DNA of 64,000 bases from Nitrospinaceae bacterium (GTDB taxonomy: Bacteria > Nitrospinota > Nitrospinia > Nitrospinales > Nitrospinaceae): NCBI GenBank assembly GCA_965237905.1, contig OZ250172.1:512001-576000 (forward strand), written 5' to 3'. Of the stretch, positions 1 to 64,000 are shown in pieces. Each line of letters starts with the position of its first letter. Position 1 is the first letter of the stretch. The position numbers were made by a program, and so were the translations under genes. The notes under the pieces are model-generated. The model did no database searches. It worked only from the letters and a program-made list of their open reading frames with translations, and was not told the origin of the DNA.

Positions 1-63
1 TCCTTCTCTCCTCTCATTCTTTGGTATATTTAAAAAAAGTTAAACTCGTAACTCTAATAACCG

Positions 64-2037
64 TTATTGCTGTTGCTGGGCTGGCACGGGAACGCCTTCC
101 GGCACCTTGGCCGCGGTCTTCTTACCCGTCAAACCACCGACCCAGAACACGACGACGAACTGCACCCATACGAACAACGCGTTGAACGACAGCATTTTAC
201 CCGCTTCACCGATGGTCAGCGTGTAAGCGTCCACTGAGTTGTCACGCACCACTTCCGTGACATGCCAGAACAAGCGAACGGCGGACCGGATGTAGCCCAT
301 CAGGCCCATCAGCCAGGTAAAGGAAATCGCCAGCAGGAAAATCGCGTAGGTTGCCACTCGCGACTGGGTTCCCCACTCAATCTCTCCGTACGAATCGGCG
401 TCCTTGAACATGGAGATATTGATCGCCGTCCCGGCAAACAGGGTCGTCAGCGTACTGGTCACCTGCGGCACCGACAGACCTACCCGCTGGTTGGCTGGAA
501 GGAGGTATCCGTAATAGCCAAGGAACATGATGTTGCACGCCGCCAGAACAAAGATAGCGGAGATCCAGGCATTCCCCTGGGTCGCCCAACTGACGTTGAT
601 CTTCTTGTTCGCCCTCTGATACAACAGAAAACAAAGAATCGTGGTTACGATCATCAGGTTCACCGCGGTGTTCTTGGCGGACATTACGCCAAAGTGACCG
701 ACCACGGGATGCTGTGCGCCACCCATATCCTTCAACTCCGCCGGAGTCATAACGATGGTGTGCGGGGTCATCCACATGGTGAAACAAACGATCAACAACA
801 GAACCATGTATTTCGCGTATTTCATGTACCGGTGCGAACCTTTGACCCGGGACATGGAGTTATGCAGATAGGAGTTGGCTCCAAAGAACAGGAGACCGAT
901 CATTACCGCCTGAATGATGAACAACCAGGCCATGATGCCGCCCATGAGGGTGATTCCCATCTGTTGACGGAAAGCATAAACCTCCTTCATCAGCCAGTAG
1001 CCGGCAAACGGCAGGGGAATCAAACCGAAGATCGCGATGAACATCGCGATGTAACACACCCAGTCATAGTGGGCTTTCTCTTCAGCGGTTTTAGCGGTGA
1101 GATAATGATAAGCCGCATACGCGCCGACGATACCGCCGCCGAACACGATGTTGCCTAGAATACGATGGACCCCAACCGGATTCCACAACGTGGAATGGAT
1201 GACGTGCCAGATATTGCCCAGGAACCGGCCCTCTTCATCGATCCCGCCGGGCGCCTGCATGAAAGTCGCCCAGGAGTTGGCCAGATACATCAGAACGGTA
1301 CCGACCAGGTTCAGGAGAACGGAAAGACTGCAGTGAATCCATTTCAGGAACGGGTCGCCCTTCATCCTCTCCCAGCCATAGTAATAAACGTACAAAATGC
1401 CGCTCTCCGCCAGGAACATCAAAGCGTACACATGCATAACAGGGCGGAAAATACCGGCCATGTATTTGAAAAATCCGGGGAATAGAGTGATGAACGTAAA
1501 CAGCAGAATACCACCCAAAATTGCCGTCCAGGAATATGCGGTCAGGCTGACTTTCATCAGGTCCTGCGCCAGTTTGTCGTATTTCTCCGACAGAACCGGA
1601 TCGCTTTCCTTGGTGCGGATACCGACAAATTCGATGAGCATACAAAAGATCGGAACCGCCAGTACGAAACTCCCGAAATAGAGATGCTGTTGGTTCGCCA
1701 TCCAGAGTAACATTCGGCTAGGCGCAAATTCATAGTTGTTGTAGTCCGACTCCCCCAATTCCGGGGCAGGAAAACCACTGACTGGACCTTTCAAAGGATT
1801 ACCTTCCCAATCCTTATAGAAAACGTCCTGACTCCATTCGATCGCGGGCTCGCCACCTTCTTCCGTGCCTTCCTCAGCGAGGACTTCTTTCGCGAAAGCC
1901 TCTTCCGCAAAAGCCTGTTCCGCAAACGCCTCCTTGGCGAAAGCCTGGCCGCTCAGGGCCGGAACAAAAAACAGAGTCACTGCCAGAACAAGTGCCCACG
2001 GGAGCCACTTGATACTTCTAGCTTTAGAATTAAACAT
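64..2037 (-). CDS. cytochrome bd-like (CydA-family) oxidase subunit I, long Nitrospira/Nitrospina-type
   Basis: 657 aa polytopic membrane protein; CydA-like segments QQHLYFGSFVLAVP, NSWATFMQAP, HRILGN, GYIRSAVRLFW; RBS AGGAGG upstream. Confidence 0.75.
   Translation of the reverse strand: MFNSKARSIKWLPWALVLAVTLFFVPALSGQAFAKEAFAEQAFAEEAFAKEVLAEEGTEEGGEPAIEWSQDVFYKDWEGNPLKGPVSGFPAPELGESDYNNYEFAPSRMLLWMANQQHLYFGSFVLAVPIFCMLIEFVGIRTKESDPVLSEKYDKLAQDLMKVSLTAYSWTAILGGILLFTFITLFPGFFKYMAGIFRPVMHVYALMFLAESGILYVYYYGWERMKGDPFLKWIHCSLSVLLNLVGTVLMYLANSWATFMQAPGGIDEEGRFLGNIWHVIHSTLWNPVGVHRILGNIVFGGGIVGAYAAYHYLTAKTAEEKAHYDWVCYIAMFIAIFGLIPLPFAGYWLMKEVYAFRQQMGITLMGGIMAWLFIIQAVMIGLLFFGANSYLHNSMSRVKGSHRYMKYAKYMVLLLIVCFTMWMTPHTIVMTPAELKDMGGAQHPVVGHFGVMSAKNTAVNLMIVTTILCFLLYQRANKKINVSWATQGNAWISAIFVLAACNIMFLGYYGYLLPANQRVGLSVPQVTSTLTTLFAGTAINISMFKDADSYGEIEWGTQSRVATYAIFLLAISFTWLMGLMGYIRSAVRLFWHVTEVVRDNSVDAYTLTIGEAGKMLSFNALFVWVQFVVVFWVGGLTGKKTAAKVPEGVPVPAQQQQ
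1870..1944 (-). repeat. degenerate 15-bp tandem repeat encoding AFAKE-AFAEQ-AFAEE-AFAKE-VLAEE
   Basis: units such as cgcgaaagcctcttc / cgcaaaagcctgttc / cgcaaacgcctcctt read directly. Confidence 0.8.
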
Positions 2038-2332
2038 TGCCTAACCTCCTTAAGGGGATCTCTGGATATCCTAGGATTTTCAATTCAAACCGGTATATTT
2101 TCAAACTTGTTTTTCCAAATCGTTTCAGCATTTTCAAGTCAAGTCCTCAATACCCTTATTAACCTCATTATTTTCGCTCAAAAGGCAACTCAAAGGGATA
2201 TTTTATTCCCATGATTGACTCCACGGCTTAAGCGCGCGGCGGCCATAATGCTCTAACTAACTGACCCTAAAGGACTTGCGGTGATGGCGGAATTGGCGTA
2301 CTTCTTCACCATCCAAATAAAAAGTCGCAGAT

Positions 2333-2361
2333 ATTTAACATAAAGGGCTGAAAGGTGTCAA
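2333..2361 (-). promoter_or_regulatory. candidate sigma70 promoter for the bd-like oxidase
   Basis: minus strand TTGACA-17 nt-TTAAAT, ~290 nt upstream of the ATG. Confidence 0.4.
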
Positions 2362-2422
2362 GTGAATTTGTAAAATTTCAAAATTCAGGCCTTTTCAGCA
2401 AAAACCCACCTAAAAAAGCAGT

Positions 2423-3706
2423 TCAGGATATTCGAATTTGGACGGCCTTGGCATGCGCATCCAAGTCCTCCATTTCCGCCAGAATCCGGCACGTTTTCCC
2501 GGCTTGGACCAAAGCCTCCCGGCTGTAAGTGATCAAACTGGTCCGTTTCACAAAATCATATACGCCCAGGGGAGATGAGAACCGGGCCGTGCCACTGGTG
2601 GGAAGCACATGGTTGGGCCCCGCGAGGTAATCTCCGATAGCTTCCGGTGTGTAATGACCCAGAAAAATAGCGCCGGCGTTTTTGATTTGTTTTGCGCATT
2701 CCTGTGGATTCTCAACAGCCAGTTCCAGATGCTCCGGGGCGATTCGGTTGGCCAGGTCCAGCGCTTCATCAAGGGAGGCAGTCACAATCAAGCGGCATTT
2801 ATTGTTCAACGATTCTTCAATAATCGCGGTCCGCTTCAACTGCTTTTTCTGCTTCTCCAATTCTTCGAGCGTGGCCTTGGCCAGAGACTCGGAAGGAGTC
2901 ACCAGAATCGGCACCGCCTCCTCATCATGCTCAGCCTGCGATAGCAAATCCGCGGCGATAAAATCGGGACGGGCAGATTCATCGGCCACCACCAGGATTT
3001 CGCTGGGCCCGGCGATCATGTCGATATCCACCAGACCGAACACCATGCGTTTCGCCAGAGCCACGTAAATATTTCCGGGGCCGACAATTTTATCGACGCG
3101 GGGAATGATGTCGGTTCCCAAGGCCATGGCGGCCACCGCCTGGGCACCTCCCACCTTGAAAATCCGGTCCACCCCGGCAATATCAGCCGCCACCAACGCA
3201 TGCGGGCTGACTTCCCCCTTGGAGGTGGGTGAACACATGATCACCTGCTCGACCCCCGCCACCCGTGCAGGAATGGCGTTCATCAACACTGAGGAAGGAT
3301 ACGACGCTTTGCCGCCCGGCACATAGATTCCGACGATGGACAACGGACGAATCGCCTGCCCGAGAGTGACCCCCTCTTCTTTATATTCCCAGGATTCCTG
3401 GACCTGCCGCGCGTGAAACCGGTTGATGTTGTCCGCCGCCAGTTTCATCGCTTTCAACTCGGCCAGATCCACCTGGTTGTAGGCTTCCTGAATTTCTTCC
3501 GGTTGGACTTCTATATCGCTCAACTGGTAATCGGTTTGATCAAACTGATTGGTGAACTTGAGCAGGGCTTCATCGCGATCCTTTTTGACGGCTTCCAGAA
3601 TGGTCCGAACAGTTTCGTCCTGCGATTGAAAATCCACATCGCACCGTTCCACCAGCGCATCGATTTCCTGCGAGTAGGTATCGTCACTATATTTGATAAT
3701 CTTCAT
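2423..3706 (-). CDS. hisD: histidinol dehydrogenase
   Basis: GIYVPGG, KIVGPGN, DMIAGPSE, DLLSQAEHD, APEHL, GDYLAGPNHVLPT; start at MKIIKY, overlapping the upstream stop (ATGA). Confidence 0.97.
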   Translation of the reverse strand: MKIIKYSDDTYSQEIDALVERCDVDFQSQDETVRTILEAVKKDRDEALLKFTNQFDQTDYQLSDIEVQPEEIQEAYNQVDLAELKAMKLAADNINRFHARQVQESWEYKEEGVTLGQAIRPLSIVGIYVPGGKASYPSSVLMNAIPARVAGVEQVIMCSPTSKGEVSPHALVAADIAGVDRIFKVGGAQAVAAMALGTDIIPRVDKIVGPGNIYVALAKRMVFGLVDIDMIAGPSEILVVADESARPDFIAADLLSQAEHDEEAVPILVTPSESLAKATLEELEKQKKQLKRTAIIEESLNNKCRLIVTASLDEALDLANRIAPEHLELAVENPQECAKQIKNAGAIFLGHYTPEAIGDYLAGPNHVLPTSGTARFSSPLGVYDFVKRTSLITYSREALVQAGKTCRILAEMEDLDAHAKAVQIRIS

Positions 3707-4398
3707 ATCTTTGATTCGAGATGTAACTGATTTAAAAATGCCAGAGTCGCCTGCTCCTCCTTTAATAGACCGGTATGGGCCATCCATTCCAAATGGGTTT
3801 TCAGGAAGCGAAGGTCTTCTGGAAGGTCGACATCATACCACACGGGTAACAACTCCGCTTCCGCCTGTTGAGCCTTCAATACATTCAGAGTTTCCGACAA
3901 GACGCGATCGGTTCCCCAGGGAACACGTTCGAAAATATCGGTCATCTTTCCCTGCATGCCGATCAGATAATAACCGCCGTCGGTACTCGGCCCGATCACG
4001 ACATCTTTCTCCGATTGCAACGCCTGCTTAATGTAAGCCGTAGGCAGGGTCGGGCTGTCGGAACCGATGATCACCACGCGCTCGTACCCTTCCTCGAAAC
4101 GATCCTGGAAAGCCTGCCGCATCCGCTCCCCCAGGTTTGCTCCTTCCTGCACAAACAGGCGGATCGGGTAGTTGCGGGACACGTTATCGAAATAGTCCGA
4201 TACCGGCGTTGATGCAATACCGATAAAGCGATCCACTTCCATAATCGAGTCAATCTTCTCAATACTGTCGCTCAGGAAATGTTGATAGAGGCTTAAAGTA
4301 GTCTTAGAGTCCAGAAGAGAACTCAAACGGGTTTTCACCTGACCCTCCAAAGGCTCCTTTGCAAATAGAATTAATGCGCTGTAGGAACCTGTCGTCAT
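3703..4398 (-). CDS. TIGR04282/DUF2064-family glycosyltransferase-like protein (CofC-like fold)
   Basis: FAKEP..GQVKTRL, QEGANLGERM, IIGSDSP, GPSTDGGYYLIG, DVDLPEDL. Confidence 0.85.
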   Translation of the reverse strand: MTTGSYSALILFAKEPLEGQVKTRLSSLLDSKTTLSLYQHFLSDSIEKIDSIMEVDRFIGIASTPVSDYFDNVSRNYPIRLFVQEGANLGERMRQAFQDRFEEGYERVVIIGSDSPTLPTAYIKQALQSEKDVVIGPSTDGGYYLIGMQGKMTDIFERVPWGTDRVLSETLNVLKAQQAEAELLPVWYDVDLPEDLRFLKTHLEWMAHTGLLKEEQATLAFLNQLHLESKI

Positions 4399-4516
4399 TG
4401 AGGCGCTATACCCATGAAATAAATCAATTGACTCACTCTTTCAATCTCCCTAGACTTGAGCAGGTTTTGACCCAAACCGAAACACCTGCCTTTTTTATTT
4501 CCCGTACCGGAACTTT

Positions 4517-6130
4517 ATGGATTTTGACACCGCGGTATTTTACTGGATCAAGGAACATTTGCAATCCCTGACCTTGAACGCTTGGGTTGACATGTTCACG
4601 GACAAAAACAATTACCCGGTTCCTGCAATTGCCGCCGTTGTCGCCCTTTTGGTATTAAGAAAAAAACAGGCTTTCTGGTTTATCATCGTTGCCACACTGG
4701 CAATTTTGACCAACGATTTTCTCACCCACCAAATTCTGAAACCCCTGTTCGCCCGGTCCCGCCCCTGCCATGCCTTGGATATCCTGCATGCCGTCCAGTG
4801 CACCCACTCTTTTTCGTTCCCCTCTATTCAGGCGGGCAACCTGTTCGCTCTGGCCACGGTATCAGCTCTGTTTTTCCGGGGATCGGGCTGGGTGGTATTT
4901 CCTCTGGCTCTGCTGGGCAGTCTGAGCCGTATCTACTTCGGCGTTCATTATCCTTCAGATATTCTGGCAGGAGGCTTATGTGGTATTATAATAGGACTTC
5001 TGTTCTGCAAACTTTACCGGTCCCTGTTTCCTTCGTATGACTTTCAACTCCCGATCCCTGATATGAAGCAATCCCCCAAAAACATCCTGCTGATAAAACT
5101 CAGTTCACTGGGCGATGTGATTCATGCGCTGCCGTCACTCCGCACCCTGCGCCAACTGTATCCCAAGGCCCACATCGCGTGGATCGTCGAGGAAAAGTGC
5201 AAGGACCTTCTGTACAACAACCCGGATCTGGACGAGTTGATTGTAGTACGCATCCGCCACTGGCGCAGGCATTGGAATCTGCAAAGCTGGCGTGAATTCA
5301 AGGCCTGCCTGAAACTGATCCGCGGCCGATTCGATCTGGTCATCGAAATGCAGGGACTGATCAAAACCGGCGTCATCGCCTTTCTCACTCAGGCGCCGCG
5401 CATTATCGGGTTTGACAAACACGATTGCCGGGAACGCCTCAACGCCTGGTTCACACACGAAAAAATTCCTTATATGGGGAAAAAAGTTCATGTGGTCGAC
5501 CGATATCTGGCGATGATCCAGGCGCTGGGTGCTAAAACAGTATCGAATGAATTTCCCCTGATCGTCCCCGAAGCCGCTGAAGCACATATCGAGGCGTATT
5601 GGAAAGCCAACCCGGAATTATCTGCAAAGCCCACCGTCGCTATTCATCATGGAGTGGGATTCCCCACCAAGCTCTGGCCGATGGAACGGTTCGCCCAGTT
5701 GGGAGACCACATCGTGAAGGAATTGGGATTCAATGTCCTGCTCACCTGGGGCCCCGGTGAAGAAGATGCGGTAAAAAAATTGTCTTCCCAGATGAAGGAG
5801 AAGCATTGGGTGTCTCCCAAAAATACGCTGCATGAATCGATCGCCATGCTCAAGCGAATGAGTCTGTGTATCGGGTGCGATACCGGGCCGATGCACCTGT
5901 CGGCGGCGCAGGGAGTGCCGACGGTGTCGCTGTTCGGTCCGACCAACCCGGTCTACAGCCGCCCGCACGGCAGTAATCATGAAGTGGTCGTCAAACTTCA
6001 GCCTTGCAGTTTCTGCCACAAACACAGTTGCCCGACGCAGATCGAATGCATGACCGCCATCACGGTGGAAGACGTCTTTTCAGCCGTGCAAAAAAGCGCG
6101 CAGGATCACATGAACGCACGCACCGCTTGA
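4517..6130 (+). CDS. PAP2 phosphatase / GT9 LPS heptosyltransferase fusion
   Basis: N-terminal KPLFARSRP, SFPS, SRIYFGVHYPSD; C-terminal ILLIKLSSLGDVIH, DTGPMHL, SLFGPT. Confidence 0.85.
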   Translation: MDFDTAVFYWIKEHLQSLTLNAWVDMFTDKNNYPVPAIAAVVALLVLRKKQAFWFIIVATLAILTNDFLTHQILKPLFARSRPCHALDILHAVQCTHSFSFPSIQAGNLFALATVSALFFRGSGWVVFPLALLGSLSRIYFGVHYPSDILAGGLCGIIIGLLFCKLYRSLFPSYDFQLPIPDMKQSPKNILLIKLSSLGDVIHALPSLRTLRQLYPKAHIAWIVEEKCKDLLYNNPDLDELIVVRIRHWRRHWNLQSWREFKACLKLIRGRFDLVIEMQGLIKTGVIAFLTQAPRIIGFDKHDCRERLNAWFTHEKIPYMGKKVHVVDRYLAMIQALGAKTVSNEFPLIVPEAAEAHIEAYWKANPELSAKPTVAIHHGVGFPTKLWPMERFAQLGDHIVKELGFNVLLTWGPGEEDAVKKLSSQMKEKHWVSPKNTLHESIAMLKRMSLCIGCDTGPMHLSAAQGVPTVSLFGPTNPVYSRPHGSNHEVVVKLQPCSFCHKHSCPTQIECMTAITVEDVFSAVQKSAQDHMNARTA

Positions 6131-6145
6131 TAAGGAAAGCCGGTT

Positions 6146-6316
6146 ATGAGCTTTGACAAAGAACTATTGGAAATCCTGGCCTGTCCCCAGTGCAAGGGGG
6201 AGCTCACCCTCACTCCGGAAGAAGATGGGCTGGTCTGCCCGGCCTGCAAACTGAAATACCCGATCCGCGACGATGTCCCGGTCATGCTGGCCGATGAGGC
6301 CGAGCCTGTCGAATAA
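6146..6316 (+). CDS. Trm112-family (YcaR-like) protein, 56 aa
   Basis: hand-translated MSFDKELLEILACPQCKGEL...CPACKLKYPIRDDVPVML; RBS AAGGA; below ORF-track size cutoff. Confidence 0.92.
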   Translation: MSFDKELLEILACPQCKGELTLTPEEDGLVCPACKLKYPIRDDVPVMLADEAEPVE

Positions 6317-6367
6317 AAGCTCCATCTGACATGAAATGTTTCTTTCATATATAAAGGTGACTTTCCC

Positions 6368-7864
6368 ATGACTCAAAACACCGCTCCCCGCCCCGGCATT
6401 AAAGGTTTGATCTTCGACGAACCGGCACTGTTCGACCTCGGCTCACCCGGCCGGAAAGCCTATTCCCTGCCGTCCAGCACGATTCCCGATCCCGACCTCG
6501 AAACCCTGCTGCCGCCGGATGAAATCCGCGGCCCCGTCGAACACCTGCCGGAGTTGACGGAACTCGACGTGGTGCGCCACTTCACACGGCTTTCACAATG
6601 GAATTTCAGCATCGACGGCAATTTCTATCCGCTCGGCTCCTGCACCATGAAGTACAACCCGCGACTCAACGAAGACATGGCGCGCCTGCCCGGTCTCAGC
6701 CAGCATCATCCCTACGCTCCGGAATCGTTGTCGCAGGGAAGTTTGCAGTTGATGTTCGAGCTTCAGGAATTTCTAAAGGAAATCAGTGGCATGGACGCGG
6801 TCAGCCTGCAACCCGCCGCCGGTGCCCACGGCGAAATGACCGGCATGCTCGTCATCAAGGCTTGTCTGGAATCGCGTGGCGAAAAACGCAGTAAGGTGCT
6901 GATGCCCGACTCCGCCCACGGCACCAACCCGGCCAGCTCGGCTCTATGCGGCTACGACGTGGTGCAAATTCCGTCGGACGCGGAAGGCCAGATCGACATG
7001 GACAAACTGAAGGAGCTGATGGACGAAGACACTGCCGCCATCATGCTGACCAATCCCAACACGCTCGGCATGTTCGAGGAAAATATTCTGGAGATCACCG
7101 ACATCGTGCATTCCAAAGGCGGCCTTGTGTATTGCGACGGCGCGAATCTGAATGCACTCATGGGAATGTGCAAGGTGGGCGATACGGGAGTCGACGTTCT
7201 GCATTTCAACCTGCACAAAACATTTTCGACGCCGCATGGCGGCGGTGGACCGGGTGCGGGTCCTGTGGGCGTCAAGGATTTCCTGCAACCGTTTCTGCCG
7301 GTGCCGCATATCGAGCAGACGGAAGGTAAATACGTTTGCAATTACGATCAGCCGCAAAGTATCGGCAAAGTACGAACCTTTTACGGCAACTTCGGCGTGC
7401 TGGTGCGGGCCTACACGTATATCCGGACGCTGGGACCCGACGGCATCCGCGAAGCCTGCGAGTCGGCTGTGCTGAGCGCCAACTACATCAAGGCAAAGTT
7501 AAAAAATGAATATCACCTGCCCTACCCCGGAGCCAGCCTGCACGAATGCGTCTTTAACGATAAGGAGCAGTTGAAATACAACGTAAAAACTTTAGACATC
7601 GCCAAGATGCTGATCGATCACGGATTTCATCCGCCGACCGTTTACTTTCCGTTGATCGTGAAAGGCGCGTTGATGATCGAGCCGACCGAATCGGAGTCAA
7701 AAGAAACCCTCGACCAGTTCATCGAAGCCATGCAGGCCATCGCGAAAGAAGCCGAACAGAATCCTGCGAGTTTTCACGACGCCCCCTACCTGCCCAAAGT
7801 CTCCCGCCCCGACGAAGCCCGCGCCGCCCGCAAACCGGTGTTAAGGTGGAAGCAGGGAAATTAA
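6368..7864 (+). CDS. gcvPB: glycine dehydrogenase (decarboxylating) subunit 2
   Basis: YPLGSCTMKYN, SAHGTNPAS, NLHKTFSTPHGGGGPG (PLP lysine). Confidence 0.96.
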   Translation: MTQNTAPRPGIKGLIFDEPALFDLGSPGRKAYSLPSSTIPDPDLETLLPPDEIRGPVEHLPELTELDVVRHFTRLSQWNFSIDGNFYPLGSCTMKYNPRLNEDMARLPGLSQHHPYAPESLSQGSLQLMFELQEFLKEISGMDAVSLQPAAGAHGEMTGMLVIKACLESRGEKRSKVLMPDSAHGTNPASSALCGYDVVQIPSDAEGQIDMDKLKELMDEDTAAIMLTNPNTLGMFEENILEITDIVHSKGGLVYCDGANLNALMGMCKVGDTGVDVLHFNLHKTFSTPHGGGGPGAGPVGVKDFLQPFLPVPHIEQTEGKYVCNYDQPQSIGKVRTFYGNFGVLVRAYTYIRTLGPDGIREACESAVLSANYIKAKLKNEYHLPYPGASLHECVFNDKEQLKYNVKTLDIAKMLIDHGFHPPTVYFPLIVKGALMIEPTESESKETLDQFIEAMQAIAKEAEQNPASFHDAPYLPKVSRPDEARAARKPVLRWKQGN

Positions 7865-7886
7865 ATAGTCCGGCTCGTTTCAAAAA

Positions 7887-8756
7887 CTAATGCCGGCAAC
7901 GATTGCCAACGTTGGAAACGGTATAGTTTTTTTCAGTCCTGTCTTTTTTTATTGTAATGACTGCATTATCCTTATCATCAATTTTCAGATTGCCCACCCA
8001 CATTCTTCCCCGCAACGTATTATTTTTGTCCTGCAAGGGAACCCGGCAAACCCTGGTCTTTAAGCCGCCCTTCTTCAAGTTCACGATCACCAGACTGGGC
8101 TTTCCTTTTTTATCCTGCCACACAAAAACCAATTGATTATCATTATCCAGCCAGGTGGGATGTTCCATGCCCGCCAAGCCAAAATCATTGCTATCGGGCT
8201 GTTCTCGGTATTTCACGGGAATCAGAGGAATTCCATGCTCCCTACTGGGTTTAAACACCTCTGCAAATACGTATGAATTCTGTTCTGGGGTAGCTTTCAT
8301 GTCATACAGTAAAACGCCTGATGGGGTGTATTCACTTGGAGTCATGCGCGCATACCAGGGTGTCCATATCAGGTATCGGCCGCTTGAGGAAAGGTGAAAA
8401 TGCCAGCCTTGAATCCTATCCACAATTTCCCCTCGACTCAAATCAACAACCATCGCCCGGTGTTCCATTTTACTTCCTCCAACAAAAAACAACTTATTAC
8501 CATAAATTTTCAGATGATCAATTCTGGCTATGCGACTATTAAATTCAAGCTCATAGCTTTTCCCATTTTTTAAATCGGATACCTGAATTCGATAGGCATA
8601 ATCCCCCGAACAACTCATTCTATTCCAATCGCATTCGGTTTGGGTCTGGGTCCGGACGGCCCAACGGCCTGATTTGTCAGAAATATCCTCCGCAAAAAGG
8701 GAAGCGGGAAGCAAATTTAAAACAAAAAGAACAAAAACCAGAAGCAAGCTTTTCAT
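7887..8756 (-). CDS. hypothetical exported protein
   Basis: signal-peptide-like MKSLLLVFVLFVLNLLPASLFA; AT-rich relative to flanks. Confidence 0.7.
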   Translation of the reverse strand: MKSLLLVFVLFVLNLLPASLFAEDISDKSGRWAVRTQTQTECDWNRMSCSGDYAYRIQVSDLKNGKSYELEFNSRIARIDHLKIYGNKLFFVGGSKMEHRAMVVDLSRGEIVDRIQGWHFHLSSSGRYLIWTPWYARMTPSEYTPSGVLLYDMKATPEQNSYVFAEVFKPSREHGIPLIPVKYREQPDSNDFGLAGMEHPTWLDNDNQLVFVWQDKKGKPSLVIVNLKKGGLKTRVCRVPLQDKNNTLRGRMWVGNLKIDDKDNAVITIKKDRTEKNYTVSNVGNRCRH

Positions 8757-8806
8757 GATTCGAACCTGAATAATCATATTTTCAATAGTAAGGCGAACCT
8801 ACCGGG

Positions 8807-9391
8807 TCACGTGCGGGACCCAAGCGGTTGAAGGGAGTGGATGGGGTTGCCTTCACGGTCGAAGGCGGGAATACCGGCGGCTTCTGCGATCTCTTGCACC
8901 ACCTTTAAAGCTTCCTCCGGGACGAGCCGGGCGAACGGCAGTTCAATCTCTTTTCCGGTTTTGAGACAAATGCCGACCTGTTCGTATAACAACCTCTGTG
9001 ACGGCGACGGCGCGCTGGCGGATACAGTCACGAAAGGCGTGGGCGTGGTAAGAACTATTTTCTCCAGGGTATCGAAAGGAAGAAAATGGGTGCGGGTATT
9101 CAAACTGAGTCCCTTGAAAATTTCAACCTTGGATTGGGTTTGGTTCACATGGATCGCCCCTTGAATTTTCAACATTATGACCATAAATATCAGCCCACCG
9201 ATTAAAGCAAAAAGCAGAAAAATACCCCATGTGCTCAGGAACTCTTCATACCCTTCTATTGGTTTCATCATGAACAGGAAGACATAAATCAGCAAAGCCA
9301 TAGTCCCAATTTGAGACGCCAGAAAGGTATAAATGATCAACCTCCTGTCCCAGACAAACTTCACACGACCCGGCTTGCGGGTGATTTTCAT
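8807..9391 (-). CDS. hypothetical membrane protein (2 TM plus soluble C-terminal domain)
   Basis: two hydrophobic helices; start placed at MKITRK. Confidence 0.65.
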   Translation of the reverse strand: MKITRKPGRVKFVWDRRLIIYTFLASQIGTMALLIYVFLFMMKPIEGYEEFLSTWGIFLLFALIGGLIFMVIMLKIQGAIHVNQTQSKVEIFKGLSLNTRTHFLPFDTLEKIVLTTPTPFVTVSASAPSPSQRLLYEQVGICLKTGKEIELPFARLVPEEALKVVQEIAEAAGIPAFDREGNPIHSLQPLGSRT

Positions 9392-9555
9392 ATTTTTCAA
9401 CTTTATCAAGATAAGAAGGCTCCAGAAATGGGATTCGTGCGGCGGTTCCCTGTATTTTCCGTGAAAAGTGAGTGTATACCCAGTGTAAGGCAAGTCAGAG
9501 TACTGTCCACAAAACAATCTGGACCTTAGGGCCCCAGTTCAAGGGTAGGTGAGAC

Positions 9556-11112
9556 TCAGGATATCAATAAAGGAACCAGAAGCAGGATGGCTCCGGTGAC
9601 GAGGGCGGCGCCGAGGAAGTTGAGGATGAATCCGGCGCGGGACATCTGCGGCACGGTCACCCAGCCACTGCCGAACACGATGGCGTTGGGTGGCGTTGCC
9701 ACGGGCATCATGAATGCGAACGACGCGGAGATGGTCACCGGTACCATCAACAGGAGTGGATGCGTGTCCATCATCACGGCGGCACCGGCGATGACCGGCA
9801 GGATCATGGTCGCCGTCGCGGTGTTCGAGGTAAACTCGGTCAGAAACGTGATGCCCAGGCACAGTGTCAGGATAATCATCCAAATCGGCAGGGCCTGAAT
9901 GCCGGTCAACTGCTGGCCGATCCACATATCGAGCCCGGTACTTTTGAATCCGGCCGCCAGCGCGAATCCCCCGCCGAACAACAGCAATATCCCCCACGGC
10001 AGTTTTTCCTGAACGGTTTTCCAGTCGAGCGCGAAGTATTCCAATTTGCCGTCGCGCTCCATGCCGCGCGGATAGCCCAGCGGCACCAGCAGAAGCACCA
10101 GGCCCATGAACATGGCGACGGTGGAGTCGTGAATATGTCCGCCCCACGAAAACAGCGACGACCAGCCGGGAATCGTAATTGATCCCAGCTCAATCGGTTG
10201 GCGAAAAATCCACAACAGCGCCGTCATTAAAAAGATGATCGCGACAAATTTTTCGGCGCGATGCATCGGTCCCAGCGCCTCCAGTTCTTCCTCAATCAAA
10301 TCCCCCGTGCCGTTATGCACCTCGATATCGCGAATCGGCACACGGCTCACCCAGCGGCACAGATACAGCCAGACCAGCGGCAGAAAAATAAGTACGATCG
10401 GCAGAGCCACCACCATCCATTGTAGAAAAGTGATGTCCGGCTGGTCGGGAAAACTGTTTTTGTAGAATCCGGCAAACACGATATTGGGCGCCGTTCCGAT
10501 CAACGTGCCCACCCCGCCGATGCTGGCGGAATAGGCCAGGCCCAGCATCAGGGCCAGCCCGAAGTGATGCTCTACTTTGTGCCGGGTGGCGTCGGTCCGC
10601 TCGCCTTTGATACTGGCCTGCGAAGCGATTTGTTTGACCACGGCTATGGCCACCGGTAGCATCATCATGGTGGTGGCGGTGTTGGAGATCCACATCGACA
10701 AAAACGCGGTGGCCACCATGAATCCCAGAATGATGCGCGACGGACTGGTGCCGATGAACCGGATGATCACCAACGCGATCCGCTTATGGAAATTCCATTT
10801 CTCCATGGCGAGGGCGATCATGAATCCGCCCATGAACAGGAACACGAGGTGGTTGGTGTAATGCGGCGCGACGTCCTTGCTCGGTAGGATTCCGAGCAGT
10901 GGATACAAAATGAGAGGCATCAGGGAGGTTACGGCCAGCGGTACAGCCTCGCCGATCCACCAGAGGGCCATCAACACGGCGACGGCAGCCATCCTCTGGC
11001 CTTCGGGCGAAACTCCCTCCGGGGTCGGCATGACCAGCATCAGGGTAAACAGACCCAAACCGCCCACCAGTACGATGATTTTCTTTTTCAGAAGAAAGTG
11101 TAATTCGTTCAT
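9556..11112 (-). CDS. SLC13/DASS family Na+:dicarboxylate/sulfate symporter
   Basis: SMWISNTAT, GTLIGTAPN, TEFTSNTAT, FMMPVATPPNAI. Confidence 0.93.
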   Translation of the reverse strand: MNELHFLLKKKIIVLVGGLGLFTLMLVMPTPEGVSPEGQRMAAVAVLMALWWIGEAVPLAVTSLMPLILYPLLGILPSKDVAPHYTNHLVFLFMGGFMIALAMEKWNFHKRIALVIIRFIGTSPSRIILGFMVATAFLSMWISNTATTMMMLPVAIAVVKQIASQASIKGERTDATRHKVEHHFGLALMLGLAYSASIGGVGTLIGTAPNIVFAGFYKNSFPDQPDITFLQWMVVALPIVLIFLPLVWLYLCRWVSRVPIRDIEVHNGTGDLIEEELEALGPMHRAEKFVAIIFLMTALLWIFRQPIELGSITIPGWSSLFSWGGHIHDSTVAMFMGLVLLLVPLGYPRGMERDGKLEYFALDWKTVQEKLPWGILLLFGGGFALAAGFKSTGLDMWIGQQLTGIQALPIWMIILTLCLGITFLTEFTSNTATATMILPVIAGAAVMMDTHPLLLMVPVTISASFAFMMPVATPPNAIVFGSGWVTVPQMSRAGFILNFLGAALVTGAILLLVPLLIS

Positions 11113-11263
11113 TACCTAGCAGTGTACCCCAGCGCAACGCTGGAGCAAAAATTTTAAAAACGCATAAAACGAGCTTTGAAGGAAAATTGAAATAAACATT
11201 TAATTTTCCCTAAAAGGCCTTAAACTAAAAATATCTGCCCATAATTAATTTTTGGTTTCTGGA

Positions 11264-11839
11264 ATGACTATGCAAGAATTCTTTTACGCCAACTTTGAGC
11301 ATGTGTTGGCCTTCCTGGTTTTTATTTCAAGGTTGGCGGACATTGGCACGACCTATTTGGCCACACCCAACCTCAAACTGGAAGCTAATCCAATAGTTCG
11401 CAAATTCGGTTGGCCTTTTGTCTGGATCACTACTATCCCTTTATGCATGATTCCGTATTTCTGGACATCCGGTGCAATTATGATGATTGTCGCTTTTCTT
11501 CTGGTTGCTTACGCGAATAGTCGAGGGTTGTGGCTGGTTCGCGCTATCGGAGAAAAAAAATATCTCGAATTTATGATTTCCGCATCGGGTCAAGCCGAAC
11601 CTCGGCAAACCGTCGCTCTCCTCCTGATTCCCGGCCTGCTTATTGTGGTATTGGGAATTGTCGTGATGCTTTTTTACCCAAGCCCCTCAAAGGATTGGGG
11701 GTTCTATATTTCCATGGGAATATTTTCGTACGCCTTTATCATATTTCTCTATTCTCCCCTGTACTTTTTCAGATTGAGAAAACAGTATGAAAAAAATTCC
11801 CAAACCCATCCCCAATCCATGGAAGCCAATGCTGAGTGA
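11264..11839 (+). CDS. hypothetical integral membrane protein
   Basis: several TM segments, DxxTTY..LEANP motif; start uncertain (11264 or 11270). Confidence 0.7.
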   Translation: MTMQEFFYANFEHVLAFLVFISRLADIGTTYLATPNLKLEANPIVRKFGWPFVWITTIPLCMIPYFWTSGAIMMIVAFLLVAYANSRGLWLVRAIGEKKYLEFMISASGQAEPRQTVALLLIPGLLIVVLGIVVMLFYPSPSKDWGFYISMGIFSYAFIIFLYSPLYFFRLRKQYEKNSQTHPQSMEANAE

Positions 11840-11960
11840 GTAAGTTTTAGCAAATTTCTCCAGCCAGGCATCAGTTCCCTCTCGCAGGATGATCGAACCA
11901 CACCCCATTCAATTCCAGATGGAGCTTTGCCAGTCTAATTTTTCTTTGATGTGGCCGGGG

Positions 11961-12845
11961 TCAGGCGTGTTGGGCGAGAATTTTATCGAGGCCGGCGGTG
12001 GACACAATGTGCTTGTCCATGCCGATTTCTTCCGGACTGAATCCCAGTGCGAGGGCCACCAACTGCGGCAGGTGCAGGATGGGGATGGAATAATGCTTCT
12101 TTTGCATGCTTTCAATTTCGGGCTGATAGGAGTCGAGGCTGAGATGACACAAGGGGCAACCGGTGACCACGCAGTCCGCGTCGGCTTCCACCGCTTCGAT
12201 CAGGGCGTTGCCCGCCATCTCGTGCGACGCTTCCTTGTTCATCATGATGATGGGAAACCCACAGCACTTGATCCGGCTGGGATAATAAATCGGCGTGGCG
12301 CCGAGAATTTCAAACAGTTCTTCCAGTTCTTTCGGGTTGTCCGGGTCTTCGTATTCCGACAATTCTGAGGGACGCAACACATAGCACCCGTAAAATCCCG
12401 CCGTCTTGAGGCCGGTCAACGGACGCTTGATTTTTTCCTTGAGCAACGCCTTGCCCTCCGGCGTCGCCAGAATATTGGGAAAATGTTTGATCTTGATCTT
12501 GCCGCCCTGATACTGATGCCCGCCATCCTTGAGAACATGATTGATCTTGTCCTTGTACTCGGTATCGGAATCTATATGGCACTCCGACTTTTTCAAATTA
12601 CCCTGGCACGTCGAGCAGATGGTGATGATATCCAGGTTCTGTTCTTCCGCCAGCGCAAACGTGCGCGCGTTGATGGCATCGGTTAATACCGGATTCTTCT
12701 CAGAGATCACACCCGCACCACAGCAAGCGGCGCTCTTCATCTCGACGAAATCGATTCCGAGAGCCTCGGCGGATTTGATCGTAGCCAACATCAACTCACG
12801 TGTCGCTCCTCTAGCCACGCAACCGGTAAACAACGCAAACTTCAT
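11961..12845 (-). CDS. CCG-domain (HdrB-like) subunit of type-E succinate dehydrogenase/fumarate reductase
   Basis: FTGC, CCGAG, CSTC, FYGC, CCG, GCPLCH; operon with sdhAB. Confidence 0.9.
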
Positions 12846-13789
12846 TCGCCAAACTCCTCAAAAATTCGTTGTACATCCTTCGCATCGTCAATGGGCTTGT
12901 GAATGAGGGGCGGTATCTTCATCTTCAACAGCATTCGCAACCCGACGGGGACCAGATCCAGAAGCCCCTTGATGTTGAAATAACCCATCGACTCGATGGG
13001 AATCTTGCTTTCGTTCAAGCGGCCGCTGTGCTTCACCGACTTGACGAACGACAACGCGTGCCGGGCGCCGACGTTGTTGGTCACGCCTTCTTTCAGTCCC
13101 ACGGCCATCAACTCCTTGATACGGTAAAACGGTTCTGCCGGTTTGGGGCACCGTTCCACGCACTCCCCGCAGTGGGTGCAATCCCACATGCCGCCCGGCT
13201 TGCTCAATTCCTTGATGCGGTCGCGGGTGGCCTGATCGCGCGAATCGCCCACGAACCGTTGCGCCTTCGCCAGCGCCGCCGGTCCCAGAAATCTCTTGTC
13301 CACTTCCAGGACCTGGCAATCGGAATAACACGCGCCGCACATGATACAGGTGGTGGCATCGTCGATTTTCTTGAACTGATGGGGACTTTGTTCGCGCTCC
13401 TGCTCCGGCGACTTTTCTTTGTTCTGGAGATAAGGCTTCACCTGATCCACCTTGTCCCAGAACTGCTGGAAGTCGGTAACCAGATCTTTGATGACCGGCA
13501 TATTCCCCAGCGGTTCGATGGTGATAGTGTCGCTTCCGTCCTTCAAAAGATGCGCCGCCTGTTTCTGACAGGCCAGCATGGCATGTCCGTTACTTTTCAT
13601 CCCACAGGAACCGCAAATCGCGCTGCGGCAGGACATGCGATAGGTCAGCGTCCCGTCCATAGTCCACTTGATGTGGTTCAGGCAATCGAGTAACGTCGCG
13701 CCTTCGGGAAAGTCGTATTCGAATTCCTCGTAATACGACTCCTCCTGTTTTTCCGGGTTGTATCGCTTGATTCGAAACTTGGCCATCAA
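12842..13789 (-). CDS. sdhB: succinate dehydrogenase/fumarate reductase Fe-S subunit
   Basis: [33 protein letters not shown]. Confidence 0.93.
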
Positions 13790-15495
13790 TACGTTCTTTC
13801 TTTAGGTTGATACCGGGTGATCACTACCGGCCGATGCTTCAACTCTAACCCACCCTCTTTGGAATACACCAGCGTATGTTTCAAAAAGTCCTGGTCGTCG
13901 CGTTTGGGAAAATCAGTGCGGTAATGACCCCCCCGGCTTTCCGTCCGCGCCAACGCGGCGGTCGCAATGATCTCCGCTATCTCCAGCATGTTGCCCAACT
14001 CGATGATCTCATACACTTCCGTGTTGAACAATTGGCCCTTATCCGTTACCTTGCCTTTTTTGCAACGTTCCTTCAAGCCTTGAATAGTAGCCACACAGGA
14101 TTTCAAATTGTCTGCGTCACGGAACACCCCGCACTTTTCCATCATTACTTCCTTCATCTCGTTGCGGATATCGTTGTAGCTCTCCGAGCCATCCCGTTGA
14201 AAAATCTCCTCGATTTGATTCAACACCCGGGCTTTTTCGTGGCTCTCGTTGATCTTGCCAAACTCCGCATTTCTTGCATATTCCAGCGCCGACCTCCCGG
14301 TGCGTTCTCCGAACACCGTGGCTTCCAACAACGAGTTGGTGCCCAAACGGTTGGCCCCGTGCACCGAAACGCAGGCGCATTCACCCGCCGCGAAAAACCC
14401 CTTCATCGGCGTCCCGTTGCCATCGATCACCACCTGGCCATGCATATCGGTGGGGATGCCGCCCATCGAATAATGCGCGGAAGGTTGGATTGGTAGAGGC
14501 TCCTTCACGCAGTCGACCCCGATAAAGTCGATCCCCAACTGGCGAATCTGCGGCAGACGTTCCATGATCCGCGCTTCTCCTAAGTGACGCAGATCGAGGT
14601 GGATGCACGCTTCCCCGTTAACGCCGCGTCCGGCATCGATTTCGCTCTGCTCGGCCCGCGCCACGATGTCACGCGGCGCCAGTTCCATCCGCGACGGCGC
14701 GTATTGTTCCATGAACCGATCCCCCGCGCCGTTCAGCAGGTAACCACCCTCGCCTCGTGCCGCTTCGGAAAACAAAATCCCCTGACGGTACAGACCCGAG
14801 GGATGAAACTGCACGAACTCCGGATCTTCCAGCGGTATGCCGGCATGAAATGCCGCCATCGCTCCGTCCGCCGTGCTGGCAAATGCGTTGGTGGTGATTT
14901 TAAAGACCCGCCCGTACCCGCCAGTGGCAAAGATCACCGCTTTGGCGTGAATCACTTCCACTTCGCCGGTACGGATGTTGCTCACCACCACGCCGCTACA
15001 GCGGCCTTCTTCGATCACCAGCTGGTGCATGTACCATTCGGAATATATTTTGATGGCCTTGGCGTTCTTCAATACCTGTTCATGCAGAGCATGGAGAATA
15101 GCGTGACCGGTGCGGTCGGCGGAAAAACAGGCGCGCGGTTTGGAATGACCGCCAAAACTGCGCTGGGCGATTTTACCGTCCTCGGTGCGGCTGAAAACGC
15201 AACCCATGTGCTCCAGTTCATAGATCACCCGGGGCGCGGCCTTGACGTATTCCTCCACCGCGTCCTGATCGGACAGGTAATCGCCACCCTTGACGGTATC
15301 GAACATGTGCTCTTCCCAGCTGTCGTCTTCGGAGTTGCCGAGGGCGGCGGCGATGCCTCCCTGCGCCGCACCACTGTGCGACCGTGACGGATACACCTTG
15401 GTCAGCAGGCCGACATCCAGATCCTTGCACACCTCCAAAGCGGCACGCATCCCTGCCAGGCCCGCACCTACAATTAAGACGTCATGTTTGATCAA
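13786..15495 (-). CDS. sdhA: succinate dehydrogenase/fumarate reductase flavoprotein
   Basis: [39 protein letters not shown]. Confidence 0.95.
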
Positions 15496-15714
15496 AACCG
15501 CTACCTCCTAGTGACTCGTTTACCCTCGTCCCTTTGAACCTTATCCAGTGGAGGAAAAACTCCTTAAACACATAAGTTACAAATGATTACTGAAAAAGAG
15601 TTCGGGATTGGCCTGAGGCGAGTGCTCACAACGAATATCAGGAAAGTTTCAAAAATTGAGCCGGTATTGAACCACCTTGAGCCATGCAATGTCAAGAAAA
15701 ATGAAGATTTACGG

Positions 15715-15742
15715 TTGAAACCCCCCTCGCCTGGTATATACT
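15715..15742 (+). promoter_or_regulatory. candidate sigma70 promoter for the helicase gene
   Basis: TTGAAA-16 nt-TATACT. Confidence 0.4.
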
Positions 15743-15868
15743 GATGCTCAATTGGGAAAAATCTCAACGAGTTAATCCGCCAAACCAACCCTCATATGGA
15801 GTATCACACCGTCACCCGGTTCACCCCAATCCGCCTGCCCTGAACCGGAGCGCCTGTCAATCACACGC

Positions 15869-17242
15869 ATGGAATCAGAAACAATCGAATCAGAAATCAT
15901 TGAATTTGAAAGCCTCCCCATCCCTGAGCCGGTACTGCAGGGTATTCGGGATGCCGGATTTAAAGAGTGCACTCCCATTCAAGCCAAAACCCTGCCCATT
16001 TCGCTGTCCGGAAAAGATGTCGCTGGCCAGGCACAGACCGGAACCGGTAAAACCGCCGCGTTTCTGATCTCGACGTTCACACGCCTGGTCAATCACGAAG
16101 CAATGCCGCAGAAAGGCAAACAAAAGGTGGCACCGCGCTCGCTGATTATCGCCCCCACCCGTGAACTGGCCCTGCAGATCGAACGCGACGCATTACTGCT
16201 CGGCAAACATTGCGGACTGAAAATTCTCTGCGTCTATGGCGGGGTCGACTACGAAAAGCAAAAGGACGCCATCAAAAAAGGGATCGATGTTCTTATCGCG
16301 ACGCCGGGGCGGCTGATTGACTATTACAAACAGAAGCTCTTCAGCCTGAAATCGGTTGAAGTGATGGTGATTGATGAAGCCGACCGCCTGTTCGACATGG
16401 GCTTCATCGCCGACGTACGCTATATCCTGCGCAATATTTCACCGTATCAAAAACGCCAATCCATGCTGTTCTCGGCAACTCTCAACTTCCGCGTCATGGA
16501 ACTGTGTTACGAACACATGAACGAACCGGTTCCCGTCAAGATCGAACCGGACAAGATCGTGGTCGATCAGGTCACACAGGTGCTGTACCACGTCGGCAAG
16601 AACGAAAAGCTCAAACTCCTGCTGGGCCTCCTGAAAAGCGAGACGCCGGGCAAAACGCTGATCTTCACCAATATGAAATCCACCGCCGAACGATTGGAAT
16701 CTCAACTCAAATACAACGATTACAACGCGCAGCAGATCAGCGGCGACCTGCCTCAGAAAAAACGCATCAAGGTACTGGAACAGTTCACCGAAGGCGAGAT
16801 CGACATCCTCATCGCCACCGACGTGGCCTCACGCGGACTGCATATCGACGACATCACCCACGTCATCAACTACGACGTACCGCAGGACCCGGAAGACTAC
16901 ATCCACCGTATCGGTCGAACGGCGCGCGCCGGACGTGATGGCGACGCCATCACCTTCGCCTGCGAAGACTACGCCGAGCACCTGATGGCGATCGAAGAAA
17001 CCCTGAAAAAGAAAATCCCGGTCGATTGGCCGAAAGACGAAATGTTTCTGGAACCGAAGGCAGGCATGCCGGTCTATAAAAGACGGCGGCCGAGTGGTCC
17101 CCCGACACGAGGCGGGAACAGCCGCGGAGCTCCCTCCAACGGCAGACGCCCGAGCGGAGGCGGCGGTCAATCTCGCGGCCGCAGACCCAAACCCGGCGGC
17201 TCCAGTTCCGCCAACCGACGACGACGCCCCGGCCAGAGATAA
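15869..17242 (+). CDS. DEAD-box RNA helicase (RhlB-like)
   Basis: AQTGTGKT, PTRELA, TPGRL, DEAD, SAT, HRIGRTAR; R/G-rich tail. Confidence 0.95.
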   Translation: MESETIESEIIEFESLPIPEPVLQGIRDAGFKECTPIQAKTLPISLSGKDVAGQAQTGTGKTAAFLISTFTRLVNHEAMPQKGKQKVAPRSLIIAPTRELALQIERDALLLGKHCGLKILCVYGGVDYEKQKDAIKKGIDVLIATPGRLIDYYKQKLFSLKSVEVMVIDEADRLFDMGFIADVRYILRNISPYQKRQSMLFSATLNFRVMELCYEHMNEPVPVKIEPDKIVVDQVTQVLYHVGKNEKLKLLLGLLKSETPGKTLIFTNMKSTAERLESQLKYNDYNAQQISGDLPQKKRIKVLEQFTEGEIDILIATDVASRGLHIDDITHVINYDVPQDPEDYIHRIGRTARAGRDGDAITFACEDYAEHLMAIEETLKKKIPVDWPKDEMFLEPKAGMPVYKRRRPSGPPTRGGNSRGAPSNGRRPSGGGGQSRGRRPKPGGSSSANRRRRPGQR

Positions 17243-17280
17243 AGCACCCCCTCCCCCCGCAATAAATATACTCCCCTACC

Positions 17281-17309
17281 TGTCATCCTGAGCCTGTCGA
17301 AGGGCGACA
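17281..17309. repeat. REP-like palindromic element
   Basis: tgtcatcctgagcctgtcgaagggcgaca, imperfect hairpin after the helicase stop. Confidence 0.5.
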
Positions 17310-17365
17310 AAATAAATTAACCACAAAGAAATAAAAAAGCTCCTTTGTGATGGAAAGTTATTGAA

Positions 17366-17446
17366 TTAGCTTCTGAAGCCTTGTTCGTTGAGGATAGGAA
17401 TACCCAGTTTCTGGGCTTGGGTGGGTTGGCTTGCGGGGTCGGTACG
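17366..17446 (-). pseudogene. degenerate duplicate of the ligA 3' end (BRCT tail)
   Basis: reads RTDPASQPTQAQKLGIPILNEQGFRS* vs Lig[31 protein letters not shown]; 17384-17442 matches 22120-22178 at 47/59 nt. Confidence 0.8.
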
Positions 17447-17448
17447 GG

Positions 17449-17751
17449 TCAGTTATTTTTTTCGATGATCTGCTTCATTCTTTCTTTTGAATCCGGCTTC
17501 AGGGAGGCCTCAGGAGCCGTGTCGGAAACCTCTTTGTCCAGGCCTCGAGTCATTTTCCTGAGGGTTTCCAACTGAGCCCTATATTTCCTGCAATATTTAC
17601 ACAAGACCAGGTGGAATCCCATTCGCCAGCGCTTGAAAACAGGAAGATTGTGATCCATATTTTCGGAAACAAGCTCTGTCGTATCCTTACATTTGGACAA
17701 CGTCAAATCCAGGATAACGTCTCTTAATTTTTCTATGAAGGAAACCGCCAA
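17449..17751 (-). CDS. zinc-finger (zf-HC2) anti-sigma factor
   Basis: C..HLVLCKYC (HxxxCxxC); abuts the ECF sigma gene. Confidence 0.88.
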   Translation of the reverse strand: MAVSFIEKLRDVILDLTLSKCKDTTELVSENMDHNLPVFKRWRMGFHLVLCKYCRKYRAQLETLRKMTRGLDKEVSDTAPEASLKPDSKERMKQIIEKNN

Positions 17752-18321
17752 TTAATGATTCTCCGGTAAATGAACTTCGATACACTTTTTGAGATGATTC
17801 CGTGCCCGGTGAAGCATAACCCAAAGATTACTGGGAGTAATATCCAATTCTGAACACAGGGTTTCGGAATCGTATCCTTCAACTTCCCGAAGGACATAGA
17901 ATTGGCGAAGCTTGGGAGACAGGGTATCCATGCATCCTGAAAAAATTTGAAGAAGCTCCTTGTCAGCAACGGCTTTCTCAGGATCAATCCCCCAATGGGA
18001 AGAGAAGGACTGCCAATGTCCTTTGCCGTCAAAATCCGATTCACAAGGATCATGGTAGTCTTCCAGGCTCAGGCCGTACTTTTGATTTTTCTTTTTCTCC
18101 CGATAATGATCCATGATTTTGTTCTTCATGATACCAAAGAGCCCTGTTTTCTCTGAAGATAGTGCGGCAAACGAATCTTGCGCCTTCAACGCCGCCAGAA
18201 AAGTATTCTGAACAATATCCTCGGCATGCTCTTCATCATTGACCCGGAGCAGGGCAAACCGGAACATGCAGTCACTGTACCGTTCCACCCACTGGTGCGA
18301 GTTAATAGTCTCTCGATTCAT
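17752..18321 (-). CDS. ECF RNA polymerase sigma factor
   Basis: AEDIVQNTFL, KIMDHYR, LREVEGY, NLWVMLHRAR; start set at MNRETI. Confidence 0.9.
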   Translation of the reverse strand: MNRETINSHQWVERYSDCMFRFALLRVNDEEHAEDIVQNTFLAALKAQDSFAALSSEKTGLFGIMKNKIMDHYREKKKNQKYGLSLEDYHDPCESDFDGKGHWQSFSSHWGIDPEKAVADKELLQIFSGCMDTLSPKLRQFYVLREVEGYDSETLCSELDITPSNLWVMLHRARNHLKKCIEVHLPENH

Positions 18322-18649
18322 TTTCACTTTTAATCCCCCTCCCAAGGGCAAACGAAACTGATCATGTATGAAGTAACGGACTATTTAAACGATTGCGTGA
18401 ATTATAGACCTAAATCCTCTAATTCACAGGATTTTTGATAGCGACGCGGTCCCGGGGGAGGTTCATCATTCCAAACTGTACTTCATTAAAAAACCCCGCA
18501 GTGATGGGCACCAAGGTTTCCAGGTAGAATCTCTTTATTATTGGTGAGTTAGTGTTGTTGCGTTGGGTCCACCTCCCTCCCTTTTCCCGAGCCCTACCAG
18601 GATTTTGAGAAATTCGTTTCATACCTCCAGAAAGTTTTCGGCGCCGATT

Positions 18650-18678
18650 TGTAAGGATCAGAACCTCTCCTCCACTAA
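18650..18678 (+). promoter_or_regulatory. candidate ECF-type promoter for the globin-P460 cluster
   Basis: TGTAAGG...TCCACTAA ~65 nt upstream of the globin ATG; resemblance only. Confidence 0.3.
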
Positions 18679-18741
18679 TGCTCAACGCACGTTGAACAAT
18701 GACATTCCATTTTTCAATTTTAAATTCTGAGGGGGAAAATC

Positions 18742-19224
18742 ATGAATCTTAAAATAACCGAGCGAATGCATAGAGATACGAATTACCTGACCGCAGGCCT
18801 CGTCATGATGCTGATGTTGTGCATTACAGCATTCAGCATGCCGTCCACGGCCAGCGCTAAGGAGAAGTCCTTATACCAACGCCTCGGTGGCTACGACGCT
18901 ATTAGTGCTGTGGTTAATGAATTTGCCGATCGTCTTTTTGCGGACAAGAAGCTTGACCGCTTTTTTGGCGCTTTGAGTACGGACTCGCAGGTCAAATTCA
19001 AGCAATTTAATACCACGCTTGTCTGCGCGGTTACCGGAGGGCCCTGCACATATCTGGGACGTTCGATGACGACTGCGCATGAGGGCATGGGTGTGGATAA
19101 CACCAACTTCAATATTGTCGCAGGCCATTTAGCGGCCACGCTCGACAAATTTAAAGTTCCAGCCGCTGAGAAGAAAGAGCTTCTGGATATTATTGGGTCT
19201 CTGCGAAGCGCGATTGTAGAGTAG
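18742..19224 (+). CDS. group I truncated haemoglobin with N-terminal signal peptide
   Basis: SLYQRLGG, AVTGGPCTYLGRSM, proximal His in TAHEGM; hydrophobic leader ending ASA. Confidence 0.9.
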   Translation: MNLKITERMHRDTNYLTAGLVMMLMLCITAFSMPSTASAKEKSLYQRLGGYDAISAVVNEFADRLFADKKLDRFFGALSTDSQVKFKQFNTTLVCAVTGGPCTYLGRSMTTAHEGMGVDNTNFNIVAGHLAATLDKFKVPAAEKKELLDIIGSLRSAIVE

Positions 19225-19257
19225 AAAAAATAAATTTTAAAAGTGAGGAGAAAAATC

Positions 19258-19863
19258 ATGAACCTGAAAATAGCCAATCGAATCGGTTTTTTCCTGGGCG
19301 TTACCGCATTGGCGGTTGTCGCCTCCGGGATATATATTTCCAATACAATGGCCGCGGAAAAGATATCGCGGCATTACAAATTCGACGGAGCGGGGAAGCT
19401 GGTTCAGCCCACGGGTTATCGGCAGTGGGTTTTTGTGGGGTCGCCATTGACTCCCAATGACATGAATGACGGAAAGGCGGCCTTCCCCGAGTTCCATCAT
19501 GTGTACATTCATCCCGATGCCTTCGCGGTTTACAAGCGCACCGGAGCATTCCCGGACGGGACCATTCTTGTCAAGGAACTGCTGAGCGTTGGCAAAAAAC
19601 AAGCTCCCAGCGGCAAGGGGTATTTCAACGGTGATTTTATCGGTTTGGAAGCCACGATCAAGGATACCAAGCGATTCAAGAAGGAACCGGGGCACTGGGC
19701 TTATTTCAGTTTCACCACACCGATAGGACAGCCGCATAAAAAGAGCGCAAAGGCATTTTCAAAAACCAAATGCAACTTCTGTCACCAGGCGTTTGCGAAA
19801 GATGATTGGGTATTCACACAATACTATCCGGTCCTCCGTGCCGCCAAGCCGGGACGAAAATAA
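19258..19863 (+). CDS. cytochrome P460 family protein
   Basis: YRQWVFVG, TPNDMNDGKA, GTILVKEL, GYFNGDFIGLEA, C-terminal CNFCH, FTQYYPVL; RBS GAGGAG. Confidence 0.92.
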   Translation: MNLKIANRIGFFLGVTALAVVASGIYISNTMAAEKISRHYKFDGAGKLVQPTGYRQWVFVGSPLTPNDMNDGKAAFPEFHHVYIHPDAFAVYKRTGAFPDGTILVKELLSVGKKQAPSGKGYFNGDFIGLEATIKDTKRFKKEPGHWAYFSFTTPIGQPHKKSAKAFSKTKCNFCHQAFAKDDWVFTQYYPVLRAAKPGRK

Positions 19864-19922
19864 TAATTCATGATCGAATTTTTCAAAGAATCCGAAACGT
19901 TTTCAAATAAGGGGAAAACACC

Positions 19923-20312
19923 ATGAAAAAAATATTAATCACGATGGTTGCAATTCATTTCATGTGGGCAGGATGGGCCCTGGCGGATAGCGGAATCGCA
20001 GAAACGCATCGAGACGCCATTCAAACCGCAATGGCCAACCACATTAAAGACGTTTCACAAAAAAACGGCAACGGCATGTTCCCCATATATGACCCGGGCC
20101 AAAGGACAGTCGTTCAATTAAAGTTTGACCGGTTTCACGATAGCGTCGAGATCAAGGGAAGAAAGTATCCCTACTTCATCAGTTGTGCTGACTTTACAGA
20201 TACGAACGGGGTTAAATATGACCTGGATTTTCTGGTTTCAAAAAATCATGCAGTGGTGGCCGTATTGATCCATGCCATAAACAATAAAAAAACCAAGTAT
20301 GATATTCATTAG
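19923..20312 (+). CDS. hypothetical exported protein
   Basis: signal peptide ending ALA; RBS; co-oriented within the cluster. Confidence 0.75.
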   Translation: MKKILITMVAIHFMWAGWALADSGIAETHRDAIQTAMANHIKDVSQKNGNGMFPIYDPGQRTVVQLKFDRFHDSVEIKGRKYPYFISCADFTDTNGVKYDLDFLVSKNHAVVAVLIHAINNKKTKYDIH

Positions 20313-20351
20313 TAGAAAAGTGGATGGAGAAGCTTAGAAAGGAATGATTGA

Positions 20352-21209
20352 ATGAAAAATGTTGGCAGGAAGAAAACTCATAAGCGGCATTTTTATAAGT
20401 CATCGTTGGTTTTTCATGCGTTTACTTTTGGGGTATTCCTTGTCATTTTATTGGCCTCTTTGGTTAGCTTTGCTCATGAAAATTCCCAGTCCCGTCAGGA
20501 CCCTGCTCATAAAACGGCCAGTGATGAACAAAACCGATTGCACTGGGGTTATTTGGGAATCGAGGGGCCTGAACACTGGGGATTGCTCACTAAAAAATAC
20601 GCGACATGCGAAACCGGAAGCAAGCAATCGCCGATTGACATACCCACGAAAGGACTGAGTCATCGCCAGGAGACCCTGGATTTTCATTACAACACATCTG
20701 AACTTCATGAAATGAATAATGGGCATACGGTTCAGGTGTCTCACAAATCAGGATGCCATGTTGACATCAACAAGCGCGCTTATAATTTACGACAGTTTCA
20801 TTTTCATGAACCCAGTGAACACCATATCGATGGCAAAGCCTTTCCTATGGAAATGCATCTGGTCCATCAAGATGAAGCCGGACATATTCTCGTCATCGCA
20901 GTGATGATGGAAGTAGGTCCGGAACACCCTGTCATAAAAAACCTTTGGGATTGGCTCCCCGATCAAATCGGCAAGGAAACTTCAATTCCCTTGAGGGCCA
21001 GCCTCCGAGACGTGCTTCCTGAAAACACTCAACACTATACCTACTCTGGATCACTGACCACCCCACCCTGCTCTGAGGGAGTTCTGTGGCTGGTATTAAT
21101 AGAACCCATTAAAATATCTGAGCAGAGCTTGAGAAAATTTTCGGCGATTATCGGAAAGAATGCTCGCCCGGTGCAACCTCTGGGCAATAGACGCATAGAG
21201 AAAAATTAA
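20352..21209 (+). CDS. alpha-class carbonic anhydrase, exported
   Basis: QSPIDI, NNGHT, QFHFH, SEH, EMHLVH, GSLTTPPCSEGV. Confidence 0.95.
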   Translation: MKNVGRKKTHKRHFYKSSLVFHAFTFGVFLVILLASLVSFAHENSQSRQDPAHKTASDEQNRLHWGYLGIEGPEHWGLLTKKYATCETGSKQSPIDIPTKGLSHRQETLDFHYNTSELHEMNNGHTVQVSHKSGCHVDINKRAYNLRQFHFHEPSEHHIDGKAFPMEMHLVHQDEAGHILVIAVMMEVGPEHPVIKNLWDWLPDQIGKETSIPLRASLRDVLPENTQHYTYSGSLTTPPCSEGVLWLVLIEPIKISEQSLRKFSAIIGKNARPVQPLGNRRIEKN

Positions 21210-21231
21210 ACCAGGGTGATTGCGAGGCCGC

Positions 21232-21945
21232 CTAGGATCGGCCTAAAATGCGGTCCAGGATGGGTTTCTTTCGGATCAGAAATCCATGCGGGGCAAACGT
21301 GAACCCGAACTTGTTCTCGCGCTTGGTGTCGTGGGTGTAGTCGTCGGGAAATTCCTTTTCATATTCCAGAATCGCTTCCATCGGCCCTTCCCCGAAATCC
21401 GGGTCCACCGGGTGCCCGTTGATGTTGCTGTCCTCCACCACCACGTAATCGCCGTGCTCCAGGACGGTGCGGAGCAGTTTCATTTCGGCCAGGACGTGGT
21501 CCTTGCGATGGTCGCTGTCGACAATGACAAACACCGGCCCCGGAAACTGTTTGCGCAACTCACGGATTCTGTCCGCCACCTGGGGCTCGGCACTGGAGGA
21601 GGTGAATATTTCGACGTGAGGATTGTTGCGGACATGTTCGTTGTATTTTTTAGGACTCATATTGTCCACGGTCAGGACTTTGGAGTTCGGATTGATCCGC
21701 TTCAAAATTTCTGAAAAAAACAATGTCGCTCCGCCCTTGTACGCTCCGAATTCGATGATGAGAGACGGTTTCAGTTCGCAAATGATTTCCTGATAATTCC
21801 ACATATCGGAAACCGACTTCAGACAGCGGACTCCCATGAATGTGGTCGTTTCCCAAACCTTGGTGTTGAAATACCAGATGTGATATTGTTCCGGAGCTTT
21901 CGGGTCAAAAGGCTTTTCCGTTTGCGCCACCGTTTCCTCCCTCAA
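21232..21945 (-). CDS. CmcI-family (cephalosporin hydroxylase-like) O-methyltransferase
   Basis: DMWNYQE, IIEFG..GG, DSDH, GDYVVVED. Confidence 0.88.
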   Translation of the reverse strand: MREETVAQTEKPFDPKAPEQYHIWYFNTKVWETTTFMGVRCLKSVSDMWNYQEIICELKPSLIIEFGAYKGGATLFFSEILKRINPNSKVLTVDNMSPKKYNEHVRNNPHVEIFTSSSAEPQVADRIRELRKQFPGPVFVIVDSDHRKDHVLAEMKLLRTVLEHGDYVVVEDSNINGHPVDPDFGEGPMEAILEYEKEFPDDYTHDTKRENKFGFTFAPHGFLIRKKPILDRILGRS

Positions 21946-22089
21946 AAAAAATGATCCGCCGCCAGCGGATGGATTGGATTCAAGCCCCTGATATGGATGG
22001 ACTCAAAGGTGAAAAATTATACCACTCCCGCCCGGATTCACAAAACATCGTTTAGCCAGTATTGGCCTGTTGGGTCCAGCGGCCTCCAA

Positions 22090-24132
<2,043 letters not shown>

Positions 24133-25524
24133 TTACGGTTCTAATGTAACATAATAAGAGTTTCTTCCGCGCTGGACGAGGAGCAGGACGGAACTGAGTT
24201 TGCCCGCTTCAAGGATGGCCGTGTTGAACTCGCCCAGGTTCCGTATCTTGCTTTCGTTCATCTGGCGGATAACATCGCCGGGCTGGATGCCAACCGCTCT
24301 GCTGGGACCGTTCGACCGGACTTTCGCCACCACCACGCCATTACGCGCCATTATATTGTGCCGCTTGGCGCGTTTCCAGTTAATATCCCTGACCGAAATG
24401 CCGAGCCACTGTTTTGCCATTTCCCCGGCGGCATCTTTGGAAATGGGAGAAATATGCACACGGGCCTTGCGCCGCTGGCCGTTGCGCAAATACTTCAGCC
24501 GAAAATGGTCGTCCACGGTATACGAAGCGATCTGGCGGAAGTAATCCGACTTGTCGGCGATTTCGTGACCGTCGATGCGTAGCAGGATATCTCCAGGCTG
24601 GAGGCCGGCACGTTTCGCAGAACTTCTGTGGAAGACGTTGGTCACCAGCACGCCGTGAACGTGATCCAGACCGAAATGGCGCGCTGCCTTGGGAGTCAAA
24701 TCCTGCACTGAAACGCCGAGCCAGCCGCGCCGCACCTTTCCGTACTGGAGTAGATTGTCGACGATGCGCCGTGCTTTGTCGATGGGGATGGCAAAACCGA
24801 TACCCTGAGCATCTTTAAAGATGGCGGTGTTGATGCCGATCAATGAACCGTTGATGTTGGGCAGTGGGCCGCCGCTGTTGCCGGGGTTGATCGATGCGTC
24901 GACCTGAATGAAATCGTTGAACACCTGTTTTTCGCTGGCGCGGATGGTGCGGTTCACCGCGCTGATGATACCGGTGGTCACCGTGTGTTTGAGGCCAAAG
25001 GGATTGCCGATGGCGACGATGGTTTCACCGATCATTAGATCATTAGAGCGGCCCATTTCCACGTAGGGCAATGGACGGTTCGGATTGATTTTGATGACGG
25101 CAAGATCGGATTTGATATCAGCACCCACCACCTTCCCCTCAAATTCCCGGTTGTCGATCAGAGTGACCTTGACGCGCACTGCCCTGGCCACAACGTGTTC
25201 GTTGGTCAGGATGTATCCTTTGGGATCGATGATGACGCCGGAACCGAGACTGCGTCGGTTGGGCTCATTTTGCTGGTAGAAATCCTCAAAATATTTTTCG
25301 AACAGCTGGTCGCCCATGAAACCCCGGAACGGGTTTTTTGCCTGGCGTGGAGCTTCTTCGGTAAAAATATTGACAACGGCAGGCCCCACTTGTTCCACAG
25401 CGGTAACAATGGGGGTTCTTCGATTACCTGTATCGTAGGCGAGCGCTGGAGCGGCAATCAGACCCCACAGGATCACTCCAAAAAACAGAATACGATTCCA
25501 GAAAGCACGTCGAGAGGTTTGCAT
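24133..25524 (-). CDS. HtrA/DegQ family serine protease with 2 PDZ domains
   Basis: LGSGVII, TNEHV, DLAV, GNSGGP. Confidence 0.93.
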   Translation of the reverse strand: MQTSRRAFWNRILFFGVILWGLIAAPALAYDTGNRRTPIVTAVEQVGPAVVNIFTEEAPRQAKNPFRGFMGDQLFEKYFEDFYQQNEPNRRSLGSGVIIDPKGYILTNEHVVARAVRVKVTLIDNREFEGKVVGADIKSDLAVIKINPNRPLPYVEMGRSNDLMIGETIVAIGNPFGLKHTVTTGIISAVNRTIRASEKQVFNDFIQVDASINPGNSGGPLPNINGSLIGINTAIFKDAQGIGFAIPIDKARRIVDNLLQYGKVRRGWLGVSVQDLTPKAARHFGLDHVHGVLVTNVFHRSSAKRAGLQPGDILLRIDGHEIADKSDYFRQIASYTVDDHFRLKYLRNGQRRKARVHISPISKDAAGEMAKQWLGISVRDINWKRAKRHNIMARNGVVVAKVRSNGPSRAVGIQPGDVIRQMNESKIRNLGEFNTAILEAGKLSSVLLLVQRGRNSYYVTLEP

Positions 25525-25631
25525 ACCATCCCTTTTAAAAAAGTAGCCGTGGGTCCCAAGAACCCACAGCCTAATTTAATCAGGATACCGGCGGCTGGCC
25601 CAAAGTTTCAAACATGGGAACAGGCTCGGCA

Positions 25632-27107
<1,476 letters not shown>

Positions 27108-27305
27108 GGATCATCCTCAGTAAATGGAAAATGATGAAATCATCATCCGGCTAATTTGGAGCATCCCGGAATCGGACATTCATCCAAGTGGATATTTGGT
27201 GGTGGGTCATTCCAAACATTGATTATTAAGTACATTATATAATGGCCCTTTCTTTATTTACAACCCCCTTTCTTGGAGCTCGACAAGACTGCTCTGAATT
27301 GCCTG

Positions 27306-27334
27306 TTGACTCCCCTAACCGCTTCAAAGATAAT
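27306..27334 (+). promoter_or_regulatory. candidate sigma70 promoter
   Basis: TTGACT-17 nt-GATAAT. Confidence 0.5.
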
Positions 27335-27376
27335 CGCGTTCGGTCGGTCGCCTTATTTCAGGGAGGAAAGTCAGAT

Positions 27377-27577
27377 ATGAACTTAATTTTGGTTGCGTTA
27401 GGGCTGATGATGGTCTTCGAAGGGATTCCTCTTTTCTGTTTCCCCGACCATTTAAGAGAACTGGCCCGGAAATTACCGGAACTCGAAAACACGACGTTGA
27501 GATACATCGGGTTGGTGCTGATGTTGCTCGGCTTGGCAGTGGTTTATATGGGCAAGGGCGCGATCAACACTCCTTAA
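27377..27577 (+). CDS. DUF2065 family small membrane protein
   Basis: ALGLMMVFEGI..FP..LRYIGL; RBS GGAGG. Confidence 0.85.
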   Translation: MNLILVALGLMMVFEGIPLFCFPDHLRELARKLPELENTTLRYIGLVLMLLGLAVVYMGKGAINTP

Positions 27578-27741
27578 TACCCTGAGGCATGGGGGACGAC
27601 CCTCCTGGCCAACCCTGGCTTTCCGGCAGAAAAAGGAATATACAAACTTAACTCCTTATATAGTCAAGGCAAGACTTGCCCCTTTTTCTTTTTATGGAAC
27701 TGAGGAAATCGACTTTGCATCGGTCGCAGGAGTAGAAAACT

Positions 27742-28113
27742 ATGCCATTAAATGCAGCGGAAATCGCATTTCTGGTCGTAATGGGGTTGATTATCGTTCT
27801 CTGGATAATATTCGCCATGATTCTAGTCATGCATTTCTTAATGCCAACGACCGTATTGGAAAAGTATTTTAAACCGCCTTATTTTAAAGAAATTGAATGC
27901 AAACTGTTTAACGGGTTTCCTTACGCCCCTACCAGAACCATAATGTTCATGACTGTGTTCGCATTCCCAGATAGAGGAAAAAAACGAACGTTAACTGAAG
28001 CCTATCTGTTAGCACCGCCATGGTACAGAACGGCATCTAAAATTATATTAACTTCACTGGTATCAATAATGATTGCGATACTAACGCTATTACTTGGCCT
28101 TTATTTCTATTAA
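27742..28113 (+). CDS. hypothetical membrane protein
   Basis: RBS AGGAG; two TM helices; AT-rich. Confidence 0.65.
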   Translation: MPLNAAEIAFLVVMGLIIVLWIIFAMILVMHFLMPTTVLEKYFKPPYFKEIECKLFNGFPYAPTRTIMFMTVFAFPDRGKKRTLTEAYLLAPPWYRTASKIILTSLVSIMIAILTLLLGLYFY

Positions 28114-28191
28114 TGAATTATTTGCAAATTGATTTGTTATAGAGTGGATTGTCATTAACGGACTAATCCATTCTCGAAAAAGGGGGAGTCA

Positions 28192-28219
28192 TTATCGCCC
28201 TTTCCTTATCGCCCTTTCC
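28192..28219. repeat. 14-bp perfect tandem duplication
   Basis: ttatcgccctttcc x2. Confidence 0.75.
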
Positions 28220-28375
28220 TTCGACAAGCGGGAATGTAGTGCAGGTGTAGAAATTTCGGAGGCGTGGTATCATGTCGCGGATCAGTATCTCAACGGTTGA
28301 AAGTAAAAATGCATCCAAACAGTATTTCCGGTTAAGCACCTTATGTCGTCAAGGAGAGACTTGACCCAATCCCCC

Positions 28376-29119
28376 ATGGCTGAACACGATTCTCCCTCAC
28401 GGCAATATATCTTTCAGTTTCCCGCTCACCCTGAATACCGATTTTCCAACTTCATCGTGTCCAAAGGGTCGCGCTTCGCTTTGGCCTGCGCGCGGGAACT
28501 GTGCTCCGGCGATCCGGTGACGTATCAAGCCCTCTACCTGTCCGGTGCCAGCGGACTTGGGAAAACCCATTTACTGATGTCCATCGGCAACCATCTCGCA
28601 GAAACCGGCACAATGGCCCTGTATGTGCATTGCCAGGACTTGATCGAATCGTTGAACCGGGGAGACAGCGGGTTGCCCGGCAATCTGGGGACCCCCGGTT
28701 CGGAAATCGATTTTTTGTTACTGGATGATATCGACCGAATCACCGATCATCCCACCGCGCAGGAAACCCTGTACCGGGTCTACAACCAAACTCTTGAGCA
28801 GGGAGGAAAAATGGTGTTTGCCGGACGCACCCCGGCGGACCAACTGGAAAAGACCGAAAGTTTTCTCACCTCGCGCTTCAAATGGGGGATGACGGCGGAA
28901 CTTCTGCCCATGGATGACGAGGCCACCGCCCAATTGATTCAAAAACTGGCAGAGGATCTGGGTCTGGACATCCCGGATAAAATCATCACCTGGCTCTTGA
29001 GCCGGATTCCCAGGGATTTCCAGTCCGTCAAAAGCGCGGTGACTCGTATCAATGAAGAATCGCTCAGGCAAAAACACAAGGTCACTCTGCCTCTCGTCAA
29101 AACCGCACTGGGTCTTTAA
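28376..29119 (+). CDS. DnaA/Hda-family AAA+ protein (Hda-like)
   Basis: FSNFIV, GASGLGKTHLL, LLDDID, SRFKWG; lacks DnaA domains I and IV; start uncertain (28343/28376). Confidence 0.8.
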   Translation: MAEHDSPSRQYIFQFPAHPEYRFSNFIVSKGSRFALACARELCSGDPVTYQALYLSGASGLGKTHLLMSIGNHLAETGTMALYVHCQDLIESLNRGDSGLPGNLGTPGSEIDFLLLDDIDRITDHPTAQETLYRVYNQTLEQGGKMVFAGRTPADQLEKTESFLTSRFKWGMTAELLPMDDEATAQLIQKLAEDLGLDIPDKIITWLLSRIPRDFQSVKSAVTRINEESLRQKHKVTLPLVKTALGL

Positions 29120-29125
29120 ACAGTT

Positions 29126-30757
29126 ATGGATTCCCATTCTCCGGAAAACATCGCACACACTCTGGAGCAACTGGCACGGGAGCGGGCCGGGGCCGATGCC
29201 ATCATCGTTCCCCGCAGTGGATCGATTGCCAAAATTACCTTTCAGCAACTCAATCAGGACGCTAACCGGCTGGCCGATGGTTTGCGCGGCACCGGCATGG
29301 CGAAGGGCGACCGGATATTGATGATGGTGCCTCCGGGCATCGATTTCATCGCCCTCACGTTTGCCCTGTTCAAACTGGGAGCGGTTCCCGTGTTGATCGA
29401 TCCCGGCCTGGGCCGCCGCAATGTTTTGAATTGCATTGCCAACGCCCAACCCCGGGGCATGATCGCCGTGCCTCTGGCCCATGTAGCGCGCAAGATATTT
29501 CCCAAAGCGTTTAAAGGTATCGAATTGAACGTGACGGTGGGGCGGCGATGGTTCTGGGGCGGCACGACGTTGAAAACGATTCGTAGACACGGCGATACCA
29601 ATTTCCAATCCGCACAGGTGGCGCCGGACGCCGCCGCCGCCATTCTGTTTACCAGCGGCAGTACCGGTCCTTCCAAGGGTGTGCTGTACAGCCACCGCAT
29701 GTTCTACCAACAAGTAGAGTTACTGCGCCGACTGTTTCACATTGAACAAGGGGAAATGGACCTGCCCACCTTCCCGCTGTTCGTCCTGTTCGGCGTGGCG
29801 CTGGGCATGACCTGCGTGATTCCGGACATGGACCCGACCCGTCCCGCCGGGGTGGACCCGGAAAAAATAATCGAACACATCAAGGAGCACAACATTACCA
29901 ATAGTTTCGGGTCGCCGGCGTTATGGAACACCGTTTCGCGGTACTGCCTGGATCAAAAAGTTCAGCTCCCGACGCTTAAGCGAATATTGATGGCGGGTGC
30001 GCCGGTGACGGGCAGTCTGCTGGAACGATTCGACCGCATCCTGTCCAAAGACGCGCTGATCCATACCCCGTACGGCGCGACGGAAGCGTTGCCGGTCGCC
30101 GCCCTCTCCCACCGCGAAATCCTCAACGAAACCTGGCAACAAACGCGAGAAGGCAAAGGAACGTGCGTCGGGCGGGCGGTGGACGGATTGACACTCAAAA
30201 TAATAAAAATCACCGACGACGCGATTGACGAATGGGACGATTCACTGGCAGTCCCCAATGGCACCATCGGCGAGGTGGTGGTGCAAAGTCCTTGGGTGAC
30301 GCGCCAGTATTTCAATCTGGAAAACGCCACGCGCCTGGCCAAGATTCGCGACGGAGAAAATTTCTGGCACCGCATGGGGGATGTCGGTTATCTGGACGAT
30401 GAAAATCGTTTATGGTTTTGCGGACGGAAGAGTCACCGCGTCCAAACCGCGGCAGGCACCCTGTTCACGATTCCCTGCGAGGCGATTTTCAACACGCACG
30501 AAAAAGTGAAACGGTCCGCCCTGGTGGGAGTTGGTTCGAAAGAAAACCAGACCCCGGTCATCGTGATTGAAGCGGAGGGAGCGGTCGATCAGAAGGCTCT
30601 CACTGAAGAATTATTACAACTCGGCGCGTCGCACGCCATCACCCAACCGATCCGACAGGTGTTGTATCACTCGGCATTTCCTGTAGACATCCGCCACAAT
30701 GCCAAAATCGGCCGCGAACAACTCACCCGTTGGGCGGAAACCCTGCCCTCTCCCTGA
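29126..30757 (+). CDS. OleC-like AMP-forming ligase (olefin beta-lactone synthetase family)
   Basis: FTSGSTGPSKG, DLPTFPLF, DMDPTRP, TPYGATE, WHRMGD, DIRHNAKI. Confidence 0.8.
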   Translation: MDSHSPENIAHTLEQLARERAGADAIIVPRSGSIAKITFQQLNQDANRLADGLRGTGMAKGDRILMMVPPGIDFIALTFALFKLGAVPVLIDPGLGRRNVLNCIANAQPRGMIAVPLAHVARKIFPKAFKGIELNVTVGRRWFWGGTTLKTIRRHGDTNFQSAQVAPDAAAAILFTSGSTGPSKGVLYSHRMFYQQVELLRRLFHIEQGEMDLPTFPLFVLFGVALGMTCVIPDMDPTRPAGVDPEKIIEHIKEHNITNSFGSPALWNTVSRYCLDQKVQLPTLKRILMAGAPVTGSLLERFDRILSKDALIHTPYGATEALPVAALSHREILNETWQQTREGKGTCVGRAVDGLTLKIIKITDDAIDEWDDSLAVPNGTIGEVVVQSPWVTRQYFNLENATRLAKIRDGENFWHRMGDVGYLDDENRLWFCGRKSHRVQTAAGTLFTIPCEAIFNTHEKVKRSALVGVGSKENQTPVIVIEAEGAVDQKALTEELLQLGASHAITQPIRQVLYHSAFPVDIRHNAKIGREQLTRWAETLPSP

Positions 30758-30804
30758 TCAGCTCCTACTCCAACTATGGAATGCGCTCGAATCAATTGAA
30801 AGCT

Positions 30805-31989
30805 TTATTCCTTTTCAATATTTTGCAATATCTTCGAAATGGCCAATAACGCCGGGTGGTCCTTCTCAACAACTTGCTTAAAATAGCCTTGAGCGATTCT
30901 AAAGGCTTCAATAGCATTTGGTTTGTCTTTTTTTACATAAAAATAAAATCTTCCTTTTTGAAAGAATAAATTGCCCAAAGCCATGGGGCTTTTTGCGTGA
31001 ACTCTCGTATTTCTTTTCAAGTACTCCAAAAACTCTTTTTCATAACCAAACTTTGTATAAGAACCAAGCGCGTCTTCGGAAAGACGTGAATTCTTTGGAT
31101 CAAGATTAAGCAGTTCATCCGCCTTTTCATCGGCCAGCTTAACTTCCCCCATCTCCAAATACATTGCCAACAAACGGTTTAGAATATGATAGTGGTTTTT
31201 ATGCTTATATTTGTTTGCCAACACTGCATACTCGAGCGCTCTCGTTTTATTTTTCGCATCCAAATTCATATAAGCCGCCATCAAAGCCGCTTCAGATTTT
31301 AGCTTTTTATCATGATAAAGGTGATACGCCTTTTCCGCATGCGAAACGGCTTTTTTGGGCTTACCGAGGGCATTGTAGGTATAAGCCAGATTGTATTGGG
31401 TGCTTCCATGATTTGGATTTTGAGAGTGCCCCCGCGATAAATAAGTCAACGCATTCGCAAACTTTTGCCGTCGCAAATGGATCACGCCCATGTTGTGGTT
31501 AGCCATATAGCCGAGCGAAACCAACTTTTCAGCCCTTCCATAGTAGCTTTCCGCCTGGCTGATTTTATTTTGTTCCAACTGGCATGTCCCGGAATAATAG
31601 AAGTCGCCTATCGCCTCTAAAATTTCTCCCGAATTCGGATCCTTTGCTTCCAACTTCAAAAGCTCTTTTTCAATGTCAAACGAAAACATCTCATACTTGC
31701 CCTTGCTCCCTCGCACATCTTCAATAGACTCGGATGGAGACAAATCCTTAAATGCGAAAACTTTTCGACCAATACAGAAGGCATAATAATGAGTAGCCAG
31801 ATGAGCCATCTTGGCCACGACCTTTGGATTATTAAATCCCGGGTCGTAAGACTTCAATTGAGTAAATGCGGAGAAATACTTCTTCTTACCGATCAAACCT
31901 TCTATCTTGGCAAGGTCCGGTCCTTTTGCCCAAACGTTTTGACAACCAAACCCCAACATCAAAACAAAAATAAACAGCTTCATTTTCAT
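30805..31989 (-). CDS. exported TPR-repeat protein
   Basis: signal peptide; TPR-like helices (NMGVIHL, YNLAYTY); AT-rich. Confidence 0.75.
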   Translation of the reverse strand: MKMKLFIFVLMLGFGCQNVWAKGPDLAKIEGLIGKKKYFSAFTQLKSYDPGFNNPKVVAKMAHLATHYYAFCIGRKVFAFKDLSPSESIEDVRGSKGKYEMFSFDIEKELLKLEAKDPNSGEILEAIGDFYYSGTCQLEQNKISQAESYYGRAEKLVSLGYMANHNMGVIHLRRQKFANALTYLSRGHSQNPNHGSTQYNLAYTYNALGKPKKAVSHAEKAYHLYHDKKLKSEAALMAAYMNLDAKNKTRALEYAVLANKYKHKNHYHILNRLLAMYLEMGEVKLADEKADELLNLDPKNSRLSEDALGSYTKFGYEKEFLEYLKRNTRVHAKSPMALGNLFFQKGRFYFYVKKDKPNAIEAFRIAQGYFKQVVEKDHPALLAISKILQNIEKE

Positions 31990-32226
31990 TTTCGTATCCC
32001 TAATTTTGTAAAAACAAAAGAGATCAAGTCTCTTGTTGTCTAAATAAGGCTTTTGAGTTCAGCGATTTTTCATTTCTTACCAAAAATTCGCTTAGGATCT
32101 GAAGGTAAACTCTGCCCATTGGCCTTGTACCTTTTAATCAGGTTAAGGCCCGAAGGCGGGACAGACAACCAATTTCTGCCGTCCATTGGGGCTGTATTTT
32201 TACAGCTCTACAGGGAGGGATCCGAA

Positions 32227-33321
32227 TTAGCGGACTTCCTTGAGGTGGGTCATGACCTGGTCCAAGACGGCCTGGCTGAACAACTTACCGTTCATTTTTT
32301 TTTGGACTTCTCCCCCCACGGCGTAAAATTTTTCGAGTTCACTGCCGTTGGGTAGGGGCGTTATCTGCAACCCGTTCTGTTTCATGACGGTGATGGCCTT
32401 GTCATTATCTTCCTGGATTTTCTGCACCAGTTTCTTCAGATAACGTTGACTGATATCCCGGACGGCTTTTTTATGTTTGTCCGGCAAACGGTCGAACACG
32501 CGCTTGGTCATCAACACACCGCCGGTCGCGTTGGCCATGCGCAGTTCGGACATGTATTTCACCTTGGTGAACCATTGCAAAGCCAAAGCGCCCATGGCTG
32601 AGGCGTAGACCGTGTCGACCATCCCCGTCTGCAGGGACAGCAGGACATCGGTAACCGAAAGCGGATGCGGACTGACCCCGAGTCCACTGTAGGTCGCCTG
32701 CACCAGGGGATCGCCTTCCCACATCCAGGCTTTTTGAGGGCGCAGGCTGGCGACGGAGGTTACCGGTTCGGCGGAGAAAAAATGAATCCATCCCACCGGC
32801 ACCCAGCCGAGGAGGATGTACCCTTTCTCCTCGAAGCGGGCTGTGAAATGATCGTTCATTTTTTCATAGATGTGTGCGATCTCCTTGTCATTGCGAAAGA
32901 GAAACGGCAAATCCAGCACCCGGACTTCCGGCAGAATCTCCCCGAGGCCGACGCCGGTGAACCCTGCCGCATGCACCTGCCCGATGCGCATTTTACGGAT
33001 CACGTCGATCTCGTCTCCCGACACTCCGCCGGGATAAAATTTAAATCCTACTTCGCCGCCGGTCACGCTTTCCAATTCCTTTTCCAACACGCGCATCACC
33101 TTCATCCAGGAAGAACCCTCCGGAGCCAGGGTGGAAAACTTGATGCGGGTTTTCTTGGCGGCCAGCGCTTCCTCGGCCGGTCCGAAAATCAGGACCAGCG
33201 CCAACAACAGGGATGCCAGAATGCCGCACACAATGCACCCCAGGGTGGCGGGTCGAAGTATTCTTTTTTTAATTTCCGGCAAACTGAAACGAGAAGTTTG
33301 ATTGCGTTTAAAATAAATCAT
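32227..33321 (-). CDS. TRAP solute-binding protein DctP (TPAT P component)
   Basis: STLAPEGSSW, YPGGVSGDE, LQTGMVD; start uncertain. Confidence 0.88.
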   Translation of the reverse strand: MIYFKRNQTSRFSLPEIKKRILRPATLGCIVCGILASLLLALVLIFGPAEEALAAKKTRIKFSTLAPEGSSWMKVMRVLEKELESVTGGEVGFKFYPGGVSGDEIDVIRKMRIGQVHAAGFTGVGLGEILPEVRVLDLPFLFRNDKEIAHIYEKMNDHFTARFEEKGYILLGWVPVGWIHFFSAEPVTSVASLRPQKAWMWEGDPLVQATYSGLGVSPHPLSVTDVLLSLQTGMVDTVYASAMGALALQWFTKVKYMSELRMANATGGVLMTKRVFDRLPDKHKKAVRDISQRYLKKLVQKIQEDNDKAITVMKQNGLQITPLPNGSELEKFYAVGGEVQKKMNGKLFSQAVLDQVMTHLKEVR

Positions 33322-34165
33322 CCGCTGACTCCAGTAGTTTTTGGGCCTTTTGCTTCGCCACGGCATTGGCCAGTTGCTGTTCGGGCAGAATATCCGCCGG
33401 GGCGTCGAGGACGGCGCTTAAAAGTTTTTTGAACAACGCGCGGTCTTGCATCTGAACCGCGTAGGTTTTGGCATAAATCACCTTTGCCATCAAAAATTGT
33501 TGCTGGGTGAGTTCGAGGCATTTTTCAAAATGGCTACGGGCCTTGTCCGGTTTTCCGCCCAGCAGTTTGGAACGGCCACCGTAAAACGCGCCCAACAAAA
33601 GGTGTGGTCCGGCATAGTAATAAGACTCGTCCAATGCCAATGCTCTTTGTAAAATGGCTTCTACCTTGGAGATGGCGACAAAGGCTTGGAGATCATCCAG
33701 ATTGAGCATCAGCCAGCCCGCCCAGCACTGCCCCATCCAGTACAACCCATGCAAGTGATCCGCATCCAAAGTCTGCAACGCGCTTTTGAATTGTCCGGGG
33801 TTCAGTGCGGTCAGGTTCTCCGGCGCCCCGTCGGTCACCAGCAATTGTTCGGCATAACCGCGGCCTCTGAGATATAAGCGGGAGGCGCGTTCGGGATCGG
33901 TGTCCTCCACAAAACTGAAGGCATATCCGCAGAATCCTTCGGAGAGATTTTTTAATAAGGTTTCATTCTCCGGGTCCCCTCTCAGCATGCCTTCGAGCAT
34001 TTTCAAACTGGCCGGAATGGCCTGTTCCGCCAACACGGGATCGGTTTCTTCATTGATGGAGGCGACTTGGCCCTGCACCATGGGAGTGGCCAAACGAATG
34101 GAGAGGGTGGAACATCCCTGGAAGAGAATCAGAAGAATGAGGCCTGCCGGAAGTCGAGCATACAT
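33308..34165 (-). CDS. TatT-family TPR lipoprotein (TPAT T component)
   Basis: lipobox FQGC; YAFSF, GGKPDKA, adjacent to dctP. Confidence 0.85.
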   Translation of the reverse strand: MYARLPAGLILLILFQGCSTLSIRLATPMVQGQVASINEETDPVLAEQAIPASLKMLEGMLRGDPENETLLKNLSEGFCGYAFSFVEDTDPERASRLYLRGRGYAEQLLVTDGAPENLTALNPGQFKSALQTLDADHLHGLYWMGQCWAGWLMLNLDDLQAFVAISKVEAILQRALALDESYYYAGPHLLLGAFYGGRSKLLGGKPDKARSHFEKCLELTQQQFLMAKVIYAKTYAVQMQDRALFKKLLSAVLDAPADILPEQQLANAVAKQKAQKLLESADDLF

Positions 34166-34171
34166 AGGCCT

Positions 34172-34200
34172 ATCATAGCAAAACCCCGGTAGAGCAACAA
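34172..34200 (-). promoter_or_regulatory. candidate promoter directly ahead of the tatT ATG (possibly leaderless)
   Basis: TTGTTG-17 nt-TATGAT with TGn extension; 6 nt from -10 to ATG. Confidence 0.5.
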
Positions 34201-34213
34201 CTTATACCCCATT

Positions 34214-34242
34214 TTGACAAGCCACAGCCAAACTGCTATGAT
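34214..34242 (+). promoter_or_regulatory. sigma70 promoter
   Basis: TTGACA-17 nt-TATGAT with TGn extension. Confidence 0.7.
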
Positions 34243-34286
34243 TCCGCCTATCTATAGAAAAACATACCACTTGGGGAGATCGAGTC

Positions 34287-34679
34287 ATGAGTGACACGGA
34301 AGGAGAAGGCTTCACCATCAAGGACAAGCGCTCGTCCAATCAGCCCGAAGAAGAAACAAAAGCCTCCGAAGAGTCTCAAAAGAAAGAACCCGCCGCAAAA
34401 GAAGAGCCGCCTTCTCAAGCTGAAGGCCAGAACTTTGAACTCAATTTTTCCACCTTCGTGCTATCGCTGACCTCATCCGCGTTTTACCACCTGGGAGACA
34501 TCCCCGATCCCATGACCGGCCAAAAACAGGAAAACCTGCCGGCTGTCAAGCAGACCATCGATATCCTCATCATGCTCCAGGAAAAAACCAAAAATAATCT
34601 TGATGCCGAAGAAGCCAAACTGATGGAGCAATTGATCTACGAACTGCAAATAAAGTACGTGGCCAAAACCACGAAATAG
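34287..34679 (+). CDS. DUF1844 family protein
   Basis: FSTFVLSL..LG.IPDP, IDIL.MLQEKTKNNL. Confidence 0.88.
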   Translation: MSDTEGEGFTIKDKRSSNQPEEETKASEESQKKEPAAKEEPPSQAEGQNFELNFSTFVLSLTSSAFYHLGDIPDPMTGQKQENLPAVKQTIDILIMLQEKTKNNLDAEEAKLMEQLIYELQIKYVAKTTK

Positions 34680-34794
34680 CCATTGTTGCCCTTTCCTCGC
34701 CGTCCGTTTCCCATTCGATTCCCAATGCCTATTGCCTTCCTTGTCACGGGAGTGGTATTTTGTTTCTTTTAATCTCAGTGATCTTTATTGCCCC

Positions 34795-35523
34795 ATGACT
34801 TTATATTCCGATCCTATCGGCGCCTTTATCCAGGGAGTGACAGACCCGGAGGAGTTGCGCCGTTTCATTCAGCAGAAGTTTTCCGAAGCCGAAATCCAGT
34901 ACGCTTACGAAAAAATGCTGGCGGACACCAAAGCGCTGGCCAAGGCCGAGAAGATTCCCCTTCTGAAAGCGTTCTGGAAAGTGCTCGACCGCGCTTATGT
35001 CAGCAAGGCCCCGCCGTTGACCTGCCGGAAGGGATGCAGTCACTGCTGTTACACCGGTGTCGCCCATACCCAGCTGGAATGGGACGGCATGATGAACGCC
35101 GCGCGCGACAAGGATATCGACCTCAACGCAATTATCGAAAAGTCGGAGAAAACCGTCCGCAAGGTGGCGAAGACTCTGGAGTCCGGAATCGACCCGGAAA
35201 CAGTGGACTGGTACCACATGGTGGTCAATCAACGGTGCCCGTTTCTGGATGAAGAGGAGTCCTGCATGATCCACGAAGACCGGCCTTTGGACTGCCGCCT
35301 CATGGTTGCCTTCCGCGAAGTATGCGCCTCGAAAAACCTGGAGCATGCGCAACGCGGCGTGCTGGTGGAAGAAGCGGTGGCGCCGACCGTCATCGCCCGC
35401 CTGCAATATGAAACCACGCCGAAAATCAAACGGCGCAAATTCACCGGGTCGCAGAAACTGCGGATCATCCAGCGCTGGCTGTTGACCTGGAAAAACAAAA
35501 AAGGCGGAAAAAAGAAACGCTGA
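34795..35523 (+). CDS. YkgJ-family (CxxCxxCC) cysteine-cluster protein
   Basis: CRKGCSHCC, CPFL, CMIHEDRPLDCR. Confidence 0.85.
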   Translation: MTLYSDPIGAFIQGVTDPEELRRFIQQKFSEAEIQYAYEKMLADTKALAKAEKIPLLKAFWKVLDRAYVSKAPPLTCRKGCSHCCYTGVAHTQLEWDGMMNAARDKDIDLNAIIEKSEKTVRKVAKTLESGIDPETVDWYHMVVNQRCPFLDEEESCMIHEDRPLDCRLMVAFREVCASKNLEHAQRGVLVEEAVAPTVIARLQYETTPKIKRRKFTGSQKLRIIQRWLLTWKNKKGGKKKR

Positions 35524-35640
35524 CGACTCCCCCTCCTGGAAATTCCAATTGCCCTACCGGGCTTCATAATATATTGCAAAGCGCATAGGCCTTTATTACC
35601 CTAGGTAACAAGGCCATTATCACGAATAGGATTCAGAATC

Positions 35641-36030
35641 ATGAAAACCATAATCACACTATTCATTTTGAGCGCCGTGATATCGGCGAATATTGCGTTG
35701 GCCGAACCGGAATCGAAAAACAGTCCGGTCCCGAATAGTTCCGAGGGAGCAGCCATTTCCGGGCCTCTGGGGTCATGGAATAACCCGGTGAAAAGCAATG
35801 GGCCGAGTGGCGAGCGGGCCTATATCAAACGGTTGAAGTGCCCCGATGGCGAAACTCCGAAGTTTCACCGCGTAGGCAGTTATGCGCCAGGGCCGTATGG
35901 CAACATCCTCGATGGATACGACTTGGTTTGCGGGGACCAGAAATTCAAAATTTTTATGGATATGTACCACTGCTGTTTTAAAGAGACGGAACCTGTTCCC
36001 GGTTTTACCATTGAACCGCCCAGCTCGTAA
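35641..36030 (+). CDS. hypothetical exported protein
   Basis: signal peptide ending ALA; GERAYIKRL.CP, GNILDGY, FMDMYH. Confidence 0.75.
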   Translation: MKTIITLFILSAVISANIALAEPESKNSPVPNSSEGAAISGPLGSWNNPVKSNGPSGERAYIKRLKCPDGETPKFHRVGSYAPGPYGNILDGYDLVCGDQKFKIFMDMYHCCFKETEPVPGFTIEPPSS

Positions 36031-36052
36031 GGGGATGGGGTTTATGTGAGAA

Positions 36053-37028
36053 TTACCCCTTCAACATGTCGAGCGTGAGGCCTTCCTGGGAGAGGATCAT
36101 CTCCAGTGTGCTTTTGGGACCGATGGCTTTCAGGTATTTTTTGGTCTGCTCAAAAATATTGGCCAGTTTGAAATCGCTGTAAGTCGGCTCATGATGATAA
36201 AAGGCGATTTTCTTCACATTCGCCTCCAGGGCAATGTCCACGCCGATAAACGTGGAGCTTGTGTCCCCAATCTTCTTTTTCGATTCCCTCAATGAACGTG
36301 TATTGGGAGTCGAACACCAGTAAGTCGGCATCCTTGAAAAATTCGATGGTGGGCTTTAGGTTTTCATCCCCCAAGTCTTTATACTCCGAGTCGGTCGCGT
36401 AAATAAAAGACTTCCCCCGATACTCCACCCGGTAGCCGAAACACTGCCCGGGATGGTTCATTTCATGCCAGGTGATGCGGACATCCCCCAGCACGCATTC
36501 TTTCCGGTCCACCAGGGAAACCATATCGATATCGGCCTGACAGGAATCGAAAGACACCGGAAAATAATCAAAATGCTGTTGGCCGATCAACCGTTTTTCC
36601 AAGTGGGGATGAGAACCGTAAATCTTAAACCGGTTGCCTTCTCTATAAAAGGGGACAAAAAACGGGATGCCCAGGATATGGTCCCAATGGGTATGAGACA
36701 AAAACAGGTGCGCTTCGCCCTGCCCTTTTCCGAACTCCTGTTCCAGAAGATGGTTGCCCAGAACCCGGAGGCCCGATCCGCCGTCAAAAATCACATGATG
36801 GCCGCCCACCTTAAGGTAGACGCATGAGGAATTTCCACCATAACAACTTTTCAAATGATCGGGAAGGCTGTCCACAAACGCTTCGCGCGAGGCTGCATCT
36901 TTGAGGTTTTCCGGACTGGCCTGCTCCAGGGCCTTGACCAGCTTCTCGCGCACGTCCTGCCCCACCATCGGACTGGGAATGGAGCCCCGGACGCCATAAA
37001 ATGTAACCAGGAACGGCAGTTGGTCCAT
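36053..37028 (-). pseudogene. MBL-fold metallo-hydrolase, frameshifted
   Basis: GVRGSIP, SHTHWDH, DSQY; extra A near 36259-36260 splits WGH|SSTF; second frame has YHHEP. Confidence 0.85.
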
Positions 37029-37134
37029 AGTCTGCAAATGAAGGAAAGTAGAGGTTCGTTGCCTGTTTCAACGGAACTTGGCCAGGGTGAGAAGAATCCC
37101 CGTATTCAGCGCAATTTATTATACTTGGGATGGC

Positions 37135-38013
37135 TTATTTATAAAGGACTTCTTTAGCCAGATACAGACTTTCCCGGGTTTCTTCCACAATCTCTTCCAG
37201 GTCTTCCCTGGAGAGACCCTGTTGGATCAAGAAATTGTAATTGACCGGTTCCTCTGAATCGGAAATGCCGTTGCCCATATCGTAGGTATTGGCAATGGCA
37301 TTGGAGATGATCACAGCCAGCAGAATGGGATGGCTCTTCCCCTGATTCGACATGGTCAGATAATGCCCGCCGACGGAAGTCACGACCTCTTCAGGGACGG
37401 GCCACCATTTCTGAATAAACAACGAACCCAGTTCGGGGTGCGAAATACCGAATTTTTGAATTTCCAGTTCGTGCAGAGGGCTGTCCGTTCCGCCAATCTG
37501 TTTAAGAAACGCAGAGTATTCTTCCGGAATCAGATAGTTGAATACCATGATGCCTATATCGTGCATCAATCCGGAGAGGTAACACATATCCTGTTCGATT
37601 CTCAAACCTTCCAACCGCTGGCTCAAAATCCTAGCCAGAATGGCGACCGCCAGAGAATGCTGCCAGAATTTACTTTGGTTGATCCCCTTGCCTTTCATGA
37701 ACAATTTGGGAACTTCCAACGTATAAGCCAAATCGAGAATCATTTTGAGTCCCAGCCGAATAATGGCCTGAGACAGATTTTCGACCTTGTTGCCGCCACG
37801 GTTGAAAAATACGCTGTTGGAAAGCTGAATCATCCGGCCCGCTAAAATGGGCTCGGTTTCGATCAATATGGCGATATCGCTGATATTGCTTTTGGGATCT
37901 TCAATTTTTGATTCCAGGCGTACGAGAATATCCGGCAACGGAGGAATGTTTCCCTTTTCCTCCACCATGGCAAGGATGGCACTTCGCATCCCTTCTTGGG
38001 TCGTATTAAGCAT
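37135..38013 (-). CDS. HDOD-domain protein
   Basis: IPPLP, SNSVFF, AIIRLG, FWQHS, GLMHDIG; start uncertain. Confidence 0.9.
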   Translation of the reverse strand: MLNTTQEGMRSAILAMVEEKGNIPPLPDILVRLESKIEDPKSNISDIAILIETEPILAGRMIQLSNSVFFNRGGNKVENLSQAIIRLGLKMILDLAYTLEVPKLFMKGKGINQSKFWQHSLAVAILARILSQRLEGLRIEQDMCYLSGLMHDIGIMVFNYLIPEEYSAFLKQIGGTDSPLHELEIQKFGISHPELGSLFIQKWWPVPEEVVTSVGGHYLTMSNQGKSHPILLAVIISNAIANTYDMGNGISDSEEPVNYNFLIQQGLSREDLEEIVEETRESLYLAKEVLYK

Positions 38014-38049
38014 GGGAATCTTGTAAATCTTCAAAAAATGATCATTAAA

Positions 38050-38074
38050 AAGCTGGAGGCGGATTCTCCAGCTT
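38050..38074. other. 9-bp inverted repeat (hairpin or operator)
   Basis: aagctggag-N7-ctccagctt in the divergent intergenic region. Confidence 0.5.
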
Positions 38075-38182
38075 CACCGGTGATTTTTCCTGTAGTCTAG
38101 TATAAGGTCAAAATTCAAAAATTTATAAGTCAATTTTCAACCCTTTTGGCTTGTTAAAGACGAAAAGCCGGTCAAATTTGTG

Positions 38183-38211
38183 TTGACCTGATTCCCGGAT
38201 ATTCATACAAT
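38183..38211 (+). promoter_or_regulatory. candidate sigma70 promoter for rlpA cluster
   Basis: TTGACC-17 nt-TACAAT. Confidence 0.6.
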
Positions 38212-38356
38212 TGATGCGAGCACTTCCTCTATAAGATCATATTTTTGAATGATTTACGATGAATTTTCTGATATTTGCCCGATCGTGTCTGCTCGGCTCC
38301 CACAACCTCCTGCAGACTGGTTTCTCCAACTGAAACCGATCAAAACTTACAATCAA

Positions 38357-39106
38357 ATGAAATCAACTGTATCGAACTCCCCATTGCCGTTTATAATAGT
38401 GTTTTGGACCTTGATGGGTGTGGGCTCGGGTTGCGCCTCACATCCCATGGTCCATCCGGGTCCTGAGACCCATTCCGATTCCGTTCAGACTTTACCTTAT
38501 CGGGTTGATGGTCGCGTTTATCATCCTTTGAGCAGTTCTTCGGGGTTTGTTCAAGAAGGCATCGCGTCGTGGTATGGCCGGGATTTCCATGGCAAGCTCA
38601 CCTCCAACGGGGAGGTGTATGATATGAATGCCTTGACGGCGGCGCACAAAACACTGCCGTTTAATTCTGTCGTTTTGGTCACCCACCGGGAAAGTGGGGA
38701 AAGTGTTACCGTTCGTATCAATGACCGTGGCCCCTTTGTGGGCGAACGGATTATTGATCTGAGTCATGGTGCGGCAAACAAACTGGGCATGGTTGAAACA
38801 GGAACTGCTCCGGTACACCTTCGGGTGATCAGAGGAGCACAATCATCTCCACCACGGAATGCGGCCGGGACTTCCGCGAAAAAGGGAATCTATTCGGTGC
38901 AAGTGGGCGTCTTTGAAGACCTTGACAATGCCCGGAAGATTTCACACCAATTTAATAACAGCCGGATCTTTGCGGTCAAACAAAGCAACCGGAAATGGTA
39001 CAAAGTTCTTGTTGGGAAATATTCCAACTACGAAAAGGCCCTGGAGCCCATGGACCAGATGCGACTCGAGGGATTTGAAGAAGCATTTATCGTACTGAGC
39101 CCATAG
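38357..39106 (+). CDS. rlpA: septal ring lytic transglycosylase lipoprotein with SPOR domain
   Basis: GIASWYG, TAAHKTLP, RINDRGPF, IIDLS; VQVGVF. Confidence 0.92.
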   Translation: MKSTVSNSPLPFIIVFWTLMGVGSGCASHPMVHPGPETHSDSVQTLPYRVDGRVYHPLSSSSGFVQEGIASWYGRDFHGKLTSNGEVYDMNALTAAHKTLPFNSVVLVTHRESGESVTVRINDRGPFVGERIIDLSHGAANKLGMVETGTAPVHLRVIRGAQSSPPRNAAGTSAKKGIYSVQVGVFEDLDNARKISHQFNNSRIFAVKQSNRKWYKVLVGKYSNYEKALEPMDQMRLEGFEEAFIVLSP

Positions 39107-39149
39107 CTCCGGTTACGAGGATTAACAACTGACAAACTATTAGTAAACT

Positions 39150-39623
39150 ATGAGACTGCCGATACTGGATAAACTTGAAAAACAGTTAATGGATTCCAAA
39201 AAAGAACTGGATGTCGATATTCCCAAGGCCCTGAAAATTGCTACGGACATGGGCGACCTCAGCGAAAATGCGGAATATAAGGCGGCGAAAGAACGGCAGA
39301 TGTTCCTGGAGAGCCGTATCTCGCAACTTCAAAAGCGAATTGGAGATATCACTTCCATCGATATCAGCCGCATTCCCAAAGACCGGTCCGGCCTGGGCAG
39401 CACTTTACTTTTAAAACATACCGACTCGGGAGAAGAAAGAAAGTATTTCCTGGTGTTCCCCGAGGAAGTGGATCCTGATACTGGCAAACTCTCCATGGCC
39501 TCCCCAGTCGGAAAAATGCTGGCTGGCAAAATGGAAGGGGATGAGGTTGAGGTGCCGATCGAAGGGGAACGGCAAAACTTTGAAGTCATCCAACTGAAAA
39601 CCATTCATCAGGAGAACGGTTGA
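39150..39623 (+). CDS. greA: GreA/GreB transcription elongation factor
   Basis: GDLSENAEY, SPVG. Confidence 0.88.
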   Translation: MRLPILDKLEKQLMDSKKELDVDIPKALKIATDMGDLSENAEYKAAKERQMFLESRISQLQKRIGDITSIDISRIPKDRSGLGSTLLLKHTDSGEERKYFLVFPEEVDPDTGKLSMASPVGKMLAGKMEGDEVEVPIEGERQNFEVIQLKTIHQENG

Positions 39624-39638
39624 AAGACCTGAAACCCC

Positions 39639-40295
39639 ATGGCAAAGCGGCTCATTCCATTCGATAAAATCGCCACCGAGCATCCTTGTTTTCTGGACCC
39701 CGAGGAACGGCCGGACTGGTGCGGCCTGTTTCAAAACAGCGCTCCACTGAAGCTGGAAATCGGATTCGGCAACGGCAATTTTCTCATCGACATGGCCATT
39801 CGCGAACCCCAAAGTAATTTTATTGGAATGGATTTTTACCGTAAGGGAATTCGCAAGGTCATCACACGTATGGATCGGCTCTACCTGAAAAATATCCGGG
39901 TCGCTTATGGCAACGCCAGCGAAAAAATTCCCATTCTTTTTGAAGAGGGTGAGCTCAGCGAGGTATTCATTAATTTTCCGGATCCCTGGCCCAAGAAAAG
40001 GCATCACAAAAGAAGATTGATCAAACCACAATTTGTAGAAACCCTGGCAGGCAAGCTGACACCGCAAGGTAAAGTCCGCATTGCAACGGACTTCGAATCC
40101 TATGCGCAAGAAATCCTGGAAGTCATGCAAGCGAATGCCCAATTCTACAATCCACACGAGGATCTGGGATTTCTCCACGAGCGGAACGATGTCCCCAAAA
40201 CCAAATATGAAAAAGCGTTTCTGGACGCAGGAAAGAAAATCTATTATCTCGAATTTTCCAAAGAGCAGGACTATGCGTTGGCTCCCACCGCATAA
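39639..40295 (+). CDS. trmB: tRNA (guanine-N7)-methyltransferase
   Basis: LEIGFGNG, FPDPWPKKRHHKRR, ATD, TKYE. Confidence 0.96.
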   Translation: MAKRLIPFDKIATEHPCFLDPEERPDWCGLFQNSAPLKLEIGFGNGNFLIDMAIREPQSNFIGMDFYRKGIRKVITRMDRLYLKNIRVAYGNASEKIPILFEEGELSEVFINFPDPWPKKRHHKRRLIKPQFVETLAGKLTPQGKVRIATDFESYAQEILEVMQANAQFYNPHEDLGFLHERNDVPKTKYEKAFLDAGKKIYYLEFSKEQDYALAPTA

Positions 40296-40340
40296 TGGAT
40301 TTAGAAATGCTGTTTTTTGAAACCAATCACGGAGGTTTCC

Positions 40341-42380
40341 TTGGCTAAAGAAAGAGTCCTCATTGTCGATGACGAAAAAAATATAGTCTCCTCTCTTCAG
40401 GAGATATTAAACGACGAGGGGTATGATATCGTCACAGCTGAAGACGGGTTGGACGCCCTTGAAATAGTACAGTCCGAGCCCCCGGATCTGGTGCTGTTGG
40501 ATATCTGGATTCCGGGCATGGACGGGATTGAAGTATTGCAGGCCATCAAAACCTATCACCCTGAAATCGAAGTATTGGTGATGTCCGGCCACGGAACCAT
40601 CGATACCGCCGTGAAAGCGACCAAGCTGGGAGCCTACGACTTTATTGAGAAACCGTTTTCCCTGAATCAACTGGTCCTGTCCGTCGAGAGAGCTCTCAAA
40701 CAAAGAAAAGGCCGGATGAACGGAAGCGGCAAACATGACGCCGCTCAGCACGAACTTCCCCACTGTTTTGAAATGATGGTCGAAGTCAAGAAAGCGGTGA
40801 CCCGAGCGTCTAAAACCAATGCCCCCATCCTGATCCACGGTGAAATGGGGACGGGTAAGGAATATATCGCGCAGGCCATTCACCATAAGAGCAAAAAGTC
40901 CAATTTTCCCCTTCACAAAATCAATTGCGCACTCCGGTCCATGCCGAAAATCCAAATCGAACTGTTTACCCATCAGGATGAAAAAGGCCAGGAAACGAAA
41001 CCAACCCGTGGAGGCGCCGGGAAGAAGGCGGTGTATTTAAAAAATATTGATTCCATGAGCCAGGACCTTCAGGTAAAACTGGCAACCGCCTTAAAGTCCA
41101 CCTCTCCCGGAAAACCGGAGGGCTTTATTCCAGACAGGATTTTTGCCTCTTCTACAAAAGACTTGGAGGCTATGGTTGGGAAAGGAGAGTTTCATTCTGA
41201 CCTGTATGAAACCTTGAAAGAAAACAGCATCAACGTGCCGCCTTTAAGAGATAACCGGGCCCTGATCCCAACCCTGGTGGACGAATATTTTGAAGATTTG
41301 GAGAACAAGGGCAAAGTCGTTTGCAAAAACTTCAACGAAGAAACCATGCGGGTTCTTTGTGAATACGACTGGCCGGAAAACTTCAAGGAACTGCGTTCTG
41401 TCCTGGACCAGATTGCCCGGACCGTCCACCCGGATGAAGAAATCACCTTGAAGGACTTATCGGCCCTGATCAGGCAAACCCGACACCCACACCAGACAAA
41501 ACCAAATACATCCAAAGGCAAGAAGGGAGACCGCCCGCTTCAGCGCACTTTGAAGCGCAGTGTGGTGCTGTGTGGACGCGGTCTGCATTCCGGAATCAAA
41601 ACCGGCCTCATCATGCAACCCTTGCCTCCGGGAAGCGGAATAATTTTCGGTGATATTTCCAGCGGAAACACCATCCCGGCCAAGGTGGAAAACGTGCAAT
41701 CCACGGAATACGCCACCAGCCTGCGCAAGGGCTACGCATCCGTCTCCACGATCGAACATATTATGGCCACCCTCCACATGTACCGGGTCCATAACCTTTT
41801 GATCAAAATTGGAGACGAGGCCCCCGTGATGGATGGATCCGCCAAAGATTTCTGCCAATTGATCGAAGATGGAGATTTCGAGGAACAGGATGCGCTTTAC
41901 GAAGAACTGGTGATTGATAAAACGTACACCTTCGGGTCAAAAGAAGAAGGTGGAGCACATATTTCCATTGAGCCCTATGATGGCTTCAAAGTGAGTTACC
42001 ATATGGAATATCCGGCACCCATAGGGATCATGGAGCACACCTTTGAGTTTAAAGGGGCTGAGAGCTTCAAAGAAGAAATCGCACCGGCACGCACCTTCGG
42101 GTTTGTGAAAGATGTGGCCATGCTGAATAAAATGGGTTTCGGGGTGGGCGGTAAGCTGGATAACTTTATCCTGCTGGGGGACGAAAAAGTCCTCAACACC
42201 ACATTGCGGTATGACAACGAATTCGCACGCCACAAAATCCTGGATATTCTCGGGGATTTCTATCTGCTGGGAAAACCGATCCGCGGCTATATCAAAGCTC
42301 ATAAATCAGGACACACCCAAAACATCGGACTCCTGAAAACCATCAAGGAAGACCTGGCTCAAGCGGTGCCCGTTCATTGA
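40341..42380 (+). CDS. lpxC: receiver + degenerate sigma54-type AAA+ + LpxC deacetylase fusion
   Basis: REC (VDDE, LLDIW, EKPF); GEMGTGKE; from ~41541 LpxC (QRTL..GRGLHSG, STIEH, ARTFG, RHKILD..GD, SGH); TTG start after GGAGG. Confidence 0.9.
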   Translation: MAKERVLIVDDEKNIVSSLQEILNDEGYDIVTAEDGLDALEIVQSEPPDLVLLDIWIPGMDGIEVLQAIKTYHPEIEVLVMSGHGTIDTAVKATKLGAYDFIEKPFSLNQLVLSVERALKQRKGRMNGSGKHDAAQHELPHCFEMMVEVKKAVTRASKTNAPILIHGEMGTGKEYIAQAIHHKSKKSNFPLHKINCALRSMPKIQIELFTHQDEKGQETKPTRGGAGKKAVYLKNIDSMSQDLQVKLATALKSTSPGKPEGFIPDRIFASSTKDLEAMVGKGEFHSDLYETLKENSINVPPLRDNRALIPTLVDEYFEDLENKGKVVCKNFNEETMRVLCEYDWPENFKELRSVLDQIARTVHPDEEITLKDLSALIRQTRHPHQTKPNTSKGKKGDRPLQRTLKRSVVLCGRGLHSGIKTGLIMQPLPPGSGIIFGDISSGNTIPAKVENVQSTEYATSLRKGYASVSTIEHIMATLHMYRVHNLLIKIGDEAPVMDGSAKDFCQLIEDGDFEEQDALYEELVIDKTYTFGSKEEGGAHISIEPYDGFKVSYHMEYPAPIGIMEHTFEFKGAESFKEEIAPARTFGFVKDVAMLNKMGFGVGGKLDNFILLGDEKVLNTTLRYDNEFARHKILDILGDFYLLGKPIRGYIKAHKSGHTQNIGLLKTIKEDLAQAVPVH

Positions 42381-42460
42381 TCAAAATGGGATCGACAAAT
42401 TTATTCTTCACCCCTATCCCTTAATGCCATAAACACAGGCAATCGGGACCCAAGAGAACC

Positions 42461-43090
42461 ATGACCTCCAGCAGTTTTAAAATCGGAATACTGGTGTCCG
42501 GACGCGGCACCAATTTGCAGGCGATCATCGATGCCATTGAAAACGGCGAATTGAACGCTCGCATCGCCGTAGTGCTGAGCAATAAAAAAGAAGCGCCCGC
42601 CCTGGAACGGGCTCAAAAAAAGGGCATCGAAGCGGTATATCTGGACCCCAAACCATTCGCCGGTAAAAAGGAATTTGATCTGGCATTAGCCAGGGAACTT
42701 GAGGACCGCCAAGTCGACTTGATTTGCCTGGCGGGGTACATGCGCATCCTCGGTCCGGAATTCATCAGGAAATTTGAAGGGAAAATCATCAACATTCACC
42801 CGTCACTCCTGCCGGCGTTCCCGGGGCTGGACGTCCAGCAAAAAGCCATCGATCATGGAGTCAAATTTTCCGGGTGTACGGTTCATTTCGTCAACGAAGA
42901 AGTTGATGGCGGCCCCATCATCCTACAAGCGGTAGTGCCCGTCCACCCGTCTGATGACGCGGGGACCCTGGCCGAACGCATTTTGATCCAGGAACATCTT
43001 ATTTATCCGAGAGCGATACAAATGATTGTCGAAAATCGCCTGCATATTAAAAACCGGAAGGTCTCCTACAAAGAAAGCATATCGCAATGA
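42461..43090 (+). CDS. purN: phosphoribosylglycinamide formyltransferase
   Basis: SGRGTNLQA, LAGYMRIL, NIHPSLLP, DGGPII. Confidence 0.97.
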   Translation: MTSSSFKIGILVSGRGTNLQAIIDAIENGELNARIAVVLSNKKEAPALERAQKKGIEAVYLDPKPFAGKKEFDLALARELEDRQVDLICLAGYMRILGPEFIRKFEGKIINIHPSLLPAFPGLDVQQKAIDHGVKFSGCTVHFVNEEVDGGPIILQAVVPVHPSDDAGTLAERILIQEHLIYPRAIQMIVENRLHIKNRKVSYKESISQ

Positions 43091-43746
43091 ACTTTAAAAC
43101 CTGCACCATTCTCCTTATTCTGCTTGTACTGTGGCTCCTGCCCGGATCGGCCTTCGCCCTGGACTCCACCGCTATTGTCGATGCCATCCAAAAACAATAT
43201 GACGCCACCGATACTTTTCAGGCCCGGTTCATTCAAAAATCGTATCTGAAGATTCTGGGACAGTCGCAGAAGGCCGAAGGTTTCGTCTCCATCAAAAAAC
43301 CCGGTAAAATGAAATGGGATTACAAGGCCCCGGATCGCCAGATTCTGGTGAGCAACGATCAGGGCCTGTGGCTGTACCTGCCCGACGAAAAGCAGGTCAC
43401 TAAAATGAAAGTTCAAAGCATCTACTCTTCCAACACCCCGGCCCTGTTTCTGGCGGGACGCGGCAAGCTGACCGAATCGTTCACAATCGGAAAAGTGACT
43501 GAAGAGAGCGGGCTTTACGTCGCCGAGTTGATCCCGCGGGATAAGGTACAAAACCTCTCAAAAATGGTGCTGCTGGCCGACAAGAAAAATTTCCAGATCG
43601 TCGGGTCCCGGGTGTATGATAACTTAGGAAACAAAACAGAAATGATATTCAGCAACATCCGAACCAACCCCACCCTTGAAAAGAAATTCTTTCGATTCGA
43701 GGTTCCCAAAGGGGTGGAGCTCATTGATCTTTCTTCCATGGAGTAG
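43087..43746 (+). CDS. lolA: outer-membrane lipoprotein carrier protein
   Basis: FQARFIQ, KPGKMKWDY, FEVPKGVE. Confidence 0.88.
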   Translation: MNFKTCTILLILLVLWLLPGSAFALDSTAIVDAIQKQYDATDTFQARFIQKSYLKILGQSQKAEGFVSIKKPGKMKWDYKAPDRQILVSNDQGLWLYLPDEKQVTKMKVQSIYSSNTPALFLAGRGKLTESFTIGKVTEESGLYVAELIPRDKVQNLSKMVLLADKKNFQIVGSRVYDNLGNKTEMIFSNIRTNPTLEKKFFRFEVPKGVELIDLSSME

Positions 43747-43757
43747 TTTTATTTATC

Positions 43758-45128
43758 ATGTTTGATTTTGCCGCATTCTCTCTCGACGCCTTCCTGTCTT
43801 TCGGATTCAAAATGATGGCTTTCCTGGTAGGTTTGGCCGCCCTTATTTTCGTCCACGAGATGGGCCACTTTCTGATCGCCCGCAAATGCGGGGTGACAGT
43901 CGAAAAATTCTCCATCGGGTTCGGCCCAAAAATTATTGGATTCAAATCCGGAGGCACCGAATATCTGATCGCCGCCATTCCTCTGGGTGGTTACGTCAAA
44001 ATGAAAGGCGAAGATCCCGAAGAAGAGTTGCCAGACACCCAGGGCTCCTTCTCCGCCGCGTCCGTGTACCAAAGACTGGCCATTGCGTTCGGCGGCCCAC
44101 TGTTTAATATCCTGTTTGCCATCGTTATCTATGCCTGTGTCTATATGGTAGGCATGCCTACCAATGGAACTACTGTCGGCAAAATCCACGACAATTCCCC
44201 TGCCCTGGCGGCAGGCCTCCAAACCGGTGACCGGATCATTGAGGTTGACGGTAAGAAAACTTATTACTGGCACCAATTGACTAAAATTATTCACAACGCT
44301 CCGGGCAAGAAAATGGAGTTCGTGATCGAACGCGATTCGAAAACAATCCTTACCCTTCCCATTACACCCAAAGATAAAGAAACCCCTGACCTGTTTGGCG
44401 ATAAGATAAAGGTAGGATTGATCGGTATCGAAAGACTGCAGCGAAGAATCTCCGCTATCGAAGCGGGTTCCCCTGCCGACAAAGCCGGATTTCAGGTGGG
44501 CGACGATATTCTCGCGATCGATGGCGAAACAATCATGGGACATTCCGACTTGGAAAAAGTCTCCCTGGGAAAACCCAGACAAGTACTGACCTTTAGCCTA
44601 TTGAGAAATGGCAAGGTCATTCCTCTTCAGGTCACTCCTGAACCCAAAACGGTTAAAGACCTCAAAGGCAAGGATATTGAAATCGGATATATCGGATTCG
44701 GGGTCACCGGGGTGATGGTGACCGAACAATACTCGTTTCTGGGAGCCATCCAACGGGGGCTCGAGGAAACCTGGGAGTGGACTTACCGGATCGGTGTCAG
44801 CATCAAAAAACTGCTCACCGGGTCCATTTCTCCAAAAAACATCGGCGGCCCCATTCTGATCTTCCAGGCTTACGGCCATCAGGCGGAGCAAGGACTCCTG
44901 GATTTTGTCATATTGACCGCCATACTCAGCATCAACCTGGGATTGTTGAACCTTCTGCCTATTCCGGTTTTGGATGGCGGGCACATATTTTTCTTCCTGA
45001 TCGAAATCGTCAAAGGCAAACCCATCAGCGAATTAAACCGGGAGCGGGCCGCTCAGGTCGGTCTCTTCATGTTGCTCTCGCTGATGATTTTTGCTTTTTA
45101 TAATGACATCATGAGGGTCTTCAATTAA
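43758..45128 (+). CDS. rseP: RIP metalloprotease with 2 PDZ domains
   Basis: HEMGH, PLGGYVKM, NLLPIPVLDGGH. Confidence 0.95.
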   Translation: MFDFAAFSLDAFLSFGFKMMAFLVGLAALIFVHEMGHFLIARKCGVTVEKFSIGFGPKIIGFKSGGTEYLIAAIPLGGYVKMKGEDPEEELPDTQGSFSAASVYQRLAIAFGGPLFNILFAIVIYACVYMVGMPTNGTTVGKIHDNSPALAAGLQTGDRIIEVDGKKTYYWHQLTKIIHNAPGKKMEFVIERDSKTILTLPITPKDKETPDLFGDKIKVGLIGIERLQRRISAIEAGSPADKAGFQVGDDILAIDGETIMGHSDLEKVSLGKPRQVLTFSLLRNGKVIPLQVTPEPKTVKDLKGKDIEIGYIGFGVTGVMVTEQYSFLGAIQRGLEETWEWTYRIGVSIKKLLTGSISPKNIGGPILIFQAYGHQAEQGLLDFVILTAILSINLGLLNLLPIPVLDGGHIFFFLIEIVKGKPISELNRERAAQVGLFMLLSLMIFAFYNDIMRVFN

Positions 45129-45155
45129 CGTCCTCCAAAAAGAGGGTTTTTCTCT

Positions 45156-45458
45156 ATGCCCCACTCGAACACAGAATCCCTAACGCTGTCCCGCTTGGAA
45201 GACCTCAGGGACACCGCACGGAAACTCTCGATTGAAATCCTGTTCGCCGACTTGTCCGACCCGGAAATTCCCACTCAAAGCGGTACCTGTAAAGTGCGCG
45301 GTGAGGATTTGATCGTGGTGGACAAACGATTGTCGGCTCAACGTCAGATCGAGGTGATCCTTAACATCTTCCAACAATTCGATTGGGATGACGTCTATGT
45401 CGCTTCCTGGATTCGGGAGCACCTTGATAATCCCAAACTCACCGGCCTCACTTCATGA
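45156..45458 (+). CDS. hypothetical protein
   Basis: 100 aa in operon; overlaps next start (ATGA). Confidence 0.7.
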   Translation: MPHSNTESLTLSRLEDLRDTARKLSIEILFADLSDPEIPTQSGTCKVRGEDLIVVDKRLSAQRQIEVILNIFQQFDWDDVYVASWIREHLDNPKLTGLTS

Positions 45459-47212
45459 CTCTGCTCAGCCAAAATTTACCGGAACAAAGGCGCGGCAAAC
45501 TCAAAGCCTTGCTCACTCAGGGCAAACTCGTCCGCGTCATGGAAGCCCACAACGGTCTCAGCGGCATCGTCGCCGACACCACCTGCGTGGAAGGAAAATC
45601 CGGCGACCAGTCGGTCACCCGTCAGTTCGACGCCCTCTGGGAAAGCAGTCTGACCGATTCCGCTTCCAAGGGTCATCCGGATATTGAAGTGGTCAGCTTC
45701 GATTCCCGCCTGCATACCATTCAGGAAATCCTGACCGTCACGCAAAAACCGATGATCGTTGACGGCGATACCGGCGGCGACCCCAACACCTTCGAGTACA
45801 TGGTGTCCAAAATGGAACGGGCCGGCGTCTCGGCAGTCATCATCGAGGACAAAGTATTTCCCAAACGCAACAGCCTGGAAGCCGGTACCAGTCAGGTTCT
45901 GCAGGAACCCGAAGTGTTCGCGCAGAAAATCAAGCGCGGAAAAAAAGTGCAGGCCACCGATGAGTTCATGATCATCGCCCGCATTGAAAGCCTGATCGCC
46001 GGCACCGGAATGGAAGACGCGCTCGCCCGCGCCCGAATTTATCTGCAGGCGGGGGTAGACGGCATCATGATCCACTCCAAGTCTAAACAGCCGGATGAGA
46101 TCATGGAGTTTGCCGGGAAATACCAGAGTCTCCTCAAAGAACTCGAGTTGAGTAAACCCCTCGTGTGTGTGCCCACCACCTACAACAATATCCTTGAGGA
46201 AGAACTGCAGGCCGCAGGATTCCAGATCATCATTTACGCCAACCATCTGTTACGCTCCGCGTATAAAGCGATGCGCGAAACCGCCAAATCTATTCTGTCG
46301 AACCAACGCTCGCTCGAAGCCGACCCCCTGTGCGCCCCGGTGCGTGAAATATTCGATGCCGTCGGTTTTCTGGACGTTAAGGAAAAAGACCAGCAGGATG
46401 AGACCAATACCAATATCCCGGTCATCATCCCCGCCGCCGGAGAAGCGCCGGCCATCGCCCCTGTTCTCAAAAATACGCCCAAGGCCATGGCCGATATCGC
46501 CGGCAAAACCCTACTGGCCCGGCAGGCCCAAACCCTCAACCAGAACCATCTGACGGATATCACCGTGGTGACAGGTTACGCAGGCGATAAAATGAAGGGC
46601 GAAGGGATTTCCTTCCTGCAAAACAAGGATTACAAAAAGGGCACCGAACTGCACAGCCTGCTCACCGCCCAGGAAAAAATGCACAACGGATTTCTGATGC
46701 TGTACTCCGATATTCTCATTGAAAACCATGTGATCGCCCAATTGCTGGCGTCCCGGGAAGATATTGTGCTGGTGCTGGACAACTCCATTCAATACTTGGA
46801 ATCGGTGGAGGGCAAGGCGACCGATTACGTGATCAGCCGCAACCGGCGGAACCGGAACCGCCGAAGCATCAACTTCGATCACCAGAACACCCTTGCCAAA
46901 ATCGGTAAAAATATTGATCCGGCGTTAGCCACTCACGAGTTCATCGGCCTCGCCAAATTCTCAAAGACCGGAGCCGAACAGTTTCTTCAGACCTATCACG
47001 ACGTGTTGAAAAACCTGGAGGGCAAAGTCCAGGAAGCGGAGGACATTTCCCAGTTCCGCCTTACCGACCTGATTCAGGAGATGGTCGATCGTGGTTTCAA
47101 CGTCCATTACCTGGAAATCCACAAAGGCTGGCTGGAAATCCATTTTCCCAAAGACATCGAACAGGCCAACGAATTGTTCACCGTACAGGAACATCCCTCG
47201 GAAGTTATGTAG
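45455..47212 (+). CDS. pepM: phosphoenolpyruvate mutase fused to an NTP-transferase (LicC/PntC-like) domain
   Basis: EAHNGLS, DGDTG, PepM signature EDKVFPKRNS; C-terminal IIPAAG..PKAM, YSD, GWLEIH. Confidence 0.9.
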   Translation: MTLLSQNLPEQRRGKLKALLTQGKLVRVMEAHNGLSGIVADTTCVEGKSGDQSVTRQFDALWESSLTDSASKGHPDIEVVSFDSRLHTIQEILTVTQKPMIVDGDTGGDPNTFEYMVSKMERAGVSAVIIEDKVFPKRNSLEAGTSQVLQEPEVFAQKIKRGKKVQATDEFMIIARIESLIAGTGMEDALARARIYLQAGVDGIMIHSKSKQPDEIMEFAGKYQSLLKELELSKPLVCVPTTYNNILEEELQAAGFQIIIYANHLLRSAYKAMRETAKSILSNQRSLEADPLCAPVREIFDAVGFLDVKEKDQQDETNTNIPVIIPAAGEAPAIAPVLKNTPKAMADIAGKTLLARQAQTLNQNHLTDITVVTGYAGDKMKGEGISFLQNKDYKKGTELHSLLTAQEKMHNGFLMLYSDILIENHVIAQLLASREDIVLVLDNSIQYLESVEGKATDYVISRNRRNRNRRSINFDHQNTLAKIGKNIDPALATHEFIGLAKFSKTGAEQFLQTYHDVLKNLEGKVQEAEDISQFRLTDLIQEMVDRGFNVHYLEIHKGWLEIHFPKDIEQANELFTVQEHPSEVM

Positions 47213-47304
47213 TGTCTCAGTTAGAAATCTAAATGGCTGGAAACGACCCAAAGCGGACGTTCCAATGGCGATGAATGGGGGAGTGGACTAAGCTTCGGGG
47301 TTTG

Positions 47305-47360
47305 ATCAGCGTCACGCCCTCAAAGCATTGCGGGCATCTGTGGGGGATGAAGAGGGCCAT
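47305..47360. repeat. 56-bp direct repeat, copy 1
   Basis: 49/56 identical to 49075-49130. Confidence 0.85.
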
Positions 47361-47636
47361 GAAGCAGATTGTATATTGGCTAGGGAAGGCGAGCAAGCCG
47401 AGAAAACTGTGAAATTCACCCCACCCCTTTACCACTGGAATATCTGTTGCCAGTCCAGCTTCCGGGCATTAACCTGAATAGATAAAGTTAATATAGTAGG
47501 AAATCGGAGGAGAAAGAAACGTTTAGTGCTCCAGCATTCTTAAATACCACACAAAAAAACTTTCCCCCTTCGCACCCCTTTTGATTTCCGGCCTCTCTAC
47601 CTTATTTGGAAAACAGGAAACTCAATGAACGGAGGA

Positions 47637-49046
47637 ATGGAAACTCTCAAGTTAATATACCTTGCCGTAGGACCGGGCATCGCGCTTGCCGTCTATATTT
47701 ACTACTCCGGCCGGTGGAACCCCAAACCCAAAAAACTGGTGTTCAAATGTTTCATTTGGGGAGCTTTGGCCGTATTCCCGACTATGTATTATGAGGAAAC
47801 TTTTGTAAAGGTTCTTGGTTGGGAAGGATCTTTCAATGACACCTGGTGGCAGACTGTTATTTCTGCCTTTTTCGGGATAGCCCTGGCGGAAGAAGTCTGC
47901 AAATTCTTTTTCCTTAAAGAATTCATTTACGAGGACCCGAATTTTAACGATCCTTTTGATGGGATAGTTTACGGGGGTATGATTGGCTGTGGTTTTGCGA
48001 CCATGGAAAATATAATGTATGTATTTCCTTTGGGTTACGAGACAGGGATTTTGAGAATGCTCACCGCTGTTCCCTCCCACGCCTTCGATGGGATCATCCT
48101 GGGCTACTTCATGGGAAAGGCCAAGTTTTCTTCCACTCCCTGGAAACATTTAGCGCGGGGCCTAGTCATAGTAATCATTCTCCACGGGACTTATGACTCC
48201 GTGGCATTTTCCAATTTATCCTGGTCGATTTATCCGCTTTTTGGAATTGTCATTTTTGGAATTTATCTGGCTTTGAAAGTCAAAAGAGAACTTGAAAAAA
48301 CTTCCAAACGGATCGAATTCTCTTCCGGGGAATATTTTTTACCAGAAGATGTAAAGAAAAAAGAGCCGCTGTTATTAAAAGATATCCGGGATAGGCTTTC
48401 GGAGGGGAGTCTAAAACTGGATGATATTTTAGTTCCCGGGAAAAGCGATAGAAGAATTTCCATACGCACCCTTTGGGGTTCGCAAATCGGCTTGGAGGCC
48501 AGAGTTCGGGCAAAAACTCCACCCAGAGTGTTGCCCGCCAAACGGGTTGTAGTTTTCTATGGATTGACTTTCGGACTCTACCTTTATTTTTGGTTCCACA
48601 GGAATTACTGGAATTTCAAGAAATATAAAAACCTGAGACTCAATCCTGACCTTAGGACTCTGGGGTTGTTTGCATTCACCATCATTCCTTTTTTTATTTA
48701 TGGAGCTATTCTGGGAGGGTGGAAAGGACATCGCTTTGATCCCTCCATTGAAATTTCATTCTATGTGATGATGGCGGGTATAGAGGCGGCTTTTTTATTT
48801 TTTTTGTTTCGGATGATCAGGGAAATTTTAAATAAAGTACAAAAAAAATCTTTCCCAATATTATCCATTGTCCTGATGTTTTTTGTCTTGAGTGGAATGA
48901 GAAAGTTCTTGCCTTCGGAGCTTCCTTATTACTGGTGGTTTGAGTTTGCTTTGATTTTGCTTCAGGGAGGGGTTATGGCCATCGCTCAAAAGCACTTGAA
49001 TATTTATTGGGCGCTTGAAAGGGAGAAGCTCGCTGAGTCGACTTAG
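47637..49046 (+). CDS. PrsW-family intramembrane glutamic protease with C-terminal membrane extension
   Basis: EEVCK, GFATMEN, H, HGTYD; C-terminal LTFGLYLYFW (DUF4234-like); RBS GGAGG. Confidence 0.85.
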   Translation: METLKLIYLAVGPGIALAVYIYYSGRWNPKPKKLVFKCFIWGALAVFPTMYYEETFVKVLGWEGSFNDTWWQTVISAFFGIALAEEVCKFFFLKEFIYEDPNFNDPFDGIVYGGMIGCGFATMENIMYVFPLGYETGILRMLTAVPSHAFDGIILGYFMGKAKFSSTPWKHLARGLVIVIILHGTYDSVAFSNLSWSIYPLFGIVIFGIYLALKVKRELEKTSKRIEFSSGEYFLPEDVKKKEPLLLKDIRDRLSEGSLKLDDILVPGKSDRRISIRTLWGSQIGLEARVRAKTPPRVLPAKRVVVFYGLTFGLYLYFWFHRNYWNFKKYKNLRLNPDLRTLGLFAFTIIPFFIYGAILGGWKGHRFDPSIEISFYVMMAGIEAAFLFFLFRMIREILNKVQKKSFPILSIVLMFFVLSGMRKFLPSELPYYWWFEFALILLQGGVMAIAQKHLNIYWALEREKLAEST

Positions 49047-49074
49047 ATATCTTGTTTGATTATGCTGTGGCTGT

Positions 49075-49130
49075 ATCAGCGTCACGCTCGCAAAGCATTT
49101 CGGGCATCGACTGGGGATGAAGAGGGCCAT
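49075..49130. repeat. 56-bp direct repeat, copy 2
   Basis: 49/56 identical to 47305-47360. Confidence 0.85.
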
Positions 49131-49160
49131 AGAAGACATCCAAGGTTTTAGGTCCAAATC

Positions 49161-49199
49161 CTAACATAAACTCTGGATCCGTTTTCGGAGGGCAGGTCA
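49161..49199 (-). mobile_element. IS3-family-like terminal repeat remnant
   Basis: minus strand TGACCTGCCCTCCGAAAACGGATCCAGAGTTTATGTTAG. Confidence 0.55.
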
Positions 49200-49290
49200 C
49201 CAACCCCTTGCACGGCAGGTTGCAGGACTGCCAATTTCAAAATCGGTTTTCAGGTATTATCGCCCCAAAAGAGTCTGACGGCGGCCGAGT

Positions 49291-49680
49291 TTATTTCATC
49301 TTTTCGCCTTCTTTCATCATGGTGTCCTTAGGCATGGTCCCTTCTTTATCCATCTTTTCGCCTTCTTTCATCATGGTGTCTTTAGGCATGGTCCCTTCTT
49401 TATCCATCTTTTCGCCTTCTTTCATCATGGTGTCCTTAGGCATGGTCCCTTCTTTATCCATCTTTTCGCCTTCTTTCATCATGGTGTCTTTAGGCATGGT
49501 CCCTTCTTTATCCATCTTTTCGCCTTCTTTCATCATGGTGTCTTTAGGCATGGTCCCTTCTTTATCCATCTTTTCGCCTTCTTTCATCATGGTGTCCTCG
49601 GTACAGGCCACACCCGACAACATCACTAACAAGGAAAGAATGACCAAATAAAAAGATTTGTTTTTAAGCATCGTTTTCAT
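49291..49680 (-). CDS. Met/Lys/Glu-rich tandem-repeat exported protein (MXKDX-repeat-like), probable lipoprotein
   Basis: signal peptide ending GVAC; (DTMMKEGEKMDKEGTMPK)x5 plus partial; RBS AGGGGG. Confidence 0.85.
   Translation of the reverse strand: MKTMLKNKSFYLVILSLLVMLSGVACTEDTMMKEGEKMDKEGTMPKDTMMKEGEKMDKEGTMPKDTMMKEGEKMDKEGTMPKDTMMKEGEKMDKEGTMPKDTMMKEGEKMDKEGTMPKDTMMKEGEKMK
49297..49596. repeat. 54-bp tandem repeat, ~5.5 near-identical copies
   Basis: period of 54 read directly; copies differ at one synonymous position. Confidence 0.95.
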
Positions 49681-49749
49681 GATTGATCCCCCTATAGATT
49701 ATGTGGATTATTGGGCTAGCCCATTTTCAAAGATAGGTCTCAATGCCTG

Positions 49750-49787
49750 TGACCTGCCCCCGTAAGTTGTACCACATGTTAAGTTAG
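49750..49787 (+). mobile_element. IS3-family-like terminal repeat remnant
   Basis: TGACCTGCCCCCGTAAGTTGTACCACATGTTAAGTTAG. Confidence 0.55.
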
Positions 49788-50011
49788 AGTTTGTTCCTTA
49801 GGTTTGACGCTCCGGGGCCGGAGGACGATAACCCTTGAAAAATCGACGGCTACAAATGACCGAAATTTGAGTGGAGAATGGGTCAAAATGAATAGTGCAG
49901 GTATTTCGCTGCGCTTCATAGCGGCAGGTAAGCTTGGTCGTTAATGTCCGCTTATGGCCGTTCGGAGACATTCGATTTTAAACTGAGACACTCCTCGGAA
50001 ATTTCCACGCA

Positions 50012-50040
50012 TTGATTTATACTTCATATTTCTGCATAAT
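50012..50040 (+). promoter_or_regulatory. candidate proS promoter
   Basis: TTGATT-17 nt-CATAAT. Confidence 0.5.
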
Positions 50041-50077
50041 CGCCATTCGCCCGGCCCATTCAACCTGAAAGACATCC

Positions 50078-51787
50078 ATGTACTATTCGAAACTGTTCAT
50101 ACCCACACTGAAACAATCACCCACCGACGCCGAAGTCGTCAGCCACAAGCTGATGGTGCGTGCCGGGATGATCCGGCAATTGGCCGCGGGTATTTATTCC
50201 ATCCTGCCCCTCGGTCTGCGCGTGCTGAAAAAAGTAGAGCAGATCATTCGCGAGGAGATGAACCGCATTGGCGGTCAGGAAGTGTTCCTGCCCAGCATCC
50301 AGCCTGCCGAACTGTGGCAGGAAAGCGGACGATGGGAACTGTACGGCAAAGAGCTCATGCGGTTCAAGGACCGCCACGACCGCGAGTTCTGCTACGGACC
50401 CACGCATGAAGAAGTCATCACCGATATCATCCGCCGCGAGATCAAGTCCTACCGGCAGCTGCCCTTGCTCACTTACCAGATTCAAACCAAGTTTCGGGAT
50501 GAAGTGCGGCCCCGCTTTGGCGTCATGCGCGGACGCGAATTCACGATGAAAGACGCTTACAGTTTTCATGCCGACGAAGCCAGCGTTCAAGACATGTACG
50601 AAAATATGAAGCAGGCCTACTCCAACACCTTCCGGCGGTGCGGGTTGGACTTCAAAATGGTGGAAGCCGACAGCGGCACCATCGGCGGCAGTTTTTCACA
50701 CGAGTTCATGGTGCTGGCCGATTCGGGAGAAGACGCCGTCGCGTTCTGCGACGCCTGCGACTACGCGTCCAACGTGGAAAAGGCCGCTGCACGCATACCG
50801 GACCCGGTCGATCCACCCAAAGAGATAGAAGAATTGAAAAAAATCCCGACTCCCGGACAAAAAACGGTGGAGGAGGTGGCGAAATTCCTCAAAATCTCTC
50901 CCCGGCAAATTGTCAAAACCCTCATCATGGAGAATGAGAACGGACTGGTGGCGGGTCTGGTGCGGGGTGACCGGCAACTCAACCCCATCAAACTCAAAAA
51001 CCTGATCGGATGCGACTGGCTCCACGCCGCCGACGAATCCCTGATCGCTTCCAAAACAAAAATTCCCTGCGGCTTCATCGGACCGGTGAAACTGGACATG
51101 AAGGTCTATGCCGACCACGAAGTCGCCGTCATGCACAATTTCGTGACCGGCGCCAACAGCAAGGACGCCCACTACACCGGCGTGCAATTCGAACGGGATA
51201 TCAAAGTCGCGCAGGTGGGCGACCTGCATGAAGTACAGGAAGGCGACCCCTGCCCCAAATGCGACAGCGGCCGCTACCAGGTAAAACGCGGAATCGAGGT
51301 GGGGCATATATTCATTCTGGGCACCAAATACAGCTCCGCCATGAAAGCGCATTATCTGGACGAGCATGGCAAGGAAAACCCGATGATCATGGGATGCTAT
51401 GGCATCGGCGTGGGCCGCACCGCCGCCGCCGCCATCGAACAGAATCACGATGACAAAGGCATCATCTGGCCCGTCCCTCTCGCACCCTTTGAGGCCGTGG
51501 TCATTCCGGTCAAATTTGAAGAGGACAGCCAGCGCATGGTCTGCGAGGAGGCTTACAAAATCCTGGGTGACCTGGGCATAGAAACCTTGTTGGACGACCG
51601 CCCGGAACGGCTGGGAGTCAAATTCAAGGACGCCGAACTCTTGGGAATCCCTCTCCAGATCATTATCGGCCCGAAAAATCTGGAAAACGGCCAAATTGAG
51701 ATAAAGTCAAGAAAAACGGGTACTTCCGAGCTTATCGACTTCCCCGTCGGCCTCCAGGACATTCCCAATCGGCTCAAAAACTCCTGA
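50078..51787 (+). CDS. proS: proline--tRNA ligase with editing domain
   Basis: GPTHEE, KFRDEVRPRFG, GIEVGHIF, MGCYGIG. Confidence 0.98.
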   Translation: MYYSKLFIPTLKQSPTDAEVVSHKLMVRAGMIRQLAAGIYSILPLGLRVLKKVEQIIREEMNRIGGQEVFLPSIQPAELWQESGRWELYGKELMRFKDRHDREFCYGPTHEEVITDIIRREIKSYRQLPLLTYQIQTKFRDEVRPRFGVMRGREFTMKDAYSFHADEASVQDMYENMKQAYSNTFRRCGLDFKMVEADSGTIGGSFSHEFMVLADSGEDAVAFCDACDYASNVEKAAARIPDPVDPPKEIEELKKIPTPGQKTVEEVAKFLKISPRQIVKTLIMENENGLVAGLVRGDRQLNPIKLKNLIGCDWLHAADESLIASKTKIPCGFIGPVKLDMKVYADHEVAVMHNFVTGANSKDAHYTGVQFERDIKVAQVGDLHEVQEGDPCPKCDSGRYQVKRGIEVGHIFILGTKYSSAMKAHYLDEHGKENPMIMGCYGIGVGRTAAAAIEQNHDDKGIIWPVPLAPFEAVVIPVKFEEDSQRMVCEEAYKILGDLGIETLLDDRPERLGVKFKDAELLGIPLQIIIGPKNLENGQIEIKSRKTGTSELIDFPVGLQDIPNRLKNS

Positions 51788-51814
51788 CATCCCAGCCCAA
51801 AAGCGACATTTTTC

Positions 51815-51843
51815 TTGCAGGCACCGCAGGGATTATGTAAAAT
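51815..51843 (+). promoter_or_regulatory. candidate promoter of rimP-nusA-infB operon
   Basis: TTGCAG-17 nt-TAAAAT. Confidence 0.55.
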
Positions 51844-51866
51844 CTACACAAATTTAAAGGGCTGCT

Positions 51867-51893
51867 AAGCGGGCTCTCTGGCCCGCTTTTTTT
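51867..51893 (+). terminator. intrinsic terminator / rimP leader hairpin
   Basis: aagcgggc-N6-gcccgctt followed by T run. Confidence 0.8.
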
Positions 51894-52020
51894 GTATTGG
51901 CCTTAATTATTAAAAATTTATATCGATTTTTCGGACTTCGATTGTTTCGAAGGGCATTATTTTCATTGCAACACTTTATTATTGGTTCTTGTTCTTTCTC
52001 AAATCATGGGAGCCCCGAAA

Positions 52021-52482
52021 ATGGGTAAAGGCTCGGTTACAGAATCCATCGAAGAGCTGGTGACCCCGATCATTAATGAGAACCGCCTTGAGCTGGTCGA
52101 CGTTGAGTATAAAAAGGAAGGTAAAAACTGGTTTCTGAGAATATTTATCGATAAAGAAGGCGGAGTCACGGTAGACGATTGCACGCGGGTCAGTCGCCAC
52201 ATTGAAGATTTGATTGAGGTGGAAGAAGTCGTTCCCTCAAGTTACACCCTGGAAGTTTCCTCACCCGGGTTGGACCGGCCTCTTAAAAAGGAGGAAGACT
52301 TTCTTCGGTTCAAGGGCAAACGCGCCCACGTAACCACCTATACTCCCATCCATCAGCAAAAGAACTTTAAGGGAACCATCCAGGATTTCCAGAAAGATGT
52401 ACTGTTTCTGGAAATCGATCATCAACAGGTGGAAATTCCCAAGAACCAAATCGCCAAAGCCACATTGGGAATAGAGTTTTAA
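52021..52482 (+). CDS. rimP: ribosome maturation factor
   Basis: LRIFID, DDCTRVS, YTLEVSSPGLDRPL. Confidence 0.95.
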   Translation: MGKGSVTESIEELVTPIINENRLELVDVEYKKEGKNWFLRIFIDKEGGVTVDDCTRVSRHIEDLIEVEEVVPSSYTLEVSSPGLDRPLKKEEDFLRFKGKRAHVTTYTPIHQQKNFKGTIQDFQKDVLFLEIDHQQVEIPKNQIAKATLGIEF

Positions 52483-52487
52483 CGATT

Positions 52488-54059
52488 ATGAGCATTGAAG
52501 TCATTCACATTATTGAGCAATTGTGCCGGGAAAAAGGCATCGACAAGAATTTTCTGATCGATGCTGTAAAAACCGCGGTGGAAGCCGCTGCGCGCAAAAA
52601 GCTTCCGCATGTGGAAAATATCGTAAGCCAGTTCAACGAAGAAAACGGCGAAGCGGAAATCTGGGCGGAACAATCCGTCGTGGATTCCATTGAGGACCCG
52701 GAAAACCAAATCCGACTGGAAGATGCGGTCAAAATTTCTCCCGACGCCCAACTTGGGGAGATCGTTCTGGTCAAACAGGAGTTGAGGGATCTCGGCCGAA
52801 TTGCGGCCCAACTGGCCAAGCAGGTTATTCTGCAAAAAGTCCGGGAAGCGGAAATTGAAATCACCTACAACGAATATCAGGAAAGAAAAGGCGACCTGAT
52901 CAACGGCATCGTTCAGCGCTTTGAACATGGAGACATCATCGTCGAATTGGGAAAGGCCGAAGGCATTCTCCCCCGGCGCGAGCAGGTGTTCCGCGAAGCC
53001 TTCAACCGCGGTGACCGGATCCGGGCGTATGTGGTAGACATCCGCAAAACCTCGAAAAACGCCTTGGTCATTCTTTCCCGAACCCATATCGGACTCATAG
53101 AACGTTTGTTCGAGCTGGAAGTGCCTGAGATCAGCGAAGGCATGGTAGAGATCATGGGTATCGTACGCGAACCCAACGGACGCACCAAAATTGCCGTTCG
53201 CAGCAACGACCGGGATATCGACGCGGTCGGCGCATGTGTCGGCATGCGCGGTATGCGCGTTCAATCGATTGTCCAGGAACTGCGTGGAGAAAAAATCGAT
53301 ATCGTCGAATACTCCGAAGACCCCGAGGTATTCATACGAAATGCACTGAGCCCGGCTAAGGTTTCCCGGATTATCTCCAATAAGGAAGAGAACCACATGA
53401 CCATTATCGTGGCGGACGACCAGATGTCACTCGCCATAGGAAAGAAAGGCCAGAATGTGCGGCTCGCCGCAAAATTGGTGAAATGGAAAATCGACATCAA
53501 AAACGGCTCCGAGGTCGGAGGCATCCTGGAAGCTTCGGGCCTGCTGCCCCTCAAGGAATCTCCCACGGAAGATTTTCTTGAAATCATCAAAAATGCCAAG
53601 GGATTTGGAGAAAAAATCGTCGCCATTCTTTTCACCAATAATGTGGTGAACTTTGAGGAAGTCATTAACCGGGGCGTCGAAGGGTTGACCCAGATTACCG
53701 GTATTGGCCCCAAAAAAGCCGAAGCGATTTTTGAGTTTTCTCAAAAACATATAAGCCAGAGGCCTAAAGTGGTACCGGTCGCTGAAGAAGTGACGGACGA
53801 GGAAGATACTGTGGACACCGCTCTCCAGGCAGAAGAGGAAGAAACCGCAGAAGAAGATCAGGAGTTTCCTGTGAGCGAACTTTCAGAAGTGGACCCCGCC
53901 ATCATCCAAACATTGGAAAGCAATGGATTCCAAACCATTGCGGAATTATCAGTGACCCCGGCAGAGGAATTAGTTGCCCTGGAAGGAATCGACGAAGCAT
54001 TGGCAAACAGTCTGGTGGAGCAAGCCCGGCTGCATATGGAAAAATTTGAAAATGTTTAA
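52488..54059 (+). CDS. nusA: transcription termination/antitermination factor
   Basis: GRIAAQLAKQ, VGACVGMRG, SLAIGKKGQNVRLA; acidic HhH tail. Confidence 0.97.
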   Translation: MSIEVIHIIEQLCREKGIDKNFLIDAVKTAVEAAARKKLPHVENIVSQFNEENGEAEIWAEQSVVDSIEDPENQIRLEDAVKISPDAQLGEIVLVKQELRDLGRIAAQLAKQVILQKVREAEIEITYNEYQERKGDLINGIVQRFEHGDIIVELGKAEGILPRREQVFREAFNRGDRIRAYVVDIRKTSKNALVILSRTHIGLIERLFELEVPEISEGMVEIMGIVREPNGRTKIAVRSNDRDIDAVGACVGMRGMRVQSIVQELRGEKIDIVEYSEDPEVFIRNALSPAKVSRIISNKEENHMTIIVADDQMSLAIGKKGQNVRLAAKLVKWKIDIKNGSEVGGILEASGLLPLKESPTEDFLEIIKNAKGFGEKIVAILFTNNVVNFEEVINRGVEGLTQITGIGPKKAEAIFEFSQKHISQRPKVVPVAEEVTDEEDTVDTALQAEEEETAEEDQEFPVSELSEVDPAIIQTLESNGFQTIAELSVTPAEELVALEGIDEALANSLVEQARLHMEKFENV

Positions 54060-54127
54060 GAAGGAAGATCGCCATGGGTAACTAACCTGTCGCTTACTTT
54101 TCCCTTACAGCATTAGGAGAACTTTCA

Positions 54128-56461
54128 TTGGGAAAAATCAGAATCAATAAATTGGCGTTGGAATTGAACATCCCCAACGACAAGATCATCGACGAGCTCA
54201 AGAAGAAGGACTATCCTGTCAAGAATCACATGAGTTCCATCGATGGCGAAGCGGTGGAGTATGTCCGCGGTCTGTTCACGGACAAATCCGTGGTCAAGGC
54301 GCAGAAAAAAGCGGCCACCAAAAAAGCCGTTGCCAAGAAAGAGTCGACAGTCGCTAAACCCATCACCGCCAAAACAGCCGCCAAGGCCGCCGCTAAAAAG
54401 AAAGCCGATCAGGAAGAGAAAGCCAAAGAAGAAGCCAAAAACCCCAAAGCCGCCGCAAAGCCCAAAGCGGCTCCCGCCAAAGCCCAAAAGGAAGAAATCG
54501 CTTCCGACAAACATAAAGCATCCCGAAAACTGGGATTGAAAGTAGTCGTTAAATCGGAGGAAGCGGAAAAGAAAAAGGAATCCAAAGCTCCCAAGGAAAA
54601 ACCGGCGGCCAAAAAGAAAAAAGAAGAACCTAAATCCTCCCCCGCCAAAAAGGCCAAGGACAAACGACCGGAAGAAGCTCCTCCGGTTGAAGAACCGGTT
54701 CAGGAAGAGACATTCGAAATCGTCCAACTGATGGACAACATGCCCCTGCGCGATGTGGCCGAAAAATTAAAGTGCACGCCCAACGATATCATTATGGATC
54801 TGATGACCCTGGGCTCCATGGCCACCATCAACCAGAGCCTGAGCCTGGAGGTCGCCTCGAAAATTGCTGATCAAAGAGGATTTGAGGTTGAAGTCATTAC
54901 CCCGGAGTTGGAGCTCGGTTTTGAGGAAGAGGAAGAAGAGGATTTAGCGAAGGACCGTATCCCGCGCCCGCCGATCGTTACGATTATGGGGCATGTCGAT
55001 CACGGTAAAACCTCCCTGCTGGACGCTATCCGGAAAACCAATGTCATCGGAGGTGAAGCCGGGGGGATCACCCAGCATATCGGGGCGTATCAGGTCAAAA
55101 TTAAGGATTCGACGATTACTTTTCTTGATACTCCGGGCCATGAAGCGTTTACCGCCATGCGGGCGCGCGGCGCGCAGGTCACAGATCTCGTCATCCTGGT
55201 GGTGGCGGCCGATGACGGCATCAAACCGCAAACTCTGGAAGCCATTCACCACGCCAACGCGGGGGGCGTTCCCCTGCTGGTGGCCATCAACAAAATCGAC
55301 AAATCCGACGCCAAACCCGACGAAGTCCAAAAGCAGTTGGCCGATCAGGGACTTCTCCCGGAAGAATGGGGAGGGCAAACCATTTACACCAGGGTATCCG
55401 CCAAAGAGGGACAGGGCATCGACCATTTGCTCGAAATGATTCTTCTGCAGGCCGAAGTCATGGAATTGAAAGCGAACCCTAAACTCGGGGCTCGCGGGAT
55501 CATCATCGAATCACACTTGGACAAAGGCCGGGGTCCGGTAGCGACCCTGATGATCCAAAAAGGCCAACTCAATGTGGGCGATCCTTTTATTGCCGGGAAT
55601 TATTTCGGGAAGGTGCGCGCCATGGTGAACGATCAGGGCAAGGAAATCCAACATGCTTCTCTAAGCACGCCGGTGGAAGTCATCGGGCTTCCGGAAGTTC
55701 CGGCTCCCGGCGACACCTTTTTAGTGGTTAAAGACGAAAAGCGGGCCCGCCAGCTCAGCAACCTGAAGATCCAACGGAAACGCGAATCAGTCCTGTCTCA
55801 GAAACCCCGCATCACCATGGAAGACCTGCACCAGCAAATCGTCGAAGGAAAAATTCACGAATTGAACCTGATTATCAAGGCTGATGTCCAGGGCTCCATC
55901 CAGGCCGTTCAGGAAGCCTTCAGTAAACTGGAAACAGATCGAGTGCGGGTGAAAATCATTCACGACGCGGTGGGAGGAATCACCGAATCGGATATTCTCC
56001 TGGCCAGCGCTTCCAACGCCATCATCATCGGATTCAACGTGCGGCCCACTTTCAAAGCCGAGGCCATGGCCGCCAAGGAAAAAGTGGACGTGCGGCTGTA
56101 CAGCATTATTTACGAGGCCATCGAGGATGTCCAAAAAGCCCTGGAAGGTCTGCTCGAGCCCGTCTTCCGCGAAAAAATCATGGGACGGGCCGAGGTGCGG
56201 AAGGTGTTTCCCATGCCCAAAATCGGCGTTATTGCCGGGTGCCAGGTCATTTCCGGTACCCTCGAACGCAACAGCCAAGCCCGGCTGGTCAGGGACAATG
56301 TAGTCGTTTACGAGGGCAAAATCCAATCTCTGAGACGTTTCAAAGACGATGTCAAGGAAGTCGCATCGGGTTACGAGTGCGGCCTGGCGCTGGATAAGTA
56401 TCAAGATTTGAAGCAGGGGGATATCGTCGAGCCGTTTGTTCTGGAAGAAGTCGCCCCTTGA
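54128..56461 (+). CDS. infB: translation initiation factor IF-2
   Basis: [23 protein letters not shown] start after AGGAG. Confidence 0.98.
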
Positions 56462-56487
56462 TCGCCGATTTGGAAACCAGAGGAACC

Positions 56488-56796
56488 GCCATGAATCTTG
56501 GGTACTGTTCATTGAGGTTTTTTTTGCACGGAAACAATTCTTTGAAGGGTAAGCGGAAGGTGATCCGAGCCATCAAGGACCGGTTGAAGAATAAATTCAA
56601 CGTATCCGTAGCAGAAGTCGGCGATCAGGACGTCTGGCAAAGCATTCACCTGGGAATCGCCGCGGTCAATTCGGACGCTCAATATCTGGATGGGCTGTTC
56701 AAGCAGGTGGTGAACTTCGTCGACAACATGCACTTGGCGGAAATGACTGACTGCCAAACGGAAATCATTAATGTCAATAACAGCTACGCGGATTAA
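56488..56796 (+). CDS. DUF503 (YlxP-like) protein
   Basis: SLKGKRKV, FNVSVAEV..QD.WQ. Confidence 0.9.
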   Translation, partial: AMNLGYCSLRFFLHGNNSLKGKRKVIRAIKDRLKNKFNVSVAEVGDQDVWQSIHLGIAAVNSDAQYLDGLFKQVVNFVDNMHLAEMTDCQTEIINVNNSYAD

Positions 56797-56816
56797 GGGA
56801 CAATAGAAAAAGTATT

Positions 56817-57164
56817 ATGTTTCGATTTAAACGGTCACAGCGAGTACAGGAACTGCTCCTTGAGGAAATCTCCAAACTGATTCAGCATGGTTTGAAGGAT
56901 CCCCGTATCGGCTTCGTAACTGTCACCCGTATCGAGTTGAGCGACAACCTCAAGAATGCCAGGGTGTATGTCAGCATTATGGGCAGTGAAGAGGAAAAGG
57001 AGCAATCGATCGAAGGGCTGAACAGCGCCAAGGGATACCTCCGGAGTTGTCTCGGTAAGAACCTGTATCTGAAGCATATCCCCGAGTTGCACTTCAAGCT
57101 GGACGAAGCCGCCGACCATGTCGAAAAAATTACCAAAATCATCGGTGAATGGAACCATGAATAA
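56817..57164 (+). CDS. rbfA: ribosome-binding factor A
   Basis: LKDPRIGFVTVT, IPELHF. Confidence 0.95.
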   Translation: MFRFKRSQRVQELLLEEISKLIQHGLKDPRIGFVTVTRIELSDNLKNARVYVSIMGSEEEKEQSIEGLNSAKGYLRSCLGKNLYLKHIPELHFKLDEAADHVEKITKIIGEWNHE

Positions 57165-58086
57165 TATCTTGAATCTGTACAAACCCGTGGGGCCCTCCTC
57201 CTTTTTTATGGTGCAATCCGTCAAAAGAACGCTCAGGGTCAAAAAAGCGGGCCACATCGGCACTTTGGACCCCAAAGCCGAGGGAGTGCTCCCGATCTGC
57301 CTCGACCAGTCCACGCGTCTGATTCAGTTTCTGGTCGGTCTTCCCAAGGTCTATTTGGCCACCATGACCCTTGGAATTGCGACAGATACACAGGATGCGA
57401 CCGGTCAGGTGCTGTCCACCGGAGACGCCAGCCACATCACTGAGCAGGAGGTCCGGGAAACTCTGGCCGGTTTTCAGGGAGAGCAACAACAGATTCCCCC
57501 CATGTACTCCGCCAAGAAGAAAAATGGGGTTCCCTTGTACAAATTAGCGAGAAACGGCATAACCGCCGAAAGAAAGCCGGTGACCCTACAAATTTATTCC
57601 ATAGATTTCCTTAAAAAAAAGGACGATCAGGTCACTTTCAGGGTAAAATGCTCCGCAGGAACCTATATCCGCACCCTATGCCATGATGTCGGTGAGACCC
57701 TCGGTTGTGGGGCGCATATGTCCCAACTGGTCCGGGAACAAGTCGGCCAGTTCGATGTACAGTCTTCACTGACCATAGAGGAGTTGAGCCAGGCCCAGGA
57801 TGACGGGACCCTGGCCCAAAAGTTGTTGGAGACGGAGACGGTTCTGGATTTTCTTCCGGAGATCAAAGTCATCCCGGATTATGTCGCATCCATCGCCCAC
57901 GGCAAGCCATTAACTAAAATTGCGGTGATGGAAACGCCCAAACACTTCCGGCCTGGAATGAACCTCCGGGTAACGGGAGAAGACGGACGTATTGCCGCGA
58001 TCGTCGAACCGATGGTCGATGAAGAGGGGTTTCAAAAACTGGACCCCAGAGACACTGCATTTAAATTGAAACGAGTACTGGTTTAA
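57157..58086 (+). CDS. truB: tRNA pseudouridine(55) synthase
   Basis: [21 protein letters not shown]. Confidence 0.96.
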
Positions 58087-58229
58087 AAGAAACCCTATTT
58101 ATTTTTAATGAACAACGGGAGTTGTTGCGGTTGGAATGTTTTCGCAGGGAAGATTCCCTACGGAGAATTTTTTCTACGAAAACATTCAACAACCCCTCCC
58201 ATCACAGACCGAAAGAGGAGGCTTTTTAC

Positions 58230-58499
58230 ATGTCATTTACCAAGGAATTTAAAACCAATATTATCACCAAGTACCAAGTGAATGAGAAAGATACCGGATC
58301 CTCAGAGGTCCAGATCGCGCTATTGACCGAACGATTGAATTATTTGAATGATCATTTCAAAACCCACGGCAAGGATCACCATTCCCGCCACGGCTTAATT
58401 CGTATGGTTAACAGAAGGCGGAAACTTCTGGACTATCTCAAAAGAGAGGATGCCCAGCGGTATCAGACTATCATCAAAGAATTGGGCATCCGCAGATAA
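58230..58499 (+). CDS. rpsO: 30S ribosomal protein S15
   Basis: [32 protein letters not shown]. Confidence 0.97.
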
Positions 58500-58543
58500 A
58501 TTAGAATCCTACCTATAGGATCAAGAAAATTGGAGAGTATTGA

Positions 58544-60649
58544 ATGCAAGAACATAAAGTAGAAATAGATCTTGATGGAAAAACCCTTTCGCTCGAATCG
58601 GGCTGGTTGGCCAAACAAGCCAACGGATGTGTTGTCGTCAGATATGGAGATACCATGGTGCTGGTTTCAGCCACCATGGCGAAAAGTGCACGGGAAGGAA
58701 TCGACTTTTTCCCCCTCACTGTAGATTATCGAGAAAAAACTTACGCGGCGGGACGTATTCCCGGCGGCTATCTCAAACGGGAAGCCCGGCCCGGTGATCT
58801 GGAAACACTGACCTGCCGGTTGATCGACCGGCCCATCCGGCCCATGTTCCCCAACGAGTTCCGCAATGAAACCCAAATCGTCTGTTTCGTCGTTTCCCAC
58901 GATCAGGAAAACTCCCCCGATGTGAACGCCATCTCCGGCGCCTCCGCCGCACTCCTGGTATCCGATATTCCTTTCGAAAATCCGGTTGCCGGCGTACGCG
59001 TGGGGAGAAAAGACGGCGCTTTTATCATCAACCCGACGTATGAAGAGACCCAGGCCAGCGACCTCACTCTGGTGATGGCCGGTACTGCCGATGCTATCGT
59101 CATGGTTGAAGCCGGGGCCAACGAGCTCAGCGAAGAAGTCATGATGAATGCGTTGGAGTACGGACACGGTTTCATCAAAAAAATCGTGGAAGGTCAAATC
59201 AAACTCCGGGAAATGATGGGTAAAGAAAAAACCGTCATCACAGCGGAAGAAACCGACCAGGATCTGACCCAGAAGGTCACCGAAGCAACCCGACCGGGCC
59301 TGGCCGATGCCATGCGCATCGCCGGCAAACAGGAGCGGAGCGACGCAACTGCTAAGGTCAAAGAGGCCATGACGGCCCAATTCAATCCCGATGCCGATGA
59401 AGACATCAAAAAGACGTTGGGCGGGATTTTTCATGACGTTGAAAAGGAAGCCATGCGCAGTATGATCCTGGATGAGAAAAAACGGATCGATGGGCGAAAC
59501 CTCAATGAAGTCCGCAAAATCACCAGCCAGGTCGGCTATCTGCCACGCGTCCACGGGTCCGCCATATTCACCCGCGGTGAAACCCAGGCACTGGTCACCA
59601 CCACGCTGGGAACCAGCTCGGACGAACAGCGGTTGGATAGTCTGGAGTTCAAAGGCACAAAATCCTTTCTGCTTCATTACAATTTTCCGGCCTTTTGTAC
59701 CGGAGAAGTGAAATTCCTGTCGGGACCCGGACGAAGGGAAATCGGCCACGGTATGCTGGCGGAACGCGCCCTCACCCCGATGCTCCCCGATAAGGAAACG
59801 TTTCCCTATACCATCCGTATCGTTTCCGACATTTTGGAATCGAACGGCTCCTCCTCCATGGCTTCCGTATGTGGCGGTTCGCTGTCGCTGATGGACGCCG
59901 GCGTTCCCATCAAAGCCCCGGTTGCGGGGATTGCCATGGGATTGATCAAGGAGGATGACCGGGTCGCCATTTTGTCCGATATCCTGGGTACGGAAGATCA
60001 TCTGGGAGACATGGACTTCAAAGTAGCCGGCACCCGCAACGGCATCACCGCCCTGCAAATGGATATTAAAATCAAGGGGCTGACCCACGAGGTGATGGAA
60101 ACTGCGCTGACACAGGCCAAGGAGGGCAGAATGCATATCCTGGATGAAATGGCCAAGGCGCTGGATACTTCGCGTACCGAGATGTCCAAATACGCACCCC
60201 GCATCACCACCATCAAGGTACCGGTCGACAAGATTCGCGACGTCATCGGACCAGGCGGCAAAGTGATTCGGGATATCATCGACCGCACCGGAGTCAACAT
60301 CGACATCAACGACGACGGGACGGTCAACATCGCTTCGCACGACGAGGCAGCGTCCACCAAAGCCATTGGGATCATTCAGGATCTGGTACAGGACGTCGAA
60401 GTCGGGAAAATTTATATGGGCAAGGTCAAGAAGATCATGGATTTCGGGGCCTTTGTCGAAATTTTACCGGGCACCGACGGCCTTGTGCACATCTCGCAAA
60501 TCTGTGATCGCCGCATTCAGAAAGTGAGCGACGAGATTCAGGAAGGCGACGAGATCGTGGTCAAAGTGATCGACGTGGACCGCAATGGCAAAGTCAAGCT
60601 GAGCCGCAAAGAGGCAATGCGCGACGAGGCCGCTGCCGCCACGCATTAA
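58544..60649 (+). CDS. pnp: polyribonucleotide nucleotidyltransferase
   Basis: [37 protein letters not shown] and S1. Confidence 0.98.
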
Positions 60650-60669
60650 GTCTCAAGATTCAAAATCTC

Positions 60670-60711
60670 AGCGGATGTGCCGGAGCTTTCCGGCCATCCG
60701 CTTTTTTTTTT
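60670..60711 (+). terminator. intrinsic terminator after pnp
   Basis: agcggatg..gccgga / tccggc-catccgct stem plus T10. Confidence 0.85.
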
Positions 60712-60714
60712 GCG

Positions 60715-61469
60715 CTAGAAATCGAGGTCCCACTCTTTAAGGTTTTCCAGAGCCTGGAAATGGGTGAGGTCGAAATGGATGGGGGTCACCGAAATATACT
60801 CCTCCGCCACCATTTCGCAGTCGGTGCCTTTTTCCACTTCATCGAACTTCATCTCCCCGGCCAGCCAGTAATAAGTCTCATTACGCGGATTCACCCGTTT
60901 ATCGAAGGTTTCAATGACGCGCGATTTCCCCTGACGAGTCACCACCGCACCTTTGATTTGATCTCTGGGGATGGCCGGTACGTTGACATTGAGCGACACC
61001 CCTTCGGGCAATCCATTTGCAATGACCAGGGGATATAACTTTTTGACAAACTCGACGGCAGGAGAAAAATCCTGAAACTCGAACGAATTGAGGGACACGG
61101 CAATGGCGGGCAACCCCATAATGGCCGCTTCCGTCGCCGCCGACACTGTGCCTGAATAAATGGCGCAGGTGCCTAAATTACCCCCTTGGTTGACCCGGAG
61201 ATCACCAGTTCGGGAGATTGGTCAAGCAGTTCGGTGACAGCGATTTTAACGCAATCGGCGGGTGTGCCGTTGACGGCATAGCCACGCAACTCGCCGCCCT
61301 CCTCGACTTTTCGGACCTTCAAAGGACTGGACAGTGTGATGGCATGCCCCACAGCGCTCTGCTCGGTTTCGGGAGCCACCACCAGGACATCAGCCACCTC
61401 GGCCAACCCCGCCCGTAGAGCCTGGATGCCCTTGGCGTAAAAACCGTCGTCATTGGTAATAAGAATCAT
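60715..61469 (-). pseudogene. surE: 5'/3'-nucleotidase SurE, frameshifted
   Basis: ILITNDDG, GTPADCV; one base missing near 61193-61196; restored frame reads SG.NQGGNLGTCAIYSGTVSAA. Confidence 0.88.
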
Positions 61470-61565
61470 AAGAAAAGTGGCGAACCGCCACAGGTAATTT
61501 TAAAACCTGGATTCTTCGCGGAGTTTATCCTTGAGCAAAGCGAAGGGGGCTAGGGGGATTCCTTT

Positions 61566-61624
61566 TTGTAGTTGCTCGGTTCACCGAGCGCATTTAAACC
61601 GCCCCATGAATGGGGCAACTACAA
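61566..61624. repeat. GTAG-type REP doublet (REPIN-like)
   Basis: ttgtagttgctcggttcaccgagcg...cgccccatgaatggggcaactacaa: two hairpins in inverted orientation. Confidence 0.65.
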
Positions 61625-61783
61625 TTCTTATTTCCCCCTCACCTTAAACCGTCACCCCATGGGTGCTCCCCCAAGAGGAGAGGGAAAAATTAGCGCCGGG
61701 CCTTGCCCGGCCCCACCTGTATCCTCCCCTTAGTAAGGGGAGGAGTATATTAGGTCCAGCGGTACGCTGGCCGGGCAGGAGGG

Positions 61784-62371
61784 TTAATTGTGACTTTTGA
61801 AATATGCCTGGGATTCTTTCGGCCCCGGCTTCATGGCATCTTCGCCTTTCTTCCAGTTGGCCGGGCAGACTTCTCCATTTTGTTCATGGTGCTGAAGCGC
61901 GTCTACCATGCGGACCGCTTCATCAATATTGCGTCCCAGCGGCAGATTGTTGACCAATGAGTGTTGGACGATACCGTCCTTATCGATCAGGAACAGACCC
62001 CGGAAAGCGATCCCGCCGTCCGCCAGCACACCGTAATCGGTGGAGATCGTTTTACCCAGATCAGCCACCAGAGCATAATCGATCTGGCCCAACCCGCCCA
62101 CTTTACGATCCGTGTTCCGCCAGGCCAGGTGGGAAAAATGACTGTCGACAGAAACACCGAGCACTTCCGTGTTGCGTTTTTTAAAATCATCAATTTGTGT
62201 GCTGAACGCGATAATCTCCGTTGGGCAGACAAATGTAAAATCCAATGGATAAAAGAACAGAATGACGTATTTTCCCTTGTAGTCGGACAACTGGATTTCC
62301 TTGAAACTCCCGTCCGGCATGACAGCCTGCGCCTTGAAATTGGGGGCAGGTTTCGCAACTAATGTCGCCAT
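61784..62371 (-). CDS. ahpC: 2-Cys peroxiredoxin (AhpC/Prx1)
   Basis: [21 protein letters not shown]. Confidence 0.93.
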
Positions 62372-62654
62372 ATTTTAAACTCCTCTAAGGTATGATCAAT
62401 GTTTCAAATGAAAATGAAGGGGTCTAATTTAGCACAAACCCTCTAGTACGTTCAAACCCTTGTTTCAGTAAAAAACCTTGGCCTCGGCGACACTGATAAT
62501 GGCACCCTTAGGTCCTTAAGGCCGAACTGGAGAATATCGATGAGTTTCTTGACAGCTCATCGGGAGGCACATAGAATGTTAATAAAGGTATTTTGATTGA
62601 CGGAACCCGACATCGCCCCTTTAGATGTCCTATCCCAGCCAGGGTTGCAAAAAA

Positions 62655-63554
62655 ATGGAATCTCGTGCCATCCAAAAAAGACTCAAAATCGCGCTCATAT
62701 TGGTATTTCTCGTTATGTGCGTGGAAGTCGCTGGCGGAATCATGGCTCACAGCCTGGCCCTGTTGAGCGACGCCGCACACATGCTGACGGATGTCTTCGC
62801 TCTCAGCCTGAGCCTGATGGCCCTCACCATTGCCGCCCAACCTTCGACCCGCACCAAAACCTTCGGATATCATCGGGTAGAGATTCTCGCCGCGCTGGCT
62901 AATGGTATTCTGTTGCTCCTGATGGCCCTGGGAATCCTATGGGAGGCCTACCGCCGTTTTACCAGCCCGCAGGAGGTACACAGCCTGATTGTAATCTCCG
63001 TGGCCACGGTCGGTTTGGCGACCAATCTGTGTGTCCTTTATTTCCTGAAGGACCCGGTTCATAACGCCCATAACCATGACCTGAACCTGAAGGGGGCTTT
63101 TTATCATGTAATCGGTGATTCCCTGGCGTCCGTCGCGGTGATTCTTGGCGGGGTAGCCATGTGGATAACCCAATGGTATGCACTGGACTCGATCATCGCG
63201 GCGGTGGTGGCGCTGGTGTTGATCTGGGGAGCACAGTCCATCATCCGCGATGCTTTTCACATTTTGCTGGAAGGTGTTCCCAAGGGAATTTCCATCCAGG
63301 AAGTGCAAAAGGAATTGACCTCCATTCCCGCGATCAAGGACATTCATGAATTGCATGTCTGGTCGATCTGTTCCAACATTTACGCCTTGAGCACTCATGC
63401 CCTGGTGAATGATCAGAAAGTCAACCAGGTGGAAATCATCCTGAAGGATATTGAATCCCTGCTGAAGGATAAATTTAACATTACGCATTCCACGATTCAG
63501 TTTGAATCCAACCCCTGTTCAGCAGCGGGCGTGGCGTGCGATATCAAGCATTAA
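62655..63554 (+). CDS. cation diffusion facilitator (CzcD/ZitB-like)
   Basis: SLALLSDAAHMLTD, TFGYHRVE, HVIGD, HELHVW. Confidence 0.93.
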   Translation: MESRAIQKRLKIALILVFLVMCVEVAGGIMAHSLALLSDAAHMLTDVFALSLSLMALTIAAQPSTRTKTFGYHRVEILAALANGILLLLMALGILWEAYRRFTSPQEVHSLIVISVATVGLATNLCVLYFLKDPVHNAHNHDLNLKGAFYHVIGDSLASVAVILGGVAMWITQWYALDSIIAAVVALVLIWGAQSIIRDAFHILLEGVPKGISIQEVQKELTSIPAIKDIHELHVWSICSNIYALSTHALVNDQKVNQVEIILKDIESLLKDKFNITHSTIQFESNPCSAAGVACDIKH

Positions 63555-63562
63555 TAGAAACC

Positions 63563-64000
63563 ATGCGAATTCTGTTTTTGGGAACCGGCACCTCAACCGG
63601 TATCCCCAGCCTATGCTGTCCCTGCGATGTCTGCATATCGGACGATCCGCACAACAAGCGCCTCCGAGCCTCCGTTCTGATTCAGAACAACGGATTCAAT
63701 GTTCTGATCGACACCTCCACGGACCTCAGGCAACAATGCCTCCGGCACAACATTACGCAGATCGACGGAGTGCTGTACACCCACCATCACGCCGATCATG
63801 TACACGGCATCGACGAATTGCGGTGCTTCAACTTTTTCAACAAAACCGTCATCCCCTGTTACGGCAACCCAATGACCCTGTCCGCCATTCAGAAGAATTT
63901 TAGTTATATCTTCAACGGGGAAAAGCCGATGGGTGGCGGCGTGCCGAAACTCGACATGATCACCCTGGACAACGAACCCTTTTCCCTCGGCGGCGTGCAG
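63563..64000 (+). CDS. MBL-fold hydrolase, PhnP/YcfH-neighbour type (runs off window end)
   Basis: hand-translated MRILFLGTGTSTGIPSLCCPCDVC...THHHADHVHG; open to window edge. Confidence 0.88.
   Translation, partial: MRILFLGTGTSTGIPSLCCPCDVCISDDPHNKRLRASVLIQNNGFNVLIDTSTDLRQQCLRHNITQIDGVLYTHHHADHVHGIDELRCFNFFNKTVIPCYGNPMTLSAIQKNFSYIFNGEKPMGGGVPKLDMITLDNEPFSLGGVQ

What the first reader, a model, noticed from the sequence alone, without database searches (positions are those of the whole stretch)
17449..21209. ECF/zinc anti-sigma module with exported truncated globin, cytochrome P460, unknown protein and alpha-carbonic anhydrase
Seen: an ECF sigma and soluble HxxxCxxC anti-sigma are divergent from four tightly co-oriented genes, each with a signal-peptide-like N-terminus. 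Known: zf-HC2 anti-sigmas often sense thiol oxidation; group I truncated globins act on NO/O2; P460 oxidises NH2OH and binds NO; alpha-CA handles CO2/H+. Inference: a redox-induced periplasmic system coupling reactive-nitrogen (NO, NH2OH, HNO2) handling to pH/CO2 buffering, with an uncharacterised 129-aa member. I do not know this combination as a described system.
Basis: partly seen in the sequence, partly recalled or inferred. Interest (0 to 1): 0.82.

Follow-up and report, generated by a model that had tools for sequence, protein, structure and literature searches.

The report
Oxidant-switched haem kit in nitrite oxidisers
Four exported proteins (a cytochrome P460, an unusual globin, an uncharacterised protein and a carbonic anhydrase) sit behind a conserved promoter motif that also precedes methionine-repair genes, so they likely form a protein-oxidation stress kit in nitrite-oxidising bacteria, whose P460 is predicted to be able to turn hydroxylamine into nitrous oxide.

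Summary
The six genes are real. New here: a motif TGTAAG-N18-ACTAA lies 93 nt before the globin. It matches the published Neisseria sigmaE promoter, occurs 6 times in the genome against 0.1 expected, and precedes the same genes in relatives even where they are split up. It also precedes exported MsrAB (19 of 28 genomes; controls 0 and 1). So the operon likely belongs to an ECF293-type Met/thiol-oxidation regulon, whose characterised members answer HOCl or H2O2; an NO-specific trigger is a rival, not shown. P460 plus the unknown protein is the fixed core (5 of 5 genomes in this phylum; 11 of 12 copies in Nitrospirales, where globin, anhydrase and another ECF recur). P460 keeps all three catalytic residues. 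The globin lacks TyrB10, so classic NO dioxygenase activity is doubtful. The unknown protein is predicted cystatin/NTF2-like with conserved His/Cys/Asp. Against dependence on this sigma: it carries a private Trp-to-Gly change, and a paralogue probably reads the same motif. No expression data. The scan noted a similar ECF-P460-globin module on other DNA (e1-6619846). New variant of a known kind.

The parts
17380..17442 (-). Remnant copy of the 3' end of ligA, marking the left edge of a probable insertion
   Evidence: 79% over 63 nt to 22116-22178, E 5e-10; reads as a degenerate ligase C-terminus with its own stop
17449..17751 (-). Soluble zinc anti-sigma (ZAS), C21...H47xxxC51xxC54
   Evidence: NF052368 60.1 bits, cut-off 50; residues
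17752..18321 (-). ECF sigma factor of Neisseria sigmaE/ECF293 type, 189 aa
   Evidence: Pfam, TIGR02943-like; long sigma2-sigma4 linker and 3 Cys in the C-terminal part, as described for ECF293
18142..18144 (-). Codon 60 of the ECF: Gly where all relatives have Trp (region 2.3)
   Evidence: 7 of 7 other ECFs compared have W; 7 of 7 relative contigs covering 18144 read the Trp codon; contigs of X1/X2 equal the window
18650..18678 (+). Predicted ECF promoter TGTAAG-N18-ACTAA, 93 nt before the globin
   Evidence: 6 exact sites in the genome vs 0.099 expected, only at spacing 18; invariant in 10 of 10 aligned upstream regions; matches the Neisseria sigmaE consensus
18716..18767 (+). Copy 1 of a 52-nt direct repeat (RBS plus first codons) shared by globin and P460; copy 2 at 19232-19283
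   Evidence: 77% identity; relatives join 18725 to 19247/19251, i.e. lack the globin
18742..19224 (+). Exported group I truncated globin with AlaB10/PheE7/AsnE11, proximal His113 and a Cys95/Cys102 pair
   Evidence: PF01152; alignment to HbN; conservation in 119 homologues
19258..19863 (+). Cytochrome P460 of Nitrosomonas type with Phe76, Lys106, Glu131 and CxxCH
   Evidence: best PDB hit 6e17, E 1e-53; residues defined in PMC11928373; F/K/E in 34 of 34 orthologues
19923..20312 (+). Uncharacterised exported 129-aa protein, predicted cystatin/NTF2-like fold, conserved H72, C88, D90, D100, D102, H117
   Evidence: 440 clusters at 50% identity; conservation; model pLDDT 82.9; best Z 8.5, rmsd 2.4, 73 aligned; no Pfam family
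20352..21209 (+). Exported alpha-carbonic anhydrase with intact zinc-ligand motifs
   Evidence: PF00194 E 2e-49; PDB 4c3t E 1e-61; HFH, SEH, EMHLVH, LTTPPC motifs present

Best explanation
The four exported genes likely form one transcript from a predicted ECF293-type promoter and would be the haem arm of a wider cell-envelope oxidation response in a nitrite-oxidising bacterium. Inferred steps: (1) an oxidant that attacks thiols and methionine (hypohalous acid or peroxide by analogy; nitrosants are not excluded) ejects zinc from the anti-sigma and frees the sigma; (2) this sigma, or its 49% identical paralogue elsewhere in the genome, transcribes this operon together with MsrAB, YHS, DUF547, DUF3179 and a disulfide oxidoreductase; (3) P460, whose Lys-haem cross-link forms with peroxide, matures under the same stress and oxidises hydroxylamine or binds NO; (4) the AlaB10 globin binds NO or O2 reversibly in a hydrophobic pocket rather than acting as a classic NO dioxygenase; (5) the 129-aa protein is a P460 accessory that uses its His/Cys/Asp site to bind a metal or sense the oxidant; (6) the anhydrase equilibrates periplasmic CO2/HCO3-/H+. 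Shown: genes, residues, motif, its enrichment and conservation, gene neighbourhoods. Not shown: transcription, trigger, any activity, any binding.
For: Motif: 6 exact sites vs 0.099 expected; 0-1 at each of 20 other spacings; all six lie 61-93 nt before a co-oriented ORF. It follows the genes when they are rearranged: before P460 in G025, G028, G029, G065, before the globin in G025, G028 and L048, before the anhydrase in G001, G008. It matches GTMAGBWTT-N12/13-CGTCTAAH of Neisseria sigmaE (PMC2893595, passages). Top matrix hits in the genome precede DUF3179, DUF547, YHS, a pyridine nucleotide-disulfide oxidoreductase and an N-terminally hydrophobic MsrAB. Upstream of msrAB it scores >14 in 19 of 28 genomes, vs 0 of 28 on the opposite strand and 1 of 28 with a shifted spacer. 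Characterised relatives control Msr genes and answer HOCl/H2O2 (PMC7826278 supplement passages; PMC7907618 abstract and passages; PMC12139993 passages). P460 residues and peroxide-dependent maturation (PMC11928373 passages). P460-unknown adjacency 5 of 5 in the phylum and 11 of 12 in Nitrospirales. Host has NxrA (7b04, E 0) and NirK.
Against: No RNA holder was available, so nothing is shown on expression. The trigger is borrowed from pathogens; the Neisseria system did not respond to the oxidants tested (abstract of PMC2893595). The local sigma has W60G and no motif upstream of itself (best score 8.6). The close globin of G029 has no motif upstream. G047, G056 and G065 carry the close ECF beside unrelated genes. 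P460 binds NH2OH weakly (Kd 9-30 mM). 17 of 26 Nitrospirales genomes with a close P460 lack the close unknown protein. In Nitrospirales the neighbours include Crp/Fnr regulators and a NirK, which fit NO better. The genome's Cld-family protein best matches the haem synthase model, so no internal HOCl source is evident.
Confidence: 0.55

Rival explanations
1. The module is a dedicated reactive-nitrogen kit: NO or nitrosating species release the anti-sigma zinc, P460 removes NH2OH and NO as N2O, the globin buffers NO and the anhydrase limits local acidification.
For: Catalytically complete P460; NxrA and NirK in the genome; Crp/Fnr regulators divergent from P460 at L296, L300, L301, L302 (Pfam) and a NirK at L295; recurrence in two nitrite-oxidiser lineages.
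Against: The shared regulon is Met/thiol repair; none of the family papers read reports NO as the signal (no occurrence of 'nitric' or 'nitric oxide' in PMC7907618 and PMC12139993); the globin lacks TyrB10.
Confidence: 0.25
2. The genes are a loose, mobile collection of cassettes that share a promoter type; the neighbouring ECF is redundant or crippled, the core paralogue does the work, and the four products do not act together.
For: Patchy: close P460 in 5 of 102 genomes of the order over four families; G+C 0.456 vs 0.505 genome and 0.56 flanks; ligA 3' duplication; the promoter drives the anhydrase alone in G001/G008; globin separable through a 52-nt repeat; W60G; paralogue-level ECF in 76 of 102 genomes.
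Against: The same four genes reassemble in a different order under a different ECF in Nitrospirales (L294 has ECF-P460b-P460-unknown-globin-anhydrase); the three genomes with the close globin all hold close P460, unknown and ECF.
Confidence: 0.14
3. The regulon answers metal or metalloid stress (Cu, As) and the unknown protein is a metal binder.
For: The paralogous ECF sits with an ArsR regulator and an ArsM-like methyltransferase (below cut-off); His/Cys/Asp conservation in the unknown protein.
Against: No metal exporter or chaperone among the top 30 matrix hits by inspection; haem proteins and an anhydrase fit poorly.
Confidence: 0.06

Closest known systems
ECF293 systems: Neisseria sigmaE/MseR, Haemophilus RpoE2/HrsE, Pseudomonas FroR/FroI
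   Same: Soluble ZAS anti-sigma at +1, promoter GTAAG...(T/A)CTAA at the same spacing, msrAB under the motif, exported targets.
   Different: Targets here are a P460, a globin, an anhydrase and a new protein family; two paralogous sigmas; host is a nitrite oxidiser. The window sigma was not classified with the ECF Hub models. That FroR equals PA3285 is recalled.
Cytochrome P460 of Nitrosomonas europaea and Nitrosomonas sp. AL212 (A131E)
   Same: Phe76, Lys106, Glu131, CxxCH; best PDB hit is the activated A131E variant 6e17; His in place of NeP460 Arg44, as in AL212.
   Different: Host has no HAO-family or AMO match; gene lies in an ECF-type operon. P460 genes in nitrite oxidisers were already noted without function (PMC12213059, PMC6311188).
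Group I truncated haemoglobins (Mycobacterium tuberculosis HbN)
   Same: 2/2 globin family, proximal His, polar amide at E11.
   Different: Signal-like N-terminus in 114 of 115 scorable homologues, Ala at B10, Phe at E7, Cys95/Cys102 pair. That HbN needs TyrB10/GlnE11 for NO dioxygenation is recalled.
Azospira SigF/NrsF-MrpX-YedYZ hypochlorite system (PMC4436054, search listing only)
   Same: ECF-controlled periplasmic Met repair; this genome has a Met/His-rich 98-aa exported peptide and molybdo-oxidoreductases near motif hits.
   Different: Different ECF group with a membrane anti-sigma (recalled); no haem module.

Membership tests
ECF293 | Soluble zinc-finger anti-sigma at +1 | tested here: met
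   feature from PMC7826278 supplement
ECF293 | Extended sigma2-sigma4 linker and three Cys in the sigma4 part | tested here: met
   about 50 residues between the Pfam domains; three Cys in the C-terminal 70 residues
ECF293 | Assignment by the group HMM | not testable with these tools
   no ECF Hub models; TIGR02943 147.6 bits is below its cut-off
Neisseria sigmaE-type regulon | Promoter GTMAGBWTT-N12/13-CGTCTAAH before msrAB and targets | tested here: met
   the -10 here is (C/T)(G/A/C)ACTAA, one base off
Neisseria sigmaE-type regulon | Transcription depends on this sigma and is released by oxidants | not testable with these tools
   no RNA data; W60G and a paralogue leave the cognate sigma open
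Active cytochrome P460 | Cross-link Lys, distal carboxylate, capping residue, CxxCH | tested here: met
   K106, E131, F76, C172/C175/H176
Active cytochrome P460 | Cross-link formed and NH2OH oxidised | not testable with these tools
   needs purified protein
Group I truncated globin | PF01152 match, proximal His F8 | tested here: met
   H113 in 119 of 119 homologues
HbN-type NO dioxygenase | TyrB10 with GlnE11 (requirement recalled) | tested here: not met
   B10 is Ala in the window and in 113 of 119 homologues, Tyr in none; E11 Asn in 116. E-helix positions rest on an ungapped alignment anchored at GGP.
Alpha-carbonic anhydrase | Three zinc His, shuttle His, Glu/Thr gate | tested here: met
Cystatin/NTF2-like fold (129-aa protein) | Helix packed on a curved antiparallel sheet, significant structural match | tested here: inconclusive
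   best Z 8.5 (rmsd 2.4, 73 aligned) to a designed cystatin-fold protein, then Z 6.9-5.5 for NTF2/cystatin chains, near the tool's stated background

The most novel reading that the evidence does not exclude
Nitrite oxidisers of two phyla carry an inducible periplasmic haem pathway in which a peroxide-matured P460, chaperoned by a new His/Cys/Asp protein and fed NO by an AlaB10 globin, converts hydroxylamine and NO from neighbouring ammonia oxidisers into N2O, making them an unrecognised N2O source and overturning the view that they cannot transform hydroxylamine.
Probability: 0.2. Interest if true: 0.8.

Novelty: new variant of a known kind. Interest (0 to 1): 0.58.

Why it matters
It places cytochrome P460, whose role outside ammonia oxidisers is open, in a defined regulon with a predicted promoter, which makes the question directly testable. 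A 2025 review states that nitrite oxidisers cannot transform hydroxylamine (PMC11928373, section 4); these genomes encode a P460 with all catalytic residues, so N2O formation by them can be tested. It also defines two uncharacterised protein groups: exported AlaB10 globins and a His/Cys/Asp family tied to ECF systems. The module is rare (5 of 102 genomes in the order), which limits its ecological weight.

Tried and rejected
RNA evidence: no RNA holder listed. Complex prediction of P460 with the 129-aa protein: tool not available, no result. Foldseek against the PDB and a model of the globin were not obtained. Pfam on 98 family members gave no shared family. A profile search of the PDB gave only TIR-domain hits at E 0.03-0.06, rejected because the predicted secondary structure differs. 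The ESM Atlas returned unnamed clusters only. The sigma-70 promoter scan was uninformative (12 sites vs 6.6 +/- 2.5). The reversed-pattern control hit 2 times in this genome and 0-7 times elsewhere, so raw counts across genomes do not discriminate; the spacing and strand controls were used instead. Autoregulation of the window ECF by the motif: not found. Chlorite dismutase as an internal HOCl source: rejected for now, best match is the haem synthase model below cut-off. The joints 21214 to 17380 are not circles; they reflect relatives in which ligA follows the anhydrase. No tRNA in the window. AMO search had no ringing control, so that absence is weak; the HAO-family search rang in G029 but not here. 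The cmcI-like methyltransferase gene is on the opposite strand and missing at this locus in G001/G008, so it was left out of the module. Literature searches listed no paper describing this combination; the library lacks most subscription papers and only one supplement was searched.
Full report
Observation. The six ORFs are present as described. Families: ECF sigma, anti-sigma above the NF052368 cut-off, PF01152 globin, PF16694 P460, PF00194 anhydrase, and no family for the 129-aa protein. All four + strand proteins have hydrophobic N-termini. Orthologues favour ATG 19258 for P460 and ATG 18321 for the sigma. The genome encodes a full-length NxrA (E 0 to 7b04) and a NirK above cut-off; the HAO family was not found here while the same search rang in G029. 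Homologue labels point to Nitrospinota. I treat the host as a nitrite oxidiser.

TGTAAG-N18-ACTAA lies at 18650-18678. The genome has 6 exact sites against 0.099 expected, and 0 or 1 at each of the 20 other spacings from 10 to 30. All six are 61-93 nt before a co-oriented ORF. Both boxes are invariant in 10 of 10 aligned upstream regions, chosen because they carry the motif before P460, globin or anhydrase. The published Neisseria sigmaE consensus is GTMAGBWTT, 12-13 nt, CGTCTAAH, the same spacing (PMC2893595, passages). The sigma shows the features given for ECF293, the group that holds Neisseria sigmaE (PMC7826278 supplement, passages).

The regulon. A matrix built from 37 sites of other genomes and contigs ranks, in this genome, DUF3179, this operon, DUF547, a site inside the paralogous ECF gene, a YHS protein, a disulfide oxidoreductase, a Met/His-rich 98-aa peptide and an N-terminally hydrophobic MsrAB among its top ten hits; two of the ten have no clear target. 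With the spacer shifted the matrix gives 0-7 hits above 16 against 16 unshifted, so lower hits include noise. Upstream of msrAB the score exceeds 14 in 19 of 28 scorable loci (the best 30 of 74 genomes were fetched, 2 too short; one site was in the training set), against 0 of 28 on the opposite strand and 1 of 28 with a shifted spacer. A second, distant P460 family has a score of 15 or more within 1.5 kb in 16 of 25 loci, without a control. Characterised relatives control Msr genes: Haemophilus RpoE2 rises with HOCl and H2O2 (PMC7907618, abstract and passages); Pseudomonas FroR answers HOCl but not H2O2 (preprint PMC12139993, passages); Neisseria sigmaE did not respond to the oxidants tried.

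Co-conservation. Among 102 genomes of the order, a close P460 (78-100%) occurs in 5. Among 120 of the phylum the close unknown protein occurs in the same 5, always directly after P460. G029 has sigma and anti-sigma divergent from P460, unknown, a second P460 and an anhydrase, with the globin elsewhere and no motif before it. G025 and G028 have sigma, anti-sigma, motif, globin at one locus and motif, P460, unknown at another. G065 has no close globin. In same-genus G001 and G008 the same promoter is fused to the anhydrase and the other five genes are missing from the locus. In 351 sampled genomes of a second order (Nitrospirales by the title of the seed record), the close unknown protein has 12 copies in 9 genomes, 11 directly after a close P460. 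Of 10 such loci read in full, 6 have the globin next, 4 an anhydrase within about 7 kb and 5 an ECF of another group upstream; L294 has all of them in a row. A close P460 occurs in 26 of the 351, so 17 lack the close unknown protein.

The proteins. P460 has Phe76, Lys106 and Glu131, the three residues the review PMC11928373 ties to activity (passages and section 4 part 1); they are kept in 34 of 34 orthologues. Its best PDB match is the activated A131E variant. The same review reports peroxide-dependent cross-link formation and a weak NH2OH Kd of 9-30 mM. The globin has Ala at B10 (113 of 119 homologues, none Tyr), Phe at E7 (116), Asn at E11 (116), Cys95 (119) and Cys102 (117); 114 of 115 scorable homologues have a hydrophobic leader (119 of 735 hits examined). 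A hydrophobic ligand pocket and a disulfide are inferred. The unknown protein belongs to a family of 440 clusters. In 98 aligned members H72 (94), C88 (92), D90 (85), D100 (91), D102 (96) and H117 (93) are conserved. The model (pLDDT 82.9) resembles cystatin/NTF2-like folds at modest Z. Distant members sit directly before an unrelated ECF in 48 of 76 loci with room to tell, so the family is tied to ECF systems twice.

History. The module is G+C-poor (0.456 vs 0.505) and is bounded on the left by a decayed copy of the ligA 3' end, as expected after insertion into that gene; no integrase was sought. A 52-nt repeat gives the globin the RBS and first codons of P460; 10 of 119 globin homologues carry this extension, and two relative contigs in run X7 join the promoter straight to P460. 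The window sigma has Gly60 where 7 of 7 compared ECFs and 7 of 7 relative contigs have Trp. That this Trp matters for promoter melting is recalled. A 49% identical paralogue with a similar sigma4 recognition segment is in the genome, and ECFs of this type are in 76 of 102 genomes, so it may drive the promoter.

Mechanism and rivals. Best: an oxidant-released ECF293-type sigma transcribes the operon as the haem arm of an envelope Met/thiol-oxidation response (0.55). Rival: a reactive-nitrogen kit (0.25), helped by Crp/Fnr regulators and a NirK beside Nitrospirales P460 genes. Rival: loose cassettes sharing a promoter (0.14). Rival: metal stress (0.06). The first two share their anatomy and differ in the trigger.

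Novelty. P460 genes in nitrite oxidisers are already noted without function (PMC12213059 and PMC6311188, passages). Searches listed no paper on this combination or on the promoter in these bacteria; unseen supplements and subscription papers may hold it. An earlier AI note of this scan describes an ECF-controlled P460 plus exported globin in another genome (e1-6619846); I confirmed the pairing only in the lineages above. Verdict: a real, co-conserved module, a new variant of a known regulatory kind, with an untested trigger; interest 0.58.

Noticed in passing
G000:C1:2286627 (L137), inside the paralogous ECF gene: The motif lies within the 3' part of the paralogous sigma gene, overlapping its coding sequence, about 70 nt before its anti-sigma; exact copies fall inside the same gene in at least six relatives. 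Possibly a built-in negative feedback promoter, or a by-product of the codons.
   Followed up: partly
L059-L062, L064, L065, L068, L010, L011 and many of L150-L229: A three-gene unit of the unknown-protein family, a short ECF and a single-pass anti-sigma-like protein with no Pfam match recurs in many phyla (48 of 76 loci). It may be an undescribed three-component ECF system.
   Followed up: partly
G000:C1:313904-314197 (L141:254-547): Exported 98-aa peptide with repeated Met/His/Lys-Glu-Gly-Ser segments behind a near-match of the motif; no Pfam or NCBIfam family. Possible oxidant scavenger.
   Followed up: partly
L009:1805-2419, L044, L045, L046, L289, L294, L296: A second P460 family with the cross-link Lys but Phe at the position of Glu131 in the alignment is commoner in these bacteria than the active-type P460 and often lies beside YHS genes or in tandem with it.
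   Followed up: partly
window 21232-21945: CmcI/rhamnosyl O-methyltransferase-like gene between the anhydrase and ligA, absent at this locus in G001 and G008.
   Followed up: no
L129, L130: G025 and G028 carry two anti-sigma copies flanking the globin; in G028 the first copy appears split into two frames.
   Followed up: no
L071-L078: Distant members of the unknown family have N-terminal EHP/HPEHP repeats, and some lie beside transglutaminase-like genes, which hints at metal binding.
   Followed up: no
G000:C1:988000-999000: A run of long, repetitive ORFs that look like one very large secreted adhesin-like gene broken into consecutive frames.
   Followed up: no

Follow-up and report, generated by a model that had tools for sequence, protein, structure and literature searches.

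A response-regulator receiver fused to LpxC throughout the Nitrospinota: a candidate for phosphorylation control of lipid A synthesis

LpxC catalyses the committed step in making lipid A. In a stretch of 64,000 nucleotides from a Nitrospinaceae bacterium (GCA_965237905.1, OZ250172.1:512001-576000; hereafter the window) this enzyme is encoded as the C-terminal part of a protein that begins like a response regulator of the NtrX type, and the locus raises the question of whether lipid A synthesis could be set by phosphorylation of the deacetylase itself. An initial annotation of this DNA had proposed such control, with a degenerate AAA+ domain between receiver and enzyme as the switch. A 2025 review covers proteolysis, MurA binding and transcription of LpxC, and the words “fusion”, “fused” and “response regulator” are absent from its text (PMC12444477). 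No description of a receiver-LpxC fusion was found in a search of freely readable literature, and in the databases proteins of this kind are labelled simply LpxC or NtrX. Here, we describe the gene and its relatives, trace the decay of its regulatory parts and weigh the ways in which the receiver could act on the enzyme.

The fusion gene and its setting

The gene (Table 1) is one uninterrupted frame, 40341-42380, and, as the initial annotation had read it, encodes in succession an NtrX-type receiver, an AAA+ domain and LpxC; the Pfam matches in the 679-aa product are Response_reg at residues 6-115 (E = 2e-33), Sigma54_activat at 145-297 (4e-23), AAA_lid_14 at 306-387 (4e-12) and LpxC at 401-669 (1e-79). 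The start codon is a TTG at 40341, the position at which the relatives also begin. Every motif that had been quoted for the three domains is present in the translation. The receiver has D10-D11-E12, D54 within LLDIW, S82 and K104-P105; the AAA+ domain has ELFTHQDEKG at the place of the GAFTGA loop, YLKNID at Walker B, DLYETL at the arginine finger and WPENFKEL at sensor II. The catalytic and Zn residues of the deacetylase are E472-H473, H631-K632-x-x-D635 and H658, aligned here to P. aeruginosa LpxC; we take them to be E78, H79, H238, K239, D242 and H265 of the E. coli numbering.

Table 1. Features of the fusion gene, in window coordinates
Feature	Position	Strand	Remarks
Fusion gene, receiver-(ATPase-dead AAA+)-LpxC	40341..42380	+	679 aa, one stop-free frame
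Ribosome-binding site GGAGG	40331..40335	+	5 nt before the TTG start
NtrX-type receiver, aa 3-122	40347..40706	+	Pfam PF00072; best NCBIfam model NtrX
Codon of phospho-acceptor D54	40500-40502	+	Within LLDIW
Degenerate sigma54-activator AAA+ core, aa 141-302	40761..41246	+	Pfam, motifs, folded in model
Walker A, GEMGTGKE	40839-40862	+	Kept in the AAA+ core
AAA+ lid, aa 303-378	41247..41474	+	PF25601; sensor-II Arg replaced by Lys
Disordered linker, aa 379-399	41475..41537	+	Site of deletion of the ancestral Fis-type HTH
LpxC deacetylase domain, aa 400-670	41538..42350	+	TIGR00325 over cut-off; Zn/catalytic residues
Patch peculiar to fused LpxC, in the beta-sheet of domain I (V409, G422, I424, L487, K489)	41565..41807	+	Candidate receiver-docking surface

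The LpxC part scores 233 bits against a cut-off of 187 for TIGR00325 and 268 against 27 for Pfam PF03331, whereas the whole-protein NtrX model stays below its threshold (266 against 600), as does the model of the bifunctional LpxC-FabZ protein (NCBIfam PRK13188; 204 against 465), and the Pfam search of the window protein returned no HTH_8 match. Judged by sequence, the protein belongs to the LpxC family and is neither an NtrX nor an active enhancer-binding protein. A separate internal start for LpxC was considered and rejected; the linker has no in-frame Met, and the frames of the relatives are continuous.

No stop codon separates the AAA+ domain from LpxC. Both halves lie in one open frame in 39 of the 41 genomes searched, the window's own included, and of the other two one has its copy interrupted by a contig end and one is without the gene; the stops flagged in four of the genome matches sit at the gene end. 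Two sequencing runs of one sample (X1 and X2), possibly the source sample, cover the gene in one contig with no differences, and the junction is bridged by one contig from another study. An assembly artefact at this junction is ruled out by the relatives in frame and the spanning contigs.

The host is Nitrospinaceae-like, and the named close homologs belong to Nitrospinaceae or Nitrospinota. Its genome (G000; 3.09 Mb in a single contig, 96% complete) contains one LpxC match only, the fusion, which settles the point of whether this is the sole lpxC. The genes lpxA, lpxB and lpxK are also present, and from this company and its single copy we infer that the fusion is an active deacetylase. The same-strand neighbours, named from Pfam, are greA- and trmB-like upstream and purN-, lolA- and rseP-like downstream. 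Scans for promoters (7 matches against 5.3 expected) and terminators (10 against 7.1) stayed at chance level. Among the 24 sequencing runs listed, none was an RNA run carrying the gene, a result with no bearing on its expression.

Spread of the fusion and decay of its regulatory parts

Exactly one LpxC match was found in 108 of 120 genomes of the phylum Nitrospinota, in 104 of these within frames of at least 460 aa; of the four in shorter frames, three abut contig ends by coordinates and the fourth is that of genome G111. The receiver is in frame in 18 of 20 fetched regions, the other two being cut by contig ends. The ordinary lpxC of the phylum is this receiver-LpxC fusion. When 1.84 billion representatives were scanned, dozens of further fusion clusters of 35-60% identity came to light, with named members in Acidobacteriota (Thermoanaerobaculia), Binatota/Myxococcota, Thermodesulfobacteriota, Nitrospirota, Aminicenantes, Entotheonellia and Spirochaetota. 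The domain-architecture search suggested by the initial annotation thus places the fusion throughout Nitrospinota and in at least six further phylum-level groups; the family is phylum-wide in the one and kept across several others. The genome scan outside Nitrospinota covers the best 80 of 601 stretches, a sample, and in the five genomes from there that were checked the fusion is again the only lpxC (5/5). Two split cases outside the phylum (L074 and L078) look like frameshifts in single assemblies.

In a tree of the LpxC domain (133 rows) a long branch with an SH-aLRT of 100 divides the fused sequences, without exception, from the 45 unfused ones. The tree is a quick search with no proteobacterial outgroup, from which near-duplicates and split or truncated ORFs were left out, and P0140, a fusion with a degenerate receiver, is counted in it as fused; its topology fits, and does not prove, a single origin of the fusion.

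Four architectures occur among 146 non-redundant members: receiver-AAA-LpxC in 56, receiver-AAA-HTH-LpxC in 42, receiver-LpxC in 44 and receiver-HTH-LpxC in four. These members were chosen for holding both end domains and so cannot count losses of the receiver, for which the frame lengths in the 120 phylum genomes and the fetched loci are the less biased check. The AAA+ domain is absent in 48 of the 146, with receiver and LpxC kept. In the LpxC tree such short forms lie beside AAA+-bearing sisters, as G048 does inside Nitrospinales and as others do in families f5 and f7, and the short/long sister pairs P0138/P0137 and P0141/P0126 each fall within a clade of 100% SH-aLRT; because short forms are nested in this way beside long ones, the AAA+ domain must have been lost at least four times. 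The HTH has gone in separate events as well, for example in the window's genus as against G011 and in G027 as against G075. Thus AAA+ and HTH have been lost repeatedly while receiver and LpxC have been kept. The earlier description of the HTH as replaced by LpxC is apt for this genus; across the family it fails, since an HTH remnant stands before LpxC in 46 of the 146.

Where the AAA+ domain persists, it has lost the marks of a sigma54 activator. The strict GAFTGA, Walker B DE and arginine-finger motifs are each found in none of the 98 AAA+-bearing members, and GAFTGA is present or near-canonical in all 10 paralogs of G000; Walker A is kept in 94 of the 98 and the lid motif in 86, and sensor II is a Lys in 88. 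The recognition-helix motif of NtrX occurs in none of the 46 HTH-bearing fusions, as against four of the five complete stand-alone NtrX proteins. In an AlphaFold model of the window protein the AAA+ domain nonetheless folds, with pLDDT mostly above 90, and the linker behind it falls below 50 at residues 380-395. In this lineage the domain is kept as a fold, but it is dispensable across the family.

The strength of selection differs along the protein. Over 10 genomes of the genus dN/dS (Nei-Gojobori means over pairs that are not independent) is 0.038 for the receiver and 0.040 for LpxC, which makes the receiver as constrained as the enzyme; the values are 0.120 for the AAA+ core, 0.110 for the lid and 0.36-0.39 for the linkers, with 0.39 in the linker left by the HTH deletion. 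Across phyla D10, D11, D54, S82 and K104 are conserved in 140-146 of the 146 members (D54 in 144, S/T82 in 146, K104 in 145), the phospho-acceptor Asp being lost in P0140 and P0141, and each of the six catalytic residues of LpxC is kept in 146 of 146. The dN/dS of 0.11-0.12 in the AAA+ domain and the retention of Walker A make a secondary role of this domain possible, and in the window's lineage it may serve in nucleotide binding or as a dimer scaffold.

The kinase and the receiver-enzyme contact

That no kinase lies in the window, as had been noted, is not contradicted by our analysis. A likely partner is encoded 94 kb from the fusion, at G000:C1:458380-460692: an NtrY-like kinase of 770 aa with the domains NtrY_N-HAMP-PAS-HisKA-HATPase and an intact H-box, preceded by a DUF4390 gene. 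None of the 42 receiver matches in the genome is near this kinase, which makes it an orphan, and the fusion alone among the 42 has the DIW/SGH signature of NtrX. At eight of nine deep-branching Nitrospinota loci the gene directly upstream of the fusion encodes an H-box kinase of about 740-750 aa, and among the genome-scan matches listed 13 of 35 fusion loci have one within ~1 kb upstream, both counts being motif-based lower bounds; in the 11 Nitrospinales loci checked the two are unlinked (11/11). All 18 fusion-adjacent kinases that were tested have the product of 458380-460692 as their best match in G000 (33-49% identity, full length). The kinase was found in 105 of the 120 phylum genomes and in 55 of the 57 high-quality ones; it was not found in G048, a genome 91% complete.

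Genomes with an unfused lpxC are instructive here. In five of five a stand-alone NtrX comes after the same kinase; its Walker B is intact at six of six loci and it has a GAFTGA-type loop at four of the six, and the receivers of the stand-alone NtrX proteins tested all match the fusion first in G000 (5/5). By this gene order and these best matches the fusion fills the slot of ntrX, and since the stand-alone proteins have Walker B intact, most of the AAA+ decay came after the fusion. The NtrY-like kinase is, on these comparisons, the likely partner of the fusion's receiver. The ancestor would have been a whole NtrX (receiver-AAA-HTH) joined to LpxC, probably once, whose sigma54-activating and DNA-reading parts then decayed.

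Two lines of evidence bear on a possible contact between receiver and LpxC. The natural 453-aa receiver-LpxC protein of G048 gives an AlphaFold2 pTM of 0.86 with a disordered linker (one model, no control fold); by rough arithmetic this form should reach 0.57-0.65 with LpxC alone in place and 0.80-0.88 with both domains in place, so that the model appears to place receiver and LpxC together. Its receiver superposes on that of NtrC1 with Z 23.6 and an rmsd of 1.2 Å over 125 residues, and the LpxC domain of the window protein as modelled lies about 2 Å rmsd from solved LpxC. The pTM of the full-length window protein, 0.54, is ambiguous; it does not demonstrate docking on LpxC and fits packing of the receiver on the AAA+ domain equally well or better. 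A two-chain prediction of receiver (aa 1-126) against LpxC (aa 398-676) scored 0.01, with controls not folded, and counts neither way. Mean-field covariation over 473 receiver and LpxC pairs (effective number ~130; 308 columns) recovered some plausible pairs within domains and no coherent contacts between receiver and LpxC, the interdomain pairs being scattered and dominated by one column, and is uninformative on the contact.

The other line is a patch of residues peculiar to fused LpxC. Compared with unfused LpxC, a set of 45 sequences only, two polar positions of the domain-I hairpin have turned hydrophobic, 409 to V/I (91%) and 424 to I/V (86%), and these are alternating sites of that hairpin; in addition position 422 is Gly in 98% of fused proteins, 489 is Lys in 96% (Glu in 74% of the unfused) and Leu is favoured at 487. 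In P. aeruginosa LpxC the residues at 409, 422, 424 and 489 are R, Y, T and E. On the domain-II sheet no polar position shifts as much as 409 and 424 in the same comparison. Judged by the strand alternation and by the architecture of LpxC, the patch presumably faces outward, and together with the model it is a candidate docking face for the receiver; it could instead reflect one clade's shared ancestry, a homodimer or another partner.

What the receiver may do to LpxC

We favour a reading in which the fusion is a response regulator with an enzyme output, whose docked receiver would tune lipid A synthesis. The NtrY-like kinase/phosphatase would set the phosphorylation of D54, and the receiver, seated on the domain-I sheet of LpxC, would gate its activity; on the sequence comparisons and the models together we give this a little better than an even chance. 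The unphosphorylated receiver would restrain LpxC and phosphorylation would relieve the restraint, in the manner of CheB and with the polarity of Desulfovibrio; by analogy phosphorylation probably raises LpxC output, and this is the weakest step of the scheme. The AAA+ remnant of the window protein would be a folded spacer or dimer scaffold, possibly still nucleotide-binding. In evolutionary terms an ancient circuit in which NtrY/NtrX activated transcription of lpxC would have collapsed, probably once, into a phospho-gated enzyme to which the AAA+ domain adds a nucleotide input in some lineages, and the chances of this fuller history stand at about even. Summed over its forms, phosphorylation control at the level of the protein appears highly probable.

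One such form would leave activity alone and act on the amount or location of LpxC, through FtsH or Lon with a LapB-like protein or through tethering to the membrane kinase. Conservation of the receiver and the kinase evidence fit it equally; proteolysis or recruitment to the membrane is a common means of controlling LpxC (PMC12444477), and G000 encodes a LapA-TPR-Zn-ribbon protein (LapA/LapB-like, below the NCBIfam cut-offs), which makes proteolytic control possible. But the C-termini at 51 loci vary and share no degron-like tail, no match to the YejM family was found in G000 (96% complete), and contact of receiver and enzyme is suggested by the predicted docking and by the patch on the sheet; the contact could, however, hide a site of proteolysis as well. 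We regard control of amount or location as unlikely. The initial annotation had instead made the dead AAA+ scaffold the switch, phosphorylation or nucleotide driving an oligomerisation that turns LpxC on or off. The confident fold of the domain, its purifying selection, the retained Walker A and lid motifs and the presence of ATP and ADP in Brucella NtrX would suit this; yet 48 of the 146 members do without the domain, their losses nested beside AAA+-bearing sisters, the arginine-finger motif is absent in 98 of 98, and the AAA+ domain changes at about three times the rate of the receiver. This part of the earlier proposal we set aside as distinctly improbable. Its core, control of LpxC by receiver phosphorylation, keeps its footing as probable, the fusion being real and the only lpxC, the receiver under selection and the kinase conserved.

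A receiver that was a structural partner only, stabilising or dimerising LpxC with no meaningful phosphorylation control, could be needed for folding by the hydrophobic patch that it covers, and would explain why two members have lost the Asp and why the kinase is unlinked in Nitrospinales. Such a partner would hardly keep D10, D11, D54, S82 and K104 in 140-146 of 146 members, nor does it sit well with a kinase that has an intact H-box, occurs in 55 of 57 high-quality genomes and finds no other NtrX-type receiver in G000, and we consider it very improbable. The Fis-type HTH region of 46 of the 146 members would be at home in a protein that is transcription factor and enzyme at once and autoregulates genes of the envelope; but the window protein is without an HTH, the recognition-helix motif is found in 0 of 46 and GAFTGA in 0 of 98, and no sigma54-type site lies upstream of or within the gene (46 matches to the pattern in the scan, against 62 expected). 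That the protein is of this kind seems exceedingly improbable.

CheB, PleD/WspR and RssB are response regulators whose outputs are signalling enzymes or adaptors, and CheB's receiver lies against its catalytic domain until phosphorylation relieves the inhibition. The fusion shares their receiver-linker-enzyme layout, but its output is the committed enzyme of a biosynthetic pathway that is usually essential. LpxC is also fused in the bifunctional LpxC-FabZ protein, where the partner is a C-terminal metabolic enzyme, unlike a receiver. That a bound protein can alter LpxC is seen with LapB, which lowers LpxC activity about 80% in vitro, and with MurA, which stimulates it (PMC12444477, PMC9995270). 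In these systems (LapB/FtsH/YejM in E. coli, MurA in P. aeruginosa) the partner is separate and without a phosphorylation input, whereas in the fusion it is covalently attached and linked to a kinase.

The nearest precedent for the circuit is in Desulfovibrio. In D. vulgaris lpxC is the single target of DVU2934 (PMC3333781), which is listed as ntrX, of the form REC-AAA-DBD, with DVU2931 as its kinase (PMC3333781, Table S1); in D. alaskensis lpxC, a gene with a sigma54 promoter, goes up in a mutant of the kinase, and the authors infer that the kinase lowers the activity of the regulator (PMC4045070). These pairs (DVU2931/DVU2934 and Dde_3000/Dde_3003) resemble the fusion in having an NtrX-named regulator, a kinase and lpxC as target, a link that rests on the ntrX label. 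There, however, a separate protein acts by sigma54-dependent transcription, whereas here the regulator is inside the enzyme and is without GAFTGA, Walker B, arginine finger and HTH. The alphaproteobacterial NtrYX systems (Brucella, R. sphaeroides, C. crescentus) share the NtrY_N kinase and an envelope role, and differ from the fusion in that their regulators bind DNA, have broad regulons and affect lpxC indirectly. The best solved match of the N-terminal part is Brucella NtrX (PDB 5M7N; E = 2e-61), crystallised with ATP and ADP, which in the alignment keeps the Walker B DE and the arginine of DLFHRL, both lost from the fusion. The main activity of NtrY in C. crescentus is that of a phosphatase (10.1101/2021.04.17.440287), and loss of ntrYX in R. 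sphaeroides raises lpxC transcripts 8.8-fold, indirectly (PMC7240162); because that effect is negative and indirect, the polarity in the fusion is uncertain.

For the balance of lipid A synthesis outside Proteobacteria, the family allows direct two-component control of LpxC to be put to the test within a single protein. If the preferred reading is true, gating by a docked receiver would join proteolysis, the binding of partner proteins and transcription as one more way of controlling LpxC, and an allosteric site on the enzyme would come to light. For LpxC, a well-studied antibiotic target, the predicted docking face is a possible regulatory surface. Debate surrounds the signal of NtrY, which would gain a single measurable output. 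The four architectures form a natural deletion series that would record how a transcription factor became a switch on an enzyme. The family occurs in the main marine nitrite oxidisers and in common soil and sediment lineages.

Genes around the fusion and elsewhere in the genome

Within the window, the joining of a PEP mutase to an NTP-transferase domain in a single protein suggests phosphonate biosynthesis, and the AMP-dependent ligase presumably resembles OleC of olefin biosynthesis. The two overlapping ORFs look like the halves of one frameshift-split metallo-beta-lactamase-fold gene, a label given by appearance. Elsewhere in the source genome (G000), a LapA-LapB-like fusion scores under the NCBIfam cut-offs.

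Features of the window, the source genome and other fusion loci (L074, L078)
Feature	Location	Strand	Remark
AMP-dependent ligase	window 29126-30757	+	
Overlapping ORFs (36189-37037; 36053-36331)	window 36053-37037	-	
PEP mutase/NTP-transferase protein	window 45455-47212	+	Pfam
Small predicted lipoprotein	window 49291-49680	-	near-perfect 18-residue repeats rich in Met/Lys/Asp
DUF4390 gene, then orphan NtrY-like kinase	G000:C1:457665-460692 (= L132:5666-8693)		beyond window
LapA-LapB-like protein, 438 aa	G000:C1:1527698-1529014 (L169)		weak LapA domain, TPR repeats, LapB-type Zn ribbon
Fusion in two ORFs	L074:3173-5670		apparent frameshift
Fusion in two ORFs	L078:6998-8268		apparent frameshift

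Variation within the fusion family

In L037, L050 and the 44 other HTH-bearing fusions, the first helices of the HTH remnant are retained while its recognition helix is drifting, and a Trp nearly always occupies the position of the Phe/Tyr of stand-alone NtrX; this remnant is possibly a dimer module. The phospho-acceptor Asp is replaced by Ser or Asn in two related fusions, P0140 and P0141, which would be natural uncoupled variants. The two split fusions may be assembly errors.

A probable partner kinase

The orphan NtrY-like kinase that follows the DUF4390 gene is the likely partner of the fusion.
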